IMG/VR virus record: IMGVR_UViG_3300042691_031247
Length of the DNA stretch: 64,000 nucleotides
Source: a virus
Taxonomy: Duplodnaviria; Caudoviricetes
Direction: 5' to 3' (one strand)
In this document: one piece after another, positions 1 through 64,000 of the stretch
Position numbering within the stretch: position 1 is the stretch's first letter
Layout of the letters: each line of letters begins with the position of its first letter
Made by a program: the position numbers and the translations under genes
Notes under the pieces: model-generated
Seen by the model: only the letters and a program-made list of their open reading frames with translations
Told to the model about the DNA's origin: nothing
The model's database searches: none

Positions 1-75
1 GCGTGAAACGACCCCGGCCTGTACAGGCTCTCCCGGATTGACATGTTTAAGGTTATGCAGCCAGTTACCGGACAT
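1..75 (-). CDS. N-terminal fragment of a probable tail/baseplate protein (runs off the window)
   Basis: ATG at 75 preceded by GGAGG; translates MSGNWLHNLKHVNPGEPVQAGVVSR with no stop before position 1; follows the baseplate genes. Confidence 0.6.
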   Translation of the reverse strand, partial: MSGNWLHNLKHVNPGEPVQAGVVSR

Positions 76-99
76 CCTTGTCCTCCGGCAGTTAGTTGA

Positions 100-732
100 T
101 TACAGGAATGCGACATCCCACGTGATGCCGATCTGAGATGACGCTTCCTTGGTCACCTGATGCTCGCTATCAAATACTGTGCGCGCAAATACAACGTCCT
201 TAGACCGGTCGTTAATCGCCGGCGCAGCCACGAGGGCGGCGGCATATACGCGGCTGTTCGTCACGTTGCTGAAACGCCGCTCCTCGCCGCCATAGACCAC
301 TCGCGCTTCTGCGGTCTGCGCAAAAAATGTTAATTGATTGCCCGACTGATTGACGGGCAGATTTGCTTCATACCCCGACGACACGCTTAGCGCCGGTTCA
401 ATAGTGAGCGGCACCCGAATGAAATTACGCGACGACGAATCGGCGAGCGAGTTGTAGTACGTGATGTCTACGTTGCGACTAAACGTCGGCGTGGAAATTT
501 GAATCCCCGGGTCGACATTCTCGTATTCGATGTACATGGCTGAGATGTGGTAATCCAGCCGGTCGGGCTGGCGGCGGTACCCGAGTTGTTTCGCGGCGAT
601 AAAACCCCAGCCGTACTGGATCTGGTTGGACTGCGAAAACAGCGGCAACTTCAAACCAGTCTTCTCGTCGACGCGCCACACCGACACGTGTCCGCGTACG
701 CCAAAAGCTGGGGTAATGTTATCGGCAGCCAT
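100..732 (-). CDS. hypothetical structural protein (baseplate/tail-associated)
   Basis: 210-aa ORF tightly packed after baseplate genes; beta-rich composition; no family recognised. Confidence 0.6.
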   Translation of the reverse strand: MAADNITPAFGVRGHVSVWRVDEKTGLKLPLFSQSNQIQYGWGFIAAKQLGYRRQPDRLDYHISAMYIEYENVDPGIQISTPTFSRNVDITYYNSLADSSSRNFIRVPLTIEPALSVSSGYEANLPVNQSGNQLTFFAQTAEARVVYGGEERRFSNVTNSRVYAAALVAAPAINDRSKDVVFARTVFDSEHQVTKEASSQIGITWDVAFL

Positions 733-741
733 GTGTTGTCC

Positions 742-2469
742 TTATTGGCATGTTCCAGATACAAGTCGCGCCGTCGCGCCCAGATCACTGACTAATGATA
801 CCGGCACGGTGTCGGTTTGGGGGTCCATACCGGTGAAACGCTGCACGGTCTCCGCCGTCAAGTGTTCGGGGTTTATGCTATCTTTATCGGCCGTCAGCTC
901 AAAAATCGCAATCATGGCCGTGTGTGGCGGCAATAATTGACGTAGATGCCTAATATTGTACAGTCCCAGCTGATTTAACCCTAGCGCGTTCACATAAATT
1001 CGTACTACAAACACGTTGTTTCGTAGCACGTTTTCCACGAGAAAACGCAGCGGATTAATAGTCTTCGGCAACTGCGACGCGGTCGGTTCCGTGCCGGCGT
1101 TTACGCGCTTGTCTAGCAGGTGCGCAAGCGTGCCGATTTTTAACTTTGGCGCGCAATCGGGCTGCGATTTGCGTAGCTCCGCTGCCTGCACGCCCCGGGC
1201 ATGTACCTCGTCAAAAAACTGCTCAATGTCCGCCGGGTACCCGCCGAGCCGAAATTTTACATACGTGTAACCACTTGGATGTGTCGTGTTTACTTCGAGC
1301 GGAACGAGTTTGTTTTCAAACACGATGTCGCCATAAAAGCACGACGCCAAAAATCCGCTATCGACAGCAATGGCGGCGATTGTTTTTCTAACCGGTTGAC
1401 ACTGCTCGTCGTTTGGATCTACAAGCAGCTCTTCTTCGCTTTCGGTTGTGAGCGCGTCCCACGCGTTGCTCGACAAGATGTTATTCGGCGGAGGGCAGCA
1501 CAATACGCTTTGCTCTGGCGCCCGCGCATAAGAGTTACCGACAAAAAACTCGTGCACGTCGACGCCGTACACAAGAGGCGTGCCGGCCGTTACGCGCTGT
1601 TCGACCGCTACGCGCGGTACCGCGGTCTCTGGAAAGCGATAGACCGCTTTGTCGGTAACTATTAATAATCCTCGTGCGTCGTTGTCTACGCGCTCGACAA
1701 CCTCTTCTGGTTCGACGCTAATTGGGACGCCGCAGATAGCTGCAATAGCGGCGTCAAGAATTGCCGCCGTCGCGCCGCCTTCTACCAGACCAGAGATGAC
1801 AGCGTTGGTGAGATCCTTGTAGCCCTGACTTGTTCGGAGCTTTATACCGACGGCGTATGCAAATTGGTTGAAAATGTTGTTGTAGTCAAACTTACCGCAG
1901 AACGCCCACAACGTAAGTTCTTCGTCGTCCGCCGTGTCTGCAGCCGGTCGTTTCGTGAACACCGGGTTTTCAAACGGGTCTTTGGCAAAAATCAAAGCGC
2001 CGCGCTCGACGTCGATAAGAAAGTCGAGGTTTTTGCTGAGGACGCCTGTCGGAAACGTGATGCGATTAAACAGTTGCGCGGCGTCTACAAGCCCGGCCGG
2101 CAGCGGGAAAGAAAAGAACGGGGCGTTTACATTCGCGGCGTCAAACTGTAAGCCGCCATCAAACACAGCGGACGGGTCGCGATCAAACCGCGCGATTGTT
2201 GTCCGCGCGGAGTTGCGCTCGGATTTTTTCAAAACAACAGGGGTAAGCTTCTCCGTGTGAAATAACGGAATATCAAATCGGCTTAGCGCTTCGATGGTCT
2301 CGATCAGGTTTTGATACGTCTGGTTTACGACGTGTGCTGTCGCGTCGGCATACGAATGCACTTGATCAACGCCGGTGTAGAGGCGTGACCAGAAGCTACC
2401 AAGCGCCGCAATTAAATTGCGACTGCGGTCAAAGTCTGATCCGGGATATACAAACTCAGGCTTTTTCAT
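742..2469 (-). CDS. putative baseplate wedge protein
   Basis: 575-aa ORF directly downstream of the baseplate J-like gene; call rests on synteny. Confidence 0.55.
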   Translation of the reverse strand: MKKPEFVYPGSDFDRSRNLIAALGSFWSRLYTGVDQVHSYADATAHVVNQTYQNLIETIEALSRFDIPLFHTEKLTPVVLKKSERNSARTTIARFDRDPSAVFDGGLQFDAANVNAPFFSFPLPAGLVDAAQLFNRITFPTGVLSKNLDFLIDVERGALIFAKDPFENPVFTKRPAADTADDEELTLWAFCGKFDYNNIFNQFAYAVGIKLRTSQGYKDLTNAVISGLVEGGATAAILDAAIAAICGVPISVEPEEVVERVDNDARGLLIVTDKAVYRFPETAVPRVAVEQRVTAGTPLVYGVDVHEFFVGNSYARAPEQSVLCCPPPNNILSSNAWDALTTESEEELLVDPNDEQCQPVRKTIAAIAVDSGFLASCFYGDIVFENKLVPLEVNTTHPSGYTYVKFRLGGYPADIEQFFDEVHARGVQAAELRKSQPDCAPKLKIGTLAHLLDKRVNAGTEPTASQLPKTINPLRFLVENVLRNNVFVVRIYVNALGLNQLGLYNIRHLRQLLPPHTAMIAIFELTADKDSINPEHLTAETVQRFTGMDPQTDTVPVSLVSDLGATARLVSGTCQ

Positions 2470-2471
2470 AA

Positions 2472-4187
2472 TCAGCGCGTCCAGCCGGCGGAGACTACGG
2501 ATACCGATACATCTTGCGGGCTTGTTAAGAACGCGGTGGTGCGTCCGGTGACGAGCCGCGCAACGTCGTCGGGGATTTGCAGAATCGTGTTATCACGCAC
2601 AAAAGCCGTGCTGCCGTCTGGCCGGCGAATACGGCCAAACATATCAATACCCCCGAGCGCTTGCTGCGCTGTGAGGTACTGGTGCGCTGCCGTACCGATA
2701 AGCGACGCGTGCAGCTGGCCAGAGAAACCAACACCGGCGACAGCCTTACTTACGGCCGCCTTGATCGCTTCAATATCTGGCGTCGGGTCAGCCGCGTTCT
2801 TACGAATTTCAAACGCAATTTTTGTAAAGCACGGGATCGGAGCTTTGACCAGTACGTCTGCGGCGCGGGAGCGCGTTTCGCGGGACGCCATGTAATCTTG
2901 AAGCTCCGCGATCAGCGGGAGCCCGGCCGTAGTGATTGAGTACAGCCGTTTTGTTTGTCCCGGCGTCAGCGTCGGGTTTGGCTGGATGTCCGTGTTTACA
3001 AACCGGATCGTGGCTGTCTGGTAGCGTGTATATGCGCTTTCAGTTAGATACAGGATGTCAGGAATGAAGTCGAAATCAGAGAAGTCAACATTCCGCTCGT
3101 CGCTTAGCACAGAGTAATTGACTGGTAATGCCGCCGCGGGATTTACGATGCCGACAACTTCATAAAAACCGGGCGCAAGGTCACGACCGATTGATACCTG
3201 CCAGATGGTTCCTGTCGGTGTGCCGCCCACCAAGTCGCGCTCGTCGCACGGACCGGTCGCGTTTTGCTGGGGCGAATACGGCCCGATATACGTCGCTTCT
3301 AACAGGTGCTCGCGTTCTTGCGCATACGCGTTGGTGTGCGCATAGATATCCACTTTGCCGCCACCGGAGATCGGAAAGAGGGAGTGCTGATCGCGCTGCT
3401 GCTCCGCGTCTCCGCAGCCGAGCACAGACAGGTGCAGCGTATTAGCAAAAACGGGTTGCGTTTTAATGGCCGCCATGTAGCTCTGCCGGCTGCCGATCGT
3501 TTTTGCGGCTAAACCGGTAGACAGGCGCGTAAGGTATTCGGCGTTGGTCGCCGGGTCGCGCCCGTCGATAAAGTCGGCACTGGCATAAAGATCTACAACG
3601 TTGCTGATCGAGCCGCGGCTGTTTAGCCGTGTGCGGCGGCGGATGTTACCGGCATCACCCACGACGCTAGCAATGACAGTAATTGTCGCGGCGTACGTGC
3701 CGTCACCGACAGCCACCATTTTGCGCTGATCTGGTTCCGTGGCCGGCAGCAGCGGGTCTGTTGGGAACACCACAAAGTTTTGTGTCGGACTAAAAGTAAT
3801 GTCGCCGTCCTCGATACCAAAAATCGCCGCGGTTGTGATCTCCGTGCGAATGTCAGAGTTGAAGACAACTGTGACATAACCCACCGCGGGGGAACCGTTG
3901 TCGCGCGCTACATTGAAATTAGACAGTACCTGATCGACGATATCGGTGTCGGCGAGATCTGGATTCTGTGTGATGCTCAGCAAGCTCTGACTCTGCAGCA
4001 CGCGATCAACGTTTTCTTGAATTGCCGCGTTTAACAGTCCGTCAAAGTACAGTACGAGATCGTGGAACACACCACGCGACAGCTCGACCTCGGGATGACG
4101 TTCGGCCATCAGCTGCGATAACGTCGCAACCATCGCCTGTACTTTTTCAGGGTTAAGCTGTTTGAGGCTGGAAATGGCAATCGGCAT
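2472..4187 (-). CDS. baseplate J/gp6-like wedge protein
   Basis: 571 aa; segment ADFIDGRDPATNAEYLTRLSTGLAAKTIGSRQSY resembles the baseplate-J motif; follows a gp25-like gene. Confidence 0.7.
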   Translation of the reverse strand: MPIAISSLKQLNPEKVQAMVATLSQLMAERHPEVELSRGVFHDLVLYFDGLLNAAIQENVDRVLQSQSLLSITQNPDLADTDIVDQVLSNFNVARDNGSPAVGYVTVVFNSDIRTEITTAAIFGIEDGDITFSPTQNFVVFPTDPLLPATEPDQRKMVAVGDGTYAATITVIASVVGDAGNIRRRTRLNSRGSISNVVDLYASADFIDGRDPATNAEYLTRLSTGLAAKTIGSRQSYMAAIKTQPVFANTLHLSVLGCGDAEQQRDQHSLFPISGGGKVDIYAHTNAYAQEREHLLEATYIGPYSPQQNATGPCDERDLVGGTPTGTIWQVSIGRDLAPGFYEVVGIVNPAAALPVNYSVLSDERNVDFSDFDFIPDILYLTESAYTRYQTATIRFVNTDIQPNPTLTPGQTKRLYSITTAGLPLIAELQDYMASRETRSRAADVLVKAPIPCFTKIAFEIRKNAADPTPDIEAIKAAVSKAVAGVGFSGQLHASLIGTAAHQYLTAQQALGGIDMFGRIRRPDGSTAFVRDNTILQIPDDVARLVTGRTTAFLTSPQDVSVSVVSAGWTR

Positions 4188-4194
4188 GCTACAC

Positions 4195-4671
4195 CTACGG
4201 TAAAGTTGCGATGGGGACTAGTATTTCGCGGGAATCACCGGCGCGGCTAGTGATAGCGATGCTGAGATTCATGTAACCCGGCAGCAAGCCGACAGATATA
4301 AGTTCCGCGTCATCAAGCCGTTCGTCGTCTGGCATTCCTTCGTATTCTTCGTTTTGCAAAGTAACGCGAATACGCATGTTCGAGGCGTGAAATGTTTGCG
4401 TCACGTTTAGCTGCGTTTTAATGCTGCCCTGTCGGACAAACGTCATGAAATCGCAGCCGCGTTCTGGCAAGCCGGGCATTGACCCCTTTTCAGTCAAAAA
4501 CTCTAACAGCCACCGTTGGGCGAGCTTTTGCGGCCCGGCGCATATTTTTCCCGGGTTGTCTTCGGAGTATAGAACGAGATCGAGCCGGCTGTTGCGTGCG
4601 TCACCGCTTCGCTGCAGCGCGAGAAAGTCGTACTTTCGATTTGCAAAATCGGCGATGCTCATAACGCTCAC
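4195..4671 (-). CDS. gp25/W-like baseplate protein (sheath initiator)
   Basis: 158 aa; QKLAQRWLLEFLTEKGSMPGLPERGCDF resembles the GPW/gp25 core; canonical position upstream of baseplate J. Confidence 0.7.
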   Translation of the reverse strand: MSVMSIADFANRKYDFLALQRSGDARNSRLDLVLYSEDNPGKICAGPQKLAQRWLLEFLTEKGSMPGLPERGCDFMTFVRQGSIKTQLNVTQTFHASNMRIRVTLQNEEYEGMPDDERLDDAELISVGLLPGYMNLSIAITSRAGDSREILVPIATLP

Positions 4672-5135
4672 TTACCGGCATTGATGTGCGATTGCACGCC
4701 GTCTTTCAAAAATGAAAACACGCTTTTCTTCGGAAGCCCGTGGCCGTCGAGGCGCCCGTGCATAAAGCAGGCGCAGCGAATCATACTGGCGTGCCGCAGC
4801 CGCCAGCCCCGTTCTTCAGTCGCCATAAAGTCAGCCTGCCATTTCATAGCTACAAGATCGCCAGTGGTGCCGCCTTGGCTGCCCGGCCCGGCCAGTACGC
4901 TCATTGAGTACGTCTGATTAATGCCGTCCCGGTTCCAGCTCGGCTCGTGGAGGTTTGGTACGTCGAGCAGTTCTTTTTGCTTCATTTCGTCGGGGGTGTG
5001 CCACGGCCGCCAGTTGTTTTGCTGACGAAACGTTTCTGACATCTTTTTTGCGCGCTCTTCCAACTGGTTAATGCGCGCTTCAAACTTGCCGTCGACCTGC
5101 CCTTTAGTTGTGCCAATTCCTTGCGGTTTATCCAT
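4668..5135 (-). CDS. hypothetical protein
   Basis: 155-aa ORF with a 4-bp overlap to the next gene; lies between the sigma factor and gp25-like genes. Confidence 0.7.
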   Translation of the reverse strand: MDKPQGIGTTKGQVDGKFEARINQLEERAKKMSETFRQQNNWRPWHTPDEMKQKELLDVPNLHEPSWNRDGINQTYSMSVLAGPGSQGGTTGDLVAMKWQADFMATEERGWRLRHASMIRCACFMHGRLDGHGLPKKSVFSFLKDGVQSHINAGK

Positions 5136-5142
5136 GTGTCAC

Positions 5143-5985
5143 CTAAAAAGTGCTTTGTGTGTATTGCTTGTCTAACATCGCTTGAATTTTTGCTGCGCGT
5201 TGGCTTACGGCGCCGGGCGTAATGTTTAATCGGCGAGCAATCTCTTGCGTGCTCGTTTTGCGCCGGCCGTTGCGCCCCAGCGTCATGTCAGCAACAAGCT
5301 TGTCGATCGGACTCAGATCTTCGTAGACAAACTTAAACCACGCGTCCGCCGCTCGCGTGCTGTTCGGAATTGTGCTCGCGACGTCGCCGCCGTAGCTTTC
5401 TTCGTCCATAACTTCGCGTGTTGTCATGCCTTCAGATACAGGCTGATTGAACGCACGAATCTTTTGAATACGGCGCGTAGACAACCCGGTGGCGTCCGCG
5501 ACTTCATCGTCGGTCGGCTCGCGGCCAAGCTGGTCACGCAGTTCGTTTTCGCTCTCGTTGAGTCGCGTGTAATCTAACCCTACTTGTTCCGGGATAGCGA
5601 TAATGTTTTGATTCTGGGCCGATACCCGCCGGAGACTCTGCAGCTGCGACAGAAGATGTGTGCGCACATTCCCGCGGTTGGGGTCGTACGTGTCGAGCGC
5701 TTTTAACGCCATAAGCTTGGCTCGCGACCGGATTGTCGGGCTGGCGGCTTGCCCGGCGTAACTCATCACCGCGGTGTCGATTACAGGCTGAAGTGTCTGC
5801 AGCAGCGCCGAGCTGGTCTCGGGGGTTTTGTGGGCGGCCCACTGCGGGTACAGACTGTCAAACTCCGGGCTGACGCCGGCTGGTTTTTTAGCTGAAAACG
5901 GTGGCGGGGTGTCGCCCAGTATGGACGGCATGCCTTGCTGCTTTTTGTTATTTATATCGGTCATTTCAGCGTATATCCCGACCAT
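5143..5985 (-). CDS. sigma70-family RNA polymerase sigma factor (regions 2-3-4)
   Basis: Region 2-like LQTLQPVIDTAVMSY...KALDTYDPNRGNVRTHL; region 3 LRDQLGREPTDDEVADATGLSTRRI; region 4 HTH STQEIARRLNITPGAVSQR. The start may be a downstream ATG. Confidence 0.8.
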   Translation of the reverse strand: MVGIYAEMTDINNKKQQGMPSILGDTPPPFSAKKPAGVSPEFDSLYPQWAAHKTPETSSALLQTLQPVIDTAVMSYAGQAASPTIRSRAKLMALKALDTYDPNRGNVRTHLLSQLQSLRRVSAQNQNIIAIPEQVGLDYTRLNESENELRDQLGREPTDDEVADATGLSTRRIQKIRAFNQPVSEGMTTREVMDEESYGGDVASTIPNSTRAADAWFKFVYEDLSPIDKLVADMTLGRNGRRKTSTQEIARRLNITPGAVSQRAAKIQAMLDKQYTQSTF

Positions 5986-7583
5986 TTTTGGCCTTTGTAC
6001 AGCGGCGCAGTTTCTTGCGTAATTTTATTGGTTCTGAGATCTTCTAACTCGGTGCGAATGTACGACAAATCAAGCGACGTGCCGGCGAGGGCGCGTTCGG
6101 CGTTAATCGCGTAAGACACCTTCGTGACTGCCGCAATTAAATGCCCGCCGCCCTTACCAACGTCGCCGTCAGGGAGTTTAATTTTAACGATACTGCCCGG
6201 CGCAATATCAAAACGCAGTTTACCAGACAGTTCGCCGTATCTTTGGCTTAAAAACTCGGTGTGGTAAAAGTGTTTTGCAAAACGTGTGCATACCTCGTTG
6301 TACATGGCATCGGCGAGTTCGGCTGGCTTTTTCCAGCCGGCCGGTAACGACGATTCACCTGTCTGTGGCGCAAGGCAGTCGCCCGGCCGTTTGCCGCCCT
6401 CGCCGGTCGTCGGCCCGCACATGATCGGCCACGGCGACGTGTTCGCCAACCACGATGGTAAGTCTTTAAATAGCTTTAAACCTTGCTGCGGTTTTTGCGC
6501 CGTAGCAGCGTCGGGCCACTGACCGGACGGCGTCGAAAACTTATCGCTGCTCTGCATGTCACCGCCGAGATGCAGCATAGGATCCATTTGCGCCGGCCAG
6601 AACACCGTCACGTTCTCGATCAGCTGGTGCATGGTCGAGTTAAAGTTGGCGTAGCTATAGTCGTCCGCGTGGATAGTGAGTTTGTCGCTACCGCTAAATT
6701 TAAGCCCGCCAAAAAAAGGAATGACGTACGCTTTGTCGATACACGGCGACACGGCAAAGAAAAACTGCGACGCATAATCACCGACGAGCGTGCTCCAAAA
6801 TGTTGTATACGCAAACGATTCAACCGCGTCTTTGGTGAGCGCCTGCCGGACAGACATCTCGGCATTCAAACCGACGCCACTAATATCTAAACTCAATTTT
6901 GCCGGACCACTAAAACTAGGCGCTTCGTCGGGCATGCGCGCGAGGGCTTTGAGCGCGGCGTCATTTGGATCGTTTGACGACGTCTTCCACCCGGCCATGG
7001 TTTTAAAAATTGGTTTAATAACGTCGCCCCACAAATTCTGACTGATATTTGACTCAGTGATAATTTTTTCGTTGGCGTCGATAATCGGGACAGGTGACCA
7101 AACGTTTCCGTCGCTCGTTTGCAGCGCTTCGAAAGCTGCGTTCTGCGCCATCAAAAACGGCGCGTTTGGCGCCCACTTGCCATTAAGCGCAGACGAGTTA
7201 TTCAGGTCGTCGAGCCAGTGCACGACGTTGATGACGTAATTGGCGCTATTGTGCGAACGCTGATACCCGACGCTGACCAAAAAACCTTCAAATATCTTTA
7301 TCTCGCCGCTTTCCATTTTGTCTGTCTTACCGGCTGACGGTGTAATGGTTAAAAACACTTCAACCGGCGCGCGGGGCTGCAGCGCCACTTTTGCCATATG
7401 AATAGTCGCCGGTGCTCCGCCGCGGGCGTTTTGACCAACGGCGACAGTGATACTCGCGGTCGGTATTGTGTTCAGCGGAAACGACGCCGAAATCGCAACA
7501 ATCTCATTACTAAAATCAAACCCAGCTATCTTTGCGCGGAGTTTAAATTTTGTGTGTACGTAATTCGGGTTCAGCTCGGTCAT
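5961..7583 (-). CDS. putative baseplate hub protein (gp27/GpD-like)
   Basis: 540 aa; C-terminal GELSGKLRFDIAPGSIVKIK...VTKVSYAI is typical of hub proteins; lies between tape measure and gp25-like genes. Confidence 0.5.
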   Translation of the reverse strand: MTELNPNYVHTKFKLRAKIAGFDFSNEIVAISASFPLNTIPTASITVAVGQNARGGAPATIHMAKVALQPRAPVEVFLTITPSAGKTDKMESGEIKIFEGFLVSVGYQRSHNSANYVINVVHWLDDLNNSSALNGKWAPNAPFLMAQNAAFEALQTSDGNVWSPVPIIDANEKIITESNISQNLWGDVIKPIFKTMAGWKTSSNDPNDAALKALARMPDEAPSFSGPAKLSLDISGVGLNAEMSVRQALTKDAVESFAYTTFWSTLVGDYASQFFFAVSPCIDKAYVIPFFGGLKFSGSDKLTIHADDYSYANFNSTMHQLIENVTVFWPAQMDPMLHLGGDMQSSDKFSTPSGQWPDAATAQKPQQGLKLFKDLPSWLANTSPWPIMCGPTTGEGGKRPGDCLAPQTGESSLPAGWKKPAELADAMYNEVCTRFAKHFYHTEFLSQRYGELSGKLRFDIAPGSIVKIKLPDGDVGKGGGHLIAAVTKVSYAINAERALAGTSLDLSYIRTELEDLRTNKITQETAPLYKGQKWSGYTLK

Positions 7584-8467
7584 CGATGTAATCTCACTTG
7601 TTCTGTGCGGTAGATAAGCGCCATGACGAGTCCGGCCAGTCTATAGGCTGGTAACGGGTGGTCAAACCACACATTTTTAAACGTTGCGTACGGTTCTTCA
7701 GGCGCAACGCCAAATAGATCAAGAAACAGCGGCTCACCGAGAATTTCAAGCGTCGGCAGCAATGACGTGATTGCGGGCACTGGATTAGCGAGCAAGTTGA
7801 TGTACCAACGCCCTTCGTACGTTGACGGGTCGGTGCTGAGTGCGCTGAGCTTTACGCGTACCTCAGTTTCAGGCAGTACGAGCGTCGGGAGCCCGTCTGC
7901 AACGGTCTGGCGTGTTTCTTGACGCTGGTCGTTAAGCGTCTCGGCACTGACTGTAAGAAACTCAGACTTTAACTCTTGCAGCATCAGTCCTTCGCCGGAT
8001 TCCAGCGTCAACACGGAACCTTCTTGTTCGCTAAGCACTGGGGTGTCGAGCGGGTCAACAAACGTGAGCGTGTATTGCCGATGCGCCCGCCCGGAGCCGT
8101 TGGCCGCGATAAACTCGCCCCCAACCGCGACGGCGCGCGACGGCCCGCGAATTTGTTTAATCCAGATACCTGTCGGAAACTGAAAAGACGTCGCCGACGC
8201 TTCGGGCCAGTATGTCACCCGGGGGTCGAGCTTGTATATGTATTCCGATAGTTCAGTTTGGTGTACGTAGCTCAGTAGTTCGCGGGCGCGCAGATTTAAA
8301 AACCGTTGGTCCGGCAGCGAGCCAAATAACACGCGGCGCAACGTCTTCAAAGTCTGCGGCAACACAAGCGGCCGGTATTCTACAGGAATGTACTCGTATC
8401 CGGCCAGCTGCTTGTCGGCGCTCTGGGCGAAGATATTCAACAAAAGTGTGCGGGCGTGATTAATCAT
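7580..8467 (-). CDS. hypothetical tail/baseplate protein
   Basis: 295-aa ORF coupled to its neighbours in the tail operon. Confidence 0.6.
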   Translation of the reverse strand: MINHARTLLLNIFAQSADKQLAGYEYIPVEYRPLVLPQTLKTLRRVLFGSLPDQRFLNLRARELLSYVHQTELSEYIYKLDPRVTYWPEASATSFQFPTGIWIKQIRGPSRAVAVGGEFIAANGSGRAHRQYTLTFVDPLDTPVLSEQEGSVLTLESGEGLMLQELKSEFLTVSAETLNDQRQETRQTVADGLPTLVLPETEVRVKLSALSTDPSTYEGRWYINLLANPVPAITSLLPTLEILGEPLFLDLFGVAPEEPYATFKNVWFDHPLPAYRLAGLVMALIYRTEQVRLHR

Positions 8468-8472
8468 GACGT

Positions 8473-8925
8473 CTACTTCTTTGGCAACACGTTAAACCGA
8501 AGAGACCACTGCGCAATTGCTGTTTGCGGGTCTTGCACCTCGACGCGCATACCGGTGAGGAACGCCCAGAAATTTGCGTTTGCGCACTCCCCGATATGGA
8601 CCGAAAGATTGCCTTTTTCTTTAATGCGGTTTTGCGTATAGAAATCAAACAGGTTGCAGATCTTAGCTGACGAAGCGTTACCACATGTCTGCGAGAACCC
8701 GAAGCCCGACACCGTCAGCTCGCCGATTCGGTCACCGAACGCGTACACGTAAATAAAATCGTTTACGGTATGTAGAAACTGGTAATTGCCGTTTAGCTCT
8801 AGCGCGAAGCCAGATATCGGCATGGTGAACTCGCCGCCGCTGATATCAACTTTAAATACGGCATCGCCAGAGCAGCCGGGAATTTTAGCGACGGCGCCAA
8901 CGCAGGGACTAAAGACAGCAGCCAT
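8473..8925 (-). CDS. tail tube-like protein 2 (tube initiator)
   Basis: 150 aa immediately after the tape measure; NYQFLHTVNDFIYVYAFGDRIGELTVSG resembles tube-fold initiator proteins. Confidence 0.55.
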   Translation of the reverse strand: MAAVFSPCVGAVAKIPGCSGDAVFKVDISGGEFTMPISGFALELNGNYQFLHTVNDFIYVYAFGDRIGELTVSGFGFSQTCGNASSAKICNLFDFYTQNRIKEKGNLSVHIGECANANFWAFLTGMRVEVQDPQTAIAQWSLRFNVLPKK

Positions 8926-8932
8926 ATATCAC

Positions 8933-11900
8933 CTATCTGTGGTAAGAACCGGTTCCGCCCGCCATGTCGACTGGCGTACCGTCTGGCGTCTGTTCCATGT
9001 GGCGCCCGCTGGCCTGCATTACGGCCTCTGACAGGCCCTTTAATACAAGTGTGCCGGTAAGCTGCATGTCTCTCCCGCGCTCGTTGTCTTGAACGCCGCG
9101 CTGGGCACGCAACGCTTGCTCGGCGTTTTGCTGCGCAACACTCGTCGCCTCGCGACCAGATGACACAAACGCTGCTTGTGTCTGCCGGATCGCTGTTACA
9201 CCGGTAGACGCGCCGCTAGCCCACGGCGGCTCGCCGCCAGCGCTTGGAGCGTCGCCGCCTATGCTCGCCATCGGATCAATTTGTTGCTGCGCCGGATCAA
9301 GCGTTTTGATTTCGTCGCGCCGCTGGCGCAAGAAATCGTATTGCTTTTTGTCGTCACTAGACAGTTGCAGTTCGCTTGTAAACCAACCGGACTTTCCGCG
9401 CGATGCAATCTCTTCCATCTGCTTGGTAACAGTTCCAAGCGGATCGCCTGATTCGAGTTCTTTGCGTCGCTGACTCAGCGCGTCATATTTTTTGCGGTCT
9501 TCTTTTCCTAGCTGCAGTTCGCTAGTAAACCAGCCAGACTTACCGCGAGACGCAATCTCTTCCATCTGCTTGGTAACAGTTCCAAGCGGATCGCCGGATG
9601 TAATCTCGTCTTTGCGGCGCTGCAACGACGTGTATTTTTCTTTGTCTTCGTCGGATAGCTGTATTTCGCTGGTGAACCACCCCGGTTTGCCGCGCGACGC
9701 AATATCCTCCATCTGCTGCGTAACAAGCTGCAGCTGCTCTTGCTGCGACGGTTGACCCTGCGCACCGCCGCCGCCAGATAGCAAATCCATCATCTGCTGC
9801 AGCCCGCTCGAATGCAGGGCTGCAGCTTGTTTAGGATCAAGATTTTGTGAAGTAAGTCCGCCGGCCGCGGGCGCTGGCGCGCCAGACTTTACGCGTTCCA
9901 TTACTTTGGTCGCTTGATGTTCGGCCAACGTTTTGTGCAGGCGCGAGACGTTCGCGCGCTCTTCTTTCGACAAGAACATGCTGGTGCGCGCGCCGTCCAG
10001 CCCGTCTAAGCCCTTTTGCTGATCTTCTGGCGAGAACTTATCAAATAGCTTGCGCGCTTCGCCGCCGGGGAGCGACAGCAGCTGCTTTCGCTTATCCGTG
10101 TCGTACATCGCCGACGTAAAGTTATCCGCGGTTGGATCTTTACTAATTTCGTCGACAACTTTTTGCTGCGCGTCTGTTAGTTTAGCGTCATCTGCGGCAG
10201 ACGGTGTTGCCAGCTCTTTCTTTCTTTTCTGGAGTTCTTCCCACCGCTGCTGGTCCTCGTCGTTGCTGAATCGCATGTCAGTAGCCATCCAGCCGCGGTC
10301 TGTACCGCGTTTGCGCAGCGCCTCAATTTGAGCGTCGACGCTAGCGGGGTCGTCCATGTTGGTCTGCTTGGAACGAAACGTTTCCAACCCCTGCTCTTTG
10401 GCCGTTTCACGTGCTTTTGCGTAAACGTTGTTAAGCTGCTGCACGCCACGGTCGCCAGAGCCAAATACTGCTTCCAAGTGTTTTTTGGCTTTCTCTTCGG
10501 CGCGGGCTGGGACCGAACCCTCGCTTTCAAAGTGCTTGATCATTTCTTCCTTCAAGCGCTTTGACATAAACTGCGCGCGATCTTCCGGTGTGTCGTCAAC
10601 TTGGTTACCCATTTCGTTGATTGCAACGCCGGCGGCGACATCGGCCGTTTTGCGCATAAGATCTTTACGTCGGGCGTCGAACTGTTCGGCAGTTACGTTT
10701 TCCGGTTTAAGCGCAGCATACGCACGCTTATCGTAATTTTGTTCGAGCTGGTCGAACGTCTGCTTGCTAACGTCACGCGTAACCTCGTTGGTCTTGGCTA
10801 ACGGTCGTTCTTGCGCCTCTGTGACTGTTTGCGCCGTTTGATTTAATCCGGCCGCAGCTAGCCCGCCGAACTCTTGCGACGCGCGTAATGCTTTTGACAT
10901 AGCGCGGGCTTCTTCTTGTTTTGCGTCACTGAGTTTGCCGCCGAAGAAACCGCCCTGCATTTTCTTTTCAAATGCCGTTGTATCTTTATCCAGCGCAGCT
11001 TGAGCGAAAGCATCGATTTGCTTCTGGTCAGCTTTCGGACCCAACACAGACTCGGCCATAGCGCGCGCGCCAGCCGTGACGTCTTCTTTTTTGCCGGTGT
11101 TATACGCTTTGATGACCGCTGTAGACCGCCGGCGTTGCGCTTCGTTTTGTTCTTTTTGCGCAGGCGTATCACCCGCAGCCGTGTTACCGACCGCCATTTG
11201 AGCGCGGGCGTAGAGCGTCTGCTGCTGCTCGGCAGTCAATTCTTCGTCCGGCTTGAACCCTGCCATTGTCTTTAGTTTTTTCGCTTCCGGGCCAGTCGGA
11301 TTTTTTTGCGCCTCTTCGTGCAGCTTTTGAATCTGCTCGGGTGTGATAGTAGCAGACGTATACATCTTGGCGGCTGCTACTAAACCTTCCTGCATGTCGG
11401 GCGCATACTTCTGCAGCATCTCGTCTTCCGACATGACGTTTAAGACGTGCTTTAATGATTCCGCGCGCGTACGCGTATTGTCCGACGAAATGTTATTTAA
11501 TTCGTCGCCGACCCGTTGCGAGAACGTAGACTCGGTTCCCAGCGCGGCCTTATTGAAACGCTCGGCGCGACGCTCGTCGACCTTTTGCTTCGCATCAGCG
11601 TTCGCGAGTGCGCCGCGATCGCGGATTTGCTTCTGCCCCTCAATATTAACGCCCGTGCGCTCTTGCAGGATCGCGCTGGATTCCGTGTAGAGTGCGCGCA
11701 TGTTTTCTTTGCGCGTTTCCGGGTCGGCGCCGTAAAGGGCGTTGAAGTATTTTTCAGCCCGGGCGTCGGCTGCGCGTTTGCCGAGATTACCACCGTCTTT
11801 ACTCTGGAAGTAATTCGACAGCTCTTCTTTGCCGCGCTTTTCGAGCGTCGCGTCAACCTCTTCGCTGCTCATGTCTTTCGTCTCGTTCATCACGACATCG

Positions 11901-13819
11901 AGCATGCGATTAGCGAGGTTAGGCGCAATCGTCTTTTTCTGTTCGGCAAACTCCTCGTCTGACATACCAGCCGGCTTAATCTTGTTGAAGTCTTCGCTGG
12001 CCATGGTGCCTTGCATAACCGCAGATTGGCGCTGCGCCAGCCGGCGCTGGTGCATGTAGGTTTGACCCTTGTAGGCATAGCCCTCCTGCACGAACGGCTG
12101 TAACCCCTGCCGATCCATCTGGTACGCGCGGAAGAGGCGGTCCGACGCGCCGGATTCTTTTGCGAGTTGGTACATAGAGCCTACGCCGCCCTCGCCAACC
12201 ATTTGCGCAAGATTAAATTTTTGTCCCTTATACTCGAACTCTTCTTGATTGTTTCGGTATGCCTGTACGGCGGCTTCCATTTTGGTGCCGCGGTACTTGT
12301 CCGGGTTTTCTGTCACGAGCCTATTCAGCACAGCAATACTCTGCCCGCCGGCGCTCGCATCACCGCGGCGAGAGAAGTTAGCCATCACTTCATCGGCTTC
12401 TGCTTTTTGGAGCTTACCCGGGAGCATCTTGTTATACGCCCCGGAGTCGTGCATTGCTTGGCTACGCAGCATGTTTGTGTGCGCGCGCTCCAAACCGCTT
12501 TCGCGCGAGAGGCCCATCTGCACGCCCATCTCCTGCTCGTCACGCACGATCTTGTTTAATTCGGTCAGGCTGGTGTTAGAGTCTCGGGCCGCCATGCGCA
12601 CTTGCCGCACCAGCTTTTCGAGTTTGCCCGGGGCTAGCGACGACGCGCCACCAGTTAAATGCTCAAGGCTTTTAATAAGCGCTTGAACCGGCGCGTTCTC
12701 TTGGCCATTGTCGCCAAAGATCTCGCGAATCGCGGCGATACTGCCCGTGTAGTCTTTAAGCGCTTTCGTGGTTCGCTGGGCGTCAACGGCGTTCGCGGCG
12801 GTGCTAAAACCGTCCATCTGCTCAATTTCAGAGACCGACTTGGCGCGCGGATCTTTGGCGGTGTGCCTGTCGATTTCTTGGAACGTCGAGCTGATGCGCT
12901 TCTTGTAGTCGCCCATCTTGTCGGCGAGCATGATCTTTTGTTCTTCTTCGGTGGCGTTCGCATAGTCGAAATTGCGCGACATTAAATCGTCATGCCCAAA
13001 CTGCTCGGCAAGTCGGGTGATTGTCTTGTCGTCGCGCTTCGACGCGCTCATGGCTTTAACGCGCTCTGCCGGCGTGAGCGCGCCCAGCGCTTGCGGCAGC
13101 TGCCCCTTCTGGAACAGGTGCTCCATCATTTCGCCGCTCGCTACGGCACCAAACCCGCGCATCTCGTTGAGGTTGGCGTCGGGGCCGTACATGTTTTGAT
13201 ATACATTCTGCGAAAACTGCCGCGTCGAGTTTTCGGACATCCGGCTGTCGCCTGTCGCGGCGTCGGCCCGGTAAAAGCCGATCCTGTTCGCGGCTGCGGC
13301 AGTAGCTGACGGGTCGCCGCGACGGCCGAACATAAGTCCTTCGTATGTTTCGGCGCCGATCTGGCTGGCGGCAAATTGTTTAAAAATTGGATTGTTTAAT
13401 ACGCGCGCCCCTGTGTTAGCCTGCTCGCGATCAAGCTGTGTGATTGGTTTGCCGCCGTTTGCGATCTGCTGCGCGGCTAGTATTTTTTTGGCGACCTCTT
13501 CGTTGCCGGCCATGTGCGCGGCGTTAATAACCTGCGCGCCACCGCGCTGATACTGCGCAGCCGTGTGTTGGTCCATCACGTTCTGGCCGGGCATCTGGTG
13601 CATTAAAAACGCATCTGGGCCGAAGGCGCCCTGCACCAGCTGCGGGCCGTACATGTTGGCCAGATAGCCAAACGCGTCGTCTACGTTTCTAGGATTCGTA
13701 AACGGCGAATAGGTCGGCGGGGCGTAGCGCAGAGCGTCTATAGACTGCGCCGCCGCCATGTCGTACTCGGACGGCGCGTTGCCAAAAAAGCCCGGATGAA
13801 TGTACTGCGAAGCCTGCAT
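8933..13819 (-). CDS. tape measure protein
   Basis: 1628 aa; Ala/Gln/Glu/Lys-rich helical composition; lies downstream of the chaperone pair and upstream of the tube initiator and hub. Confidence 0.7.
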   Translation of the reverse strand: MQASQYIHPGFFGNAPSEYDMAAAQSIDALRYAPPTYSPFTNPRNVDDAFGYLANMYGPQLVQGAFGPDAFLMHQMPGQNVMDQHTAAQYQRGGAQVINAAHMAGNEEVAKKILAAQQIANGGKPITQLDREQANTGARVLNNPIFKQFAASQIGAETYEGLMFGRRGDPSATAAAANRIGFYRADAATGDSRMSENSTRQFSQNVYQNMYGPDANLNEMRGFGAVASGEMMEHLFQKGQLPQALGALTPAERVKAMSASKRDDKTITRLAEQFGHDDLMSRNFDYANATEEEQKIMLADKMGDYKKRISSTFQEIDRHTAKDPRAKSVSEIEQMDGFSTAANAVDAQRTTKALKDYTGSIAAIREIFGDNGQENAPVQALIKSLEHLTGGASSLAPGKLEKLVRQVRMAARDSNTSLTELNKIVRDEQEMGVQMGLSRESGLERAHTNMLRSQAMHDSGAYNKMLPGKLQKAEADEVMANFSRRGDASAGGQSIAVLNRLVTENPDKYRGTKMEAAVQAYRNNQEEFEYKGQKFNLAQMVGEGGVGSMYQLAKESGASDRLFRAYQMDRQGLQPFVQEGYAYKGQTYMHQRRLAQRQSAVMQGTMASEDFNKIKPAGMSDEEFAEQKKTIAPNLANRMLDVVMNETKDMSSEEVDATLEKRGKEELSNYFQSKDGGNLGKRAADARAEKYFNALYGADPETRKENMRALYTESSAILQERTGVNIEGQKQIRDRGALANADAKQKVDERRAERFNKAALGTESTFSQRVGDELNNISSDNTRTRAESLKHVLNVMSEDEMLQKYAPDMQEGLVAAAKMYTSATITPEQIQKLHEEAQKNPTGPEAKKLKTMAGFKPDEELTAEQQQTLYARAQMAVGNTAAGDTPAQKEQNEAQRRRSTAVIKAYNTGKKEDVTAGARAMAESVLGPKADQKQIDAFAQAALDKDTTAFEKKMQGGFFGGKLSDAKQEEARAMSKALRASQEFGGLAAAGLNQTAQTVTEAQERPLAKTNEVTRDVSKQTFDQLEQNYDKRAYAALKPENVTAEQFDARRKDLMRKTADVAAGVAINEMGNQVDDTPEDRAQFMSKRLKEEMIKHFESEGSVPARAEEKAKKHLEAVFGSGDRGVQQLNNVYAKARETAKEQGLETFRSKQTNMDDPASVDAQIEALRKRGTDRGWMATDMRFSNDEDQQRWEELQKRKKELATPSAADDAKLTDAQQKVVDEISKDPTADNFTSAMYDTDKRKQLLSLPGGEARKLFDKFSPEDQQKGLDGLDGARTSMFLSKEERANVSRLHKTLAEHQATKVMERVKSGAPAPAAGGLTSQNLDPKQAAALHSSGLQQMMDLLSGGGGAQGQPSQQEQLQLVTQQMEDIASRGKPGWFTSEIQLSDEDKEKYTSLQRRKDEITSGDPLGTVTKQMEEIASRGKSGWFTSELQLGKEDRKKYDALSQRRKELESGDPLGTVTKQMEEIASRGKSGWFTSELQLSSDDKKQYDFLRQRRDEIKTLDPAQQQIDPMASIGGDAPSAGGEPPWASGASTGVTAIRQTQAAFVSSGREATSVAQQNAEQALRAQRGVQDNERGRDMQLTGTLVLKGLSEAVMQASGRHMEQTPDGTPVDMAGGTGSYHR
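9310..9720 (-). repeat. three tandem 147-bp (49-aa) coding repeats in the tape measure C-terminus
   Basis: Anchor GCAAT(C/A) at 9405, 9552 and 9699 (period 147); unit QMEEIASRGKSGWFTSELQL...RRKELESGDPLGTVTK. Confidence 0.9.
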
Positions 13820-13834
13820 GTGCCGCCGCCGTGT

Positions 13835-14236
13835 TTATTTTTCGTTGTTTAGCGTTTTATATCGCTCCAACATGTCGCTCAGGTCTTTGCTTAACATTGT
13901 ATCTTTTTTGGGCTCTTCGCCGCGCGGCTCTGACGGTTTTACGTCTTCCGGGGTGATCCACGGAAAAACAGTTTTTTGGATATCGCTTAGCAGTGCGTTT
14001 GAGCGCTTTTTGATATCAGCAAAACTCTCTTCTGTCAGATTGCCGTGAGCCAACAGCGCCAACCAGTGCCGCTGCGCCGTAACTAGTAATTCGTAATCTT
14101 CTCGGCGCTCTACCTCGTTTAGTAACAACCGGTGCTTAATTCTCCACTGACGATTTCTGGGATCGGCGCCGGCGTAGTTTATTGCGCCGGACACGGCAGC
14201 CCGCACCATTAGGGCTGCTACCCGATCCCGTTCCAA
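13835..14236 (-). CDS. tail assembly chaperone, second ORF (probable frameshift extension)
   Basis: 133-codon ORF beginning with TTG in the -1 frame inside the end of the upstream chaperone; no Shine-Dalgarno sequence; directly precedes the tape measure. Confidence 0.55.
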   Translation of the reverse strand: MERDRVAALMVRAAVSGAINYAGADPRNRQWRIKHRLLLNEVERREDYELLVTAQRHWLALLAHGNLTEESFADIKKRSNALLSDIQKTVFPWITPEDVKPSEPRGEEPKKDTMLSKDLSDMLERYKTLNNEK

Positions 14237-15261
14237 AAACTTGGTTCGAGCGCCATGGCCTCTAGCGCCTCCACCAGCCGCTGAAACCTCCGTAAGTGCG
14301 TACTGATCAGGCGGCGAGTAACTTCGTGCGCCAGCGCCTTTGTGTTAATGAACTGGCGCGCTGTTGGAAGAGCCGTCTGGTTCGGCTGATCCTCCGGCGG
14401 TGTAAACTTCACGTCGGCGAGGACGGGGTTTAACATCGTCGGCTTGCCGCTACTGTCGATGATGGCTTCAAGCGAGCACACCAACCGATATTCCGCAAGC
14501 CGCAGAAACCACTCCGCCTCCGAGAAAATCTCCCCGGCGTTCTGGTCAAGAAGCAGCTGCCGCTGAATTAAAAAGTTCTCGTCGGCAAGCAGGCTGCGGA
14601 GCCGCACAACCATACGGCCGCCGGCCAGCTCGTAGTCGCGCGTGAAGCGGTTGCCACCAAGCAGCGTGGCCAAAAAATCTTCTTTATCTGCGTCAGATAC
14701 ATCAACGTCAAATTTCTGCTGCATGTTCCACCCGCACCGCGGGCAGAACGGCAGAATCGCCATCGGGCCTTCAACGTCGCCTGCTGGCGGTGGCAGCACT
14801 TCGTCAGCGGGCGCGGTCGGCGACTCGGCGGGCTTGTCGGCGTCGGCCGTTTGCACAATAACAACGTCGGGCTGGGTCGCTGGCGGCGTCTGCGGCACAA
14901 ACTCAGCCGCGTCTGCGCGATCGTCTACGATTTGCGTCTCCATCATCTTCTTGTACGCCTCGGCCACGCTAGGCGCCATGTCTGCCGTCGCTTCTTTAAG
15001 CTTTTCGGCTGCTTCTTTCTTTTTACCTGCGTCCTTCGCGACCTTGAGGCTGTTCTTTACTTTTTCAACGTCCTCTTCCGTCATCAGCTCGGCGTCGATA
15101 AGTACGTCGATGCGCTTAGACGGCGGCAGCTTATCGCGAATTTGCAGCAGCAGCTCGCCAAGATCGGCCGGGATCGGGTCGTTTACTTTCCAACCAAACT
15201 GCTCCAGCGTGGCTTTGGTAAAGTCCGACACGTAGGGGTTTTCAACTAGCTCCATGACCAA
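14218..15261 (-). CDS. putative tail assembly chaperone
   Basis: 347 aa; Pro/acidic linker and an FCPRCGW zinc knuckle; position upstream of the tape measure. Confidence 0.5.
   Translation of the reverse strand: MVMELVENPYVSDFTKATLEQFGWKVNDPIPADLGELLLQIRDKLPPSKRIDVLIDAELMTEEDVEKVKNSLKVAKDAGKKKEAAEKLKEATADMAPSVAEAYKKMMETQIVDDRADAAEFVPQTPPATQPDVVIVQTADADKPAESPTAPADEVLPPPAGDVEGPMAILPFCPRCGWNMQQKFDVDVSDADKEDFLATLLGGNRFTRDYELAGGRMVVRLRSLLADENFLIQRQLLLDQNAGEIFSEAEWFLRLAEYRLVCSLEAIIDSSGKPTMLNPVLADVKFTPPEDQPNQTALPTARQFINTKALAHEVTRRLISTHLRRFQRLVEALEAMALEPSFWNGIG
14231..14243 (-). other. candidate -1 programmed frameshift site (CCA AGT TTT TGG)
   Basis: T-run at the overlap of the two pre-tape-measure ORFs; a -1 slip on TTT enters the downstream ORF exactly at TTG GAA. 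Confidence 0.4.
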
Positions 15262-15266
15262 CTCCT

Positions 15267-18152
15267 TTAGGTACGCGGAATGACGGGGTAGTTACCGTTG
15301 ATAATCTTTGGCGTATTGGGTTTAAACTCTGGCTCTTTGTATTCGCCGGCCAAACCGGGGGCCGGGTTGCGTTTCTTGTCGATATAGCCGCCCTCGTTTT
15401 GCACGATCTTGAAATCTTGCTCGACGTACGCGGGTTCGGAGTTGAGCCATTTATCGCCGGGGAACGGGAACGTCTTTCCGCACGCGGCAGCCGTGACTGG
15501 CCGCTCTGTCCACTTGTCGGGGCTCTTGCCGCCGATACGGGCCATCTGCTGCCAACGGTCCTCGTAAAGCATGAAGTCGGGAATCTTGTAGTCCTCGTCA
15601 CGTCGGAACGAAAACTCCATAATCGTCATCACGCGGTCGTTGCCGGCGCGTTTTTCCTCGTACCACATCTGTTGAATTTTTTGCGTATCAATCAGGTCGC
15701 CGACTTTTGGAATTTCAACGTCGATGAGTTCTTTAAACAGCTCCACTGCCGCCCGTACTTGCGCCTGACAATCACCGTCACACGGACCTACGAAAATAGC
15801 GCCGCGAGCCGCCATCTCGGTAAGAATATGGCCCTTTGATACGAGCACGCTTCCGTCGCACAGAACGTTGCCGTCAACAAAAAGATCCTTGTCTGTGCCG
15901 ACCGGGCCGCAAAGCAATGTTAACGACTGTTTAAATAGGTTGGCCTTGTTTGTGCCGCCGACCTTTTGACCGCCAAAGAAGTGATAAACTGAACCCGATT
16001 CTTTGAGGTAGTTATACAGGTTCTCAGACTTGGTAATGATATCTTTGCTGCCCTGTGCGGCGTCGAGCATGATGTCGCCCGGCTTTATGTTGCCGCCGCC
16101 TGTGCGCATGTAAATCTGATGCGCCAGCCCCACCACGTTCGAGTAAGGGGCGCGCGCAACGACACCGGCAAACTTAATCTGGTCGCCGCACTGCTCGAAG
16201 TCGTACTCGATGGTCTTTCCGCGCGACTCCAACAGAATGCCGCCTTCACGGTCAGACGTCTCGTTACCGGCAAACACCAAGACGTTGCGCTCGGCTTTAA
16301 TGCGGACGTTCTTTTCGGTGGCGGAGATATCGACTGTCTTGTTGCCGCGCAGAATGACGTCGTTACCACCCCACGCTTGAACGTCGCGGCCGCCTTTGAG
16401 CCACACGTCACCCGGCGCCGAGATAATCACGCACCCAGCCACCATTCGGATCTCGCCGCCGTATCCGTCACCAATGACTACGCCGCCATCCTCCAGCAAC
16501 GAGATATACGATTCTTGCTCATAGAACTTTTGCTGGTTGTAGCGGTGGTCGATTTTCCACTCTTTTGGCGTCGGCTCTTTGAGATACATCGAGCCCTTGA
16601 GCTGGCTGAACTCAGGAATCTTTTGGTTAACGTCAGCGTAGCCTTCGGTTTTTAGATCCTGTTCTTCCCACGTCTTGTAGTCTTTCTCGTGCCAGTAGAA
16701 CGGGTGCAGGCCGGCGTAGTTAAACAGATAACCGTGGAGATCGAGGACAGCCGTGGCGCGCTGCATGTTTGGCCACTTGGAGTCTGTCGTCTTGATGTCG
16801 CCTGTAATCTTGTGATCGGGGCCGCTACCGTACTTGCTGGCGGCCTTGTAGTTCCGCTCGGTGTCGTCGCCCTTGCCGGACTCAGGGCGCTTTAGGCGCT
16901 GCGGGAAGGGCAGCAGAATGCGTTTAGATAACACAATGCCCTTGGACGACGTGATAAACCGCCGACCGTCCATGGCCACGTTATCTTCTTGCAGGCCATA
17001 TACGGGCTTTTCTTCGTGATCGGGGCTTTTGCTCCCGCCACCACAGTCCGGGGGGAAACTGTGTTTGCTGACGAGCGGCGATTCGAACGGCGGGCCCGGC
17101 TGGCCTTCTGGGTCGGGCTTGTACGTCCATTTCTGCTGGCCCGGTGGCGGCGCGTGGACAATCGTCCTCGTTCCCTGCCCGAGATAGCCGTAGAACTTCT
17201 GTGTGCGGTGGTACGGCTGCGCAAAGTCGTCTTTGTTTTCCCAGTGCGAGTAATACGGCACGCCCTTGGGGCACTGATAGTCTTTCGGCTGGAAGTCTTT
17301 AACAATATCCTGCCCGGGCTGCAGTAACCCCATCGCTTCCCACGGGTACGGCGCATAACCGTTGGTGTCGTTGCACTCGGCCTGATCCATGTAGGCGTCG
17401 CGCTCGCTGCCGGCCGTCCAGACCTGCATGTTGTAACCGGCCACGCGGAGCATCTGGTCGTGATAGAAGCCGTATACGCCGCAGAACTCGTTTACGGACG
17501 CGCGGAACATGAAGTCATCGACCGTGACGCCAATGCCGGTTGTCGAGATCGCGCCCCACTCGCTGGCTAGCGTGGCGTCCCATGGCCGCCAACCGCTCCA
17601 GTCGACCATCTGGCCGTTGAGCTTTTCTTTGATGTACTTCTTGTGGCAGTCGTCTACGCGCTTGCGGCTAGCCTGCGAAATGTAGTCGTGATAGGCCCGC
17701 GTACCGATATCTAAAACACCCGGGGCGGCGCCAAGAATGAAACCCTGCCCGAGCCGGTCGTGCACCATGACGATGACAGGCGTACCGGGGGCGTACGTAT
17801 TGATAGCAGAAGCGCCAAAGCACACCTGACTCGTATGACTCAGGGCCGACGCGATAATTGGCGCACGCGACTTCTCGACAAACACTTTATAGCAATTTGC
17901 GATAGCCGTGCCGTCGGCGATCGTGCCCATACAGATCCGCCCAGTATCCTGAAACCCGGCTTTAAAGCCGTGTAACTTACTGTTGGGATCTGCTACTGCT
18001 TGTGTTTGTGCCCCCCACGCCGCGGTTGCTGTACGACTTGAAAACTGCGTATTACTTTGAACTCGTCGCGCAGTTTGAGTTGTGTCGTATGTGTGTTGCT
18101 GTCCGGTGGCTGGAGAAATACTAACTGGTTTGGGGAGCGGTTGCTCGCTCAT
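15267..18152 (-). CDS. VgrG/gp5-like baseplate spike protein
   Basis: 961 aa; N-terminal OB-fold-like segment (YAPGTPVIVMVHDRLGQGFILGA) and beta-helix-like repeats (VIISAPGDVWLKGGRDVQAWGGNDVILRGNKTVDISATEKNVRIKAERNV). Confidence 0.6.
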   Translation of the reverse strand: MSEQPLPKPVSISPATGQQHTYDTTQTARRVQSNTQFSSRTATAAWGAQTQAVADPNSKLHGFKAGFQDTGRICMGTIADGTAIANCYKVFVEKSRAPIIASALSHTSQVCFGASAINTYAPGTPVIVMVHDRLGQGFILGAAPGVLDIGTRAYHDYISQASRKRVDDCHKKYIKEKLNGQMVDWSGWRPWDATLASEWGAISTTGIGVTVDDFMFRASVNEFCGVYGFYHDQMLRVAGYNMQVWTAGSERDAYMDQAECNDTNGYAPYPWEAMGLLQPGQDIVKDFQPKDYQCPKGVPYYSHWENKDDFAQPYHRTQKFYGYLGQGTRTIVHAPPPGQQKWTYKPDPEGQPGPPFESPLVSKHSFPPDCGGGSKSPDHEEKPVYGLQEDNVAMDGRRFITSSKGIVLSKRILLPFPQRLKRPESGKGDDTERNYKAASKYGSGPDHKITGDIKTTDSKWPNMQRATAVLDLHGYLFNYAGLHPFYWHEKDYKTWEEQDLKTEGYADVNQKIPEFSQLKGSMYLKEPTPKEWKIDHRYNQQKFYEQESYISLLEDGGVVIGDGYGGEIRMVAGCVIISAPGDVWLKGGRDVQAWGGNDVILRGNKTVDISATEKNVRIKAERNVLVFAGNETSDREGGILLESRGKTIEYDFEQCGDQIKFAGVVARAPYSNVVGLAHQIYMRTGGGNIKPGDIMLDAAQGSKDIITKSENLYNYLKESGSVYHFFGGQKVGGTNKANLFKQSLTLLCGPVGTDKDLFVDGNVLCDGSVLVSKGHILTEMAARGAIFVGPCDGDCQAQVRAAVELFKELIDVEIPKVGDLIDTQKIQQMWYEEKRAGNDRVMTIMEFSFRRDEDYKIPDFMLYEDRWQQMARIGGKSPDKWTERPVTAAACGKTFPFPGDKWLNSEPAYVEQDFKIVQNEGGYIDKKRNPAPGLAGEYKEPEFKPNTPKIINGNYPVIPRT

Positions 18153-18204
18153 TTTTAATCACCAAGTTGGCGTGTTACGGGCGCGAACGCCCCGGGCGGC
18201 TGCC

Positions 18205-18248
18205 CAATACAATAAACGGCGGCTGCGAAAACCGCAACCGCCGTTTAT
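18205..18248 (-). terminator. intrinsic terminator after the tail tube gene
   Basis: Minus-strand hairpin ATAAACGGCGG-T-TGCG-GTTTT-CGCA-G-CCGCCGTTTAT followed by TGTATT. Confidence 0.7.
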
Positions 18249-18276
18249 GTTTGTTCCATCACATCAACGTGCCGTA

Positions 18277-18708
18277 TCAAGACACGTCAATATCACTGCA
18301 AATAAAGCTCAGATTCTCGTTGATTACGACGTCTTGCGCCGTGACGCTGGCGCCGATCGACGTCAGTGTCGCGTCTTTTACGTCGTAATTTACAGAGCCA
18401 CCGCCCTTGCACGCGATGCCTTGCAGCATCATGTTCTTGGGTTGGCACATGTTGCCGTAGGTTTGAATCAACGTCTGGAAATCTCCGTTACCGGCCATCA
18501 CGCGCGTAAGCTGGCACTGCCCCTGCCGACGGTTACCAACGTAATACACGTTGTTGCTGCCGATCTCGTACAGGAAGTTTACGGTACGGTTCACCGTAAA
18601 CTGGAACTGCTGCACGAGTACGGCCTTAGATCCGAGCGTTAAAACAACATCTTCTGCGCGCACGGCGCCAGTATGTGTTTGCGCTGCACTCTGCCACGGT
18701 ACTGCCAT
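18277..18708 (-). CDS. tail tube protein
   Basis: 143 aa immediately after the sheath; VQQFQFTVNRTVNFLYEIGSNNVYYV is typical of myovirus/CIS tube proteins. Confidence 0.75.
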   Translation of the reverse strand: MAVPWQSAAQTHTGAVRAEDVVLTLGSKAVLVQQFQFTVNRTVNFLYEIGSNNVYYVGNRRQGQCQLTRVMAGNGDFQTLIQTYGNMCQPKNMMLQGIACKGGGSVNYDVKDATLTSIGASVTAQDVVINENLSFICSDIDVS

Positions 18709-18750
18709 AATTCACCTGCTGTTGTTGGGTTGGTACTTACAATTACGCGA

Positions 18751-21700
18751 TTAGACAACTAAGTGCAGCTCAATGTTGTTGAGCGGCGCCGGGACAGTCA
18801 GATCAAGCACAATCTCGATACGATCCTTAAGCAGCGGATGAATCTGCAGCTTACGAATCGCGCCGTCGATGAGTTGCGAACCCAGCTCCTCGGTATTACC
18901 GTTGCCCTTGAGGAAATCGATAATCGCCGTGACCTCGTAACGTAACCGACGTACCATGCCCGGCTGCGCGTTCGTGCGGCCGATGAACGGCTTCAGACGG
19001 CGGTAGAACAGGTACGACATGCTGTCGACGTTACGACGAATCATCTCTTCGCGGCGGTTCAGATCGAGGTTGTCGGTCGTCAAGGCGTGACGCGTGTGCG
19101 GCGTGCCGTCCTTGTCTTCCGTCACGATCCAGACGCCGGCCTCAGCCATGCGGTTAAGCTGGGTTTCGTTGAGGTACTTGTAGGAGCGCGAGAAGTCGTC
19201 GAACCCGGCGACCTCGACGTTCGTCAGCGGCTGGTGGGGCACCACACCGGAGACGAGACCGGCCAGAGCGGCCGCGAGGTAGTAACCGGGCTGAATCGTG
19301 CCGGCTTCGCCGACCTGATCCGGCCACACGGCGCACACGCGACGGTTCGAAAGCGAACCGCCTTGTTGTGCAACGTCTTCAACGATCTCGTTGCGGTTGC
19401 GGTTATGCCAGACCTCGACACGCTGCGGAACTGTAACAGCGGCGTCAGCGCCGGAGTACAGCAGCAGGGTCGATTCCGAGATAACCTGATCAACCACGTA
19501 CTCTTCGTACTGCTCCTCGCCGAACCCGTCGACCGAGTAGTTGTAGCGCACGATATCGCCGGGACGTACGTCATTCGTGATGAAGTAGCCGTTGCCCGAC
19601 GTGACCGTCAGCTTCGTGTACTGCGTGTTGGTGGCGTTCGGGTCGTCGGAGAGCGTGGCAAGAACCGGATCGTCGACCGTCTCGCCAAGCACACCTTCGA
19701 TGTTAACGCCTTCACCAACAACCTTCACGACCGGAACCGCCTTGAGGGCGAAGAAGCCAGCCTTCCAGTTGTTTGCGTACTCGTTCGACTCGCCGCCAAT
19801 GTGCGCAGCCCACAGGTTTTGAATCCTGCGGTCGAACGTCATCGGAACGAGGTTATACATGTCGTCGCGACCCTTGATGCGCTCAAGCACCTGCACCCAC
19901 TTGTCCATGTCGACACCGAGCGAACGACCCTCTTGGTCGTACTTCTCGGGGTCGGCCACGGCGGTGTACTTCACTACGGTGCCGTTGCTGTTAGAGAGCG
20001 CCTTGTAAACGCCCCACTTCAGCGGGTTATCAGGATCGAGCTGGCCCTTGATTTGATCAAGGTCAGCCACGTCGCTGATCGAGTTGACCTGATCGGCCAG
20101 CTCAGACAGCCACTCGCGGTACTCGACGTACACCTTGCCGGAGATAACCGGCAGGGGCTGCTCGGCGCCAGCGCTTGTCCACTCGGGGTGGTAAGCGACG
20201 ATGCCTTCCTGTACGCAGATCTGGGTGTCTTCGTACCAGAAGTTGGTCATCGGGGCGAATCCGATCCGATTCTTCGAGATCTGGATGTTGTCCTTGATGA
20301 ACAGCTTAAGGTCCATGTCTTCGCCGCTGATCAGCTGGCAAGTTGCCGTAGCTGTCACCGCGCCGGGGCCGGACGGCGGCGCCGAAAGCGTGACAGTCGG
20401 GGCGCTGGTGTAGCCGGCGCCACGATCCGTCACAACAACGCCGACAACCATGTCGTCGTTTTCGCCTTGGATGCTGCCGAGCACGGCATAACCGACGGCA
20501 GTACGAGCCTGCACAAGGTTGCCTGTCGGAGCCGAGAACGTCACAGTCGGGGCGGCGCCGTAACCCGAGCCAGCATTCGTGATGCTGACCGGACCCACCT
20601 TGTCGACCGGCGCGCCGTCCTGCGTGAGCAGTACGGTCGGGAGGTCGTCGCGGAGGATAAGCTGGCGGACCGGGCCGGCCTTGCTGGAGTTAACAGTGAT
20701 GTACCACTTGTCACCCTTGCGGAGACCAGCAACAGCGAAGTTGTCCTCTTGGTCGGTGGCGCCAAGGAAACGAACCTTTACGCCATTCGTGCCGATCGCT
20801 ACGGAGATGGCGTTGCCGCCAGCGCCGTCGCCGACAACTTCGGTCGGGCCGGAGAAGTCGAGGCCCTTGACCGTGCGGACAGTGATCTCAGGAAGCTGAG
20901 CCCACGTGCCGCCCTTGGTGCACTCGATGACGTAGGTGTCGTTCTTGGTGCCAGCGTACTTGCCAAGGATGTCAACCGCACCCTGCACGCCGTTTACCGA
21001 CTCTTCAGTCTGGTACACGCCGTCAGCGTCCGAAACAGCCTTGACCTTTTCGTACGTCTGCTTGACGTCGAACTTCCACTTCTGACCGACAACAAAGTTA
21101 TCAAGACCAGTTGTCGTGAAGCGCACCGAGAGGCCGCGCGTGCCGATGAACGTCACGCCGTCGTTGTCGTCAAAGTCGTTCGGCTGAATTTCAGCCTGAT
21201 CGTCTGTGCCGGTTCCCGACACAACGCGCAGACGCGCGGCGTTGCAGCCGGCAATCGTGCTCTTGATGACTTCGACGTAATACTCTTCTTCAACTGCACC
21301 GGAGACAAGACCGTCGTAATCATTGGCGCCTTCGTCTTGGGCGCCAAGAACGGTCACTGCAACTGCGTTATCAACACCCTCGATCTGCGTAACAGTTACG
21401 TCAACGCCGTTGGCGCTTTCGGCTGTGTAGCTGTCTTGGTTGTTAACGTCAGCAGTGGCGGGCAGAATGCGCGACGGAACAAGGTCGCTGGCAAAGCCGG
21501 TTACATATGTCTCAAGCACAGTCTCGATGCAGTCGTTGTCGGCGCTCACAGTGCGGAGCTGAACAACGTCGCCGAGCTGAACGTCACGATCGAAGAACAC
21601 GCTCGAACGCGGGTACGCAGCGCCGTTCGACTTGAACGACAGTGTGCTGGACTGCACCCAGTTGGTCTTGCCGGGAACGGCTGTAATCGTCGTGTCGCTC

Positions 21701-21987
21701 TCGCCCATGTTGTGCTGGTAGTAGCGCAGCATGGCGTCGTCAACATAAAGCTTGACGTAAGGAAGATCGACAACAGAGCCGGGCAGACGTTGCGGCCACG
21801 TGTAGCACGTATCGTTAAGACGATCGTACTGACCGAGAAGGCTGAACCGCTTCTCGTCCGTGTTGCTATAGCGGTGAAGAATGCCGTGCGGACCAGCGAT
21901 GTGGGCGCGCAGCGGTTCCGTGATCTCCGTGGGGACGATACGGAACTCTTGGAAAACGAGTACTTGTGGTTTTACGTAGCTCGACAT
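18751..21987 (-). CDS. contractile tail sheath protein
   Basis: 1078 aa; N-terminal YVKPQVLVFQEF; C-terminal sheath domain (YLAAALAG...EEMIRRNVDSMSY...IEIVLDLTVPAPLNNIELHL); followed by the tube gene. Confidence 0.85.
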   Translation of the reverse strand: MSSYVKPQVLVFQEFRIVPTEITEPLRAHIAGPHGILHRYSNTDEKRFSLLGQYDRLNDTCYTWPQRLPGSVVDLPYVKLYVDDAMLRYYQHNMGESDTTITAVPGKTNWVQSSTLSFKSNGAAYPRSSVFFDRDVQLGDVVQLRTVSADNDCIETVLETYVTGFASDLVPSRILPATADVNNQDSYTAESANGVDVTVTQIEGVDNAVAVTVLGAQDEGANDYDGLVSGAVEEEYYVEVIKSTIAGCNAARLRVVSGTGTDDQAEIQPNDFDDNDGVTFIGTRGLSVRFTTTGLDNFVVGQKWKFDVKQTYEKVKAVSDADGVYQTEESVNGVQGAVDILGKYAGTKNDTYVIECTKGGTWAQLPEITVRTVKGLDFSGPTEVVGDGAGGNAISVAIGTNGVKVRFLGATDQEDNFAVAGLRKGDKWYITVNSSKAGPVRQLILRDDLPTVLLTQDGAPVDKVGPVSITNAGSGYGAAPTVTFSAPTGNLVQARTAVGYAVLGSIQGENDDMVVGVVVTDRGAGYTSAPTVTLSAPPSGPGAVTATATCQLISGEDMDLKLFIKDNIQISKNRIGFAPMTNFWYEDTQICVQEGIVAYHPEWTSAGAEQPLPVISGKVYVEYREWLSELADQVNSISDVADLDQIKGQLDPDNPLKWGVYKALSNSNGTVVKYTAVADPEKYDQEGRSLGVDMDKWVQVLERIKGRDDMYNLVPMTFDRRIQNLWAAHIGGESNEYANNWKAGFFALKAVPVVKVVGEGVNIEGVLGETVDDPVLATLSDDPNATNTQYTKLTVTSGNGYFITNDVRPGDIVRYNYSVDGFGEEQYEEYVVDQVISESTLLLYSGADAAVTVPQRVEVWHNRNRNEIVEDVAQQGGSLSNRRVCAVWPDQVGEAGTIQPGYYLAAALAGLVSGVVPHQPLTNVEVAGFDDFSRSYKYLNETQLNRMAEAGVWIVTEDKDGTPHTRHALTTDNLDLNRREEMIRRNVDSMSYLFYRRLKPFIGRTNAQPGMVRRLRYEVTAIIDFLKGNGNTEELGSQLIDGAIRKLQIHPLLKDRIEIVLDLTVPAPLNNIELHLVV

Positions 21988-22043
21988 ACGTCTCGGCCTC
22001 CGTGCCTAAAATTTACGTGTGTGCGGTAGGGCGTTCAGGTCGT

Positions 22044-22068
22044 AGTATACACAACTACGCGTTTGCAA
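22044..22068 (-). promoter_or_regulatory. candidate promoter of the sheath operon (TTGCAA-N13-TATACT)
   Basis: Intergenic; the -10-like TATACT lies in a short inverted repeat CGTAGT/ACTACG; spacer is unusually short. Confidence 0.35.
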
Positions 22069-22090
22069 AAAAAACACCCCGTGAAAATTC

Positions 22091-22801
22091 TTAACAAGAC
22101 AATAGATCCGATGCCTTGAAGACAATCCGCTTTAGGCGCGGCGCATACGGCTGGAGCAACCAAGCTTCCTCGGCAACGTATGCAACAGTCACAGGGACGG
22201 CATATCCCTGAGCGACCTCTTGAACTTCTCCTATGCCGCCAACCTCGGCGACGTAAAAACGAAACAAATCCATTTGATCTCGGATTAGGGGCGAGAAGTT
22301 GATTAAAAACTTCAGCACCTCGGTCGCGAGAAATTCGGTTTCTGCGCCGGCGGAACTAAGGCAGTATATCGTATGACTACCTTCCCACAGTCCGGCGTAA
22401 CTTACTTCTCCAGTATAATCACTGGAGCTTGCAATGTCACCAATAGTTTGTTTTTGCCAGCGCCAGCCATTTCGCTTAATAAGTATAGCCGGCCGTTTAT
22501 CTGCCGTATTGGGCGACCAGCGGGTAATACTTTCTATCAAAATGCCGCCTTTGTTATCGCCTGCGTCGGACGGGCGCCACGCGCCAAGCGTTTCAACGTG
22601 CCGGCGAATACGCGGTTCCTCTATATTTTCAGGGTCAGCAAAGTGGCCCATTAACAACTGCCGTAAAAAACCGGTCATTACGTGAGGGCGCGTGCCGTAA
22701 GAGCACAGCGCGCTCACCTTATCGACGCGGTTTTCTGGCGCACTGCCGGCCGGGAACTGCGCTTCAATTTCCGGCGGATTCGGATCGTCGCAGGTACTCA
22801 C
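22091..22801 (-). CDS. putative tail completion/terminator protein
   Basis: 236 aa between the neck genes and the sheath; call rests on synteny. Confidence 0.5.
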   Translation of the reverse strand: MSTCDDPNPPEIEAQFPAGSAPENRVDKVSALCSYGTRPHVMTGFLRQLLMGHFADPENIEEPRIRRHVETLGAWRPSDAGDNKGGILIESITRWSPNTADKRPAILIKRNGWRWQKQTIGDIASSSDYTGEVSYAGLWEGSHTIYCLSSAGAETEFLATEVLKFLINFSPLIRDQMDLFRFYVAEVGGIGEVQEVAQGYAVPVTVAYVAEEAWLLQPYAPRLKRIVFKASDLLSC

Positions 22802-22916
22802 TGAATTGTTCCTTTAACTTTTGATCGTGCGCCGCGGTTGGCGCCAGCAGGCTTATTTTTTTGGGTAGGATGCGAATTTTGTCGAGGCGCGGTTCAGACG
22901 GGTTTTTGTTTGACAT
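22764..22916 (-). CDS. small hypothetical protein (50 aa, not in ORF track)
   Basis: TGATG-coupled to the upstream gene; MSNKNPSEPRLDKIRILPKKISLLAPTAAHDQKLKEQFSEYLRRSESAGN; overlaps the next gene's start. Confidence 0.35.
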   Translation of the reverse strand: MSNKNPSEPRLDKIRILPKKISLLAPTAAHDQKLKEQFSEYLRRSESAGN

Positions 22917-24232
22917 CAGATATCCCAAAAATCTTCTGGGGTGCTTTGCGGCGCCGGGTCATTTTCGCACAGTTTAAATTCGTCGGCTGTCGTTAATGTT
23001 TTGCCGTCCTCAGTCGTGAGCGGAAAAACGTCGCCGTCTTCTTCTGTGGCCGTAAGCGGCAGTGTTGGCACCCACGTGCATAATTGCGGCGCGCCAATAT
23101 TGACTACGTTAACAAAGTCGACGTCGGGGCCGTATTCGCCAAGCTTTTCGTATACGATAGCATAATCGCCCGGGTCAAGCGCGATTGATTGCGCCCAGCG
23201 CCCGTTGGCGGTTGTCGAAGTTACACCCAACGCTAAGTTTTTTGGTGTTTCAAACCCGCTGACGTCAAATACGTCTTTAGCGTAGATATAAATAGCCGCG
23301 CCGTGAATCGGGCAGCCGGTTTCGGTTTTGTAAACAAATCGATCGTTACCGCCGTAATTCTGGTCGACCGGTACATCGCCGCAGCCCTCGACCGGTAGCG
23401 TGGGCCCAACCCGCTCCGCCGGCTCGCCGCCGATCTCGATGGCGTAGGCGGTATTGCTGAACGGCAGTAAGCCCATCTTGATTTGATAGATAATTGGGAC
23501 GTTGCGGATGGCAGCCTCGATTTTGATGGTTTCTACTAACCACCGTTCGTCGCTGGAGCCGTTGACCCAGATGTCGCTTTTGTTAATCGCGGGAAAGCCG
23601 ATGACCCGCGCTGTGATATACGGATTGTGGCGCGTCATACCCTTAAACTGCGCGTCGACGTCTTCCTGAATAGTCTGGGTCGATAAGTCCCAACATTGCA
23701 AAGACAGCGGCGGGTGATAACCAACCTCGAAGCCGGTGCCGTTGCAAACCGGGCAGTCCGAGTCCAGTACTTCTTGCGTCAGCTGATCGCGGCACCTACG
23801 GCAGGGCTTCCCGAACCGAAACGGCTTTAACAGGTAGCCCGGCACGGCGACATATTTAAACCGCAGCTGCTCTTTACGGATAATCTCGCGCGCAATTAGC
23901 CAATCTTTCTCGGGTAAGTCGCCGTAGCAGTTGGCCGCCTGCGAAACGTAAACACTGGTCGGCGTGGTCAGTACGACGCGGTAATGGTCGAGCAGGTCGT
24001 AACCGGCTTTGCGCCATGCCGGGTCATACGCGTTATAGCCGTTTAATACCGGCTGGCCGATATTTACCCAGTCGGTTGCGTCGCGTAAGCCGGTCTTACC
24101 CAGCTGCAATTGAAAAACGTACGGCCCGGGCTCGTTAAACGTCTGCTCTAGCTGCCACCAAACACGGGTAGTTCCGCGGACCATGTGATCTACGGAAACC
24201 CGGCGGAACGGAAAGATGCGCGACTGTGGCAT
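22916..24232 (-). CDS. putative neck/head-closure protein with zinc finger
   Basis: 438 aa; CRRC...CPVCNGTG zinc motif; follows the adaptor-like gene. Confidence 0.5.
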   Translation of the reverse strand: MPQSRIFPFRRVSVDHMVRGTTRVWWQLEQTFNEPGPYVFQLQLGKTGLRDATDWVNIGQPVLNGYNAYDPAWRKAGYDLLDHYRVVLTTPTSVYVSQAANCYGDLPEKDWLIAREIIRKEQLRFKYVAVPGYLLKPFRFGKPCRRCRDQLTQEVLDSDCPVCNGTGFEVGYHPPLSLQCWDLSTQTIQEDVDAQFKGMTRHNPYITARVIGFPAINKSDIWVNGSSDERWLVETIKIEAAIRNVPIIYQIKMGLLPFSNTAYAIEIGGEPAERVGPTLPVEGCGDVPVDQNYGGNDRFVYKTETGCPIHGAAIYIYAKDVFDVSGFETPKNLALGVTSTTANGRWAQSIALDPGDYAIVYEKLGEYGPDVDFVNVVNIGAPQLCTWVPTLPLTATEEDGDVFPLTTEDGKTLTTADEFKLCENDPAPQSTPEDFWDI

Positions 24233-24284
24233 TGAGCTTTTGAGCGGTTAAGCCTAAAAAACTTGTGTAATTCCCAACATATTA

Positions 24285-25277
24285 TCAATAACGAATCCGA
24301 ATCGCGTCGGTGTAGGCCGAGTACTTATATGTCGAAGAAACCTCGCCGTAGCCGCCCTCTAAGTTGATGCTGGCTTTCGTCGCGCGCACCCATTCGCGAT
24401 ACGCCTGCCACCGAGCCTGACCCGCACGCTCATAGCTAGCTTCTTTATTCTGGTCGTTTACCGCCAGTCCCGCAGCCGAGTAGTCAAACTGATTGCGCCG
24501 GAACTGCTCCGCCACCATCATGAACAGGTTGGCGCAGATACCTTCCAGCCAGTGATATCTAAATGGAAACGACTGTGTGTTGTATACGGCGTCGATCGGC
24601 GGAGGCACTTCATTCCAGTACATAACTGGGCGCGCAATAGCTAGGGCAATCTCCGCGTCGTCAAACATTAAGCTATCGAGCAGAAAGCTTTCGCCCGGGG
24701 CCGAGTCGCGCAGGTGTAAGCGGATCTCAGCGATACTCGGAGGCCCGCCCGGCTGATTTACGCTCGAAAACGTGCTGCGGGCGATTACCACCGAGAACGT
24801 GTTCGAGAAGATCACGCAGGGTTGATTGCTGGTCTGCGCCGGGATGCTCACTAGCGCCATCTCGCCGTAGTACACGCCGGGAACACTGGTGGCGTTACTG
24901 GAAAGCGCGACAGACACCTTGCCGGTTTCTGGCTCGACAATTGTGGCCTGAACCTCGACCGGCTCGTTCTGGTTGCCTAGCGACAGCTGCTCTTTTAACC
25001 GCAGCACGACTTTAAAATCTTGCGCATTGGTGCAGGCGGTCAGGCTCACTGGGCGGCCTTCGCGGTCGTGCATCGTCCACTCAATCGTGGCGCAGTGACC
25101 CTGCGTGAGCGTAATGGCGCGCATGCGTGTTAACAGCGGCTGGCCGTTAACACCGGAAATCGGCGCGCTGATGACGTTCTGCCCGATACACGAAACCGGC
25201 GTAATGGCTTGGCCGTTTGTGTTGCCGTTGCAGCACGGAACAATGGGATGCTCAGCGGGTGTGGCGATAACGACCAT
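24285..25277 (-). CDS. putative head-tail adaptor protein
   Basis: 330 aa; Ig/BppU-like N-terminal half and helical adaptor-like C-terminal half (IAEIRLHLRDSAP...FDDAEIALAI); downstream of the capsid genes. Confidence 0.5.
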   Translation of the reverse strand: MVVIATPAEHPIVPCCNGNTNGQAITPVSCIGQNVISAPISGVNGQPLLTRMRAITLTQGHCATIEWTMHDREGRPVSLTACTNAQDFKVVLRLKEQLSLGNQNEPVEVQATIVEPETGKVSVALSSNATSVPGVYYGEMALVSIPAQTSNQPCVIFSNTFSVVIARSTFSSVNQPGGPPSIAEIRLHLRDSAPGESFLLDSLMFDDAEIALAIARPVMYWNEVPPPIDAVYNTQSFPFRYHWLEGICANLFMMVAEQFRRNQFDYSAAGLAVNDQNKEASYERAGQARWQAYREWVRATKASINLEGGYGEVSSTYKYSAYTDAIRIRY

Positions 25278-25306
25278 GCGAACCTCCGTGTTACACCGTA
25301 AGTATA

Positions 25307-25345
25307 CAAATAAAAACGGCTGGCCGCTTACGCAGCCAGCCGTTT
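25307..25345 (-). terminator. intrinsic terminator ending the capsid transcription unit
   Basis: AAACGGCTGGC-T-GC-GTAA-GC-G-GCCAGCCGTTT (GNRA loop) followed by TTATTTGT on the minus strand. Confidence 0.8.
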
Positions 25346-25369
25346 AGAAGAGATTGACTAGATCGACGC

Positions 25370-25696
25370 TCAGTTGCTGTCCCAACCTTCGGGGGTTGTG
25401 GTGCCCAGCGTGTCTTCGTCGAGGTTAACCTGATCGACGCTTCCGTCGTCCGCGTCGGTGAGGTAAACGGCCGGCGACTTGGTGATCTGCAGCGCGCCGT
25501 TCTCCAGCGCCTTTTCAAGCGCCTTGAACTGCCGCTGACCGCCGCGACCGCCCTTACCCACGGTCGAGACTAGATCGCCCGGGACCGTGTAGGTCTCGTT
25601 GTTGGCGAGCCGCTTGCCGTGCGCACCGAGGAAGCCGAACACGCGGGCAGCGCCCGACGTGTTCTTAACTGTCGTGTATAAACCGGGAACTGCCAT
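25370..25696 (-). CDS. small putative virion (head) protein
   Basis: 108 aa with a GGAG SD; lies in the capsid operon before the terminator. Confidence 0.65.
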   Translation of the reverse strand: MAVPGLYTTVKNTSGAARVFGFLGAHGKRLANNETYTVPGDLVSTVGKGGRGGQRQFKALEKALENGALQITKSPAVYLTDADDGSVDQVNLDEDTLGTTTPEGWDSN

Positions 25697-25715
25697 TGTT
25701 ATTTACTCCATTTCT

Positions 25716-26105
25716 TCAGGATGCGCTTTGCAGAGCCGCGGCGGCGGCAGCCTGCAGCGTCAGAACAGCCTGCGCAATCGCAGGTTGCTCCGCCGCTACG
25801 CTCGCCACGTCGCCGTAAGCAGCCGCCTTTTCACCAGTGCCGCCAAGGCCCGCGGCGGCAAGCATCTCGTCCAGCTGCTGGTTGGCAGCCGAGAGCGAGG
25901 AAGCTTGCGCAGCCGCGACCTTTTCTTGCTCCGCCGTGTAGAGCACATGAAGCTTGGAGGCAGCAGCCCACATCTCTGCGGCTTCGCCTTCCGTACGCGG
26001 CTGGATGCCGTGCGCGGCAAGCTTCTCGAAGAAATACGGTGCGGCAAGTTCCGACACGATTGTGGCGTATGCTTGCTCAGCCGCTTCTTTAACATTATCA
26101 GACAT
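25716..26105 (-). CDS. hypothetical Ala-rich head-associated protein
   Basis: 129 aa; AAGGAG SD; several K-x-A-A motifs. Confidence 0.7.
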   Translation of the reverse strand: MSDNVKEAAEQAYATIVSELAAPYFFEKLAAHGIQPRTEGEAAEMWAAASKLHVLYTAEQEKVAAAQASSLSAANQQLDEMLAAAGLGGTGEKAAAYGDVASVAAEQPAIAQAVLTLQAAAAAALQSAS

Positions 26106-26139
26106 AACGTGCTCCTTTGGGTTTAATTCCTACACGGCA

Positions 26140-27066
26140 TCACTTGAAGTCAACGCGAGCCAGACCGTTGGTGTGGCCGAACGAGCCACCCGAAGTCTGG
26201 TAAGCGAAGTACTCAAGCATGTAAGCCTCACGACGGATGTACATCGTGGTGGGCTCCAGCTCGTAGTTCTTGCCGATGAACTTCGGCGAGGCGAACATGA
26301 ACATGGCGTCATCGGGGACAAGATCGCGCTTGATCGTAACGATCCAGCGGCAGTTGAGGAAGTTAGTCTCCGCCCAACCGTTCTTGATGATGTCCTGCGA
26401 GAAGTCGCCACCCATCTCGTCACGGCCGAACTTGAGGAGTTCCTTGATCGTGATGTTATTCACGAGGCAGGTTTCAACCTCAAAGTGCGACGGCGTCCGG
26501 GGCATGACCTTCAGCGCGTCGACAAGGGTCTCACGCGTGATGCCGCCCGAGATCTCTTCGTACTGCACAGCGCCGCTGGCGACGTTGGCAACACCCGGAG
26601 TCGGGAGCACGGCGTTGAAGGCGGCAATAAACTTGCCGTCCTCTTCAGCCAGCATGTCCTTGATCATGTTGTCGCTGAGGACCTGACGGATGTCGATCAC
26701 GTACGTACGCAGCTCGTCGACGTCCTTCACAGCGCGGGGCGACACGATCCGGTCAAACATGACGCGGTAGCGCGGGCCACGGATGTAGAAGTTAATCGGG
26801 AGCGTCGCAAACGGGAGCGACACAGCCGCCGGGGAATCGGGCTCCTTGTCCACCACCTTGACGGGCTTGTCAGTGTCAACCTGACGGTCAAGCTCGTCGT
26901 TGGTGATGGTCAGCGGCGGCATAATCCGCCGGTAGAACCCGTCTTCACGCATCTTGGTGCGCGTGAAGTCGTTAACCGCGTCGATGGCCTGCTTCTGCAT
27001 GCCGGGGGTATCGAGCTGCTCAAAAAGCGTTTCGTTGAGCAGTTGGATCTCTTGCTGAGTGGGCAT
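26140..27066 (-). CDS. major capsid protein (probable HK97 fold)
   Basis: Start reassigned to MPTQQ (GGAGG SD); 308 aa; pattern FYRRIMPP...VSPRAVKDVDEL...IKDMLAEEDGKF fits HK97-type MCPs; position after protease, scaffold and decoration genes; strong codon bias. Confidence 0.75.
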   Translation of the reverse strand: MPTQQEIQLLNETLFEQLDTPGMQKQAIDAVNDFTRTKMREDGFYRRIMPPLTITNDELDRQVDTDKPVKVVDKEPDSPAAVSLPFATLPINFYIRGPRYRVMFDRIVSPRAVKDVDELRTYVIDIRQVLSDNMIKDMLAEEDGKFIAAFNAVLPTPGVANVASGAVQYEEISGGITRETLVDALKVMPRTPSHFEVETCLVNNITIKELLKFGRDEMGGDFSQDIIKNGWAETNFLNCRWIVTIKRDLVPDDAMFMFASPKFIGKNYELEPTTMYIRREAYMLEYFAYQTSGGSFGHTNGLARVDFK

Positions 27067-27105
27067 TTTGGGAACCTCCATGTTCCTTAATTAGTTAGGG
27101 ATAGG

Positions 27106-27684
27106 TCAGTCGATTGTGGCCGCAGTACCCGCCGGGAGGTACACGCACCAGAAGGAAAGCGTGTCCACACCGTTGTGGTTCTTCGACGCACCACTCGAAA
27201 CAACACCGCAAACCGGGTTTACGTACTGCACGGCGTTGGCCTTCGTCAGCACACCCTCAACGGCAGCGCCGCCAGTGGTGGGAGCAGTCAGAAGGTCACC
27301 CGGAGCATACGTCACCGCGCTACCGCCGGACGTCTTCACGTACTCGGTGGTGGCGATTTCATAACCACCGGTCGCAACAAGACCCGACAGCTTGCCCGAG
27401 GGCGACACTGCTTGGTGCATGAAGTTACCGGCCGCTGTGGTACCCGGATTGCTGACGTCAGCATCCGTCGAACCGTTCAGCAAGAAAATCGCGACGCCCG
27501 TAGCGCTGACACCCGGAACGAACACGTCCTTGCCGCCCTCTTTCGAGAGATGCACGACGCGACCGCGCGGGACGTCATAAGCGACCGTGCTCAGCAGCTT
27601 GGCCGAGTAGTCGAGGGACGCCATATCGAACCAGCCCTTTTTGACGTCAAGGCCGTGTTCAAACATAAGATCAGGAGCAGGCAT
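27106..27684 (-). CDS. putative capsid decoration/cement protein
   Basis: 192 aa, Gly/Thr-rich beta protein immediately upstream of the MCP. Confidence 0.55.
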   Translation of the reverse strand: MPAPDLMFEHGLDVKKGWFDMASLDYSAKLLSTVAYDVPRGRVVHLSKEGGKDVFVPGVSATGVAIFLLNGSTDADVSNPGTTAAGNFMHQAVSPSGKLSGLVATGGYEIATTEYVKTSGGSAVTYAPGDLLTAPTTGGAAVEGVLTKANAVQYVNPVCGVVSSGASKNHNGVDTLSFWCVYLPAGTAATID

Positions 27685-27739
27685 TGTTAGACCTCCGTGT
27701 CTTTCTCAATTGGAAACGTGTTCCGTAAAGGGGACGAAC

Positions 27740-28165
27740 TCAGGTAGTGGGCGGGTTAAGACCAAGGCCCGTAAACAGCTTTACGTCGGAAGCCTTGAGG
27801 CGACCATCGCGGGCACCCACATACCCGCTCGTCAGGCTGGCCGTCGGGTCGTAGCTGGCGGACTTTGTGGCCACCGGCGTACCAAGACGAGCCAGTTCAG
27901 CCGCGTTTTTGTGCGCGGCTAATTTGATAACAAGTTCCATCGCGCGCACCGGATCTTGAAGGGCGGCGGCAAGCGCTTCCTTCTGGTGGGCCTCGATCCG
28001 CTCGTTCTCCACGCACGCCTTGACGGCTTCGGGGATCAGGTGAGCCAGCTTTTCGCTGGTTTCAACCTGCGCCTTTTCGGCGGCGGCGGCTTTGGTCATC
28101 GCAGCATCGGAGTAACCGATGTAGTCGATGATCTTCTGTACGAGCGCGTTATTTTCGGTAGACAT
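27740..28165 (-). CDS. hypothetical head assembly protein
   Basis: 141 aa, helical; GGAGG SD; K-x-A motifs. Confidence 0.65.
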   Translation of the reverse strand: MSTENNALVQKIIDYIGYSDAAMTKAAAAEKAQVETSEKLAHLIPEAVKACVENERIEAHQKEALAAALQDPVRAMELVIKLAAHKNAAELARLGTPVATKSASYDPTASLTSGYVGARDGRLKASDVKLFTGLGLNPPTT

Positions 28166-28181
28166 TAAAACCTCCGTGTGA

Positions 28182-29525
28182 TCAACGATTCACGAGTTCG
28201 AGAACGTGCTGCTTCATCATGTCCCGCAGCTGGCGCGAACGCTTTGTGCGAGCTTCTTTGACTTGAAACCGACCAGCACGCTTAAAGTTTACAACAGCGC
28301 GACCGATGGCGTCTAAATCTTTAGCAGCAGCCATCTTCGGTTCTTCCATCGGCGGCATACCCGCGTCAGGCGCAGCGCCAGCTTCGGGCGGCATACCGCC
28401 TTCTGCGCCAGCACCACCGGCCCCGGACAGAGCTTGCAGCAACGCTTCCGGCGGAATGCCGAGTTCTTCAAGCGCCATAGCCAGCTCTTGAACAGCCTCG
28501 TCTTCCGACGGCTCGCCGCCGGCAGCTTCAGGAGCCGGGCCACCCTCAGCGCCCATCATGGCTTCAAGACCAGCGGGTGCGCCGCCAGCAGCAGCGTCAT
28601 CAGCCGGGGCGTCGCTCATACCAGAAGCAGCGTCTTCCGGCGCGGAGTGATCCTCGCCTTCAGCCGCCTCTTCGGTCGGATCGGCGGCCGCGGCCTTGGA
28701 GTTTACAAAACCGATAAACAGGTCGGCCATTTCGTCGGCTTCGCGGATCGTGTTAGCGCACACTTCGCGAACGGAAGCTTCGGCAGCAGCCTTGTCCATA
28801 CCGAGATGCGCGGCAAGCTCGTAACCCGCTTTGAACGCGGCAGCTTTGTCGCTGCGAAGCGCGGCAAGATCAGAACCTTCAATCTTGCCATCGTTGTCGG
28901 TGTCGAGTTTGTGCTGGTCGCCTTTTAGCTCGCCGGTCGACTCGCTTTTTTCTTCGGACTTCTCTTCAGTCTTTTTCTTTAAAAAAGCCGGCATCTCGGC
29001 CGCCTTCTCGTTGGTCAGCTTACTGGCGCCAAAGTTGATAAGGTTGGCAAGAATGTCGTTACCAAGTGTGCCGGCACGATCGCGAGCTTCCTTGAACGTA
29101 ACCGAGCTGTACTTCTCGCCGTCGTTAGCCTTGACCGGCGACGAAGTGCCCGGGTCATCCTTATCGCCCTTGAAATCTTTCTCGTTGGACGGATCTTCGC
29201 CAGTGGCCTTGGCCGAGACGCCGATGTTCGTTTGAACTTCGTCTTGGCGACCTTCTTGCGACATCTCCGGTGTGTTGTCTACAGCAAGAGCACCCTGCTG
29301 CTTCTTGACGTCAGCTTCGTACTCGCTGGCGCGCGCACCAGTGCTGGCGTTTTGCACGCCGTTGTCAGCGCTGGTCGTCGGATGCGATGAGGCACCCTGA
29401 TAGCCACCCGGATCAGCGGGCACGGGACCGGCCGACTTTTCAGCCGCAGTCTTAACCGGGCTCTGCGCAATCTCAGCGGCGAGAGCGTTAAGTTGATCGA
29501 ACAGTGAACGTTGCATCCGTGCCAT
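28182..29525 (-). CDS. putative prohead scaffolding/core protein
   Basis: 447 aa; acidic, Ala/Gly/Pro-rich low complexity; directly after the prohead protease. Confidence 0.55.
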   Translation of the reverse strand: MARMQRSLFDQLNALAAEIAQSPVKTAAEKSAGPVPADPGGYQGASSHPTTSADNGVQNASTGARASEYEADVKKQQGALAVDNTPEMSQEGRQDEVQTNIGVSAKATGEDPSNEKDFKGDKDDPGTSSPVKANDGEKYSSVTFKEARDRAGTLGNDILANLINFGASKLTNEKAAEMPAFLKKKTEEKSEEKSESTGELKGDQHKLDTDNDGKIEGSDLAALRSDKAAAFKAGYELAAHLGMDKAAAEASVREVCANTIREADEMADLFIGFVNSKAAAADPTEEAAEGEDHSAPEDAASGMSDAPADDAAAGGAPAGLEAMMGAEGGPAPEAAGGEPSEDEAVQELAMALEELGIPPEALLQALSGAGGAGAEGGMPPEAGAAPDAGMPPMEEPKMAAAKDLDAIGRAVVNFKRAGRFQVKEARTKRSRQLRDMMKQHVLELVNR

Positions 29526-29568
29526 GACTTTCTCCTTTGGGGTCTAACCGTTACCGATTAGCTTCCGT

Positions 29569-31026
29569 TCATGTGACATAATTTTGCATTACACAGTGGT
29601 TTGCTGTCAACCAATTGTTTCCATATTTCTCGCAGATGGCGGCGTAAGCAGCGATCTTATACAACGCGTAATGTTGCGCAAGAGCTGTTTCTGCTTTTCC
29701 ACTCGCTTGCTTGTCGGACGGAAACTCAACTGCCCGGGCGTTACGAAGCGCGGCTAAGTAAGCACGCTTCTCAACACTGACGGGTAATACGCTATGTGTG
29801 TGTGCTACCTTTTCAGCCCACACGCGCACGTTTTGCGGCGCCGCGTCAGCTGGAAAGTATACGTTATTCTCAAGCAACGTGACGACATCTGCGTCGTTCG
29901 CTAACTTTGAAAACACGTTAGGCAGCGCATACGCAACTGCACTAACAAGTGTGGCGTTAGCTGACTTAACTGTCAACGCTAAAAAATCTCGCAGCGGCAA
30001 GATTACTCCAGCGTCGGCTAGTCCGCGTAACACCTCAGACATTTTAACAGAAGGAGCGTTATTTGCATCAATAGCCGGTTGTACTTCGCCGGCGCTGGCA
30101 AGTGCTGTCTGCGCCCAGTTACCACCCGCGCCTGCATCCTTCTCCGCCTGCGCAAGCTGTGTTAACGCCTCTAGCTGCAGCTGAACACGGGCGGCAGGTG
30201 TGCGCCCTAAGTCGAACCCAAGCGGCGCGGTAATACCCAGCTGTTCGGCTAGTTCGGCGCCGGAAACACAGCTATTTGACGCGGCTTTCTGCAGCTGGCC
30301 GGATACGTAAGCAATGCGGTCTGCCGGGCGAAACACGTGGCTGATATCAAAAAACGTCGGGTTGGGGTTGTCGGCGTGGAGTACGTGGCCGTCTTCCAGT
30401 ACCCGCCCCATATTGTGCTTTAACCCGCCCGCCTTGCAGTGGCCGCCGTTTTCTACAGAGTCGCAGTACTCGGCGCGGGTCTTGGCCGTGTTACCGCAGG
30501 ACGAGCACTTGTCGAACGGGATCTTACATGCCATCGACACGGCGATCTCTTTGTCGTTGGCCAGCTTTTCCAGCTCTTTGTCTGCAATCAGGCCGCCGTT
30601 CCGGTCAGCCGCCTCTTTCGAGCCGTTTAGCGCCACGACCAGCTCGATACGTTTCATGGGCTCGTGGTAGGCGCTGGCCTTTACGATGCCGAAACTTTTA
30701 GCGGGGTTCTTGTTGGCGTGGTCGCGATAGAAGCGGGCAAACTTCTCGAACGTCTGATGGTAGTTCCGACAGCAGTCGCGAGTAAAGCCGTCGCCGTTAC
30801 GGTTCGGGCCGTAATCTTCTGTGGCGCCGATCGCGATCATGTGAACCGGCACTTCGTCTTTGGCAAACTTGATATTTTCAAGCTTGTGTGCAAACTCGGC
30901 ACCGGCGCGCTTTACAAGTTCCTGCTTGTCTACGCCGATGATCCCGCGGCTAGATACTTTGATAAGCGCAGCGACTGGCTCACTAAAGTCTTGAGCGTGC
31001 GGCTGGATGACCTTAATCATGCTCAT
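29569..31026 (-). CDS. prohead maturation serine protease
   Basis: PNRNGDGF, YRDHAN (His), AVSMACK (Ser), a Cys-rich insert (CSSC...YC...HC) and FFDISHVFRPADRIA, consistent with HK97/herpes-type prohead proteases. Confidence 0.75.
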   Translation of the reverse strand: MSMIKVIQPHAQDFSEPVAALIKVSSRGIIGVDKQELVKRAGAEFAHKLENIKFAKDEVPVHMIAIGATEDYGPNRNGDGFTRDCCRNYHQTFEKFARFYRDHANKNPAKSFGIVKASAYHEPMKRIELVVALNGSKEAADRNGGLIADKELEKLANDKEIAVSMACKIPFDKCSSCGNTAKTRAEYCDSVENGGHCKAGGLKHNMGRVLEDGHVLHADNPNPTFFDISHVFRPADRIAYVSGQLQKAASNSCVSGAELAEQLGITAPLGFDLGRTPAARVQLQLEALTQLAQAEKDAGAGGNWAQTALASAGEVQPAIDANNAPSVKMSEVLRGLADAGVILPLRDFLALTVKSANATLVSAVAYALPNVFSKLANDADVVTLLENNVYFPADAAPQNVRVWAEKVAHTHSVLPVSVEKRAYLAALRNARAVEFPSDKQASGKAETALAQHYALYKIAAYAAICEKYGNNWLTANHCVMQNYVT

Positions 31027-31028
31027 GT

Positions 31029-32012
31029 TTACTCTCCCGCGGACGAGCCGCCCAAGCTGTTAAGAAGCGCCGGGACGCTAAGTGCGCCAAGGACCGGAAG
31101 ACCAATACCAGCCATCCGTCCGCCAAAACGCGGTAACCGACGCAGCGCCTGTTGCAGCTGCGCGCCAGTCAAACGGCGGCCAGCCTTACCAACACCAGAC
31201 GCCGGCTCTGACGCAACTGCGGCAAGGACGTTAGCTGTGTCGTCAGCGCCGTGGCCAAATAAGCCGCCTAAGAAGTTACCGCGCGCGGCGTTCGTCGCGC
31301 CGCGTACACGCGGGCCGACCGATGACGGCGTCGTCATACCAGCAGATTCAAGCGGCAGGCTAACGTCACGCGGCACGTAATCCGCGCCGCGGAGTCGGCG
31401 GATGCTGTTGAGCATTTGCTGTGTGAACGACGGGTCGTGTGTGGCGTCGGGAAGGCCGCGTACATGCTTTGTGAGGTTTTCTGTAACACGTGACGGACCG
31501 GTATTTGCGCGCAGCTGTTCGATAGTGGGGCGAAGTTGCTTGGCGACGTCGTCACCGGACGCAAGAAACCGATCCATCTTGCCGTACGCGTCAATGGAGT
31601 TTGCTATTTGCCGCCCGCCGTAGCCGCCGACGCCAGCGCCCGCCAGATTAAGCAACGCGCCGCCAGAAGAGCCATCTTGGCCTTTTGCGGCAGCGATGGC
31701 GGGCGGCGGGTCAGTCTTGGTCAGCAGCATGTTCTTAGCCGCTGTCGCGCCAAGGCCGCCGATGCCGCCCATCAGCGCATAGTCGAGCATGGCGCGCCGT
31801 TTCTTTTTCCCCTGCAGCGCGCCGATTAAACCACCGGCGCCGGCACCGAGGGCGGCGTTCTGCAGATACGGGTTGCTCAGGATCTGAGACAGGTCAGCTT
31901 GCTTGCCGAGTGCCGCAGTTACTGTGGCTACTTTTTCAATTGCCGGATCGGGCGTGCGTGTAGCAATCGCCGACAAACCGCGGGCAAGCTCTTGTACGTC
32001 TGTTGTTTTCAT
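31029..32012 (-). CDS. glycine-zipper membrane-type protein, putative internal virion/ejection protein
   Basis: 327 aa with several GxxxG hydrophobic segments flanked by basic residues. Confidence 0.55.
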   Translation of the reverse strand: MKTTDVQELARGLSAIATRTPDPAIEKVATVTAALGKQADLSQILSNPYLQNAALGAGAGGLIGALQGKKKRRAMLDYALMGGIGGLGATAAKNMLLTKTDPPPAIAAAKGQDGSSGGALLNLAGAGVGGYGGRQIANSIDAYGKMDRFLASGDDVAKQLRPTIEQLRANTGPSRVTENLTKHVRGLPDATHDPSFTQQMLNSIRRLRGADYVPRDVSLPLESAGMTTPSSVGPRVRGATNAARGNFLGGLFGHGADDTANVLAAVASEPASGVGKAGRRLTGAQLQQALRRLPRFGGRMAGIGLPVLGALSVPALLNSLGGSSAGE

Positions 32013-32014
32013 AA

Positions 32015-33388
32015 TTACAGTAACTCGCGGGCCTTCTGCTGCGCTTCGAGATTACTCTTCAAACTCTCAGCGCGGATCTTCTCCATTTCAATCAGCTGTT
32101 TGATATCAAAATCAGCGAGCTGACCGGCCTCTAGCCGTTTGCGCAAAAGAGCCTGCATAGCTGCACCTGAACCAGTAAAGTTAGGAGCAATTTCGGCAAT
32201 TTGGTTGTACGCGGAAGCTACCTCGTGCGGGTCATAACCGGAGATAACCGGATCGTTCAGGATAAGGTCGTTTAGTACGCCGCGCGATTTGATTTGCTGC
32301 AGTTTGTTTTCGTGCTCGGCGTCGGACATCTGCGCAAACGCTTTTTGCTTTTGTTTGGTCGGGTCGGTCGATTTCCCGGCGTTGGCGTCCATTTCCGCTG
32401 CAAAACCAGACGGGCTCATGATCTTACCGAGATAACCCATCGTTCCGCTGTATGATGTCAGCGGGGGTGTTGTATCTGGTTTTTTTTTAACGGCTGCCAC
32501 CTTAAGGGCGAGCGGGGCCGTTCTCGGATCGTGCAGAATTGAGCCCGTAACGGGGGTCGGCGTCACTTTCTGCGCCACGGCGGGCTGCGTTAACGCCGCG
32601 AGCTTGCTCGCTGCATTGTTGTGCAACTCCACCGCTTTGATCACGTTCTCGACCAGCGTTACCACCGGAAGCGCGCCGAAAAAGTTTTCGCTGCTAGCGG
32701 CCTGCTTTGTGAAGTGCGGGTAAACAGCCGCAACCTTGTTTAGCGTCGAAACACCGAGGTCGCCGAGCCGCAGACCAACTTCGCGCAGCGCGTCCGGGAA
32801 CGCCATGTTGCCGGGTACACGAAAATACTGCGCCAACTCTTCCATAGCTGACGCCGCTTTGTGATGCGTCAGTGTGGCTAGCCGGCGGACTTCGTCGGCG
32901 TGGCGGGCGGCGGCCTGTTTTTCGCTATAGGCGCGTCGCGCGGCGGAGTGCTCGTCACGCGGCGGCGGTACATATGTGGGCGCCGGGAGCACGCTCTTGG
33001 CGGCGGCTGCTTTATTCAAGCTCGCGTTGCGCCGATTAATGAAACCTGTCGGCGCAACAGCGTACTCTGTCGAGATGATGCTGTTGTTTGTTAACTCAGC
33101 CGATGTTTTAACGTGCTTGGGATATAGCGCGTCCATAACCACGTTTACGTCGGCAAGCTGGAAGTCTGCCGCTTTCTCTAACGTGTTTGCGCCAAGTTCG
33201 CGTTGCTTGTTGGTGCGTCCAGTGTTGTACGCATGCACCATAAGATTAATATGCCCGGACGGGATGCCCGCATCACTCGCGCTTTTAATAATCGCGTTGT
33301 TCGGGGTGGCGCCTTCGTTGACCAACGTGGCCGCACGCTCAATTGCGCTCAGCAATTTTTGCTCAGCTTCTTTACTTAATGCCCGCAT
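32015..33388 (-). CDS. hypothetical head-region protein
   Basis: 457 aa, helical, at least seven K-x-A-[AS]-like motifs. Confidence 0.7.
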   Translation of the reverse strand: MRALSKEAEQKLLSAIERAATLVNEGATPNNAIIKSASDAGIPSGHINLMVHAYNTGRTNKQRELGANTLEKAADFQLADVNVVMDALYPKHVKTSAELTNNSIISTEYAVAPTGFINRRNASLNKAAAAKSVLPAPTYVPPPRDEHSAARRAYSEKQAAARHADEVRRLATLTHHKAASAMEELAQYFRVPGNMAFPDALREVGLRLGDLGVSTLNKVAAVYPHFTKQAASSENFFGALPVVTLVENVIKAVELHNNAASKLAALTQPAVAQKVTPTPVTGSILHDPRTAPLALKVAAVKKKPDTTPPLTSYSGTMGYLGKIMSPSGFAAEMDANAGKSTDPTKQKQKAFAQMSDAEHENKLQQIKSRGVLNDLILNDPVISGYDPHEVASAYNQIAEIAPNFTGSGAAMQALLRKRLEAGQLADFDIKQLIEMEKIRAESLKSNLEAQQKARELL

Positions 33389-34319
33389 CGGTTTTCTCCG
33401 GGTAGTGCAGTTCTTGGATCAGACCTTGATTCTGTAAAGAACCGCCAGCCGCAATAATCATCATTTCATCGTTGCGTAATTCTGCAGCGCCGTCATCAAA
33501 GGGTAACATTTTTATAGCTGCGGAATCCAGTTTAGTCCCCACTTTGAACGGCAGCGTGGCCAGCATCGCGCCAATATTCTCGACGATTGTGGCCTGCGAT
33601 TTCGTGGCGTTGTCGCTGTTTTTCTCGATCTCTACATATTTTACAAAAGAATCGATCAGCGGTAACTGGGTATGGCTATTTACCGGCACCGTGAGGCTGG
33701 CAATCGCGGCCTTGTACTTCATCGAGTGAATAGCGAAGTCTTGGAAAAACGCCGAAACACCCCCCGCGCCATCCGGTTTGGGAATCTCTAGACAACGATT
33801 AATTGCGGCGTCCAGTACGTATTGCCCGCCGCGAAAACCAAGTAGTTTCCACAGAAGGTCGTAGTGGCGCTCTTGGAGCCCGCGGGTCACAGCGTCAGCC
33901 ATCACAACGTTTACGATATAGTCGGTGTTGGGCAGCTTATTCCGAACGTCAAAAAAGGTATTGGCATACGCCTCAATTGTTTCGACTTCGGTGCCCAGTT
34001 TGTCGGCGATTTCTTGATCTGACTCGCCAGCCAGAATGCGCGCTTCAATAGCCCAGCGCGTCGGTTGCTTATCGGCGGCCCAGAGCGAGTGGGCCCAGAA
34101 CATCGCGCCGTCCCGCAGCATGGCGCCGTACGTGGCTGTTGGGTCGTTGTTAGCTTGCTCGAAGTGCCGCTTGAGCCGCAGTGCCCGCCTGATCCACACA
34201 AAGCCTTCTGGGCCGTCTAACGCGCGGGACGCATTTCGACCGCCGCTGTCGATTTGGACAGCCCGCAGCCAACGCCAGTTTGGCGGGCGCAACGGGTTGG
34301 TGCGGAACGCATTTAACAT
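33372..34319 (-). CDS. hypothetical protein
   Basis: 315-aa ORF overlapping both neighbours. Confidence 0.7.
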   Translation of the reverse strand: MLNAFRTNPLRPPNWRWLRAVQIDSGGRNASRALDGPEGFVWIRRALRLKRHFEQANNDPTATYGAMLRDGAMFWAHSLWAADKQPTRWAIEARILAGESDQEIADKLGTEVETIEAYANTFFDVRNKLPNTDYIVNVVMADAVTRGLQERHYDLLWKLLGFRGGQYVLDAAINRCLEIPKPDGAGGVSAFFQDFAIHSMKYKAAIASLTVPVNSHTQLPLIDSFVKYVEIEKNSDNATKSQATIVENIGAMLATLPFKVGTKLDSAAIKMLPFDDGAAELRNDEMMIIAAGGSLQNQGLIQELHYPEKTDAGIK

Positions 34320-34702
34320 TAGCGCAACGTCGGCGTATCGACGGTAACAGAAAAGACCAGCGTCTTGTTGGCCGACGGCGTGATCTTGAGATAAAGATAT
34401 CTTTGCGGGTTTGACGGCGAACCGTCGCGATTAAGATACGACACGTTTAAGTCGTTTTTAAACGCGGTTGTCTGATCAAACGCCAGCACTTTAAACGTGT
34501 CTGCAGGCAGCGTGTTATTTGGCGCTTTGTCCTGTTTGCTTGAGTACAGGGTCGCCGTAAAGTTACCAGTCGCGCCGCCAGCGGCTTCAGCAAGGCTGTA
34601 GCCCTTTAAAACGCCGCGGTGCGGCATGGGAACGGCGACCGTAGTCGCTTCGCCGCTGTTGGCTGTAAACGTGACGCTACCGGACCATACTGTGCTGGGC
34701 AT
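34319..34702 (-). CDS. hypothetical beta-rich protein
   Basis: 127-aa ORF, TAATG-coupled to the next gene. Confidence 0.65.
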   Translation of the reverse strand: MPSTVWSGSVTFTANSGEATTVAVPMPHRGVLKGYSLAEAAGGATGNFTATLYSSKQDKAPNNTLPADTFKVLAFDQTTAFKNDLNVSYLNRDGSPSNPQRYLYLKITPSANKTLVFSVTVDTPTLR

Positions 34703-34711
34703 ATTTCACCT

Positions 34712-37093
34712 TTACGCGTTAGCGATGGCGCCAAGATCAATATCCTGCGCGGCTTCTTCGGGATACGGCTCGATGGTCTTTTGCTTGAGGAACAGAATGA
34801 CGTCGCCAAGCATTTCAAATGCGTTGCGCAGCGAGTCTTCCAGTTCCGGCATGTCGGCTTTACCGTAACGTTCGGCAAACCGGTCACCGTGCCAGTAGAA
34901 CATGAACAGGATGCGGCCCAACTTGTCGAGGCCCTTGGTTAGTTCGCCCATGTACCGGTCGACGAGCGAGTCGTCGCGCACGGCGCGCAGCATGGCGCCC
35001 ACCATCGCGGTGTCGAACACTTCGCGCTGGCCGCTTTGCGCGGCGTCGATCACGGAGCGCACGTCCCGCTGGTCGAGGAGCGTGTTCGGGTTGTAAACGC
35101 TGCGGTCGGTTTGACTGGCACTCATACCCGGTACTTGCACCGCGGTATCAATGCCGAGCTGCGTTGGGATACTTGTACCCATGATACTCTCACCGCCCAT
35201 CACGGGGCCCGGATCGGTCGGAGCGGAGGGTGCGCCGTTGATCATCATCGGGCCGCCGTACGGATCAGCATACTTAACGCGGCACTCAAACTTGCGCTTG
35301 GCGGCCGCTTGTTTCAGGATCTCGCGAGCAGCTTGCTCGCGCAGACCGTGGTGCTCCACCAGCGTAACGAGCGCCTTGATGGGGCTCAGGTTAGCCTCTT
35401 TGTTAATCGTTACCGACGAGCCGTTGTGATAAACAGTCAGAGCAGCGGTCTTTTGCATGAGCGCCAACTGGGCGTCAACAAGGTTGCCGGGCATCAGGGC
35501 CGGCGGATCACTCTCACCACAACCACATGCGCCCTGATCTTCCGCGATCTCGTCATCATCTTCGCCTTTGCTCACCTTGAGCAGCTTGAAACCTTCCGGC
35601 ACAAAGATGTCGCCCATGCTCGCGCGCAGGCTGGCACCTTTCTTACCGTTGAGGTGAATACGGACACCGTCGCGCCACTTGTCGTAGTTCAGCGGGTCGG
35701 TATAGCAGCTGCCGCAAATGCTGCCCTTGGGCGGATACTTCGAGTGATCCTCAAGGTGCACTTCATAAACAGTGCTGCCGTTGCTGTCGCCGTATTCTTT
35801 GATCACGCGGAACGGCGCTGTTGTGTCGCCGCGCTTGCTGAGCGCAATGTAGCGGGCGTCTTTACTCGGGACGCTGTTGGCTTCCGGCAGGCCGTTAAAC
35901 CACGTATCAAACTCTTCGCCCTCGATCCGGGCCAGCGCAAAGACTTGGTCGGCGCGTGTATTGAGCCAGTTGCGCGCACCGTCAACGCGCACGACCGTGA
36001 TGAAGTTTTCACGCTTAGCGGCGCCTTGCGGATGTACAGCCACGTAGCAGCGCTCAATGTTGCCCGGCTTGACCAAAATTTCATACAAACCGCTTTCGGT
36101 CGGATTGAACAGCTTCTTTTCGACCTGAATGTGATACGGGATCGAGACGTTGTCGCGGTCACGCTCGTCTTGAATCAGCACGCCGTCGCGCAGCAGCTTT
36201 TCTTGATCGTCTTCGCTGTAACCAACGGGCGCCTTGGTCTGCACCGTGACGTCGTATGTGATAATTGTCAGGCCCTTAGCGGCGGCCGGCTCTTTGGGAG
36301 CCTCAGACAGCACACTGGCAATCTTTGTGTTTGCGGCAACTTCGCGCGCAGAGGCTTCAGCAATAGCCTGCTTGACGATATCTAAACCGTGAAACTCGTC
36401 GACGGCGGCGGCTAGTTGCGGCGCGTGTTTGCACGTGTTAATAAGCGTGCCAATCACTTCGCGCCCGGCCTGCTTCAAAAACGTCTGCAGGTCTAGCGCT
36501 TCGCCCATCTCCTTAAACGCCTGCGCTGTGTTTAACGTAGCGCTCTTGGCGAGAGCCGGCATCGCAGCCGTCATCATCTCTTTGAGTGTGGGCTGCGCAG
36601 AGCCAAACTTAGCCGGGCTGCGCGAAAGCTGCGTAAAGTCGGGCTGACGTTGGCCCATGCCCGACAGGTTGCGCTGTACGCCGCTACCCAGAATGTTGGG
36701 CTTGCGGTTGATCAGGTAGTTAATCCAGTTTTCCTTAAGCGGTACGAACATGTCCTGATTTTTGATATACAGGAGTTCGTGGCCTTTGAGGTCGCCGTTG
36801 AGGAAGAACACCGGCGCATACAGCCAGTTAGAGCCGACCTTGAACGCAAAAACACCAACCGCCTTGGTGTTTTCCCGGTTGCGGTCGAGCAGCTGGAAAC
36901 CAATTTCGTGGTCGAGTAGCTTGGGCGCTGAATCGCGCAGGTAGGCGTGAGCCAGATTGCTGAACGACTGCTCGAAGGAGGTGTCGTCGCCTTTACCGCC
37001 TAAATCGGCGTACTTGGTCTGGGTGCGGTCATACGACTGCATCACCTTCAGCCAATGCTTAACAGACGACTCTTTCGCTTTTTTGTTATACAC
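34712..37093 (-). CDS. large hypothetical head-region protein
   Basis: Start reassigned to GTG at 37093 (CATGGAGG SD); ~793 aa; multiple K-x-A motifs; no family recognised. Confidence 0.7.
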   Translation of the reverse strand: MYNKKAKESSVKHWLKVMQSYDRTQTKYADLGGKGDDTSFEQSFSNLAHAYLRDSAPKLLDHEIGFQLLDRNRENTKAVGVFAFKVGSNWLYAPVFFLNGDLKGHELLYIKNQDMFVPLKENWINYLINRKPNILGSGVQRNLSGMGQRQPDFTQLSRSPAKFGSAQPTLKEMMTAAMPALAKSATLNTAQAFKEMGEALDLQTFLKQAGREVIGTLINTCKHAPQLAAAVDEFHGLDIVKQAIAEASAREVAANTKIASVLSEAPKEPAAAKGLTIITYDVTVQTKAPVGYSEDDQEKLLRDGVLIQDERDRDNVSIPYHIQVEKKLFNPTESGLYEILVKPGNIERCYVAVHPQGAAKRENFITVVRVDGARNWLNTRADQVFALARIEGEEFDTWFNGLPEANSVPSKDARYIALSKRGDTTAPFRVIKEYGDSNGSTVYEVHLEDHSKYPPKGSICGSCYTDPLNYDKWRDGVRIHLNGKKGASLRASMGDIFVPEGFKLLKVSKGEDDDEIAEDQGACGCGESDPPALMPGNLVDAQLALMQKTAALTVYHNGSSVTINKEANLSPIKALVTLVEHHGLREQAAREILKQAAAKRKFECRVKYADPYGGPMMINGAPSAPTDPGPVMGGESIMGTSIPTQLGIDTAVQVPGMSASQTDRSVYNPNTLLDQRDVRSVIDAAQSGQREVFDTAMVGAMLRAVRDDSLVDRYMGELTKGLDKLGRILFMFYWHGDRFAERYGKADMPELEDSLRNAFEMLGDVILFLKQKTIEPYPEEAAQDIDLGAIANA

Positions 37094-37174
37094 GGCCAGC
37101 CTCCATGCTGCGCTCAAAATTAGACACAGTATTAATTTACTGCGTCGAAGTCTCTATATCCTACAAAAACAGGC

Positions 37175-39055
37175 TCACGGCTTCCACCCGCTTGTTGTGC
37201 CTGTTACGCCGAACTGCTCGCCTTGGGCTAGAGCGGGCACATAACTGCTGCCCGCGGTATCGCTACTTAGGCCGCGTTGCACGCTATTCATAAGCCCTTT
37301 TTCTTGATACGAGCCCAGCATGCGGGTCATCCAGTCGGGGTCATTTGAGATATTCGCCATACCTCGCACCATTTCGGGCTGGAACGGCGGTGGTTCTTTG
37401 TGGGCTTGAATTGTCTTCACGCCGTATTTATTCAAATTGGTCAGCACGTTTTTACCGATCTTTGTGCCAATTGAATAGTGCAATACCGGTTTTTCAAGGT
37501 AATGCCCGGTTAATGTGTTAGGCGCGGCTGATACGCTACCTTCACGCGGCGTCCAATTACGTTCAATTGCTGAGTAGGGCACTACATCGTCTGGCGCATA
37601 ATCGCCGTACTCGTCATTCAAACGCACGTGATTAACAAGACCGCGCGCAAGTAGCTCGATGTTCCGTCGGTGGGCTGTAATGCCGCTATTGCCCATGACC
37701 TGCCGCATCGCCTGCACAAAGTAACGGCGGCCTTCTCCTACCCCTTTGTGCCGGACAATTTCAGCTGGATTTGGCATACCGTCGGATATGACGTCGCCGG
37801 CTTCAAGCTCGTCGCCTTTTTTAACAGCAAGCTTTCGCTCGGTCGGAACGTAGTGATCCTGCCCGTTAATCTGCACGTAATAACCGCCCTGCGGCGCTGG
37901 CCGAACTTCTTGTACTCGCCCGTCAAGCTGCGAATGCGCTGCGCCGTCTGGATATTTTTTCGGGACCTGTACCAGCGCGTTAAGCGCTTTAAAGCCAGAA
38001 ATCGCGCCCGCGCCACCAACGCCGCCCGAGTGCTTCGAGCTGATCTGGCTTTGCGTAACCGGCTCGGACAGCGCCTGTGCGGCGGTAATGCCTACGTAAT
38101 CGCCGATGGGCGGTAGGCGCCCCTTCTCCCGGTAACCAACGTCTTTGGCGTAAACGCCGCCATCGCCCGGGCCGCCGACAATCGGACTGCGGACTAAGAT
38201 ATCTTTAGCGCCGCTTTCTTTCAGGTCTCGCAAGATCTTGGGCGTCAGAATTGTATTGCGTTTATACGGCCCGACAGCGCGAGCGAGTAACGCACCTTCG
38301 TTGTCTGGATCGTCTACGTCGGTGGGGTAGCCGCGCTCTTCCGCGGTCATGCGCCGCTCTTCATCGTCGTTATCATCGTCATCTGCCGTAACGAGCAGTC
38401 GGTGCGTCATCTGCGCAAGCTGTTTACCGTAGAACCCCGCGTCGGCGGTGGCCGTCTTCAGATCGATAACGCCCTTGCGGGTACCGAACGCGCCGGCAAA
38501 GTATTCAACCGGGCGCAAACCTTGGCTGTAGCCGCGCAACACCGGAATTGGAATCGGGTCGCCGCGGTGGTCGAGATACTGCATGTCAGCGCCAAGAATC
38601 GAGTTTAACTGAAACTTGTTACCGACGCCGGCGCCAGCAATTTGATGCACCAGCGGATTATCTTGACCTTCCGCTTCTTTGTACACTTTTTCGAGAAGTT
38701 CTTGCTGCGCTGCTTGCGCAAGTTCGAGGAGCTTGATGTTGCGCTGTTTTTCGTCAAGCCGGCGATCGGCAAAGATGTCGCGCATCTGATTTTGCACACG
38801 CAGTTGCACGTGACGTGCCGCAAGCGTCGGGCGAATGTCTTTAAGCCCGAACGATAAGCCGTTTGTCGTATACCCGGCGTCGCGGCCGATGTCGTGAAGC
38901 CGCTTCATGACTTCGCGGTATTTTTCTGGATGCGTTTTGGCTAGCTCAGTCGCGACACCGGACATTGTCTTTTTCGTCAACACACGATCGTAGTCGCGCA
39001 TCTCGGGCGGCAACGCTTCGTTAATCAGGAGTTGGCCGAGCGTTGTCTTCAGCAT
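37175..39055 (-). CDS. rpoC: RNA polymerase beta' subunit, C-terminal half (bridge helix, trigger loop)
   Basis: KTTLGQLLINEALP; GYSQGLRPVEYFAGAFGTRKGVIDLKTATADAGFYGKQL (bridge helix); GITAAQALSEPVTQSQISSKHSGGV (trigger loop); these align by eye with bacterial RpoC. Confidence 0.9.
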   Translation of the reverse strand: MLKTTLGQLLINEALPPEMRDYDRVLTKKTMSGVATELAKTHPEKYREVMKRLHDIGRDAGYTTNGLSFGLKDIRPTLAARHVQLRVQNQMRDIFADRRLDEKQRNIKLLELAQAAQQELLEKVYKEAEGQDNPLVHQIAGAGVGNKFQLNSILGADMQYLDHRGDPIPIPVLRGYSQGLRPVEYFAGAFGTRKGVIDLKTATADAGFYGKQLAQMTHRLLVTADDDDNDDEERRMTAEERGYPTDVDDPDNEGALLARAVGPYKRNTILTPKILRDLKESGAKDILVRSPIVGGPGDGGVYAKDVGYREKGRLPPIGDYVGITAAQALSEPVTQSQISSKHSGGVGGAGAISGFKALNALVQVPKKYPDGAAHSQLDGRVQEVRPAPQGGYYVQINGQDHYVPTERKLAVKKGDELEAGDVISDGMPNPAEIVRHKGVGEGRRYFVQAMRQVMGNSGITAHRRNIELLARGLVNHVRLNDEYGDYAPDDVVPYSAIERNWTPREGSVSAAPNTLTGHYLEKPVLHYSIGTKIGKNVLTNLNKYGVKTIQAHKEPPPFQPEMVRGMANISNDPDWMTRMLGSYQEKGLMNSVQRGLSSDTAGSSYVPALAQGEQFGVTGTTSGWKP

Positions 39056-39056
39056 G

Positions 39057-39305
39057 TCACGGCGTCCAGACGATGTTTTGCAACGATTTCGGCTTGAAGT
39101 CGGTTACAACAACTGTTTTATTGATACCCAGCGCGCGTAACATTGGATGAAAATCTTTTTCACCCACGGTTGAATAAACAACCGCCTCGTCGACTTGAAT
39201 GGCGACGAATAGCGGGTTACCTAGATCGTCCTCGACAACGACGCTGTGCGATTTCTGCTCAGCGGGTTGAAGATTGTGCTGCGTTTTAACCAGCATTGTC
39301 CGCAA
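39057..39305 (-). CDS. hypothetical protein between the RNAP genes
   Basis: 82-aa ORF coupled to both neighbours. Confidence 0.6.
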   Translation of the reverse strand: MRTMLVKTQHNLQPAEQKSHSVVVEDDLGNPLFVAIQVDEAVVYSTVGEKDFHPMLRALGINKTVVVTDFKPKSLQNIVWTP

Positions 39306-40014
39306 TACTCCGAATCATGGCGGCGATAGCATTTGCTTTGATCTGCATTGCCGTGGGCGCATTCGGATTCGAGTAGCTGGGGCCGAACGGCCGGCCGATT
39401 GACGACGCAGACTTTTCAGCGCGGTCCCACCACGCCGCCTTAGACGGATCACCCTCTGGCGGTGCGGCGTTCGGCGGCATCGGGCCGCCCGGGGGCATCG
39501 GACCACCCGGCGGTTGCATACCGGCCTGCGCGTTGGGATCTTGCGCGGGAGGCGCCATCGGGCCGCCGGGCAGCGCGGTTTCAGCCGGCGGGGCGCCGGT
39601 TGTTCCGGGCGGGAGCACAAGTGACTCTGGCGGAACTTGCACACCCATCGCGTTCATAATGGCCGTGAGCTGCTGCTGCATGTTGTACAAGCGATAGTCG
39701 AGCATCTGCATCATCTGCTCGGGCTTTAGTTTTTGCTGCGTGCCTGCAGGGGCTGCGCCCGGAGCGGCGGGTGCGGCGGGCGCTGCGGGAGGAGCAGCGG
39801 GCGGCGCCATACCCATAGCCGCAGGATCCACTGGCGGTGCAGCTGCTGCAGCAACAGCAGACGGATCGGCCGGCGGTACAGCCCCCATGGCGGCTGGGTC
39901 AACCGGCGGAGCACCACCAGCAGCAGCGGGATCCACCGCCGCTCCGGGCACTAATGCGGATTTTTCAAAGCGCGCCTTCGCCAGCGCAATGAGTTCGGGG
40001 TTTACCGTGAACAT
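39286..40014 (-). CDS. Pro/Ala-rich low-complexity protein between the RNAP genes
   Basis: 242 aa; CATGGAGG SD; PPVDPAA repeats around a short helical core (QMMQMLDYRLYNMQQQLTAIM). Confidence 0.7.
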   Translation of the reverse strand: MFTVNPELIALAKARFEKSALVPGAAVDPAAAGGAPPVDPAAMGAVPPADPSAVAAAAAPPVDPAAMGMAPPAAPPAAPAAPAAPGAAPAGTQQKLKPEQMMQMLDYRLYNMQQQLTAIMNAMGVQVPPESLVLPPGTTGAPPAETALPGGPMAPPAQDPNAQAGMQPPGGPMPPGGPMPPNAAPPEGDPSKAAWWDRAEKSASSIGRPFGPSYSNPNAPTAMQIKANAIAAMIRSIADNAG

Positions 40015-40034
40015 ACAGCCTCCATGTTTAACGA

Positions 40035-43000
40035 TTACGTATTATCTTCCACAATATGAACCGGGGTGTCCACCTCTATTTCGCCGCGCCGGTACGCCTG
40101 CATGGCATCCTGCTTGCTGCGAAACACGCGTGGTTTAGCTTTTTTACTGATTCGACTGGACGCTAAGTATAACCCAGTCTGGTAGTCTTTGTTTGGGACG
40201 TAGTGCGCCTTGAACGTCGAAGCTGCAAACAGGTTCTTACTCGGCAGCATCTTTTCCACGGCTTCTTTAGCGGCGTCTTCGGTACTTGGGACGTGATACT
40301 GCATCGCGTCGCCGTCGAAGTCAGCGCCGAACCCCTTCGTGATTACGGGGTTTACTTCCATGACTTTGTTCTTAGTTAACTTGGGGTAAAACGCCATCAT
40401 GCCGTAACGGTGAAGCACGGGCGCGCGGTTAATAACAATAGGCCGCGACGACATCTGCCGATCTAGCTCGGCGCCAGCTTCTTTCGTCTTGTCTTCCACG
40501 GCCTGCATCGCCTGCATGCGCGGAAGACCCCTGCGAACAAGACCGCGCACAACGAACGGCTTGTAAATATCCCACGCTTTCTCTTCCGGCAACGCAACCT
40601 CGTCCATGTCGAGATCGGGATTCGGTGTAATGACCGCGCGCCCCACGAGGTCGACCGTGGAGCTAAGAAGCTTACGCTGCACGGTGCCGTACTTTGGCGA
40701 GTTACCGAACACGTGCCGCAGAAAACCTTTCACATTGCGCTCAACGTTTTTCGGCTGCTGCGGCTCACCCAGTCCAGTGACAGCCTTCATCGAGTCATAC
40801 ACGCTCAGGCGTTCGTCGCCGTAATCGGCCAGCGCGCCAGACGCCTCTTTCAGTGTGTCGTTCGCATCAAGCAGTTCTTTGTACAGATAGTTTGCGTCAG
40901 CGACGAGCGGCAGCTTCTTACTGCCCATCGTGCTCACGGGGCGGAAGAGTGGCGGCAAGACGGGGACTTTACTAATCATCCAGTCTTTGGGGTGCACGCC
41001 GGTTGTTTCCGCGCTCTTTAAGAACCCCAACCGGCGCACGGCAGCGTCGCGAAGCGTCTTGCGCCCGGATTTAATATCTAAACGCGCCTGCTCGATAGCC
41101 TTTGGTAGGTTAATTCGTTCAAGCGCGGCCTTGATCGCCGTGGGCCCTGTTTTGTCGCCCAGCTGTTCGCGACCAGCCAGCACGCCGCGGAACTGCTTTT
41201 CCGTCATCCCCAGTACGCGTCGAATCGGGTCTTCCATGACCGGATTCGGCAGCGGCTCGTGCAGCGTGATCTTGCTCCACCTGTTACCGCCGTGGCCGCC
41301 CGTCAAAGCCTCATCAAATAAACCGCCGGCAATAGGCTTGAGGCGCCCCTTCCAGTCAACGGTCTCAGAGCTTTTCAATTCACGCGGACCGGCCAGCTCG
41401 TCGATGTCTTTGTCGGTCATGGCCATGAGGTTCGACCGCGTGCCTTTGCGCACAACGTTAATACCAGACGCCCTAAGCTGCCCGACGAACTTCTCGTATA
41501 CGTGTGGCACCTTGGGTAGCGGCGGAGTGTAGCCGGCCATGAACTGCGACCAGTATTCGGGATTTGCTTGGCCGCGCACCATCTTGGCGTCGCGAATAAC
41601 CTTACCGGCGCCGTGCGAAAGCAGCGCGCCAAGATCCAGCATGCCGACGCGCTTGGCGCCTTCGCTGCCGCCCTTCGCCGGAGTGCCTTCGGCTGTATAT
41701 GCACCCATCGACCGGCCCTGCGCTTTTGATTCGCTGGTATGGTGCAGCTTCATGAAAAACCGGCTGCCGGTCAGCACACCGCCGATTTTCCGCCCGGTTT
41801 CTGCGTCGATGACGTCTTCGGTATCGGACAGCCCGTGCTTTGCCAGTTCTTTCTGCGCAAACTCAATGAGGTCGTTTTTGTTATCAAAGTCCTTGAGCTT
41901 GTACGGCGAGCCGGTCTTTGCTGCGACCTTGCCTAGTGCGGCTTCAATCACCTGCGCCGGGTTAATACGGCTGATCAGACCCAGCGGCGAGACGAGCACT
42001 TCAAAAGGATTGCCGTCGCGGTCTTTGGGCATCTGGTCGTCAGGTACGATCTCTGCGACGACGCCCTTGTCGCCAAAGCGCCCGGTGAGCTTGTCGCCAA
42101 CGTCCATGGGCGCTTGGTTTTTAACGACAACGCTCACACCCTTCTTGGTGTGCATAACGTCGGTCACGATACCCGGCGCATGATGCTCCCACGTGATTGT
42201 GTCGTTTGTAAAGTTACCAGCACGCCCACGATGCACTTTGCCGTACACCGTGTCTTTCTTTTTGGCCACGAGCACGAGCGGGTCACCAAACTTGACCTCA
42301 GTACCTTTTTTAATCGCGCCGTCGTCGTCAAAGTTGTCAAGATACTTTTTGTCGTACTCAGTCGGGAACAAACTCACGAACGCCTTCTTGCCAACGTGAG
42401 TGTTGTCGTCCCACTCGGCTTCGTGCTGATACATGTGCTCAGACGTTAGCCGCTTGGATGCGGATTCAGAGATAACTACCGCATCTTCGTAGTTCTTGCC
42501 GCGGAACGGCAGATAGGCTGTACGCAGATTCAAGCCGAGCGCTGCGCTGCCGTTTTGATCTGTAAAGTTCGACCGGGCGAGCAGTTGTCCGGGCTCTACC
42601 GTGTCGCCGGGCTTCACAATCGGCGTCTGGTGTAAGAACGTCTTACGGTTGTACGGCATTTCGTTATACAAATCGATCGTCTTCTTATTACCATCTTTGT
42701 CGCGCAGTACGATGCCGTCAGGTGTGACATCGACGACTTGCGCGCGTTCGGTAGCCCGGGTGGCGCCAAGCTTTTCGCCCATCTCGTCTTCGTGCGACAT
42801 GCTCTCGTCATCGGCCTTGGCGGATTGCAGCAACGGCGCCTCGGCGTTTACTAGCGGGAGCGCTTGCGTAAACATACGGCTACCCATGATCACGCGGTGG
42901 CCTTTGATCATGGACTTAATCGGCACCATGTTGGATAACGTCGAAAACGTTGAATCCATGTTCGGCAGGCTGAACTGCGCCTCTTTACGCGGAACATACT

Positions 43001-44438
43001 TGAGCTTGCCGTTGACGAGCGCTGCCACCACGGGAAGTCCGTTATCTTCTTCGCCGGGAAACACGAGCGGCGTATCGGCCAGCTCTTGCGGCGTCTTGTA
43101 CACCTTATCGCCGGTTTTCATATCAACAACCGGCGTATACACCTTGCCGTCGGAGCCCTTCATAGCGCCGCGGGCAAAGCGCATGTCAACACCCACCTTG
43201 CCGGATTCTGGCGTGCGAAGATAGTCGATAAACCCAAGGTGGCTGGGCTGCACAGAACGTGACTCGGCAGGCACGGCGTCCAGCGAGCCAATGCCGCCTT
43301 CGCCCATACGGGTCACACGCGTCTGGTGGTCAAAGATCTCCGCAGGATTAATTTCTTCTAAACTCGACCCCAGACCGCTGCCAATAAGCGCAGCTGAGAT
43401 TGCCTTGTCGAATACGCCCGACGGAATGTGATCAATTGACTTCTTCGCCGTAGCTTTCCAGAGCAGCTTGTTAAGCGATTGGCGGTCTTTGGTAAAACGC
43501 TCGGCAATGAGGTCCTCCGGGCCGACGACGGACTGATACACCATGTTGTCTCGGTCGTCGCTCTCGGCCTCGCGGCGATTCACTGCGATTAATTTCTTAG
43601 TGATCGCCAGAATCGTCTCCGGCGTCATGTTCTTGTATTCAGAACCCAGTGTGCGCCGGGTGACTTCCGGGTCGAGTTCGGTCTTGGCAAACTCGGCCGC
43701 GATCGCCTGCGCTTTGGCAATAGCGTCTGCGCCGGCAACTGGTTTGTTTACAAGGCGGGCGTAGATCTTGTCCATCGTGCCAGCATCGCCCTTCTCCATG
43801 TTGACGGCGGTGATCTCATTGCCCCACGCTTTGCGGATGTCCTGATCTGACACGCCCATGGACTTGAGCAGCGGCATGAGCGGGATCTGCGCCTGACCAA
43901 TGCTGATTTTGAACACGCCGGTTTTGGGGTCGAGGAAGTACCGGTGCGAACGGCCCTTACCCGGTAGCGTGTTTACGTGCGCCTCAATCTCGCCGTTGTC
44001 TTTCTCGCGGGTAAACACGCCGGGGCGCAACCGCATCTGGTGCGCAAGGGTGTACTCGACGCCGCCGTTAACGAACGTGCCCGAGTCGGTGAGATACGGC
44101 ACGTGGGCGATCGTGGCGCGGCGCTGGCCGACAGGCTGCCCGGTTTTGTTATCTGTAAGCGTCCACGTACCTTGCAGCCGGCGGGCAAGTGTCCCTCTGG
44201 AAAGGACAGCTTTCTTCTGATCTGACCTTGTGAAGCGCTCAGGTCCCGAATACCCGACGTCTTGCAGCTGCAACGTATACAGGTCATTCTGCAGCGGCTT
44301 GAGCCCCTGCGCGCTCGTAAGCGCCTGATTAAAAATGTTATCCCGCATCACGCCAACGTCGCCGAACGTGCGCATCGTGGGCGCGACCGGCGCGGGTGTC
44401 ATCGGCGATTTTAAGTCGGGCAGTTCAGGGGTCGGCAT
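40035..44438 (-). CDS. rpoBC: RNA polymerase beta subunit fused to the N-terminal (catalytic) half of beta'
   Basis: Beta motifs VPYLTDSGTFV, TPESGKVG, GKNYEDAVVIS, GDKLTGRFGDKGVV, FMKLHH; then beta' motifs DWMISKVPVLPPLFRP, VDLVGRAVI, NRAPVLHR and catalytic GADFDGDAM. Confidence 0.93.
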   Translation of the reverse strand: MPTPELPDLKSPMTPAPVAPTMRTFGDVGVMRDNIFNQALTSAQGLKPLQNDLYTLQLQDVGYSGPERFTRSDQKKAVLSRGTLARRLQGTWTLTDNKTGQPVGQRRATIAHVPYLTDSGTFVNGGVEYTLAHQMRLRPGVFTREKDNGEIEAHVNTLPGKGRSHRYFLDPKTGVFKISIGQAQIPLMPLLKSMGVSDQDIRKAWGNEITAVNMEKGDAGTMDKIYARLVNKPVAGADAIAKAQAIAAEFAKTELDPEVTRRTLGSEYKNMTPETILAITKKLIAVNRREAESDDRDNMVYQSVVGPEDLIAERFTKDRQSLNKLLWKATAKKSIDHIPSGVFDKAISAALIGSGLGSSLEEINPAEIFDHQTRVTRMGEGGIGSLDAVPAESRSVQPSHLGFIDYLRTPESGKVGVDMRFARGAMKGSDGKVYTPVVDMKTGDKVYKTPQELADTPLVFPGEEDNGLPVVAALVNGKLKYVPRKEAQFSLPNMDSTFSTLSNMVPIKSMIKGHRVIMGSRMFTQALPLVNAEAPLLQSAKADDESMSHEDEMGEKLGATRATERAQVVDVTPDGIVLRDKDGNKKTIDLYNEMPYNRKTFLHQTPIVKPGDTVEPGQLLARSNFTDQNGSAALGLNLRTAYLPFRGKNYEDAVVISESASKRLTSEHMYQHEAEWDDNTHVGKKAFVSLFPTEYDKKYLDNFDDDGAIKKGTEVKFGDPLVLVAKKKDTVYGKVHRGRAGNFTNDTITWEHHAPGIVTDVMHTKKGVSVVVKNQAPMDVGDKLTGRFGDKGVVAEIVPDDQMPKDRDGNPFEVLVSPLGLISRINPAQVIEAALGKVAAKTGSPYKLKDFDNKNDLIEFAQKELAKHGLSDTEDVIDAETGRKIGGVLTGSRFFMKLHHTSESKAQGRSMGAYTAEGTPAKGGSEGAKRVGMLDLGALLSHGAGKVIRDAKMVRGQANPEYWSQFMAGYTPPLPKVPHVYEKFVGQLRASGINVVRKGTRSNLMAMTDKDIDELAGPRELKSSETVDWKGRLKPIAGGLFDEALTGGHGGNRWSKITLHEPLPNPVMEDPIRRVLGMTEKQFRGVLAGREQLGDKTGPTAIKAALERINLPKAIEQARLDIKSGRKTLRDAAVRRLGFLKSAETTGVHPKDWMISKVPVLPPLFRPVSTMGSKKLPLVADANYLYKELLDANDTLKEASGALADYGDERLSVYDSMKAVTGLGEPQQPKNVERNVKGFLRHVFGNSPKYGTVQRKLLSSTVDLVGRAVITPNPDLDMDEVALPEEKAWDIYKPFVVRGLVRRGLPRMQAMQAVEDKTKEAGAELDRQMSSRPIVINRAPVLHRYGMMAFYPKLTKNKVMEVNPVITKGFGADFDGDAMQYHVPSTEDAAKEAVEKMLPSKNLFAASTFKAHYVPNKDYQTGLYLASSRISKKAKPRVFRSKQDAMQAYRRGEIEVDTPVHIVEDNT

Positions 44439-44441
44439 GAA

Positions 44442-45296
44442 TCACCCCGCCTGCGATTGCTCAACTTGCTGCTTCAGCGCGATGATCTCGTCGGGATCGA
44501 CGTACGTCGGCAAAATGCCGGAGATGCGCGCTTTCGACTTCGCGGCTTCTTCAACCGCTTTGGCGCGGGAACGCTCGCGCGCACGATCGTACATTAACTT
44601 GGCAGCCAGACCGCCGAGTCCCAAACCACCAGCAACGTATGTGCCGCCGAGCGCCGCCGGCACCCGTTTCGCTGTGTCGTACGCGCTGGTGAGCCAGTCG
44701 AGCAGCGCCTTCTTCTCCGCAGCTGCTTTTTCGCTCGCGGTGTCGTATGCGCTGTCGAGCGCTTTGGCCGGGCCGCCGGTCAGCGCGTCGTAGTACTCTT
44801 TTTCAGCAGCCGCGATTTGCTCCTGCTGATCGCGCTTCTTTTTGCGCTTGTGCAGCGTCTCGATCAGTTTGTAACCGCCGAGTCCGCCCAAAGCCGCGGC
44901 GCCAAACGTCGCGCCCGTACCAAATGACGAACGAATCACGTTCGGGTCGTACGAGTTCTGGCTTTTGCTTGTGGCGGGCGTGAACGGCCGTAAAAAACTG
45001 AGCACTGAATCTGGCAGCATTTTGCCAACGCCTTCAGTGACGTTGTCGTATATGCCAGCGGCTTTTGTCTCGGTAATCTTGGGCGTTTCTTCTTCGTCTT
45101 CTTCGTACTTCGGCTTGTTTAGCGCCTGAGAAAGCCCGCGGGCCAGATAATACAAACTAGCAGCAGTAGCACCAGCGCCAAGCCCGCCAACACCAGTACG
45201 GATAATACGATTGCCCCAGAAACGCTGGTAATCTTGGGCGGTAGGTTGGCCAACAGGGGCTGCGGGTGGGATGGCATTGTTTGCTAGTTTTTCCAT
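44442..45296 (-). CDS. glycine-zipper protein, putative internal virion protein
   Basis: 284 aa; three Gly-rich hydrophobic helices, each followed by a charged helix. Confidence 0.6.
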   Translation of the reverse strand: MEKLANNAIPPAAPVGQPTAQDYQRFWGNRIIRTGVGGLGAGATAASLYYLARGLSQALNKPKYEEDEEETPKITETKAAGIYDNVTEGVGKMLPDSVLSFLRPFTPATSKSQNSYDPNVIRSSFGTGATFGAAALGGLGGYKLIETLHKRKKKRDQQEQIAAAEKEYYDALTGGPAKALDSAYDTASEKAAAEKKALLDWLTSAYDTAKRVPAALGGTYVAGGLGLGGLAAKLMYDRARERSRAKAVEEAAKSKARISGILPTYVDPDEIIALKQQVEQSQAG

Positions 45297-45308
45297 TGGT
45301 CGCGCTCA

Positions 45309-45656
45309 CTAGTGTTTGGGCGGAATCATGCCATAAACCTGTGCCCATTCAAGCCAGACACGAAAATGTTTATGTTCATCGTCCCAGTTGTCGGTTCGTT
45401 TTAATAGCCGATACCAGCCGTTGACTATCTTATCATTTATATCGTCAAATTCTGATTTTTGCGCCGTATCCCACAGCTCAAACATATGCGATTTAAAGTC
45501 GTACTGGATATCAATGTTTTCCAGTTCGTCTTGCTTTAAATCTGCCCGCTGCCCGCCATTCAGCACAGGAAACCCGTCGAGAGTTCCCGGCCAATTTAGC
45601 TGAGCGTTGTTGTGCTGCGGACCGCCGATTTCGCCGTGATATTTGCGCAGGCTCAC
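45309..45656 (-). CDS. hypothetical protein
   Basis: 115-aa ORF in the operon. Confidence 0.65.
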   Translation of the reverse strand: MSLRKYHGEIGGPQHNNAQLNWPGTLDGFPVLNGGQRADLKQDELENIDIQYDFKSHMFELWDTAQKSEFDDINDKIVNGWYRLLKRTDNWDDEHKHFRVWLEWAQVYGMIPPKH

Positions 45657-45659
45657 AAA

Positions 45660-46019
45660 TTACCTTTCTGGCCGGTAGAGGCGTAACTTCCTGTTTGTCT
45701 TGGCCCGTGCCGCATATGCCTTGTAGGCCGCGGCGAGTTCGCGCGCTTTCAGGTCTTCTTCGTCAACATCGGGCTCCGTCATCTTGCCCGCGACGTGCCC
45801 GGCTAGTCCGCCACCAACTGTGGCCAACATGAGCGGCGTATACGCAATGTTTCCAAGCGCCTGAAACGAGTCAGACATTGTCGGCAGCTGAATAGCCGCA
45901 CTTTTTACAAACGCCTCGGCGGCTTTGATGCGCGTCTCAAGCGCGGCGCCTGTTAACTGCTCTTCTGCGCAGCGGCGAAGAAACCCGAGTTTAAAAGCTT
46001 CTTTTTCGTTGACATCCAT
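45660..46019 (-). CDS. small glycine-zipper protein
   Basis: Start reassigned to MDVNEKEAFKLGF (GGAG SD); VKSAA motif; one hydrophobic Gly-rich segment. Confidence 0.65.
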   Translation of the reverse strand: MDVNEKEAFKLGFLRRCAEEQLTGAALETRIKAAEAFVKSAAIQLPTMSDSFQALGNIAYTPLMLATVGGGLAGHVAGKMTEPDVDEEDLKARELAAAYKAYAARAKTNRKLRLYRPER

Positions 46020-46020
46020 G

Positions 46021-46515
46021 TCAAAACTCTCCGGGCAAAATAAGTTTTTTGGTTGGCGCCCCGACGGCAAAGTCGGGTGTTACGTGCTTGCCGGTATCCT
46101 TACCAAGCGGTAACGCGCCCGGCAGCGCTGATGTAAAATTAGCGCCGCTGGCCAAAGATATCTTACTCTTTCTGCCCGGTCGGTGTCGCATAAACCACGC
46201 ATCAACGGCCGGGTCGTTCCGGTCGCCCTGTTCTTTTGCTTCGTGCGCGACAGCCACCATATTCTCGATTGCCTGCTGCAGTTCGGCGCGGTCGGCGGAT
46301 AACCACGCGGCTTTTCCGGGGTTTTCGGCCGCCATGTGCCGCAGCCGCTTCGCTTCGTCGCTGATCGCCTGCGCCCGCTGTAAAAACTCTTTACGGGTCA
46401 GTACAAAAAACTCGCCGGTCTGTTCGTCGTGAAGGCAGACGAAGCCATTTTTGGCGTAAAACTTTAACCCGCGATATGAATAGCATTTACCTGTTGAACC
46501 AGCAGCAGCAGACAT
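46021..46515 (-). CDS. hypothetical protein
   Basis: 164-aa ORF in the operon. Confidence 0.65.
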   Translation of the reverse strand: MSAAAGSTGKCYSYRGLKFYAKNGFVCLHDEQTGEFFVLTRKEFLQRAQAISDEAKRLRHMAAENPGKAAWLSADRAELQQAIENMVAVAHEAKEQGDRNDPAVDAWFMRHRPGRKSKISLASGANFTSALPGALPLGKDTGKHVTPDFAVGAPTKKLILPGEF

Positions 46516-46523
46516 TCAACACC

Positions 46524-46883
46524 TTACTTACGGGGGAGCGGGCAACCGTTTTCGTCGCAGTCGTTGGGCTTTACGGGCGGCAGCGGATTGGCCTGTAAAC
46601 GCATCGACGGCTTGGGGCCGGTATTTTTCATTTCGCCAGCCGGGGCGCCGGTTTTAGGTTCGCAGTCCGGGCAGTCAGTCCATGGGTGATTACTGTCGCC
46701 CGTGGGGATCTTGCCGGTACGATTACACCGCGCGCAATCTTTGGTGTCAATAAGAGGTTTTACTACCGGCGTATCAGGAAGCAGAGCAGCGTAAGCAACC
46801 TCTGCAGCGACCACCCCGACAAAGTCTTTTTTGGGCGGTTCGACATGGGTCACCGGGGCTAGTGCTAAAAGCCATTCGAACAT
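46524..46883 (-). CDS. small zinc-finger protein with hydrophobic N-terminus
   Basis: DCARCNRTG...DCPDC (DnaJ-type zinc repeat-like). Confidence 0.6.
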   Translation of the reverse strand: MFEWLLALAPVTHVEPPKKDFVGVVAAEVAYAALLPDTPVVKPLIDTKDCARCNRTGKIPTGDSNHPWTDCPDCEPKTGAPAGEMKNTGPKPSMRLQANPLPPVKPNDCDENGCPLPRK

Positions 46884-46908
46884 GATGTCACCTATTAAAG
46901 TTTACCAA

Positions 46909-47934
46909 TTAGATCCGGCCGAGCGCGCCATAGCTGCGCAGCTTCTTCGGCGGCCAACCGTTAACACCGGAGATCGCCACCATGTATCGATTTTTGATAT
47001 CGGACCATTTAGCCCAAAAAGCGCCAACTGGAATGTCTACAACCGTACCAAAAATACGGCGACTTCCGGCATTCCACGCGCCCCAGCTATTTTGAATTAA
47101 CACAAGCGGTTCACCATAAAGTTTTTTAATCTCGTCGCGATCGTCTACGCCAAGATAGGCGAGAGCGTGCGCCCAAGAGCCTCTACGTTTACTTACGCCG
47201 TTTAAATCGCGCTCGGATGAAAAGCCCTCACTCCCGCAGCTACTTACGCAATACCCATTGGCAAGTAAATCGCGGAGCGCTTCAAACTCTTCGATTTCAG
47301 TAATCGTCTGGACAAGATGTAACTTACCGACCTCGCGCCACGAATCGGGCGGCGTGCGAGAGCCGTAGATGCCGGCGTTACGCGCCGAGTACTGCGTGAA
47401 GTCAACCTCGATCTCGTCGTACTTCTTGCGCAGCCACAGGCCGCTATCGTTCAGCATGACTTGCGCAGCAGACGCGCAGCTCCAGCCGTCCCCGCCGTGC
47501 CGACGCCAATTGTAAATCGCTTCGGTCGACAACACGCCGTTGAGCCGCGCCGTGTCGCTAACTTCCGGCGCGCCTTCTAGCCGCCCGCTGTTTACGTCCG
47601 GGAGGCCGCTGGTGATTTCGCAGCACATTGTGCCGAGCGCGGCGTTTCGGCTCGACCAACTGACGCAGTCACCGCGACCTTGTGCTCCACCCGGCAAGCA
47701 GTCCGGGTAGAGCTTCAAGATCTCTAGCACAGGAAGACTTAACTTTCCCTTGCCTGTTTCTTCCAGTGCGTAGGCCGAGCAGGCCATAGCGCCATCGGGA
47801 ATACCGCCCGCAGCTTTAATCTGATCGCGGAGCGCTTCAGCGGCTTCGGGGTCGCCGTAGGCGCCCACAAAGCCCTTTTCATACGCTGCCACGACGTCAT
47901 AAACGTCGGTAAAAAAATGTTCGGTATCGGCCAT
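46909..47934 (-). CDS. papain-like (C1 family) cysteine protease
   Basis: Start reassigned to MADTEH; QGRGDCVSW (oxyanion Gln and catalytic Cys), WAHALAYLG (His), IQNSWG (Asn). Confidence 0.85.
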   Translation of the reverse strand: MADTEHFFTDVYDVVAAYEKGFVGAYGDPEAAEALRDQIKAAGGIPDGAMACSAYALEETGKGKLSLPVLEILKLYPDCLPGGAQGRGDCVSWSSRNAALGTMCCEITSGLPDVNSGRLEGAPEVSDTARLNGVLSTEAIYNWRRHGGDGWSCASAAQVMLNDSGLWLRKKYDEIEVDFTQYSARNAGIYGSRTPPDSWREVGKLHLVQTITEIEEFEALRDLLANGYCVSSCGSEGFSSERDLNGVSKRRGSWAHALAYLGVDDRDEIKKLYGEPLVLIQNSWGAWNAGSRRIFGTVVDIPVGAFWAKWSDIKNRYMVAISGVNGWPPKKLRSYGALGRI

Positions 47935-47953
47935 GGCATCTCTCCTGCGGTTA

Positions 47954-48409
47954 TCAAGCAGTCGGCTCTTCGCCCTTGGTCTCGCTGACAAGAGTGACGC
48001 CGAACGAACCCGGCTGCGCAGGCGGCAGGGTGTCTTCAGCCACAAACTCCAACACGGCCGGTTCCGACCGGTTACCGGCGTCGTCTACGTCGACGAGCGT
48101 CAGCAGTACCGACGAACCCTGCGGCACGGTCACTTCACCAAGATCGGTGGTGTCGGCCGGGAACGTCTTAAACTCGTCGACCGGCACAACGCCGTCGACG
48201 GCCACGACCAGCTGGCGCTCGACAACGTCGGCGTCAACGACCGGGCCTACAGAAACACGATACGTTAAAAGATCAGCCATAGTGAGCTTGCTCCTAATTT
48301 GTAAAACACTAAACCCCTCTGGCGATGACGGGGCAGCTAAAAACTGCGCCATCACCACCAACAACCACACCACCAAACACAACAAAACGGCGGCGGTTAT
48401 AGCGCCCAT
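47954..48409 (-). CDS. membrane-anchored Ig/FN3-like small protein
   Basis: N-terminal hydrophobic helix (AVLLCLVVWLLVV); LTLVDVDDAGNRSEPA resembles an FN3 C-terminal strand; alternative start at 48280. Confidence 0.5.
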   Translation of the reverse strand: MGAITAAVLLCLVVWLLVVMAQFLAAPSSPEGFSVLQIRSKLTMADLLTYRVSVGPVVDADVVERQLVVAVDGVVPVDEFKTFPADTTDLGEVTVPQGSSVLLTLVDVDDAGNRSEPAVLEFVAEDTLPPAQPGSFGVTLVSETKGEEPTA

Positions 48410-48410
48410 G

Positions 48411-48863
48411 TTACTTAGCGGCCGCGACTGAATTCGCAATGATGTCGCACGCCTCCGTAAGTTTTTTCAGCGTCTCAGGTGTGCCGGGCAGTACGTCATC
48501 GGTACCGGCGGTGGTCTTAAACACCCGCTCAATCGCTGCGTCGAGCCCCGGATACTTGTTCACCTGCTCAATGGCGAGATCCAACGTGTTCCCGTGCACT
48601 TCTTCCCACTTCTCGGTCGTGGTGATACGCGCAGGGGCCGTCGGACGCTGCAGCACCTTCTTGAGCGATGTGTATACGTCGTAGACACGCGCCCGGTCAG
48701 CAATGTCGCTGCCGGTCATAAGCTTGACAATCTCGGCGTCTGTCGGCACTGACTCCACGACCGGCCGTGTCACTTCGGGCTGCACGCTAGGAAAGCGCGG
48801 GCCGTTCGGAAACACGATCGATGTAATGAGCAGCAGACCGGCAACTAACACCAGCTTTTTCAT
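48411..48863 (-). CDS. secreted/membrane-anchored hypothetical protein
   Basis: MKKLVLVAGLLLITSIVF signal-like N-terminus. Confidence 0.65.
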   Translation of the reverse strand: MKKLVLVAGLLLITSIVFPNGPRFPSVQPEVTRPVVESVPTDAEIVKLMTGSDIADRARVYDVYTSLKKVLQRPTAPARITTTEKWEEVHGNTLDLAIEQVNKYPGLDAAIERVFKTTAGTDDVLPGTPETLKKLTEACDIIANSVAAAK

Positions 48864-49144
48864 ACAGCACCCTTTGACGGCTGTTCATACTCCACAATCA
48901 CACGCAACAGAGCGGTGCACGCATCTACGCCTTCTTTGCAGCCTTCCCCGGCGAGCTTATCGCGCAGCTTGGTCACGGCAATAATGTCGTCCACCAGCGG
49001 CACGGCGATCGACTCGTGTACGGTCTGCGTCGTAGCCGTCACGAGCGGGCGCGCAAGCTTCAGACGCGCCAGAATTTCTTTGCGATACGCGATAACAACG
49101 AGCACCGCGAAGGCGGCGGCGCTGAATAACTGAAACGGTGTCAT
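48860..49144 (-). CDS. small membrane protein
   Basis: 94 aa; N-terminal TM segment; GGAGG SD. Confidence 0.65.
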   Translation of the reverse strand: MTPFQLFSAAAFAVLVVIAYRKEILARLKLARPLVTATTQTVHESIAVPLVDDIIAVTKLRDKLAGEGCKEGVDACTALLRVIVEYEQPSKGAV

Positions 49145-49179
49145 AAACCCTCCAATGTGAATTGCGCTGAACTATTTTA

Positions 49180-50007
49180 TCAGGTTTGCGGCACAAGTAC
49201 ATACGGACGACCGTTAATTACAAGTGTGCCGTTTATCTGCAGCCCGGCATCTTTCGTAATAGGATATGCCGTAGTGCGCTTGCCATATAACTTAATTATT
49301 TCGGCAATGTCGCCGTTTTGCGGCTTGGTGACGTTCGGGTCGTAATACGGGGCCATGAGGTTGCCGTTGGCGAGGTGCGGAAGACCGAGCGCATGACCCA
49401 GCTCGTGGCAAATCACGGCCACAGCCATGTTGAAGCTCCAGTCTTCCGCTTCATCAAACATCTGATCGAGCTGGATATTCTCAGCGACACCGCACGGCAG
49501 TTCGCTCCACGCGAGAGTGCCGCCTTTGTTATCTAAACCGTTTTTCTTGCCGACACCCGAGCGCGCATAAATGTTGGCTTTCTTGTGCGTGTCGACTCGC
49601 GTCGGATCAATCGCGCACACTTCGGCCCACTGCGAGAAGGCGATGTCGTACGCTTCGGCAACCTGTGAGTTCGATAGGCCGGGCAACCGGATCTCGTGGT
49701 AGTACGAGATGTTCGGCATCGGCCACTTGCACGGGTCGCCGCCGGGAGCCGTGATATTAAAATCAGGCAGCCCGCAGCGGCGGCGATTAATCCGGTGTGC
49801 GGTCGTGGGGCCAACGGTGCCAGTCGGATTCAGGCCGTTGAACTCTTGAAACGCCCGGACTGCCTTCTGCAGTTCGGCACCCTTGATCTTCTTGACCTGC
49901 GCCAGTGTTTTATCGCCGAAATACCCCAGCGCGTGAAGGCGCCGAAGAATTTCACTGACGGGGAGAACGTGCGGTTCAGGCGGGTGGTGGGCTGGCTTCC
50001 GTGCCAT
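49180..50007 (-). CDS. matrixin (M10) zinc metalloprotease with PG-binding-like prodomain
   Basis: AVRAFQEFNGLNPTG (PGBD-like), RRCGLPD (cysteine switch), HELGHALGLPH (zinc motif), LMAPYY (Met-turn). Confidence 0.88.
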   Translation of the reverse strand: MARKPAHHPPEPHVLPVSEILRRLHALGYFGDKTLAQVKKIKGAELQKAVRAFQEFNGLNPTGTVGPTTAHRINRRRCGLPDFNITAPGGDPCKWPMPNISYYHEIRLPGLSNSQVAEAYDIAFSQWAEVCAIDPTRVDTHKKANIYARSGVGKKNGLDNKGGTLAWSELPCGVAENIQLDQMFDEAEDWSFNMAVAVICHELGHALGLPHLANGNLMAPYYDPNVTKPQNGDIAEIIKLYGKRTTAYPITKDAGLQINGTLVINGRPYVLVPQT

Positions 50008-50027
50008 AAATGCGCATCCTTGTAGGT

Positions 50028-50432
50028 TTATTGCGCGGCAGCCAACTCCATAAGACCGGCGGCTGCGGCGTCATCGATTGTATCACTCAGTGTATAGACG
50101 GCGCCAACCACTGGATTATCTCGCGTATATTCAACACCTGTCTTCGCGCAGTGCTCCCGCCACACGTTATTTAAACGCCGGCGGAGCCGCATCAGTTTAC
50201 GCGGCGGAAGCGTGCGCAGTTCTCGCATGCTCTGCTGGATCGCGTCTTCCGCGTTCTTTTCTTTGCAGTGAATAATCACCTGCACAATGATCGAGATGAT
50301 CATGATGATGGTGATCGGATCAAACTGATACGAGTTGTTACCCTGAGCGACAAGCTCATCCGTGAGCCTGTCTCTCAGGGCTGCCAGCGCAGGCGACTCG
50401 TTCACACGGCGCTGCAGTTCTTCTGTGGTCAT
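50028..50432 (-). CDS. hypothetical protein with hydrophobic segment
   Basis: 134 aa; PITIIMIISIIVQVII; TGATG-coupled to the holin. Confidence 0.65.
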   Translation of the reverse strand: MTTEELQRRVNESPALAALRDRLTDELVAQGNNSYQFDPITIIMIISIIVQVIIHCKEKNAEDAIQQSMRELRTLPPRKLMRLRRRLNNVWREHCAKTGVEYTRDNPVVGAVYTLSDTIDDAAAAGLMELAAAQ

Positions 50433-50803
50433 CAGTTTGCCGTCCGTTCAGCACGCATCTTCTCGACCGCGACCGCTTCCATATAGCGATACCGCGCGTC
50501 GATCATCTGCGCCCGAATCTCGGTCCTGCCGGCAATGTACTTCCAGATCAGCGCGCTATTGAGCACCACAATCTGCGACGCGCCGATGATGGCAGTAACT
50601 GCCTTCGTCAGCGTCTCGGCCTGCGACTGATCCACCCAGCCGATGAGCACGGCGACAGCGACCAGATTCGTCAGCGCGCCAACCGCCATGGTCCAAAATT
50701 CGGGTGTCAGCCAGTTGCCGGAATCGACGTTAGCGTCGTCAGCCGCGGCGTTTAAAACACGAAGCTCTTCGCGAACAGTTTCAACACTTTTTTTGGTAGC
50801 CAT
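50432..50803 (-). CDS. putative holin
   Basis: Start reassigned to MATKK (AGGAG SD); two TM helices (FWTMAVGALTNLVAVAVLIGW; AIIGASQIVVLNSALIW) and a charged C-terminus. Confidence 0.55.
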   Translation of the reverse strand: MATKKSVETVREELRVLNAAADDANVDSGNWLTPEFWTMAVGALTNLVAVAVLIGWVDQSQAETLTKAVTAIIGASQIVVLNSALIWKYIAGRTEIRAQMIDARYRYMEAVAVEKMRAERTAN

Positions 50804-50832
50804 AACTTCTCCTAGAAAAAAGACGTGTGTGT

Positions 50833-50860
50833 ATTGTACTAACCTCGAAATAGCGCGCAA
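50833..50860 (-). promoter_or_regulatory. sigma70-like promoter of the holin/protease cassette
   Basis: TTGCGC-N16-TACAAT in the intergenic gap. Confidence 0.55.
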
Positions 50861-50866
50861 GACACA

Positions 50867-51877
50867 TTATCGCCCGAATAGGCTGGGCACAACTGCGTGC
50901 ATCATTCCGCCCCACAGCCCCATGTCTTGTAACTTAGCCTGCCCGGCCGGAGTTAATCCAGCCATCGCCGAGAGGGCTTTTCCGGCGATCGTAGCGGTGG
51001 CCAGACCGACACCGGCAGAGGCAATACCGTTAATAACGTCCACGGGCCGAATGATCGGCGACCGCATGTTCGTGCTGATGCCGCTCATGAGTCCCGTAGT
51101 CGCCGCGGCAAACTGCGGCGGTGTGTGGTTTTGAAACCCGCGGTACATGCCCATGTTTACGTCTTGCCACGCCGCGCTGTTGAACTGCGGCACGGATACC
51201 GTCGGCGCAAATAACGGATTATTGGCGAACGACTTTTTTGTCATCTTTTCTTGATACGGATACACAACGGGCGTTTTGTTATTTGTAAGCAGCCCGCGCA
51301 GCATGCTCGTGCGCAGGGCTTTCGCGTTGGCGTAGGAGTTCAACCCGGCCACACCGACGCCGCTCAACGCACCCATGAGACCAAGTGTGCGCCGTAGTTT
51401 GCCGCGCTCTAGATAACGCTCTGGAAAAAACTGCTCGGCAAGGGTGCCGGCGCCATAGCCAAGCCCGCCGGCCAGCAAGCCTGTCATCAATCCGTTCGAC
51501 AGCGGCGTGGGTCCGCCCAGCATTGCGTTCCCTGTGTTCCAGACTGTCGGCAGTCCGGGCACCAACGAACCGACCTTGACTAAGATCTCCTCGTTCCAGT
51601 CTGGCTGAATCTGGTTATATGACACGCTTGCCAAACACCGGTCGCCGTCATAGATCTCGTGCTCGTAGATGTCGTACGCCTGCTTGTCGAGCTGTTGCGC
51701 CGAATACAGCGTGATGGCGTTAAGTTCCGGCGACCATGTAGCGGCAGTAATCGCGAGAATGCCGGCTTTAAGTGCCGCCTGCTCGTGTGCCACCTTTACC
51801 TGCACCGCGAGCGGCAGGAGCGCCGCAACGCGCTCCGGGACCGCCTGCCACTCATAGATAGTCGCTGTGGATTTCAT
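50867..51877 (-). CDS. glycine-zipper protein, putative internal virion protein
   Basis: 336 aa; four Gly/Ala-rich hydrophobic segments. Confidence 0.6.
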   Translation of the reverse strand: MKSTATIYEWQAVPERVAALLPLAVQVKVAHEQAALKAGILAITAATWSPELNAITLYSAQQLDKQAYDIYEHEIYDGDRCLASVSYNQIQPDWNEEILVKVGSLVPGLPTVWNTGNAMLGGPTPLSNGLMTGLLAGGLGYGAGTLAEQFFPERYLERGKLRRTLGLMGALSGVGVAGLNSYANAKALRTSMLRGLLTNNKTPVVYPYQEKMTKKSFANNPLFAPTVSVPQFNSAAWQDVNMGMYRGFQNHTPPQFAAATTGLMSGISTNMRSPIIRPVDVINGIASAGVGLATATIAGKALSAMAGLTPAGQAKLQDMGLWGGMMHAVVPSLFGR

Positions 51878-51880
51878 GAA

Positions 51881-52153
51881 TTACCGGTTGAGCGTCAGAA
51901 TAAATTTTACAAACACCAGCCCCCACGCGAGCACGCCGCTGATAGCAAAAAAAACAATCACGGCGCTCAGGCTGACGAGTTTGCCGAGCTTTTGAATCTG
52001 AATGTCTTTCAACAAGCGCCACGCCTTGAGGTAATCGATCGCGCCCGGTTGGTGCGGCGGTTCCGGCGTGGGTTCCGGGGTCGGCTCTGGCGTCGCGGGC
52101 TTCTTCTTGCGCCCCAGTAGCTCATTCAGCCTGTCGAGCAGCGGATTAGCCAT
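51881..52153 (-). CDS. small membrane protein
   Basis: Start at MANPLL; PEPT repeats; C-terminal TM helix. Confidence 0.55.
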   Translation of the reverse strand: MANPLLDRLNELLGRKKKPATPEPTPEPTPEPPHQPGAIDYLKAWRLLKDIQIQKLGKLVSLSAVIVFFAISGVLAWGLVFVKFILTLNR

Positions 52154-53732
52154 GTTTTTTGCCCCAGTTCTGGATGGTGTCAAAGACATCATTGCCGTAC
52201 AGCTGCGTAGCCTTGTCGAACATATTCATCTGTGGCAGTGTTCCGGTCGCGGCTGCTTGCGCCATTTGATATCTATACTGCGGATCAAGCATCGAGCGGT
52301 ACAGATGTGACTTCTGCCGCGCGGCCAAGATGAAGTCACCGCGTTGCTTTGCTTTTAACAGATGGTCAGTGACGTTAGCGAACACCGGTTTGTTGTGGTC
52401 GTACACGATCGGCGTGCGAAAGTTCAGCAGGTTACGAAACTGCTGCGCGTACACACTGTTCTCGGCCGCTTTGATCTGCGAACCGACAACGGCTGCCGGC
52501 GCATGAAACCGAAACTTCGTCGGCGTGTGCGTGACGCCCTTGTACTTCGGCTTCGGATCGTCGACGTGCCAGTCTTGCGGTGATTGCGCGATTAATCGCC
52601 GCAGGATCTCGTGCTTGCGGTCGTATTCGCGGCGATCTGAGTGCGTTTTCGCCGCACGTAGCTCGTCGAGAATGTTGGGCTTCTTGGGTGCGGGCTCTTT
52701 TTCGGCGTCTTTTTCGATTACTTTGACTTTTTCGTAATAGGCGGGGTCTTCGGACAGATGATCTTTGGCAATTTCTTTGGCGACTTGATCATTGTTCGTG
52801 TGTTCGTGCTCATGCTGCGCTCCTTCGGCTAATGCTTTCTGAGAAATTTCCCGATCGGGAACATTGTCGGCTTTTCCACCCTGTAATAGGTCGTTCTTTC
52901 CCGAGCGGGAAAGATTTTCTTCCCGATCGGGTGTGTTGTCCCGTGCAGGCATATCGCTGGCGGCTGTTTTATGCGTTGCGGCGCAATAGCCGCTTTTTTT
53001 ACACACGCACGTCGGCGGGCAAGTGCGGGCGCCGGAGCAGTTACAGTCGTAAGTCGTGTCGTCAGCCGGTGCGCTGGCGGCTTTGAGTTCTCCCCGACTG
53101 ATGGGGTTACTGAACCTATGCTCTTCCGTCGTTTCGGCAGGGGTTTCGTAACCCTTTGACTTACCGTTGTCGAGCAGGACGCCTTTACGTCTGGCAGCGA
53201 CCGTAATGTGAAACGGGTGGTCGTCATTGGGGAGCGCCGACAGCCCGTAGCTTTTGCGCAGCGCCGAAAGTCCCGGGCTGCTGACCTGAATAGCCCAGAC
53301 CTTGCTTACGCCGTCGACATTCTTGACGTCTATCTCTTTCAGGCCGCCCAGCGTGTAGCCGAACATGTGCCCGCGCTCGTTGATCTTGTCAGCGCCGATA
53401 GATGCTACTTCAGCCGCGGTAAGGACCGATATATGCGCATTTACAAGATCGCCCTTAACGTTTGGAACGTTAAACACACCAGCCGTCGGTAATTCAGCAC
53501 CGGGCTCGGTTAGGGCGTCAAACACGCCCCGAACCAGCGCGTTCGGTACAGATAACAAAAGCCAGCCCGATTTGGCGAGATACAGCCGGCCGGCGAGCGG
53601 ATAACTTGTGGCCGCTTGCTTGTTGCCGCCGCGATAAAGCCAGCCGAGAGCGTTACCAGCGGCGTAGGCGGGGTGCTCGCGGAAGTACTGCTGGTCCCAA
53701 GCGAGCGGGTCGAGTGCTGAGAGGCTGTCCAT
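52146..53732 (-). CDS. multidomain protein with 2H phosphoesterase-like domain
   Basis: Two H-x-[S/T]-h motifs (AHISVL, FHITVA) about 75 aa apart; then a Cys-rich CNC...C...CVC...YC segment, HEHEHT...EIAKDHLSEDPAYY, and further small domains. Confidence 0.65.
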   Translation of the reverse strand: MDSLSALDPLAWDQQYFREHPAYAAGNALGWLYRGGNKQAATSYPLAGRLYLAKSGWLLLSVPNALVRGVFDALTEPGAELPTAGVFNVPNVKGDLVNAHISVLTAAEVASIGADKINERGHMFGYTLGGLKEIDVKNVDGVSKVWAIQVSSPGLSALRKSYGLSALPNDDHPFHITVAARRKGVLLDNGKSKGYETPAETTEEHRFSNPISRGELKAASAPADDTTYDCNCSGARTCPPTCVCKKSGYCAATHKTAASDMPARDNTPDREENLSRSGKNDLLQGGKADNVPDREISQKALAEGAQHEHEHTNNDQVAKEIAKDHLSEDPAYYEKVKVIEKDAEKEPAPKKPNILDELRAAKTHSDRREYDRKHEILRRLIAQSPQDWHVDDPKPKYKGVTHTPTKFRFHAPAAVVGSQIKAAENSVYAQQFRNLLNFRTPIVYDHNKPVFANVTDHLLKAKQRGDFILAARQKSHLYRSMLDPQYRYQMAQAAATGTLPQMNMFDKATQLYGNDVFDTIQNWGKKHG

Positions 53733-53746
53733 AGCGCGCTTTCAAA

Positions 53747-53818
53747 CTGCCTGAGTAGGACTCGAACCTACAACCCCAGCATTAACAGTGCCGTGCACTA
53801 CCATTGTGCTATCAGGCA
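53747..53818 (-). tRNA. trnN: tRNA-Asn(GTT)
   Basis: Cloverleaf: acceptor TGCCTGA/TCAGGCA, D-stem GCAC/GTGC, anticodon arm CGGCA-CTGTTAA-TGCTG, T-arm GTAGG-TTCGAGT-CCTAC; discriminator G; no encoded CCA. Confidence 0.95.
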
Positions 53819-53825
53819 AGATATG

Positions 53826-53975
53826 TCACGGGGTCGCGCTAATACTTGGCGTGGTCATACCTCCGACCGCGTGATGTGAAACAGCCGCATAGGCCGACAC
53901 GAGCAGCAAGAGGCAAAAAACGGCGGAAGCGCCCCACGCGGCTACGCTCAATTGTTTACGGACGGTCATTGTCAT
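53826..53975 (-). CDS. small single-TM protein downstream of a holin
   Basis: 49 aa from MTMTV; hydrophobic AVFCLLLLVSAYAAV; overlaps the holin-like gene end. Confidence 0.45.
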   Translation of the reverse strand: MTMTVRKQLSVAAWGASAVFCLLLLVSAYAAVSHHAVGGMTTPSISATP

Positions 53976-54312
53976 GCTCGTGCTCCAGTTCGCGATCACG
54001 TTCGTGCACAATAGTTACTTTGATGCCCGCTCCCGCCAACAACGAGATGGCGAGATCGGTTAAAGTTGACCCGCCCATGCCTGCCAGCACGCAAATGCCG
54101 ATCAGGCCGTAGACGTTTTCGGCTTTCCGATAGTTTTGATACCAAATCAGCGCAATGGCGAGGCCGAGAAACCCGGCGTTCAGCATGGCGCTGACCACCG
54201 CTAGTTTAGACAGTTTCTTGGCAAACCGCAAAAGCGTTGCCAGCCCGGCAAACGCAGCCGCGCCAAATGCGCTTAAAAGCACCGACAACGAATGTAATGT
54301 TTCGTCGCCCAT
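53956..54312 (-). CDS. putative holin (3-TM, LydA/HP1-like)
   Basis: 118 aa; three hydrophobic helices with small-residue motifs (AAAFAGLATLL; NAGFLGLAIALIW; GICVLAGMGGSTL). Confidence 0.6.
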   Translation of the reverse strand: MGDETLHSLSVLLSAFGAAAFAGLATLLRFAKKLSKLAVVSAMLNAGFLGLAIALIWYQNYRKAENVYGLIGICVLAGMGGSTLTDLAISLLAGAGIKVTIVHERDRELEHEHDNDRP

Positions 54313-54347
54313 GATTTGTAACCGCCTGTCATTACTCGTGTTATAAA

Positions 54348-54569
54348 TGTGTCAAAAGCCCCTGCGATCCCCTGTCCGCAGGACCTACCACGGCCGAAGC
54401 CGCGGTTCTGCAGCAACTTTCAAGGACATAATTTCGTCCCGTGTGGCATTTGCTGCTCCTCCGCCCGTGAGCCCGACAAAATCTGACCACGGAACCTGTA
54501 ACCCCCGCGGCATCCCTGCCTTGGAAGATACGCCTAACCAGCCGACCACCACGGCTAACTTTTGACACA
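54348..54569 (-). ncRNA. candidate structured non-coding RNA (~220 nt), family unassigned
   Basis: 11-bp terminal helix TGTGTCAAAAG/CTTTTGACACA enclosing nested helices, a C(UUCG)G hairpin and a GGGA-loop hairpin; G-U pairs form only on the minus strand; an upstream promoter fits the 5' end. Confidence 0.65.
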
Positions 54570-54574
54570 CCCTC

Positions 54575-54600
54575 AGTTTAACATGTTCTATCCGGCGCAA
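54575..54600 (-). promoter_or_regulatory. candidate promoter for the ncRNA
   Basis: TTGCGC...TG-T-TAAACT (extended -10) about 6 nt upstream of the terminal helix; a TTGACA also occurs at 54632-54637. Confidence 0.5.
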
Positions 54601-54648
54601 GATAATGCCAGATAAAACCGCAGCGACAAATTGTCAAAGAGCGCGCTG

Positions 54649-55101
54649 CTAAATGTACCGTGCCGGAGAATTGCTGCACAGGCCAGCTGGCTCAAACTGT
54701 TCAATCCAGCCGGGCGAAGTTTCGGGGAGAAAAGCGATCGAACGCGCTGCCAGCTCCCGCGGCGCCGGCGTCCAAATAAATTGCGCACTCGTCAGTGTTG
54801 GGGTGTCGCTGTCGAAAAACGCGTGGGCGCCGATGTTGCACAAGGCGTCGAGCGTTTCGCCGTCAAAGCAACGCGACCAGACCCGCTGCTTGGAGAAAAA
54901 CCCGGGCGGCGCAATGTTAAAGCCGCCGTCAAAGGGCAGCAGAAAACTACCCTGATAAAACACGACGTTGACGCACACGTGCCAGCCTGCGCTCAGCGTC
55001 GCCTGCAAATACGCCAGCCGGTTTTCTTTCTCCGGTTGCGCGCCGTTAATGTTGCCGAGATTGGCAATTAAAATACCGTCAAACCGCGTGTTGCGCGCCA
55101 T
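54649..55101 (-). CDS. degenerate PLC/GDPD-like phosphodiesterase-fold protein
   Basis: ILIANLGNINGAQPEKENRLAYLQATLSAGWHVCVNV matches the IAHRGN...ENxxxxIxxALxxGFDVEIDV pattern, but the catalytic residues are substituted. Confidence 0.55.
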   Translation of the reverse strand: MARNTRFDGILIANLGNINGAQPEKENRLAYLQATLSAGWHVCVNVVFYQGSFLLPFDGGFNIAPPGFFSKQRVWSRCFDGETLDALCNIGAHAFFDSDTPTLTSAQFIWTPAPRELAARSIAFLPETSPGWIEQFEPAGLCSNSPARYI

Positions 55102-55188
55102 ACCGACTTCCTTGACTTGTTAACGACGGCCACGTGTGTGTATGTGGCGTATCCTACTCGCGACCACAGAGTGTGTCCACGAGTTATG

Positions 55189-56223
55189 TCAAAGAATCTT
55201 GGCGGCGATCAGGCATCCGCGGGCAACAGCGTGCAGCGGATCTTTTGCGTGGCGAACTTCTTTCACCGGCAACGGAAAGCCATTCTCTTCAAGCTTCTTT
55301 GTGAACATTTCCACAAAGCCTTTGGCCCGCGTCGTACCGCCGGCTACAGATATCAAAATCGGTTCTTTGAATTTGGGCAGCGCCTTGTGGTCGCGCAGTG
55401 CGGCAGCGAGCTGCTTGGTCGTGTAATCAATCAGGCGCTCGTAGTACACGCTCACAGCAGCAAGAATCGCGTTGTCGCCGCCGCCCTCGCCGATAACAAA
55501 CGTGCCATGTTCTTTTTCAGCCTGAACGACCGAGTCGGGCTCGTTCGTCGCAACAGCCGTCATACGGTCGATCCAGTCGCCAGACTTTGTCGTCGAGAAC
55601 AGCACCGTAGGCTCGCCGTTGAGCATCACGCACACGTTCACCATGCCGGCGCCCCACGACAGGCCAATACCCGTATAGTCGTCGTGCTCTAACTCCGAGT
55701 AGCACAGTGCCTCGGCCTCGTTGATGGCGCGGGCGGCGTAGCCCTGTTCGGCCAGCACGGTGCGTACTACGTCTTCGTGGTACGCAACGTCAAAATCATC
55801 GTCTTCTTGGTCGACGGGCTGCGCCGGCACGCAGAAGATCAGCTTCTCGTGGGGCGTGTTAGCTGTGCCGACCACTTCTTTGAGAATGAACGCCAGCACG
55901 CGCTTGGCCTCTTTTTCCTTGGGGCTGACAACGCCGCGGTACATTGGGCGCTTGGCAGAATCATTGCGCTCGACGGCTTTCTCGATGGCGTCTTGGCCGA
56001 GAATGATAAAACTCCCGTCGGCGTCCTTGACGAACACTTTGCCCTGCAGGCCCTTTTCGATCATCTTTGTGGCCACGGGCGTCGTCGGCTTGATGACATA
56101 GAACGCGTCGCGAAAGTCTTTGTACTGCACGTTGCCGACCGTGTGCGGCTCGGTGGTGGAGTTGGCGGCGGCGTCTTGGGCCAGCACGATAAACGATGTT
56201 CCAACGTCGAGTCCCTTGGCCAT
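55189..56223 (-). CDS. actin-like ATPase (MreB/FtsA/ParM superfamily)
   Basis: Phosphate-1 GLDVGTS, connect INEAEAL, phosphate-2 GLSWGAGMVNV, adenosine VAGGT, and AVARGCL. Confidence 0.85.
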   Translation of the reverse strand: MAKGLDVGTSFIVLAQDAAANSTTEPHTVGNVQYKDFRDAFYVIKPTTPVATKMIEKGLQGKVFVKDADGSFIILGQDAIEKAVERNDSAKRPMYRGVVSPKEKEAKRVLAFILKEVVGTANTPHEKLIFCVPAQPVDQEDDDFDVAYHEDVVRTVLAEQGYAARAINEAEALCYSELEHDDYTGIGLSWGAGMVNVCVMLNGEPTVLFSTTKSGDWIDRMTAVATNEPDSVVQAEKEHGTFVIGEGGGDNAILAAVSVYYERLIDYTTKQLAAALRDHKALPKFKEPILISVAGGTTRAKGFVEMFTKKLEENGFPLPVKEVRHAKDPLHAVARGCLIAAKIL

Positions 56224-56225
56224 GA

Positions 56226-56342
56226 TTATTTGCCTTTCTTCTTGAGTTTCTTTTCCAACTGCTTGATGTACTTTGTTTGCTTATACAGCTTCTCGCACTG
56301 CTTTTTAACCTTTTTTTTCGTCCACTTGTCCCAAAAGCTCAT
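56226..56342 (-). CDS. 38-aa Lys-rich peptide (not in ORF track)
   Basis: MSFWDKWTKKKVKKQCEKLYKQTKYIKQLEKKLKKKGK; TGATG-coupled to the upstream gene and 2 nt from the actin start. Confidence 0.6.
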   Translation of the reverse strand: MSFWDKWTKKKVKKQCEKLYKQTKYIKQLEKKLKKKGK

Positions 56343-56704
56343 CACTTCCCCTTTAGCTGCGCGAGCTTGGACACGGACGAATTAATATCATCCTGTGTCT
56401 GCGTGGTTTTGCCAAGTTCGAGTTGTTGCGTTTTTTGCAACGTCTCGGTGTTAATTGCGCCCACGTATTTACCTGTGTCGATTTCAATCTTGCCTTTGCC
56501 GGGCGCGCTCTCTTTCATGGCTGCGCGCAGAGTATTTGTCGCGGGAAGTACGGATGTTGTCGGCGCGTATGTCGGCACAATACCGGCCATGCGCGCCACT
56601 AGCCAGTCCAGCCGGCCGATTGCGTAACCCAGCGCCACGCTTCCGGCGACAATTAACGCTACAACAGAGTACGGCAGAATTAGCATGTTTCCGGCTTGCG
56701 CCAT
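56342..56704 (-). CDS. membrane-anchored protein in the actin-like operon
   Basis: N-terminal TM (LILPYSVVALIVAGSVALGYAIG) and a polar cytoplasmic tail. Confidence 0.65.
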   Translation of the reverse strand: MAQAGNMLILPYSVVALIVAGSVALGYAIGRLDWLVARMAGIVPTYAPTTSVLPATNTLRAAMKESAPGKGKIEIDTGKYVGAINTETLQKTQQLELGKTTQTQDDINSSVSKLAQLKGK

Positions 56705-57384
56705 CCCCGGTGTGATTTGATGCGCCCGGCGTTCACGCTGCGCATATGGCAGGCGCTAAGTCCGTTGTGGCGACAGAAGTCTTTAAGATTGTGAATGATA
56801 ACTACGTCGCCGTCAGGATTGAGAAAGTTGTACGTCTTGGCATACTTCTCGCGAATGACGTTGCGGCCTCGTTCCCGCAGCTCTTGCATACGCTGTTCGG
56901 GTATCGCGTGCACGCCGGTTTTCATCTCCGCTGATTTCGTGCCGCCGATGCTGGCCCATTTTTGCCGTGTCTCTGCGTCCATGCCAGCAAACCCCGAGCC
57001 GTTGTCGTGCGAGCGCTGGTTGGCCAGTTTGCGCTGCGCGGGCGTGAGCAGGAACCGCCCGGCTGCGTTGCGATTTAAACAGACCTCTGGGCCCAAATGC
57101 TCGGTGTCGGCGTGCGCGGTTTTAATCAGAACTGTCTCTGCCTTGGATAGCTCCGTCGCGGCTTTCTTCGATTCGCGACGATAGTCCGCGCGCAAAATAA
57201 CTTTAATAGCGTCGGCCTGAAAGTCAGCATGCGTCGGGTCGTTGTACGTTGCAAACGTAACCGGCGAACCGAAGTACTGTTGGTCTTCTTCGGGGGCGCG
57301 GTCGGTAATGCGCGAGCCGTAGTAGAACTTATACCCCAGCGACGGGTACAGGATCACGTACAGGTAGTACCAGCGTTTGCGCAT
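56680..57384 (-). mobile_element. free-standing GIY-YIG-like homing endonuclease
   Basis: YYLYVI...KFYYGSR...YFGS N-terminal nuclease pattern (Seg-like); C-terminal NUMOD/HTH-like NPDG...NLKDFCRHNGL...SHRGW. Confidence 0.7.
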
Positions 57385-57385
57385 A

Positions 57386-57431
57386 CACTGAATCCATTCA
57401 GTGCTGGTTTTCAGCCAAATCCGTTTGGCTG
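57386..57431 (-). promoter_or_regulatory. tandem hairpins covering the endonuclease translation start region
   Basis: CAGCCAAA-CGGA-TTTGGCTG and CACTGAA-TGGA-TTCAGTG; the second ends 1 nt before the ATG. Confidence 0.6.
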
Positions 57432-57458
57432 CCGATAACTTACGTTACCGGGTTGCGG

Positions 57459-57671
57459 CTATTGTAACAATTTACGGATGAGAATCGGAACCGTTGTGTA
57501 TGTAATGACAGCCGCAAATAACCACAAAATAGAAAACACCACGCGGCGAATGCGCATGTTGGTGTGCCAGTAGCGCGCCCGGATTTCGTCCGGGTCGTGC
57601 AGCTGTAAACACCGCGCGTCATGCTCAATGCGCGCTTCAGGCGTCATCGGCGGGGCGGGTTCCCACGGCAT
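57459..57671 (-). CDS. small hypothetical membrane protein
   Basis: 70 aa with a C-terminal hydrophobic helix. Confidence 0.5.
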   Translation of the reverse strand: MPWEPAPPMTPEARIEHDARCLQLHDPDEIRARYWHTNMRIRRVVFSILWLFAAVITYTTVPILIRKLLQ

Positions 57672-57876
57672 GCTCTAACTCCTCGATACGGGCTTTTAAC
57701 AGCGCAACCTGCCGTTTGTGCTCGCTGTAACTCGTCGAGGCTTGGGTCGTCGTGGAGATAATCAAGGTGTTGAGCCGGTCGAGTTCATCCGCCGCTTCGT
57801 CGAGCACTTTTCGATTCACCAGCCCCGACATGGTGCGGAGCGCAAAACTCAATGGATGACGCATTTCTTCGCTCAT
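57637..57876 (-). CDS. hypothetical coiled-coil protein
   Basis: 79 aa; ATGA overlap with the dCMP deaminase stop. Confidence 0.55.
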   Translation of the reverse strand: MSEEMRHPLSFALRTMSGLVNRKVLDEAADELDRLNTLIISTTTQASTSYSEHKRQVALLKARIEELEHAVGTRPADDA

Positions 57877-58358
57877 ACTTCAATTTGCTTTCCGTCACGT
57901 AACACAAGAACGCCCAGTTTTTCTTCCAGCCGGCGATACACAACGCCCGCCTCGCGAAACATTTCGTCGCCGCGGTCGCAGCTCTCCTGCCACGAGCCGT
58001 GCGCCGGTGGATGCGCGAGCCCCACCACTTCGGTAATCCCGGCGCAGATGATGGCCCGCGCACAGTCGGCACAGGCAAACCACGGGCAGTACAGCGTGGC
58101 GCGCTTGGTCGGCAGCCCCTGTCGTGCCGCCGTATAAATAGCATTGCGCTCGGCGTGCTCGACATACATGTACTTCGTGGGTCGATCAAGTCGACCGGGC
58201 GCAATCACGACACCGCGTGGCAGTTGGTTCGCCGCCGAGACGACGATGCCTTGCTCTGTGACTAGCACGGCGCCGTTTTGTGTGTGCGGGTCGTCTGACT
58301 GTGTCTGCGCGACACGGGCGGCAATGCGTAAATAAAACGAATCAAGTTCTGGGTGCAT
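57873..58358 (-). CDS. dCMP deaminase family protein
   Basis: SDDPHTQNGAVLV, HAERNAI (zinc/Glu motif), PWFACADCARAIICAGI. Confidence 0.9.
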   Translation of the reverse strand: MHPELDSFYLRIAARVAQTQSDDPHTQNGAVLVTEQGIVVSAANQLPRGVVIAPGRLDRPTKYMYVEHAERNAIYTAARQGLPTKRATLYCPWFACADCARAIICAGITEVVGLAHPPAHGSWQESCDRGDEMFREAGVVYRRLEEKLGVLVLRDGKQIEV

Positions 58359-58618
58359 AGCTCAAAAACGCGGGCTGGATACTGGCAGCAGGACCGCTCG
58401 TGTCCCGCTTGTGCTCGTGTGACGTTGGGGCGAAGGAGGCGCTTGGAAACGTTTGAAACCCAGCAACCAGTATCCGGCACCACGGCTAACCAAGTGTGGT
58501 GCAAACGTCGGGAGGACAACCGACGTTTTGCGGCGTCACGTCCGGGCTGGCGCAGAACGGACGGGAGTGATCCGTTCGCAGCGCAGTCCGGCCACCATGC
58601 CGCAACTCTCCCGCATGT

Positions 58619-59161
58619 TCAACTCCGTGAATCAAGGGTGTTTAACTTCCGTGCCTGCCGCTTATCGACGTCAGCCAAAATGCGCTGAATATGCCGCGCA
58701 TCTTCGAAGCTATCCTGCAGCTGGTCTTCGTAGAACACTTCGAGATACGCCGCGGCAACTTTATCATCCAGCGATTTAAGCTGTTCAAGCCGCTTGGCAT
58801 ACGTTGTGACCACTTGGCGCTCCAACGTGTGCGCCTCGATTAAGATATCTTCGACGCGCGTATAGGCCGTGAACGGATGCCCGCCGGCGCAGGGTTGGAC
58901 GAAGTCAAAGCCGTACAGGCAGTCCAGAAACTGCTGCACGTGATTCAATTCACCCTTGGCTGCGTCGGTGAGGAATTCTTTGTACTCTTCGGCATGGAGG
59001 CCCGTGACAGCGCTCGCGTGATACAGATAGAACTGCAGGTGCGTCCATTCGTTCTGCAGGTCTTCGTTGATTAGCGTCACGAACTCAGCCAGCGTGTATT
59101 TCCCCGGTTCGCCTTCAGGGCCGGGTTCGCCGGGATGACTGGTCACTCCCTCGTCGGACAT
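58619..59161 (-). CDS. ferritin-like (bacterioferritin/Dps-type) protein
   Basis: Four-helix pattern NEDLQNEW...FYLYHA...ELNH...LERQVVTTY...EDARH. Confidence 0.75.
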   Translation of the reverse strand: MSDEGVTSHPGEPGPEGEPGKYTLAEFVTLINEDLQNEWTHLQFYLYHASAVTGLHAEEYKEFLTDAAKGELNHVQQFLDCLYGFDFVQPCAGGHPFTAYTRVEDILIEAHTLERQVVTTYAKRLEQLKSLDDKVAAAYLEVFYEDQLQDSFEDARHIQRILADVDKRQARKLNTLDSRS

Positions 59162-59688
59162 AGCAACTGCTCCTTCAGGTAAGCCGCAAGGCGTTGGGCC
59201 TGCGGTGTTTCTTCACGAATGATTTGTTCAAAGCAGACCGCGCCGTACTGCCGAAAGATCTGCACATTATTAACGAACCAGCCCATATGGTAACCAGCGC
59301 GCATAAAGTTGACCAGCTTCGTTGTCGCCTCTTCGTCATACACGTAGTTCTGGCAGCCGAACTTATGCACCCAGTATTCTTTGGGCTGGCAGTTAATGTG
59401 TCCGTGTCCGCCCTGTCCCGGAAGTGCTGCGCTGAAGATAATCGTCGGCGCAGTCTGCACTAACTTCTGCACAAACAGATCCGCGAGTTCCGGGTTAATA
59501 TGCTCGGCAACTTCGAGGCACAGGCAGATGTCGTAGGCGCCGGTGCACATCTCAAACTGCGGGTCAAACACGCTGAACTTGTCGTGCGGGCAGCGCGGAT
59601 CTGGGTCAATACCGTCGACGATAAAGCCAGCCGCGCGGAGGGCGTCGACATAGATTCCGGGGCCACAGCCGACATCAAGAATTTTCAT
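59143..59688 (-). CDS. class I SAM-dependent methyltransferase
   Basis: ILDVGCGPG motif I; YDICLCLEVAEHI; PGQGGHGHINCQPKEYW (glycan/small-molecule type). Confidence 0.85.
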   Translation of the reverse strand: MKILDVGCGPGIYVDALRAAGFIVDGIDPDPRCPHDKFSVFDPQFEMCTGAYDICLCLEVAEHINPELADLFVQKLVQTAPTIIFSAALPGQGGHGHINCQPKEYWVHKFGCQNYVYDEEATTKLVNFMRAGYHMGWFVNNVQIFRQYGAVCFEQIIREETPQAQRLAAYLKEQLLCPTRE

Positions 59689-60289
59689 TTACGTGCGTCT
59701 CCGCGAGCATGTGTAACCCGGCCAGATCAACGGGCGGCCGAAGCACCTTGGACACCGGCACGTTCCAGCAGTCCCACTTGTACTTCCAGCCGTTGTGGCT
59801 CGTGGGGTCAACCTCGCCTTTGCGGCCGAACGTGGCGATATCGAAAAAAGCCTTTTTAGGCATGAATCCCAGCAACCACGCGCGCTCGCAGTCTTTGTGG
59901 ATCCGCGCAAAACAATACCAGTCACAGAGCTGCCGGACATTCGCGTCGCAGACCGTGCAGTTGTAGAAGTCGCGCGGAACTTCGTCGTAGTTCTGCAGCT
60001 TAGTTTTGACGTCAATGCGCCCCAAGATCGCATCGCGCAGATCCCAGTGGTATATGTCGTCTCCAATCGACCGATCCCACTGTTGCGCGTAGAAGTCATG
60101 CACAACTTCTTCACCCAAGAGCCCCGTAAACACGCCATAGCCAGCGCGAATCGAGTCGTTTAGATGCGCGCGGCCGTACTTTTTTAGCAACCGCGCTTCC
60201 ATCTCGTCCACCCGCGCTAGTGCCCGCGCTAGCTGCTCGGATGTAATAAACACTTCAATAACATGCTGCGTGAATACAGCAGAAGTCAT
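59675..60289 (-). CDS. putative PD-(D/E)xK-fold nuclease
   Basis: Start reassigned to MTSAV (AAAGGA SD); GLLGEEVV...WDLRD...IDVKTK pattern. Confidence 0.5.
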   Translation of the reverse strand: MTSAVFTQHVIEVFITSEQLARALARVDEMEARLLKKYGRAHLNDSIRAGYGVFTGLLGEEVVHDFYAQQWDRSIGDDIYHWDLRDAILGRIDVKTKLQNYDEVPRDFYNCTVCDANVRQLCDWYCFARIHKDCERAWLLGFMPKKAFFDIATFGRKGEVDPTSHNGWKYKWDCWNVPVSKVLRPPVDLAGLHMLAETHVNENS

Positions 60290-60317
60290 ACGCGTCCTTT
60301 CACTTCGGGGTGGGCGA

Positions 60318-60346
60318 AGTGTAGCGCGTATATTCACAGCGTGCAA
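60318..60346 (-). promoter_or_regulatory. sigma70-like promoter
   Basis: TTGCAC-N17-TACACT upstream of the nuclease/methyltransferase/ferritin genes. Confidence 0.6.
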
Positions 60347-60350
60347 TACG

Positions 60351-61058
60351 TTACAGCTTTTTTAGAATCGCGCCGACGAGCGGATGACGCACGACGTCAC
60401 TGTGGGCAAACTGCACAGTATCAATGCCCGAGATTCCTTTAAGCTTCGCCACGACTTCGTTCATGGGTGGCGGCGAGATCGGTAAATCAGTCTGCTGCGG
60501 GTCGCCCGTCACGATGATCTTCGAGTTCTGCCCGAAGCGGGATAAAAATAACTTAAACTGCGTGTACGTCGCGTTCTGCGCCTCGTCGAATACGCAGATC
60601 GAGTCATTGAACGTCCGGCCGCGTAGATAACATAACGGCGCCAACACCACGGCCCGATTGACAAACTCCCGCTTGGGGCCGAACTTCCCTAAGAGCGTGT
60701 CCATGGTGTCGTACAGCGGCTGCATGTACGGATTGACCTTTTCGCCAAACGAGCCCGGGAGATAGCCGAGCTTTTCCCCGGCGTCGACGATCGGCCGGGT
60801 GAGCACGATCGAACCGGCACGCTTGGCCAGTATTTCATTGATCGCAAAGGCCATGGCCAGAAACGTCTTGCCCGAACCAGCAGAGCCGAGCAAGAACGTG
60901 ATGTCGTTATCGTGCAGCGTCTTCCACGCGCGCCGCTGAGTTTCCGTGCGCCATTCGATATCGCACGGCGTCAGTAATGCTTTGGCTTTTTCCTGCTGGT
61001 CATTGCGTTTCTTCTCTTTCTTCTCGGCGCGGCGCGAGGGCCGTGATTTGGGCGCCAT
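60351..61058 (-). CDS. phoH: PhoH-like ATPase
   Basis: GSAGSGKTFLA Walker A, LTRPIV, LGYLPGSFGEKVNPY, LRGRTF, DEAQN, GDPQQTDL. Confidence 0.95.
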   Translation of the reverse strand: MAPKSRPSRRAEKKEKKRNDQQEKAKALLTPCDIEWRTETQRRAWKTLHDNDITFLLGSAGSGKTFLAMAFAINEILAKRAGSIVLTRPIVDAGEKLGYLPGSFGEKVNPYMQPLYDTMDTLLGKFGPKREFVNRAVVLAPLCYLRGRTFNDSICVFDEAQNATYTQFKLFLSRFGQNSKIIVTGDPQQTDLPISPPPMNEVVAKLKGISGIDTVQFAHSDVVRHPLVGAILKKL

Positions 61059-61091
61059 AAAGAGAGCCCTCCGTGGTGTAAAACGAGTGTG

Positions 61092-63050
61092 TTAAAACGC
61101 GCTGCGGCTCCTGCGGTGTTGCGTGGGCTGGCCAGCGCCTTGTGCCGCCTGCGGCGCAAACGGCGAACGGAACTGCATCTGCATCTGCACGGGCGACTGC
61201 AGCTTCGGCTGGCCGGCACCGTAGTACGCAGCTGCGCCTACGGCCGGAAGCGCTAACGCCGAATGTCGTCCGGCAAGTTGACCCGCCTGACCGACAGCGC
61301 TTGTTGCCGCACCAGCAGCCGCGCCGGCTGTGCCCATCATATTGCCAACAGCGTTCAACGTCGGCCGGTTTGGCGCGGCGTTAATAAGGCGAGTGCTTTG
61401 CTGCGCCACAGTGTCACCCACAGCCGTAGCCGCTCGACCGGCGCCGCCTACCAGCCCACGCGCACCAGCAGCCAATCCGCGCGCGCCAGCAGCAAGCCCG
61501 CGCGCAGCGAGGCCGCCAAACGCCTGTAACGCGTTTGCGTTTTTGCTGGCGCACGCTGAGCCGGCAGCCGCAGCTAGCATTGGTAGTTTTTTCTTTACAA
61601 CCGGTTTTGGCGCCGACTTTGGCAGCGGTTGCTGAGCCTGAAACGGAACAGCAGCTGACTTTGCCGCCGACTGTTGACTGTTTGTGGCGTCCGTCGGAAC
61701 CGGACTTGTAGCCTCGCGCTGCTTGTCGTCGATTGGCTTGCTGTTGCCGCGCGAACTCGGTGGGCAGCTCATTTCAGTCTTGCCGCGGGGCGCACTGGAG
61801 ACAGCTTTCTTTTCTTTCTTGTCTGTCTTCTTCTTGCTACCGACCGGGCGGCACGAATCATTGCTGTACGGCTTTTTGCCCGGCACTGGCTCGTAGCCGG
61901 TCCAGCATCGGCCGGCTACCTTCATGCCAAACTCCAGTGCCGAGCCCTGCTTCACACCGGTCAGGCTAGCGTTCTGCAACTGCGGCATGAGCTGTTCAAT
62001 GATATTTTTATTGTGGGTCAAGAAGTCGTACATTTGTCGCCCCTGATCGCTAGACATATTAGGATCTCGGCCCATCAACATCGTGGTGCCGAACTCCGGG
62101 CTGAGCTGCCCGAGCGCATTAATTTGATCCATAGGGTTGCCGCCCTTGCCGCCGCCCATCATGCCGTAAAGAGCATTCGCGCCTTGGCCAACCATGCGGC
62201 GTGGGCCGTCGCCGAACATGCCGGCGCCAGCTGCGCCCAGACCAGCCGCGCCCAAGCCCAGCGCGCCCATCGCTCCGCCCATACCGTAGTTGCCGCGCCC
62301 ACCCATGAACGCGCCAGCTAACGCCAGCGGCACACCGGCGCCAATGGCATAGCGCGCTTCGGTCGGCATGCTGTTCCACATGCCCATCAGGCCGTCATTA
62401 TTCGGCTGCTTCGCGTTCGCGGGATTTAACGGATGGTTGGGGTCTTGTGCGGCGGCCTCAAACAAATTTGGCACCGCGTTATTTTCGCCGGCTCCGCCGC
62501 CGCCGACCATGCCTGTGGCGCGCCCAGCGCCGTACATCGCGCCGGCGCCTGTAGCCACGTTCAGCGGGTTAAGCTTGTCGCCGACCGGGCTCGTGCCGAA
62601 CACTTGCCCAGCCGCAGTCTGGACGGGGCGCACCACGCGGTCGCCGAGCTTGGCGCCGGTTGCCGCAGCAGCTTGGCCCGGCCCGTTCATCGCGTACCGC
62701 GCCGCGTCATCGGCATAGTTCAGACCATGGCGGACCGCGTCTTGCGAGACTTGGCCGACGCTGCCGACAAATTTTGCGCCCTGCGTCGCCTTGTTCGCGA
62801 TTGCTTGCCCGGCGCCGCTGATCCGATTCCCGACCGCGTCGTCCACTTTGTTAAAGCCTTTTGATACCGCCGAGCCAGTATTGGCGACCGTATCTTTGAC
62901 CGCTTTACGTGCAGCGACGGGAATCTGCCGCCGCACACCGGCCATGGCGCCCCGGACACTCTTTACCGCGCCGTCGGCCAGTCCGCGAAAATCCACCGCG
63001 GCTTCTTTGTCTGCGCCGCCAAGTTGTGTACCAAATTCATACGGAGTCAT
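61092..63050 (-). CDS. Gly/Ala-rich multidomain protein, putative internal virion polyprotein
   Basis: 652 aa; leader MTPYEFG...DKEAA; glycine zippers; CWTGYEPVPGKKPYSNDSC motif; RGLAAGA tandem repeats. Confidence 0.65.
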   Translation of the reverse strand: MTPYEFGTQLGGADKEAAVDFRGLADGAVKSVRGAMAGVRRQIPVAARKAVKDTVANTGSAVSKGFNKVDDAVGNRISGAGQAIANKATQGAKFVGSVGQVSQDAVRHGLNYADDAARYAMNGPGQAAAATGAKLGDRVVRPVQTAAGQVFGTSPVGDKLNPLNVATGAGAMYGAGRATGMVGGGGAGENNAVPNLFEAAAQDPNHPLNPANAKQPNNDGLMGMWNSMPTEARYAIGAGVPLALAGAFMGGRGNYGMGGAMGALGLGAAGLGAAGAGMFGDGPRRMVGQGANALYGMMGGGKGGNPMDQINALGQLSPEFGTTMLMGRDPNMSSDQGRQMYDFLTHNKNIIEQLMPQLQNASLTGVKQGSALEFGMKVAGRCWTGYEPVPGKKPYSNDSCRPVGSKKKTDKKEKKAVSSAPRGKTEMSCPPSSRGNSKPIDDKQREATSPVPTDATNSQQSAAKSAAVPFQAQQPLPKSAPKPVVKKKLPMLAAAAGSACASKNANALQAFGGLAARGLAAGARGLAAGARGLVGGAGRAATAVGDTVAQQSTRLINAAPNRPTLNAVGNMMGTAGAAAGAATSAVGQAGQLAGRHSALALPAVGAAAYYGAGQPKLQSPVQMQMQFRSPFAPQAAQGAGQPTQHRRSRSAF

Positions 63051-63195
63051 GGGGTCGTTCCTGTTTTGTTATTTCTGGTTGCGGCGCGTAATCGCACCGG
63101 CCGCCTTCGCAGCAGGTTTCTAAAATAATGTGACAAAAAGGGCAGACTAACTTGCCGCGGATCTCAATCGGCGGGCTTTCGCACTGCGGGCACAT
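63037..63195 (-). CDS. 52-aa Cys-rich zinc-ribbon protein (not in ORF track)
   Basis: MCPQCESPPIEIRGKLVCPFCHIILETCCEGGRCDY...; TAATG-coupled to the upstream gene. Confidence 0.65.
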   Translation of the reverse strand: MCPQCESPPIEIRGKLVCPFCHIILETCCEGGRCDYAPQPEITKQERPHDSV

Positions 63196-63776
63196 TACCA
63201 CTCCAGCTCCACCGGGCGCTGCGTCTTGTAATTAAAGTCAACGTCAATCGGCGAGCGGAACTTCACGCCGGGAAGCGGAAGCTTCGGCGCCACAGAAGCC
63301 GTACCACCAAGGAGCCCAGCCGCAACCAGCGACGGCACGCCATACGATGTGTCCGCCAGCTGCGATAAGCCGCGGCCACCAGCCTGCAGCGCCTTGCCGG
63401 CAAAATCTGTGACGTGGCCGACACCACGAGTTGCCCGACCAGCAGCCCGGCCGCCAAAGCCCAGCGCCGACATGACGTCGCCGTACATGCCGGTGTTACC
63501 CGCGCCGTGATCGATCACCGTCTTGCCGCCCTTCATGGCTTCGCGGCCGACGCCTTTGGCTAACCCAGCTGCGCCACTCGTGGCCTGCCCGAGCCCTTCG
63601 ATCCCGCCGCCAAAGCCGCGCACCAGATGCTTGGCACCCTGATTGATCGTCTTGGCGCCTGTGGCAACCCCGCGGCCAGCTTGCGCCAGCCGAGCGAAAA
63701 TCGAACCCATGTTAATGCTCGGGGCTGCAGATTTTTCTTGCTGCCCAACGCTGTAGCCAAACTCAAACGGCGTCAT
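63195..63776 (-). CDS. Gly-rich protein, paralogous in its leader to the 652-aa protein
   Basis: Start reassigned to MTPFEFGYSVGQQEKSAA; amphipathic Gly repeats; C-terminal hydrophobic segment. Confidence 0.65.
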   Translation of the reverse strand: MTPFEFGYSVGQQEKSAAPSINMGSIFARLAQAGRGVATGAKTINQGAKHLVRGFGGGIEGLGQATSGAAGLAKGVGREAMKGGKTVIDHGAGNTGMYGDVMSALGFGGRAAGRATRGVGHVTDFAGKALQAGGRGLSQLADTSYGVPSLVAAGLLGGTASVAPKLPLPGVKFRSPIDVDFNYKTQRPVELEW

Positions 63777-63807
63777 GTGTCGGTCCTTTGTTATGAGAAC
63801 GAGTGTC

Positions 63808-63999
63808 TTACCACTTGAAAGGTCGCGGTGGTCGTGGCATAGTCGGCGCCGGAACAGGGGGCGCATTAAGCTGCTGCGCACTAATTTGCGCCGTGCTGTT
63901 TTCCAGCGGTTGCGAGCCCATCGTCATGCGCACGGTGTTAATCGGATTGCGAATCATGGCGTTCATGGTCGACTTCACCGGATTCATCGGCAGCGACAT
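63808..63999 (-). CDS. hypothetical protein (possibly 5'-truncated by the window edge)
   Basis: 63 codons at the window end; Met/Pro-rich. Confidence 0.4.
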   Translation of the reverse strand: MSLPMNPVKSTMNAMIRNPINTVRMTMGSQPLENSTAQISAQQLNAPPVPAPTMPRPPRPFKW

Positions 64000-64000
64000 C

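Follow-up and report, generated by a model that had tools for sequence, protein, structure and literature searches.

A modular lake-phage protein with a 2H phosphoesterase and Lys-x-Ala motifs at its module junctions: a candidate virion-cargo polyprotein

The analysed window, a stretch of 64,000 nt from a 198-kb uncultured lake phage with a 97% complete genome, contains an open reading frame (P0001; 52146..53732, (-)) for a modular 'cargo polyprotein' of 528 aa. With a probability of roughly one half, this protein is virion cargo of the 'polyvalent protein' kind, which would be cut at K-x-A motifs and would deliver a 2H enzyme at infection. The chain consists of separate modules, one of which is assigned to the 2H phosphoesterases by family and fold, K-x-A motifs occupy the junctions between the modules, and the same code is found in the capsid and scaffold-like proteins. 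From these observations, we infer cleavage, packaging, ejection, and the substrate of the 2H enzyme.

The reading frame proposed in the first-pass annotation was confirmed as genuine (ORF, Pfam and AlphaFold). From its N-terminus, the protein comprises a leader, the 2H domain, a six-Cys knot, a DUF5661 unit, and two more modules, and the AlphaFold model contained folded modules at residues 44–187, 232–250, 279–345, 354–416, and 427–521. No similar phage DNA was found for the locus by megablast, PHROGs yielded no match for the 528-aa protein at E ≤ 0.1, and a PDB sequence search with the whole protein returned nothing meaningful. Two conserved downstream genes were identified from ORF calls (50867..52192, (-)), in an order repeated in L036. 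The product of the first, which overlaps the end of the cargo ORF, has 103 aa and a hydrophobic C-terminal segment, while the second encodes a 336-aa Gly-rich protein.

The 2H phosphoesterase module covers aa 41–219 (53076..53612, (-)), a predicted 19-kDa fragment with the fold itself at aa 44–187, and was assigned from Pfam 2H-SAK, structural matches, and BFVD. The only Pfam 2H family matched by the window protein was 2H-SAK (PF22547), at aa 95–182 with 34.3 bits (gathering cut-off 27); a six-frame search of the genome gave 37.2 bits, and nearly all relatives also scored above the cut-off. This family represents the 2H domain of 'Swiss Army Knife' multi-domain proteins and occurs in giant viruses and phages, its name being presumably derived from fungal multi-domain RNA-repair proteins. 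The H-x-T/S-x motif of the 2H superfamily was present once in each half of the domain, as H100-I-S-V and H175-I-T-V. In the homologue alignment, H100 and I101 of the first motif (H100-I-S102; 53427..53435, (-)) and the whole of the second (H175-I-T177; 53202..53210, (-)) were conserved in at least 90% of 80 homologues, and both HIS and HIT were invariant in A3.

Residues 54–187 matched 20 different 2H structures (VIA Z 5.0–6.9), and the comparison was repeated without the Foldseek pre-filter. The Foldseek-independent search put Acb1 first, and 2H enzymes made up 10 of its 29 chains with Z ≥ 5. Because these Z values are middling, the Pfam match also carries weight in the assignment; with the family score above cut-off, both motifs conserved, and the fold matched, the 2H domain noted earlier is genuine. 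No 2H sequence was recovered when the 2H profile was searched against the PDB, and the P-II matches obtained there (E ~0.04) were insignificant and regarded as noise. The best structural matches in BFVD were giant-virus proteins and one phage protein named 2H-SAK. In the literature, no paper testing any phage 2H-SAK member was found, nor any usable paper on 2H-SAK, DUF5661, or BCSR5.

The first-pass annotation had called the domain Acb1-like and had suggested a structural comparison with Acb1 and LigT. The likeness was retained for the 2H fold, but no tie by sequence was found, and Acb1 was level with other 2H enzymes. In Acb1, a compact 2H fold carries a catalytic tetrad of the HxT/HxT type (PMC9117128). 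The window domain shares with Acb1 (T4 57B; Erwinia phage FBB1, PDB 7T26/7T27) a 2H fold of ~145 residues and two catalytic His motifs, its own tetrad being HxS/HxT. Acb1 was nominally top in the comparison (Z 6.6–6.9), with a best-match geometry of rmsd 3.5 across 107–108 residues (7T26: Z 6.9, rmsd 3.5, 108 residues), but LigT-type, CPDase, and Usb1 structures were tied with it, and these as well as phage PDE structures all lay less than 1 Z from Acb1. In BFVD, Acb1 models appeared at ranks 21 and 30, below 2H-SAK models. No sequence relationship between Acb1 and the window protein was detected with PHROGs or a PDB profile search, and Acb1 is free-standing, whereas the window 2H domain is embedded in a chain of modules. 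Its sequence places the domain in Pfam 2H-SAK, and its likeness to Acb1 is one of fold only.

Five K-x-A sites were located in the 528-aa protein, namely NKQAA (K38), LKAAS (K217), HKTAAS (K255), EKDAE (K341), and IKAAE (K421), all of them in low-pLDDT linkers between the folded modules of the AlphaFold model. The K-x-A separators described earlier are present, and the fifth site, K341 at the end of DUF5661, is to be added to the earlier list. Lysine and alanine are common residues, typical of flexible linkers.

The number of K-x-A motifs within this single protein equals chance (5 compared with 4.7 expected from composition), and therefore the case for above-chance occurrence is built on where the motifs lie and on comparative data. 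The relatives, which range from 372 to 1786 aa, swap their middle modules around a retained leader, 2H module, and linker code, and they gain or lose NUDIX, P-loop kinase, GNAT, LigD_N (LigD-type 3'-phosphoesterase), and LAGLIDADG. In 16 shuffled mosaic relatives, K-x-A-[ASGET] was present in 30 of 30 inter-domain gaps, and 2 of 87 motifs lay inside Pfam cores, which account for 24% of residues (p = 2e-8). Across the family, K[AQT]A[AS] occurred 259 times versus 15 ± 3 in shuffles; no enrichment was seen for the reversed control AAxK (45 versus 50) or for the R/E controls. The separators look like a protease code, being found at every junction of the relatives, at the N-terminus of the major capsid protein (MCP), and in scaffold-like proteins. 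The codons at the motif vary synonymously, and therefore the constraint acts on the protein; a DNA-level recombination scar was ruled out by the same variation. Signal-peptidase-type A-x-A cleavage was rejected, as position -3 is a conserved Lys.

The first site closes the N-terminal leader (aa 1–40; 53613..53732, (-)), which is strongly conserved in the family, contains a helix at residues 21–35, and ends in N-K38-Q-A. This leader is a candidate capsid-targeting propeptide. A search of the genome with the pattern [YFW]x2-3Gx2-3Gx1-7KxA yielded 4 matches, all N-terminal, compared with 0.4 expected. Two more proteins with such a leader are encoded at 61092..63881 (-), and a further leader-bearing protein starts at 63808 and extends past the window edge.

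In the head module, the MCP (313 aa; 26140..27081, (-)) was identified by homology to Arash gp226 (30% identity, E 4e-39, K-x-A aligned) and phage G gp27 (E 2e-6), both of them MCPs. It has a single K-x-A, at residues 30–32 (MQKQA, followed by ID), and this N-terminal motif was conserved in 33 of 33 homologues; the MCP of phage G is without K-x-A, though phage G has a homologous protease, which speaks against the cargo reading. Two scaffold/core-like proteins of 141 and 447 aa (27740..29525, (-)) carry 6 and 10 K-x-A sites, respectively, and a Cys-free head protein of 457 aa (32015..33388, (-)) carries 10, all conserved among homologues. Genome-wide, KxAA was counted 56 times versus 32 ± 6 in shuffles, with a concentration in the scaffold-like proteins. 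Arash gp220, gp223, and gp225 contain 7–10 copies of K-x-A each.

A 485-aa protein with a catalytic-type domain at ~aa 55–245 (29569..31026, (-)) is the probable head-maturation protease, as judged from remote homology and the annotations of others. Its tblastn matches were Arash gp222 (4e-26), phage G gp19 (8e-12), and gp13 of Gordonia phage Stormageddon; phage G gp19 has been called the head maturation protease (PMC12484599), and Stormageddon gp13 is annotated as 'capsid maturation protease'. An atlas lead pointed to Peptidase_S77/S80, and the gene order of protease, scaffold-like proteins, and MCP is the same as in Arash. The sequence LQ-K247-A-A-S directly follows the catalytic domain. The Pfam prohead-protease models S77 and S78 had no match in the genome, the Pfam TSP_1/zinc-ribbon matches of the protease-domain alignment were sub-threshold noise, and the AlphaFold model of the domain was poor (mean pLDDT 47). 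Among the relatives, only Arash is both cultured and covered by virion proteomics, and no 2H-SAK gene was found in its genome. Its virion proteome was not counted as evidence of packaging because the list, with 116 proteins including ribonucleotide reductase and ligases, is too permissive.

These results also bear on a different explanation, in which the protein would remain unprocessed in the cytoplasm as a one-chain multi-enzyme for nucleotide or RNA-end processing, and K-x-A would reflect Ala/Lys-rich linkers travelling with the modules. The chance-level count in the window protein is consistent with it, as are the name of Pfam 2H-SAK, taken from multi-domain proteins not known to be cut, and the position of the gene outside the head module, behind a tRNA, with a lysis-like block on one side and an actin-like module on the other. 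However, it leaves unexplained the K-x-A(-A/S) at the MCP N-terminus and the 6–10 copies in scaffold-like proteins (also seen in Arash), as well as the K-x-A after the conserved leader of four proteins. Moreover, K and A are kept at all 30 junctions, with the reversed and R/E controls unenriched, and this explanation is considered doubtful.

The window protein resembles two known kinds of protein, namely polyvalent proteins and protease-processed capsid cargo. The cargo of T4 with a capsid-targeting sequence (IPI–III, Alt) is cut by the prohead protease gp21 at (L/I)-x-E, and the inner-body proteins of phiKZ and SPN3US are cut by gp175 at (S/A/G)-x-E; cargo of this type is injected and acts early against the host. 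As in the T4 IP and Alt proteins, the short N-terminal leader ends in a motif that is also found in capsid and scaffold proteins (here K38-Q-A, compared with MCP residues 30–32 and the scaffold-like copies), where cutting would take place. In contrast to the T4 and phiKZ systems, the motif is K-x-A instead of x-x-E, and one chain would give about five different pieces, with the middle modules shuffled among relatives.

Polyvalent proteins of phages and conjugative elements were described by Iyer, Burroughs, Anand, de Souza, and Aravind in 2017 and are predicted to be delivered together with DNA (PMC5512222). The window protein resembles them in carrying several conflict-type enzymatic modules in one chain (2H, NUDIX-associated, GNAT) and in being highly mosaic, with a shuffled multi-domain architecture of 5–6 modules here. 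It differs in being without a DNA-methylase or helicase core, and in that its modules are split by an apparent head-maturation protease code and preceded by a putative cleavable leader. Neither the window protein nor any of 17 mosaics had a Pfam domain of the delivery-linked anchors of such proteins (MuF, portal, embedded MPTase, or another peptidase).

Behind the 2H module, K217-A-A and K255-T-A flank a Cys-knot peptide (aa 220–257; 52962..53075, (-)), in which the Cys cluster noted earlier corresponds to six residues, C230, 232, 238, 242, 244, and 250. A knot with at least four Cys was present in 54 of 128 relatives, and since it is absent in many of them, it is dispensable. Cys was 16-fold rarer outside the knot, and no Cys occurs in the RNA polymerase chains, the sigma factor, or the K-x-A-rich head proteins either, a similarity that favours the cargo reading; the knot itself is at odds with this otherwise Cys-free composition and counts against it.

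The HEHEHT domain of the first-pass annotation proved to be a DUF5661 unit (aa 258–343; 52704..52961, (-)), matched by PF18905 at aa 298–341 with 34.8 bits (cut-off 27). The unit is helical (helices 298–344), contains the stretch HEHEHT...AKDHLSEDPAYY, has HEHEHT and AKDHLSEDP as motifs, and ends in K341-D-A. It is followed by a small alpha/beta module (aa 344–423; 52464..52703, (-)), which was modelled by AlphaFold with a pLDDT of 83–93, ends in K421-A-A, and had only weak helical hairpins as structural matches. The C-terminal helical domain (aa 424–528; 52149..52463, (-)), delimited from relatives and the AlphaFold model, is mostly the last module in the family and is swapped out in some of the longest mosaics. 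The structural matches of residues 351–422 and 424–528 (14-3-3, TPR, pyocin S5, designed bundles; Z 4–6) were generic helical hairpins or bundles and uninformative, and the C-terminal half had no match in the atlas.

In the proposed mechanism for the processed cargo, the 40-residue leader would bring the chain into the assembling prohead, where the head-maturation protease (29569-31026) would cut K-x-A in every linker and remove the leader. About five pieces would be released: the 19-kDa 2H phosphoesterase, the 38-residue Cys-knot peptide, the DUF5661 unit, and the two C-terminal modules. These would remain in the head until the DNA and the packaged RNA polymerase enter the host, and would be ejected with them, which would make the 2H enzyme available as soon as infection begins. 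This enzyme would most likely hydrolyse a nucleotide whose phosphodiester is cyclic or 2'-5'/3'-5', either a second messenger of host immunity or an end carrying a 2',3'-cyclic phosphate.

A tRNA-Asn(GUU) gene (53746..53819, (-); tRNA call) lies 13 nt upstream of the ORF, and tRNA repair had been offered as an alternative in the first-pass annotation. In such a role, the 2H module would be a cyclic phosphodiesterase healing the ends of RNA or tRNA cut by host anticodon nucleases, would work with the kinase and 3'-phosphoesterase of the relatives, and would have the tRNA as a neighbour for that reason. Besides the tRNA itself, the structural parity of LigT/CPDase-type 2H enzymes with Acb1 agrees with this role, as does the addition, in relatives, of the P-loop kinase and LigD-type 3'-phosphoesterase, which are typical end-healing activities. 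However, the window protein itself is without a kinase module, and the tRNA adjacency was kept in 5 of 8 related loci and lost in 3. Neither Rnl2-type (PF09414) nor RtcB (PF01139) ligases were found in the 97%-complete genome, with positive controls, while the PF09511 ligase search was left uncounted, its controls being silent. With no RNA ligase detected, tRNA repair loses ground as an alternative and is regarded as unlikely; the ligase that accompanies 2H/Pnkp in phage RNA-repair systems was not seen here. Polyvalent-type 2H domains have been proposed as nucleotide-signal degraders or RNases, not as RNA-repair enzymes, and are never associated with RNA ligases (Iyer et al. 2017, PMC5512222), and the negative ligase search here fits that proposal.

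It is very improbable that the chain is cut in the prohead to give assembly factors (core- or scaffold-like, expelled or retained) instead of effectors. In favour of this reading, the cleavage code is common to scaffold-like proteins and the C-terminal modules are helical and without enzymatic signature; against it, the catalytic 2H domain is conserved intact, and swappable NUDIX, kinase, and GNAT modules make little sense as scaffold.

For the processed virion cargo, which remains the preferred reading, we know of no earlier case of a 2H phosphodiesterase pre-loaded in the phage particle within a polyprotein. If it is true, virion-delivered effectors would be reachable without an embedded peptidase. 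Since Arash is cultured and its capsid and scaffold proteins bear the K-x-A code, the idea is testable in an existing system. Tentatively, Lys-x-Ala may even serve as a 'zip code' of lake phages, and probably of Arash-like phages in general, by which a shuffled enzyme kit would be loaded as a polyprotein and cut in the capsid, including a 2H nuclease that would destroy immune nucleotide signals before phage expression. If the maturation protease reads K-x-A, this would provide a simple sequence rule predicting which proteins are packaged and cut in abundant freshwater phages and in cultured Arash-like phages.

The 528-aa open reading frame is located at window 52146-53732 on the minus strand, which holds all large genes of the window, and comes from an IMG/VR phage record of 198,101 bp that is 97% complete. 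By sequence, the phage is distantly related to the cultured Salmonella phage Arash, and it encodes a bacterial-type RNA polymerase of two chains. On the 3' side of the frame come two conserved genes, encoding 103 aa and 336 aa, ahead of a lysis-like block, and the same order, starting from the polyprotein gene, was kept in a relative bearing a NUDIX module. Read from its first ATG, the 103-aa frame overlaps the end of the 528-aa frame by 47 nt (window 52146-52192); a start at a later in-frame ATG would reduce the overlap to 8 nt, suggestive of translational coupling. A hairpin that resembles a terminator and has a T-run (window 53923-53937, minus strand) separates the upstream gene of a 118-aa membrane protein from a tRNA-Asn, so that the tRNA and the 528-aa gene may form a separate transcription unit or need read-through. 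This tRNA adjoined the gene in only five of eight related loci.

The first-pass annotation had described a cargo polyprotein with modules separated by K-x-A (Lys-x-Ala) motifs, and all the module and motif elements it listed were present: NKQAA at K38, HISV at H100, HITV at H175, LKAAS at K217, six cysteines within residues 230-250, HKTAAS at K255, HEHEHT...AKDHLSEDPAYY, and IKAAE at K421. A fifth K-x-A, additional to that list, was found at K341. Two Pfam matches exceeded the threshold, 2H-SAK (aa 95-182) and DUF5661 (aa 298-341). The AlphaFold model, built from an alignment of 80 homologues (mean pLDDT 70), predicted a leader helix (aa 21-35), an alpha/beta domain (aa 44-187), a small knot (aa 232-250), a helical unit (aa 279-345), an alpha/beta module (aa 354-416) and a helical domain (aa 427-521), with all five K-x-A sites in low-confidence linkers. 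Within this protein alone, the motif showed no excess over composition (5 observed, 4.7 predicted).

Comparative data pointed to K-x-A being a genuine separator. The polyprotein family is mosaic in architecture and has more than 400 members, most of them encoded on contigs of roughly 200 kb; in the longer relatives every module was flanked by K-x-A. One of these, P0055, carries sites at 37, 192, 228, 312, 468, 656 and 805, flanking the 2H, Cys-knot, small, NUDIX, P-loop kinase, DUF5661 and C-terminal modules; in another, P0122, sites at 580 and 770 lie on either side of a kinase match at 590-767. Across 16 such mosaics, K-x-A-[ASGET] was found in 30 of 30 inter-domain gaps, while the Pfam cores, making up 24% of residues, contained just 2 of 87 K-x-A motifs (p=2e-8). 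In the family, K[AQT]A[AS] occurred 259 times versus 15±3 in shuffles, and the control patterns, reversed AAxK and RxAA, were not enriched. As these counts come from related members, the junction count was given more weight than the enrichment. Codons of the motif varied synonymously, matching background usage; therefore the constraint acts on the peptide, and a DNA recombination site was ruled out as the source of conservation. A further relative, P0127 (1425 aa), contains a LAGLIDADG homing-endonuclease domain at residues 414-571, which could represent an intein or a selfish element inserted there.

Both catalytic motifs of the 2H domain were conserved among homologues. When residues 54-187 of the model were compared with solved structures, the best match was Acb1 (7T26; Z 6.9, rmsd 3.5, 108 residues aligned), followed by LigT-like 1IUH and drCPDase (both Z 6.0), Burkholderia phage BCSR5 PDE (5.9), Usb1 (5.8), CNPase (5.5), MHV ns2 and penguinpox cGAMP PDE (both 5.4), and E. 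coli LigT (5.2). A Foldseek-independent structure search likewise left the 2H enzymes tied. Among the BFVD models, those of giant-virus proteins and of a phage 2H-SAK protein matched at E 5e-6 to 1e-2, ahead of those of Acb1 (E 0.06-0.11). Neither PHROGs nor a PDB profile search connected the domain by sequence with Acb1 or with any 2H enzyme of solved structure. Acb1 is distinguished by an HxT/HxT tetrad, a C-terminal lid and cleavage 3' of adenosine (PMC9117128), and the likeness was checked for the tetrad and compact fold only. The modeled fold is that of a 2H enzyme, with Z values too close to single out a subfamily; the earlier label "Acb1-like" applies at the level of the fold only.

An N-terminal stretch of 15-40 residues ending in K-x-A-[AS] was shared by the 2H protein and several head-region proteins. 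The leader pattern [YFW]x2-3Gx2-3Gx1-7KxA gave four matches in the genome, all N-terminal, versus 0.4±0.6 expected, although it was partly built from three of them and just the fourth is independent. Three neighboring proteins (window 61092-63050, 63195-63881, and 63808 to beyond the window end) start with M-T-P-[YF]-E-F-G...K-x-A-A, the leader type of the 2H protein, and may be capsid-targeted cargo as well. Outside the knot, cysteine made up 0.094% of family residues versus 1.49% in the genome as a whole, and in 45 of 128 members it was absent there; the 963-1215-aa mosaics P0121, P0122 and P0125 contain no cysteine at all. Among genome proteins of at least 200 aa, 17 of 96 were Cys-free, including both RNA polymerase chains, the sigma factor and the K-x-A-rich 327-aa and 457-aa proteins. 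Proteins that pass through the tail may be marked in their composition by such a lack of cysteine.

The probable head-maturation protease, assigned by homology, has 485 aa (window 29569-31026, minus strand) and is homologous to Arash gp222, phage G gp19, named head maturation protease (PMC12484599), and Gordonia phage Stormageddon gp13, annotated as capsid maturation protease. Its nearest named clusters in a protein atlas were Peptidase_S77/S80, which is a lead only; no Pfam protease model matched, and the predicted fold was too poor to support the identity. K-A-A-S directly follows its conserved domain, and K-x-A-S units occur beyond the catalytic domain of gp19. Residues 164-200 hold an invariant S-M-A-C-K-I-P-F-D...C-S-x-C-G-N...Y-C-D...C-K-A-G-G with about six conserved cysteines, which looks like a zinc-ribbon-like insert, unusual among prohead proteases.

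Polyvalent-protein 2H domains never accompany RNA ligases and were proposed to break down nucleotide signals or to work as RNases (Iyer et al. 2017); in keeping with this, a search of the 97%-complete genome found no ligase of Rnl2 type or RtcB. Modules added in relatives (NUDIX, kinase, GNAT, LigD-type 3'-phosphoesterase) are compatible with signal destruction or end processing and do not narrow the substrate. A virion ejection protein blocking CBASS has been reported (bioRxiv 10.1101/2025.07.23.666291), giving particle delivery of anti-signaling activity a precedent in concept. The best reading, to which we give a probability of about 50%, is a polyprotein that would be targeted to the capsid and cut at K-x-A by the maturation protease into a predicted 2H phosphodiesterase and companion pieces. 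It would be a variant of two known kinds, polyvalent proteins and the processed cargo of T4/phiKZ type. The original proposal of a protease-processed 2H package was borne out in part, by the modules, the 2H domain, and K-x-A at junctions and in capsid and scaffold-like proteins.

Genome-wide, KxAA occurred 56 times versus 32±6 in shuffles, clustered in a few proteins at window 27.7-33.4 kb. The 313-aa protein at window 26140-27081 is, by homology, the major capsid protein, matching Arash gp226 (30% identity, E 4e-39), which is annotated as such and abundant in virions, and phage G gp27 (E 2e-6). It contains exactly one K-x-A (residues 30-32), retained in 33 of 33 homologues and aligned with K-E-A at residues 27-29 of the Arash capsid protein. 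The 141-, 447- and 457-aa neighbors of the capsid gene have 6-10 conserved sites each. K-x-A is absent from gp27, which is a weak point of the protease reading and assigns the code to the Arash-like lineage; in phage G, either the capsid protein is uncut or the protease differs in specificity. In the head module of Arash (142833-151411), 7-10 units of hydrophobic-x-K-x-A-[S/A] occur in each of gp220, gp223 and gp225. With K-x-A in both its capsid and head proteins, Arash makes the proposed cleavage code testable in a cultured phage.

Follow-up and report, generated by a model that had tools for sequence, protein, structure and literature searches.

RNAs that resemble a phage-encoded leader RNA in one respect or another are known from several regulatory systems. 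Sponge RNAs of the CsrB/RsmZ type carry 5-20 GGA sites and sequester several CsrA dimers, while in the case of moaA CsrA acts on a leader that contains a riboswitch. OLE RNA, a bacterial RNA of ~600 nt (Firmicutes), has a membrane-protein partner, OapA. raiA, ROOL and GOLLD are orphan RNAs with complex folds that frequently occur close to tRNA genes in phages or prophages, and all of them are in Rfam. The put RNA of phage HK022 and sdi, located upstream of the lambda holin S, consist of one or two simple hairpins. Few folds of more than 200 nt are known to combine a pseudoknot with dozens of covarying pairs, and most of these belong to ribozymes, riboswitches or RNP scaffolds. The high-affinity consensus for RsmE/CsrA is an ANGGAX hexaloop placed directly on a stem (Duss et al., PMC4005645).

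The locus described here lies in a 198-kb IMG/VR virus record, of which a stretch of 64,000 nucleotides was analysed (the window, G000:C1:27206-91205). Its minus strand encodes an RNA that is, with very little room for doubt, genuine, new, phage-specific and structured, and that leads the transcription unit of a membrane-protein gene, orf118. The two most informative facts about this RNA are that it is the invariable leader of one membrane-protein gene, and that it displays a CsrA-type hexaloop in phages that themselves encode csrA.

Fold, covariation and distribution of the RNA

A first-pass annotation of this DNA had proposed a structured RNA of ~220 nt on the minus strand, and homologs bear the proposal out. 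The minus strand between 54345 and 54570 folds with -98.4 kcal/mol, a z-score of -4.25 against dinucleotide shuffles, none of which (0/200) folded as well. With the actin-like protein encoded nearby as a handle, 80 loci were fetched from IMG/VR out of 270 relatives; by nhmmer, 67 of these loci contain the full-length element, on the gene strand every time, and a strict motif scan locates it in 82 viral contigs. From 40 unique copies, RNAalifold derives 69 pairs, 52 of them with compensatory changes. The covariance model R1 aligned 52 distinct copies with scores of 160-241 bits (240 bits for the window copy, match span 54343-54572 on the minus strand). Standard pairs occupy 96.0% of the cells of this alignment, and 53 of the 69 pairs are changed on both sides, in 767 cells, so that the check for covariation among homologs comes out clearly in favour of the fold. 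Column shuffles failed to attain any of five measures (0/500). With the 3′ partners slid by 1-3 columns, only 35-44% of cells pair and the covariation score is 0.12-0.17 instead of 0.615.

One reading frame is open across the element in the window sequence (75 codons, 54341-54568), which could be taken to mean that the element is a small protein gene, or its fold a product of chance, and no functional RNA is present. This reading is refuted by the massive covariation together with stops in all three frames in 44 of the 52 homologs; no reading frame is kept, the lengths of indels among homologs are not multiples of three, and we give it next to no credence.

The covariation-based architecture comprises nine helices arranged around a large junction and one pseudoknot between a hairpin loop and an internal loop. 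Its elements are as follows, all on the minus strand.

54348..54568, minus: structured RNA core, ~221 nt, from P1 to P1′ (fold, covariance model, homologs)
54557..54568, minus: 5′ strand of the closing helix P1 (GUGUCAAAAGUU/GGCUUUUGACAC), pairing with 54349-54360
54349..54360, minus: 3′ strand of P1, partner of 54557-54568
54540..54556, minus: P2 hairpin, AGCCG / loop UGGUGGU / CGGCU; 100% paired, 4/5 pairs covary
54545..54549, minus: 5′ strand of the pseudoknot, GUGGU in the P2 loop, pairing with 54443-54447
54531..54539, minus: J2/3, near-invariant GGUUAGG (invariant alignment columns)
54499..54530, minus: P3, variable 8-bp helix topped by P3a; 8/8 P3 pairs covary
54512..54517, minus: apical hexaloop of P3a, AGGGAU, on a C:G-closed stem (C-ANGGAU-G); CA[G/U]GGAUG in 50/52 homologs
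54465..54492, minus: P4 with the invariant internal loop GUGGUCAG / CG.G (alignment and covariation)
54457..54464, minus: J4/5, single-stranded GGAGG (GG-N-GG); GGAGG, GGUGG or GGGGG in all homologs
54410..54456, minus: P5, internal loop (AAUGCCACAC and UGAAAG) and P5a; 6/7 P5 and 5/6 P5a pairs covary
54443..54447, minus: 3′ strand of the pseudoknot, GCCAC in the P5 internal loop, partner of 54545-54549
54387..54406, minus: P6, variable UUCG-capped hairpin; 8/8 pairs covary
54361..54382, minus: P7 hairpin with the invariant loop GGGGA(U); 4/7 pairs covary, GGGGAUC invariant

P1, with 12-15 bp, joins both ends of the RNA, and 13 of its 15 pairs covary. It corresponds to the terminal helix seen in the first-pass annotation and is kept with covariation in the 52 homologs, as are the UUCG-capped hairpin (P6) and the CCUGCG/CGCAGG hairpin (P7) described there. 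Further hairpins and helices listed at that stage are kept in the homologs too: AGCCG/CGGCU is P2, a 5-bp hairpin with the loop consensus UGGUGGY, GGCA-GGGA-UGCC is P3a, CCGUG/CACGG is P4, and GCAGCAA/UUGCUGC is P5, which encloses GGGAC/GUCC (P5a) and whose internal loops AAUGCCACAC and UGAAAG are invariant. Two proposed pairings had to be given up, namely a multibranch helix GGUUC/GAACC, paired in only 67% of cells, and a pseudoknot UCUUCC:GGAGGA, paired in 57%, both devoid of covariation; UCUUCC instead forms the 5′ strand of P3, a variable and covarying helix. A mini-ORF following GGAGG was likewise discarded, since its AUG is replaced by AUA in many homologs.

A search of the unpaired columns for further helices returned a single pseudoknot, which GUGGY in the P2 loop and RCCAC in the P5 internal loop can form in all 52 sequences. 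Covariation is seen at three of its five pairs (U-A/C-G/U-G; G-C/A-U/G-U; C-G/U-A/U-G); none of 2000 shuffles was as good, and slid partners are paired in 20-68%. Complements of the conserved loops, which could serve as base-pairing targets in trans, are not enriched across the phage genome.

The conserved loops also bear on a guide or bridge RNA of the TasR/IS110 type, an idea that draws on size, as ~220 nt falls within the range of IS110 bridge RNAs. Guide RNAs of the TIGR/IS110 type are described with box C/D and K-turn elements (PMC12045711), and when the conserved loops of the alignment are compared with this description, no box C (RUGAUGA), box D (CUGA) or K-turn is seen. Variable spacer-like loops are lacking, and the invariance of the unpaired segments is the opposite of what a guide would look like, which makes this function very improbable.

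The first-pass annotation could not fit the RNA to any of the classes it considered, and this stands: searches of 54200-54750 and of 12 homolog loci against Rfam 15 return no family even at E<=10, the families tested including tmRNA, RNase P, SRP, 6S, group I/II introns, riboswitches, CsrB/RsmX/Y/Z, raiA and HEARO. At the gathering threshold, the sole Rfam match in the window is a tRNA-Asn(GUU) gene at 53746-53819, and ARAGORN detects no tmRNA. Domain IV of SRP RNA, judged by the GGUCAG:AGCAGC helix-8 pairing, a symmetric loop and a GNRA tetraloop, was rejected; by covariation GUGGUCAG belongs to P4 (pairs 88-92 with 112-116) and GCAGC to P5 (125-131 with 168-174), and no SRP model matches. 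Retron or other reverse-transcriptase-associated ncRNAs found no footing among the neighbours, as orf150, orf118, tRNA-Asn and a 2H-SAK protein are all without an RT domain.

Among 50,697 GenBank phage records there is neither a DNA match to the RNA nor a match to orf118. The actin-like neighbour has only two distant matches, both metagenomic. Across ~185,000 prokaryote species genomes a strict pattern has 0 matches and a loose one more than 120, and the 80 of these that were listed all fail the covariance model, the best E among them being 0.11. No match to the RNA was found in five larger relatives with an actin-like gene of ~75% identity (records 21-86% complete), and no second copy was found in its own genome, where the RNA is single-copy. 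In these searches the RNA was found in one phage clade only, and on phage contigs only, and it represents a previously unclassified, phage-specific RNA family.

Promoter, gene context and transcription

The RNA is embedded in an array of genes and signals, listed here from the promoter region and its upstream neighbours to the genes downstream.

54575..54583, minus: extended -10 element TGTTAAACT; hexamer kept in 55/55 contexts
About 54590-54625, minus: variable hairpin between the CTTTGACAA box and the -10 element (homolog flanks)
54631..54639, minus: conserved CTTTGACAA box, in most homolog flanks and unique in the window
54649-55101, minus: 150-aa ORF (orf150), the 5′ neighbour
55189-56223: actin-like gene, next upstream (Pfam Volactin, 1.7e-62)
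53956..54312, minus: orf118, holin-like membrane protein of 118 aa with three TM segments and a charged C-tail
53826..54011, minus: orf61, small one-TM protein overlapping the end of orf118; coding sequence kept in many lineages
53746-53819: tRNA-Asn(GUU), downstream (Rfam)
Downstream of the RNA: 528-aa protein with 2H-SAK phosphoesterase and DUF5661 domains

The extended -10 element had been noticed at the outset, and a -10-like hexamer is indeed kept in all 55 homolog contexts. In 48 of these a TAnAAT/TAAACT hexamer ends 2-8 nt 5′ of the aligned RNA, with TG extension in 32; the other seven, which form one sub-lineage, have TGATAAAtT ~25 nt further up, followed by an extra 5′ hairpin. By prediction, a sigma-70-type extended -10 at this place would let transcription begin at the base of the closing helix. 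The CTTTGACAA box and the variable hairpin next to it are possibly the end of an upstream transcript.

Because it directly follows a promoter and heads a long co-directional array that includes a tRNA gene and hairpins, the RNA might, while nascent, bind the transcribing RNA polymerase of the host or of the phage and alter termination downstream in the manner of HK022 put, or serve as a 6S-like decoy. Its architecture is, however, unlike both the put RNA (two hairpins, ~70 nt) and the 6S rod with its central bubble, Rfam gives no 6S match and nothing ties the RNA to polymerase; we regard such a role as a slim prospect.

A search from the protein side revealed that orf118 relatives are preceded by the RNA at 74 of 74 IMG/VR loci, the RNA ending 15-55 nt before the gene. 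A motif scan of metagenomes added 18 further copies, all of the same type, on contigs where the RNA likewise lies 5′ of orf118. On the strength of this linkage at 74/74 loci and on the 18 metagenome contigs, the RNA and orf118 form one unit. Upstream, the neighbourhood varies: some loci lack the 150-aa ORF, and the distance to the actin-like gene ranges from 40 nt to 4.3 kb. Downstream, the next gene is orf118 every time. The linker between RNA and gene contains no terminator and is variable in length (15-55 nt) and sequence. A terminator after orf118 is found in just 23 of 47 contexts, and this region instead encodes the small TM protein, orf61 in the window, which is probably part of the orf118 unit. 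The RNA is the obligatory 5′ leader of a two-gene unit that consists of orf118 and a one-TM mini-protein.

The orf118 protein contains three hydrophobic segments; its first loop is basic, and its tail is variable, charged and rich in His and Asp. It has 269 close homologs, and 35 that were aligned are 71-92% identical to the window copy; the polar residues within the TM segments are invariant. No sequence match was found in Pfam, PHROG, NCBIfam or PDB, and none of 36 family members matches a holin HMM at E<=1. A protein-language-model search places orf118 among Phage_holin_3 clusters (score 0.91, about 200 shared features), a model-based placement that is a lead and does not amount to membership. 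We call the protein holin-like because of its size, its three TM segments, its charged tail and this lead.

A strict tie to one gene family, at 74 of 74 loci, is also what a riboswitch-like cis-regulator would show. In this reading the fold would bind a small molecule or ion as an aptamer, thereby report on host state or on a signalling nucleotide, and gate the holin-like gene. Several features are in keeping with this: the position in the 5′ UTR with a predicted start at the foot of P1, the multi-helix junction with invariant joining nucleotides and a pseudoknot, and a hairpin which in many, not all, lineages holds the start codon and ribosome-binding site of orf118 together with codons 8-15 (54309-54284 in the window) and could serve as expression platform. 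On the other side, P1 with 13-15 bp is far stabler than the switching P1 of known riboswitches, the variable linker of 15-55 nt has no conserved terminator or anti-SD element, the gene context suggests no ligand and no Rfam riboswitch family matches. We consider a riboswitch-like function unlikely, if well worth keeping in mind.

Public sequencing runs provide a first view of transcription. A small part of the sequence words of a 1051-nt stretch around the element is shared by 21 runs, 14 of which, from 10 studies, are recorded as RNA, and four freshwater metatranscriptomes from four studies were compared with the locus. Three studies yield contigs of 185, 175 and 164 nt (54362-54546, 54358-54528 and 54369-54532) that lie wholly within the element, and in the fourth a 475-nt contig from a relative connects the RNA with orf118, covering the first 220 nt of the gene. 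In three of the four runs no contig covers the flanks of the element, a gap which in contig data does not mean that transcript is absent. These contigs suggest that the element is transcribed and accumulates, with read-through into orf118; they are a hint and not proof, because transcript ends, strand and level are not seen in them and DNA can contaminate RNA libraries. Taken together, the first-pass description of a novel phage ncRNA with its own promoter holds up: the RNA covaries, has no Rfam relative, is confined to phage contigs, keeps its promoter and is present in RNA libraries.

Assembly of the element alone, apart from its flanks, in three RNA studies fits a further possibility, suggested by analogy, in which a stable trans-acting RNA would be cut from the leader and serve as RNP scaffold or ribozyme, possibly together with the neighbouring membrane protein in an OLE/OapA-like manner. 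As in stable RNAs, a long closing helix brings the two ends together. The tertiary fold is complex and conserved, and the gene that invariably follows encodes a highly conserved multi-TM protein whose TM segments contain polar residues. Against it stand the contig data, which cannot show RNA ends or levels, the failure to recognise a processing site or catalytic motif, and the properties of orf118, which has no evident RNA-binding surface, and no partner protein came to light. A stable RNA of this kind therefore appears doubtful to us.

A possible CsrA link and the function of the leader

The apex of P3a is an ANGGAU hexaloop seated on a C:G pair, the consensus form for RsmE/CsrA, in 50 of the 52 copies; the GGA is lost in one homolog. 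Further exposed motifs of the GGA type are the GGGGA loop of P7 and the single-stranded GGAGG of J4/5, which makes about three conserved sites in all. As the P3a apex fits the RsmE/CsrA consensus, the phage itself was searched for CsrA.

G000:C1:8898-9044: phage csrA, ~72 kb from the RNA (Pfam PF02599, 70-71 bits)

The encoded protein keeps L2, L4, R6 and R44, which we take to be important residues, R44 being the conserved RNA-binding arginine. It aligns over residues 1-48 with RsmE, as found in the RsmE-RNA structure (PDB 2JPP), and with E. coli CsrA. csrA is present in all eight near-complete genomes that carry the RNA and in four of ten partial ones, a proportion to be expected given the ~72 kb that separate it from the RNA. 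The five larger relatives without the RNA yielded no csrA and no orf118 in their records, which are 21-86% complete. This co-occurrence of csrA, orf118 and the RNA, at clade level and partly from incomplete records, weakly supports a link to CsrA. A csrA-centred survey with single-sequence patterns returned close relatives only, and ANGGA hairpins are not enriched genome-wide over Markov controls.

With a CsrA-type docking loop in phages that have csrA, the RNA probably controls orf118. Judged from sequence, it may be a CsrA-binding regulatory leader or decoy, a reading that we hold to be a serious possibility while stopping short of calling it probable. The first-pass annotation had offered an RNAP/sigma decoy, a packaging RNA and a sponge for defence proteins as functions; none of these is supported, and the sponge idea survives solely in its CsrA form. 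If the CsrA reading applies, the RNA would be a protein-binding regulatory RNA whose reader is the CsrA of the phage, of the host, or both. The fold would fix the geometry of the P3a hexaloop, the P7 GGGGA loop and the GGAGG junction for docking of a CsrA dimer, and docking might set translation or stability of the downstream membrane-protein mRNA. Alternatively, a long-lived, stem-closed RNA could titrate CsrA during infection. By either route, CsrA activity would be coupled to the timing of the holin-like gene.

Several findings speak against a classical Csr mechanism, the unenriched ANGGA hairpins among them. The linkers and gene starts of 48 homologs contain no conserved GGA over the ribosome-binding site or start of orf118, and the classical occlusion mechanism of CsrA is therefore inapplicable. 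The count of GGA motifs, one optimal and one or two weaker sites, is short of sponge-type numbers. GGUUAGG, GUGGUCAG, AAUGCCACAC, UGAAAG and the pseudoknot are unexplained by CsrA, which points to an additional or different function. One such function would be that of a new sensing or self-processing RNA, riboswitch or ribozyme, which gates the phage holin-like gene and for which the CsrA-type loop is one input among others. We think this rather improbable; if true, the leader would be an RNA timer or trigger of lysis, responding to a metabolite of the host or to a nucleotide signal related to defence.

The RNA is confined to a widespread group of uncultured freshwater phages of ~200 kb and is tied there to a holin-like gene. 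Should the link to CsrA prove true, these viruses would carry a Csr circuit based on a structured leader in place of a repeat-type sponge, and possibly one that times lysis; should it prove false, the RNA would define a new orphan class with a ligand or activity worth finding. In both cases the family is well defined for work at the bench, with an alignment, a covariance model, a promoter and a constant neighbour in hand.

Comparison with known systems

raiA, ROOL and GOLLD resemble the RNA in their complex folds, their phage context and a tRNA gene nearby; the RNA described here differs in having no Rfam match, in a size much smaller than that of ROOL and GOLLD, and in its fixed leader position. 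With OLE and OapA it shares the arrangement of a complex conserved RNA beside, and co-transcribed with, the gene for a small multi-TM protein. The two RNAs are, however, unrelated in sequence and structure, and the link between RNA and orf118 is known from gene position. put and sdi are likewise cis-acting RNA structures of phages, located downstream of a promoter or ahead of the start codon of a holin, in contrast with which the present RNA adopts a nine-helix, pseudoknotted fold. Riboswitches and orphan riboswitch candidates are similar as promoter-proximal 5′ UTR elements that belong to one gene family and have a conserved junction and a pseudoknot, whereas here P1 is very long, and a conserved expression platform and a candidate ligand are lacking.

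Compared with Csr/Rsm RNAs, the likeness lies in the ANGGAU hexaloop on a C:G-closed stem (PMC4005645) and in the further exposed GGA motifs. The differences are that the RNA has one optimal site where the sponges CsrB and RsmX/Y/Z have many, that it has no GGA over the ribosome-binding site and no Rho-independent terminator at its end, that it matches no Csr/Rsm family in Rfam, and that its large conserved junction and pseudoknot have a counterpart in no Csr/Rsm RNA. With the CsrA-regulated leaders of glgC, hcnA and moaA, the RNA has in common that it occupies the position of a 5′ leader, in genomes that also encode csrA.

The holin-like gene downstream of the RNA

The gene that follows the RNA on its 3′ side, orf118, encodes a holin-like protein of 118 aa with three transmembrane (TM) segments. 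Two further features lie at its start and end, the second probably in the same unit.

54284-54330, minus strand: long hairpin containing the orf118 start codon and Shine-Dalgarno sequence, paired to codons 8-15
53826-54011, minus strand: 61-aa ORF with one TM segment, overlapping the end of orf118

The start-codon hairpin (-15 to -27 kcal/mol) is found in many lineages, not in all, and changes in its untranslated arm match those in the coding arm; it may lock translation of a toxic membrane protein. The coding sequence of the 61-aa ORF ('..AAWGA..') is kept 3′ of orf118 in many lineages, and the two therefore look like a membrane-protein pair, perhaps of holin/antiholin-like nature. One orf118 homolog, P0049, carries the NCBI label Sphingorhabdus sp. 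and lies on a 202,923-nt contig; the label is either a hint at the host, a freshwater alphaproteobacterium, or the result of a phage genome having been binned into a MAG.

Promoter region and its motif

54590-54639, minus strand: conserved CTTTGACAA box and, after it, a variable-length hairpin, both just 5′ of the RNA's -10

The variable hairpin continues, in some lineages, into a U-tract that overlaps the RNA's -10, an arrangement resembling a terminator that insulates the RNA promoter. The motif TGnTAWAMT has six matches in the window, five of them on the coding strand.

6217, 30041, 46899, 49174 and 54575, all minus strand: coding-strand matches to TGnTAWAMT

One of these lies about 230 nt 5′ of the sigma-factor gene; the pattern suggests that extended -10 promoters form a small class here.

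A phage CsrA

G000:C1:8898-9044, minus strand, outside the window (locus L160:1357-1647, minus strand): CsrA homolog encoded by the phage (96 aa; Pfam, 70 bits)

The homolog, whose C-terminal tail is rich in Thr, Pro and Ser, is packed tightly after a 296-aa ORF and is found in all eight near-complete relatives that carry the RNA.

Flanking genes

52146-53732, minus strand: 2H-SAK/DUF5661 gene, 528 aa
53746-53819, minus strand: tRNA-Asn(GUU)
55189-56223, minus strand: actin-like protein (Pfam Volactin, 1.7e-62)
56680-57384, minus strand: 234-aa ORF whose C-terminus is of the HNH/homing-endonuclease type (PHROG 2081, 1.6e-10)

Only 14 nt separate the end of the tRNA from the 2H-SAK/DUF5661 gene; the tRNA's position differs in other lineages, where it lies 3-4.7 kb 5′ of the RNA. 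Some relatives carry the HNH ORF and others lack it, as expected of a mobile endonuclease. The actin-like protein is strongly conserved, with 270 IMG/VR relatives at 69-98% identity. Its family, Volactin, takes its name from an archaeal actin, and among GenBank phages a 32% relative occurs in two huge metagenomic phages only.
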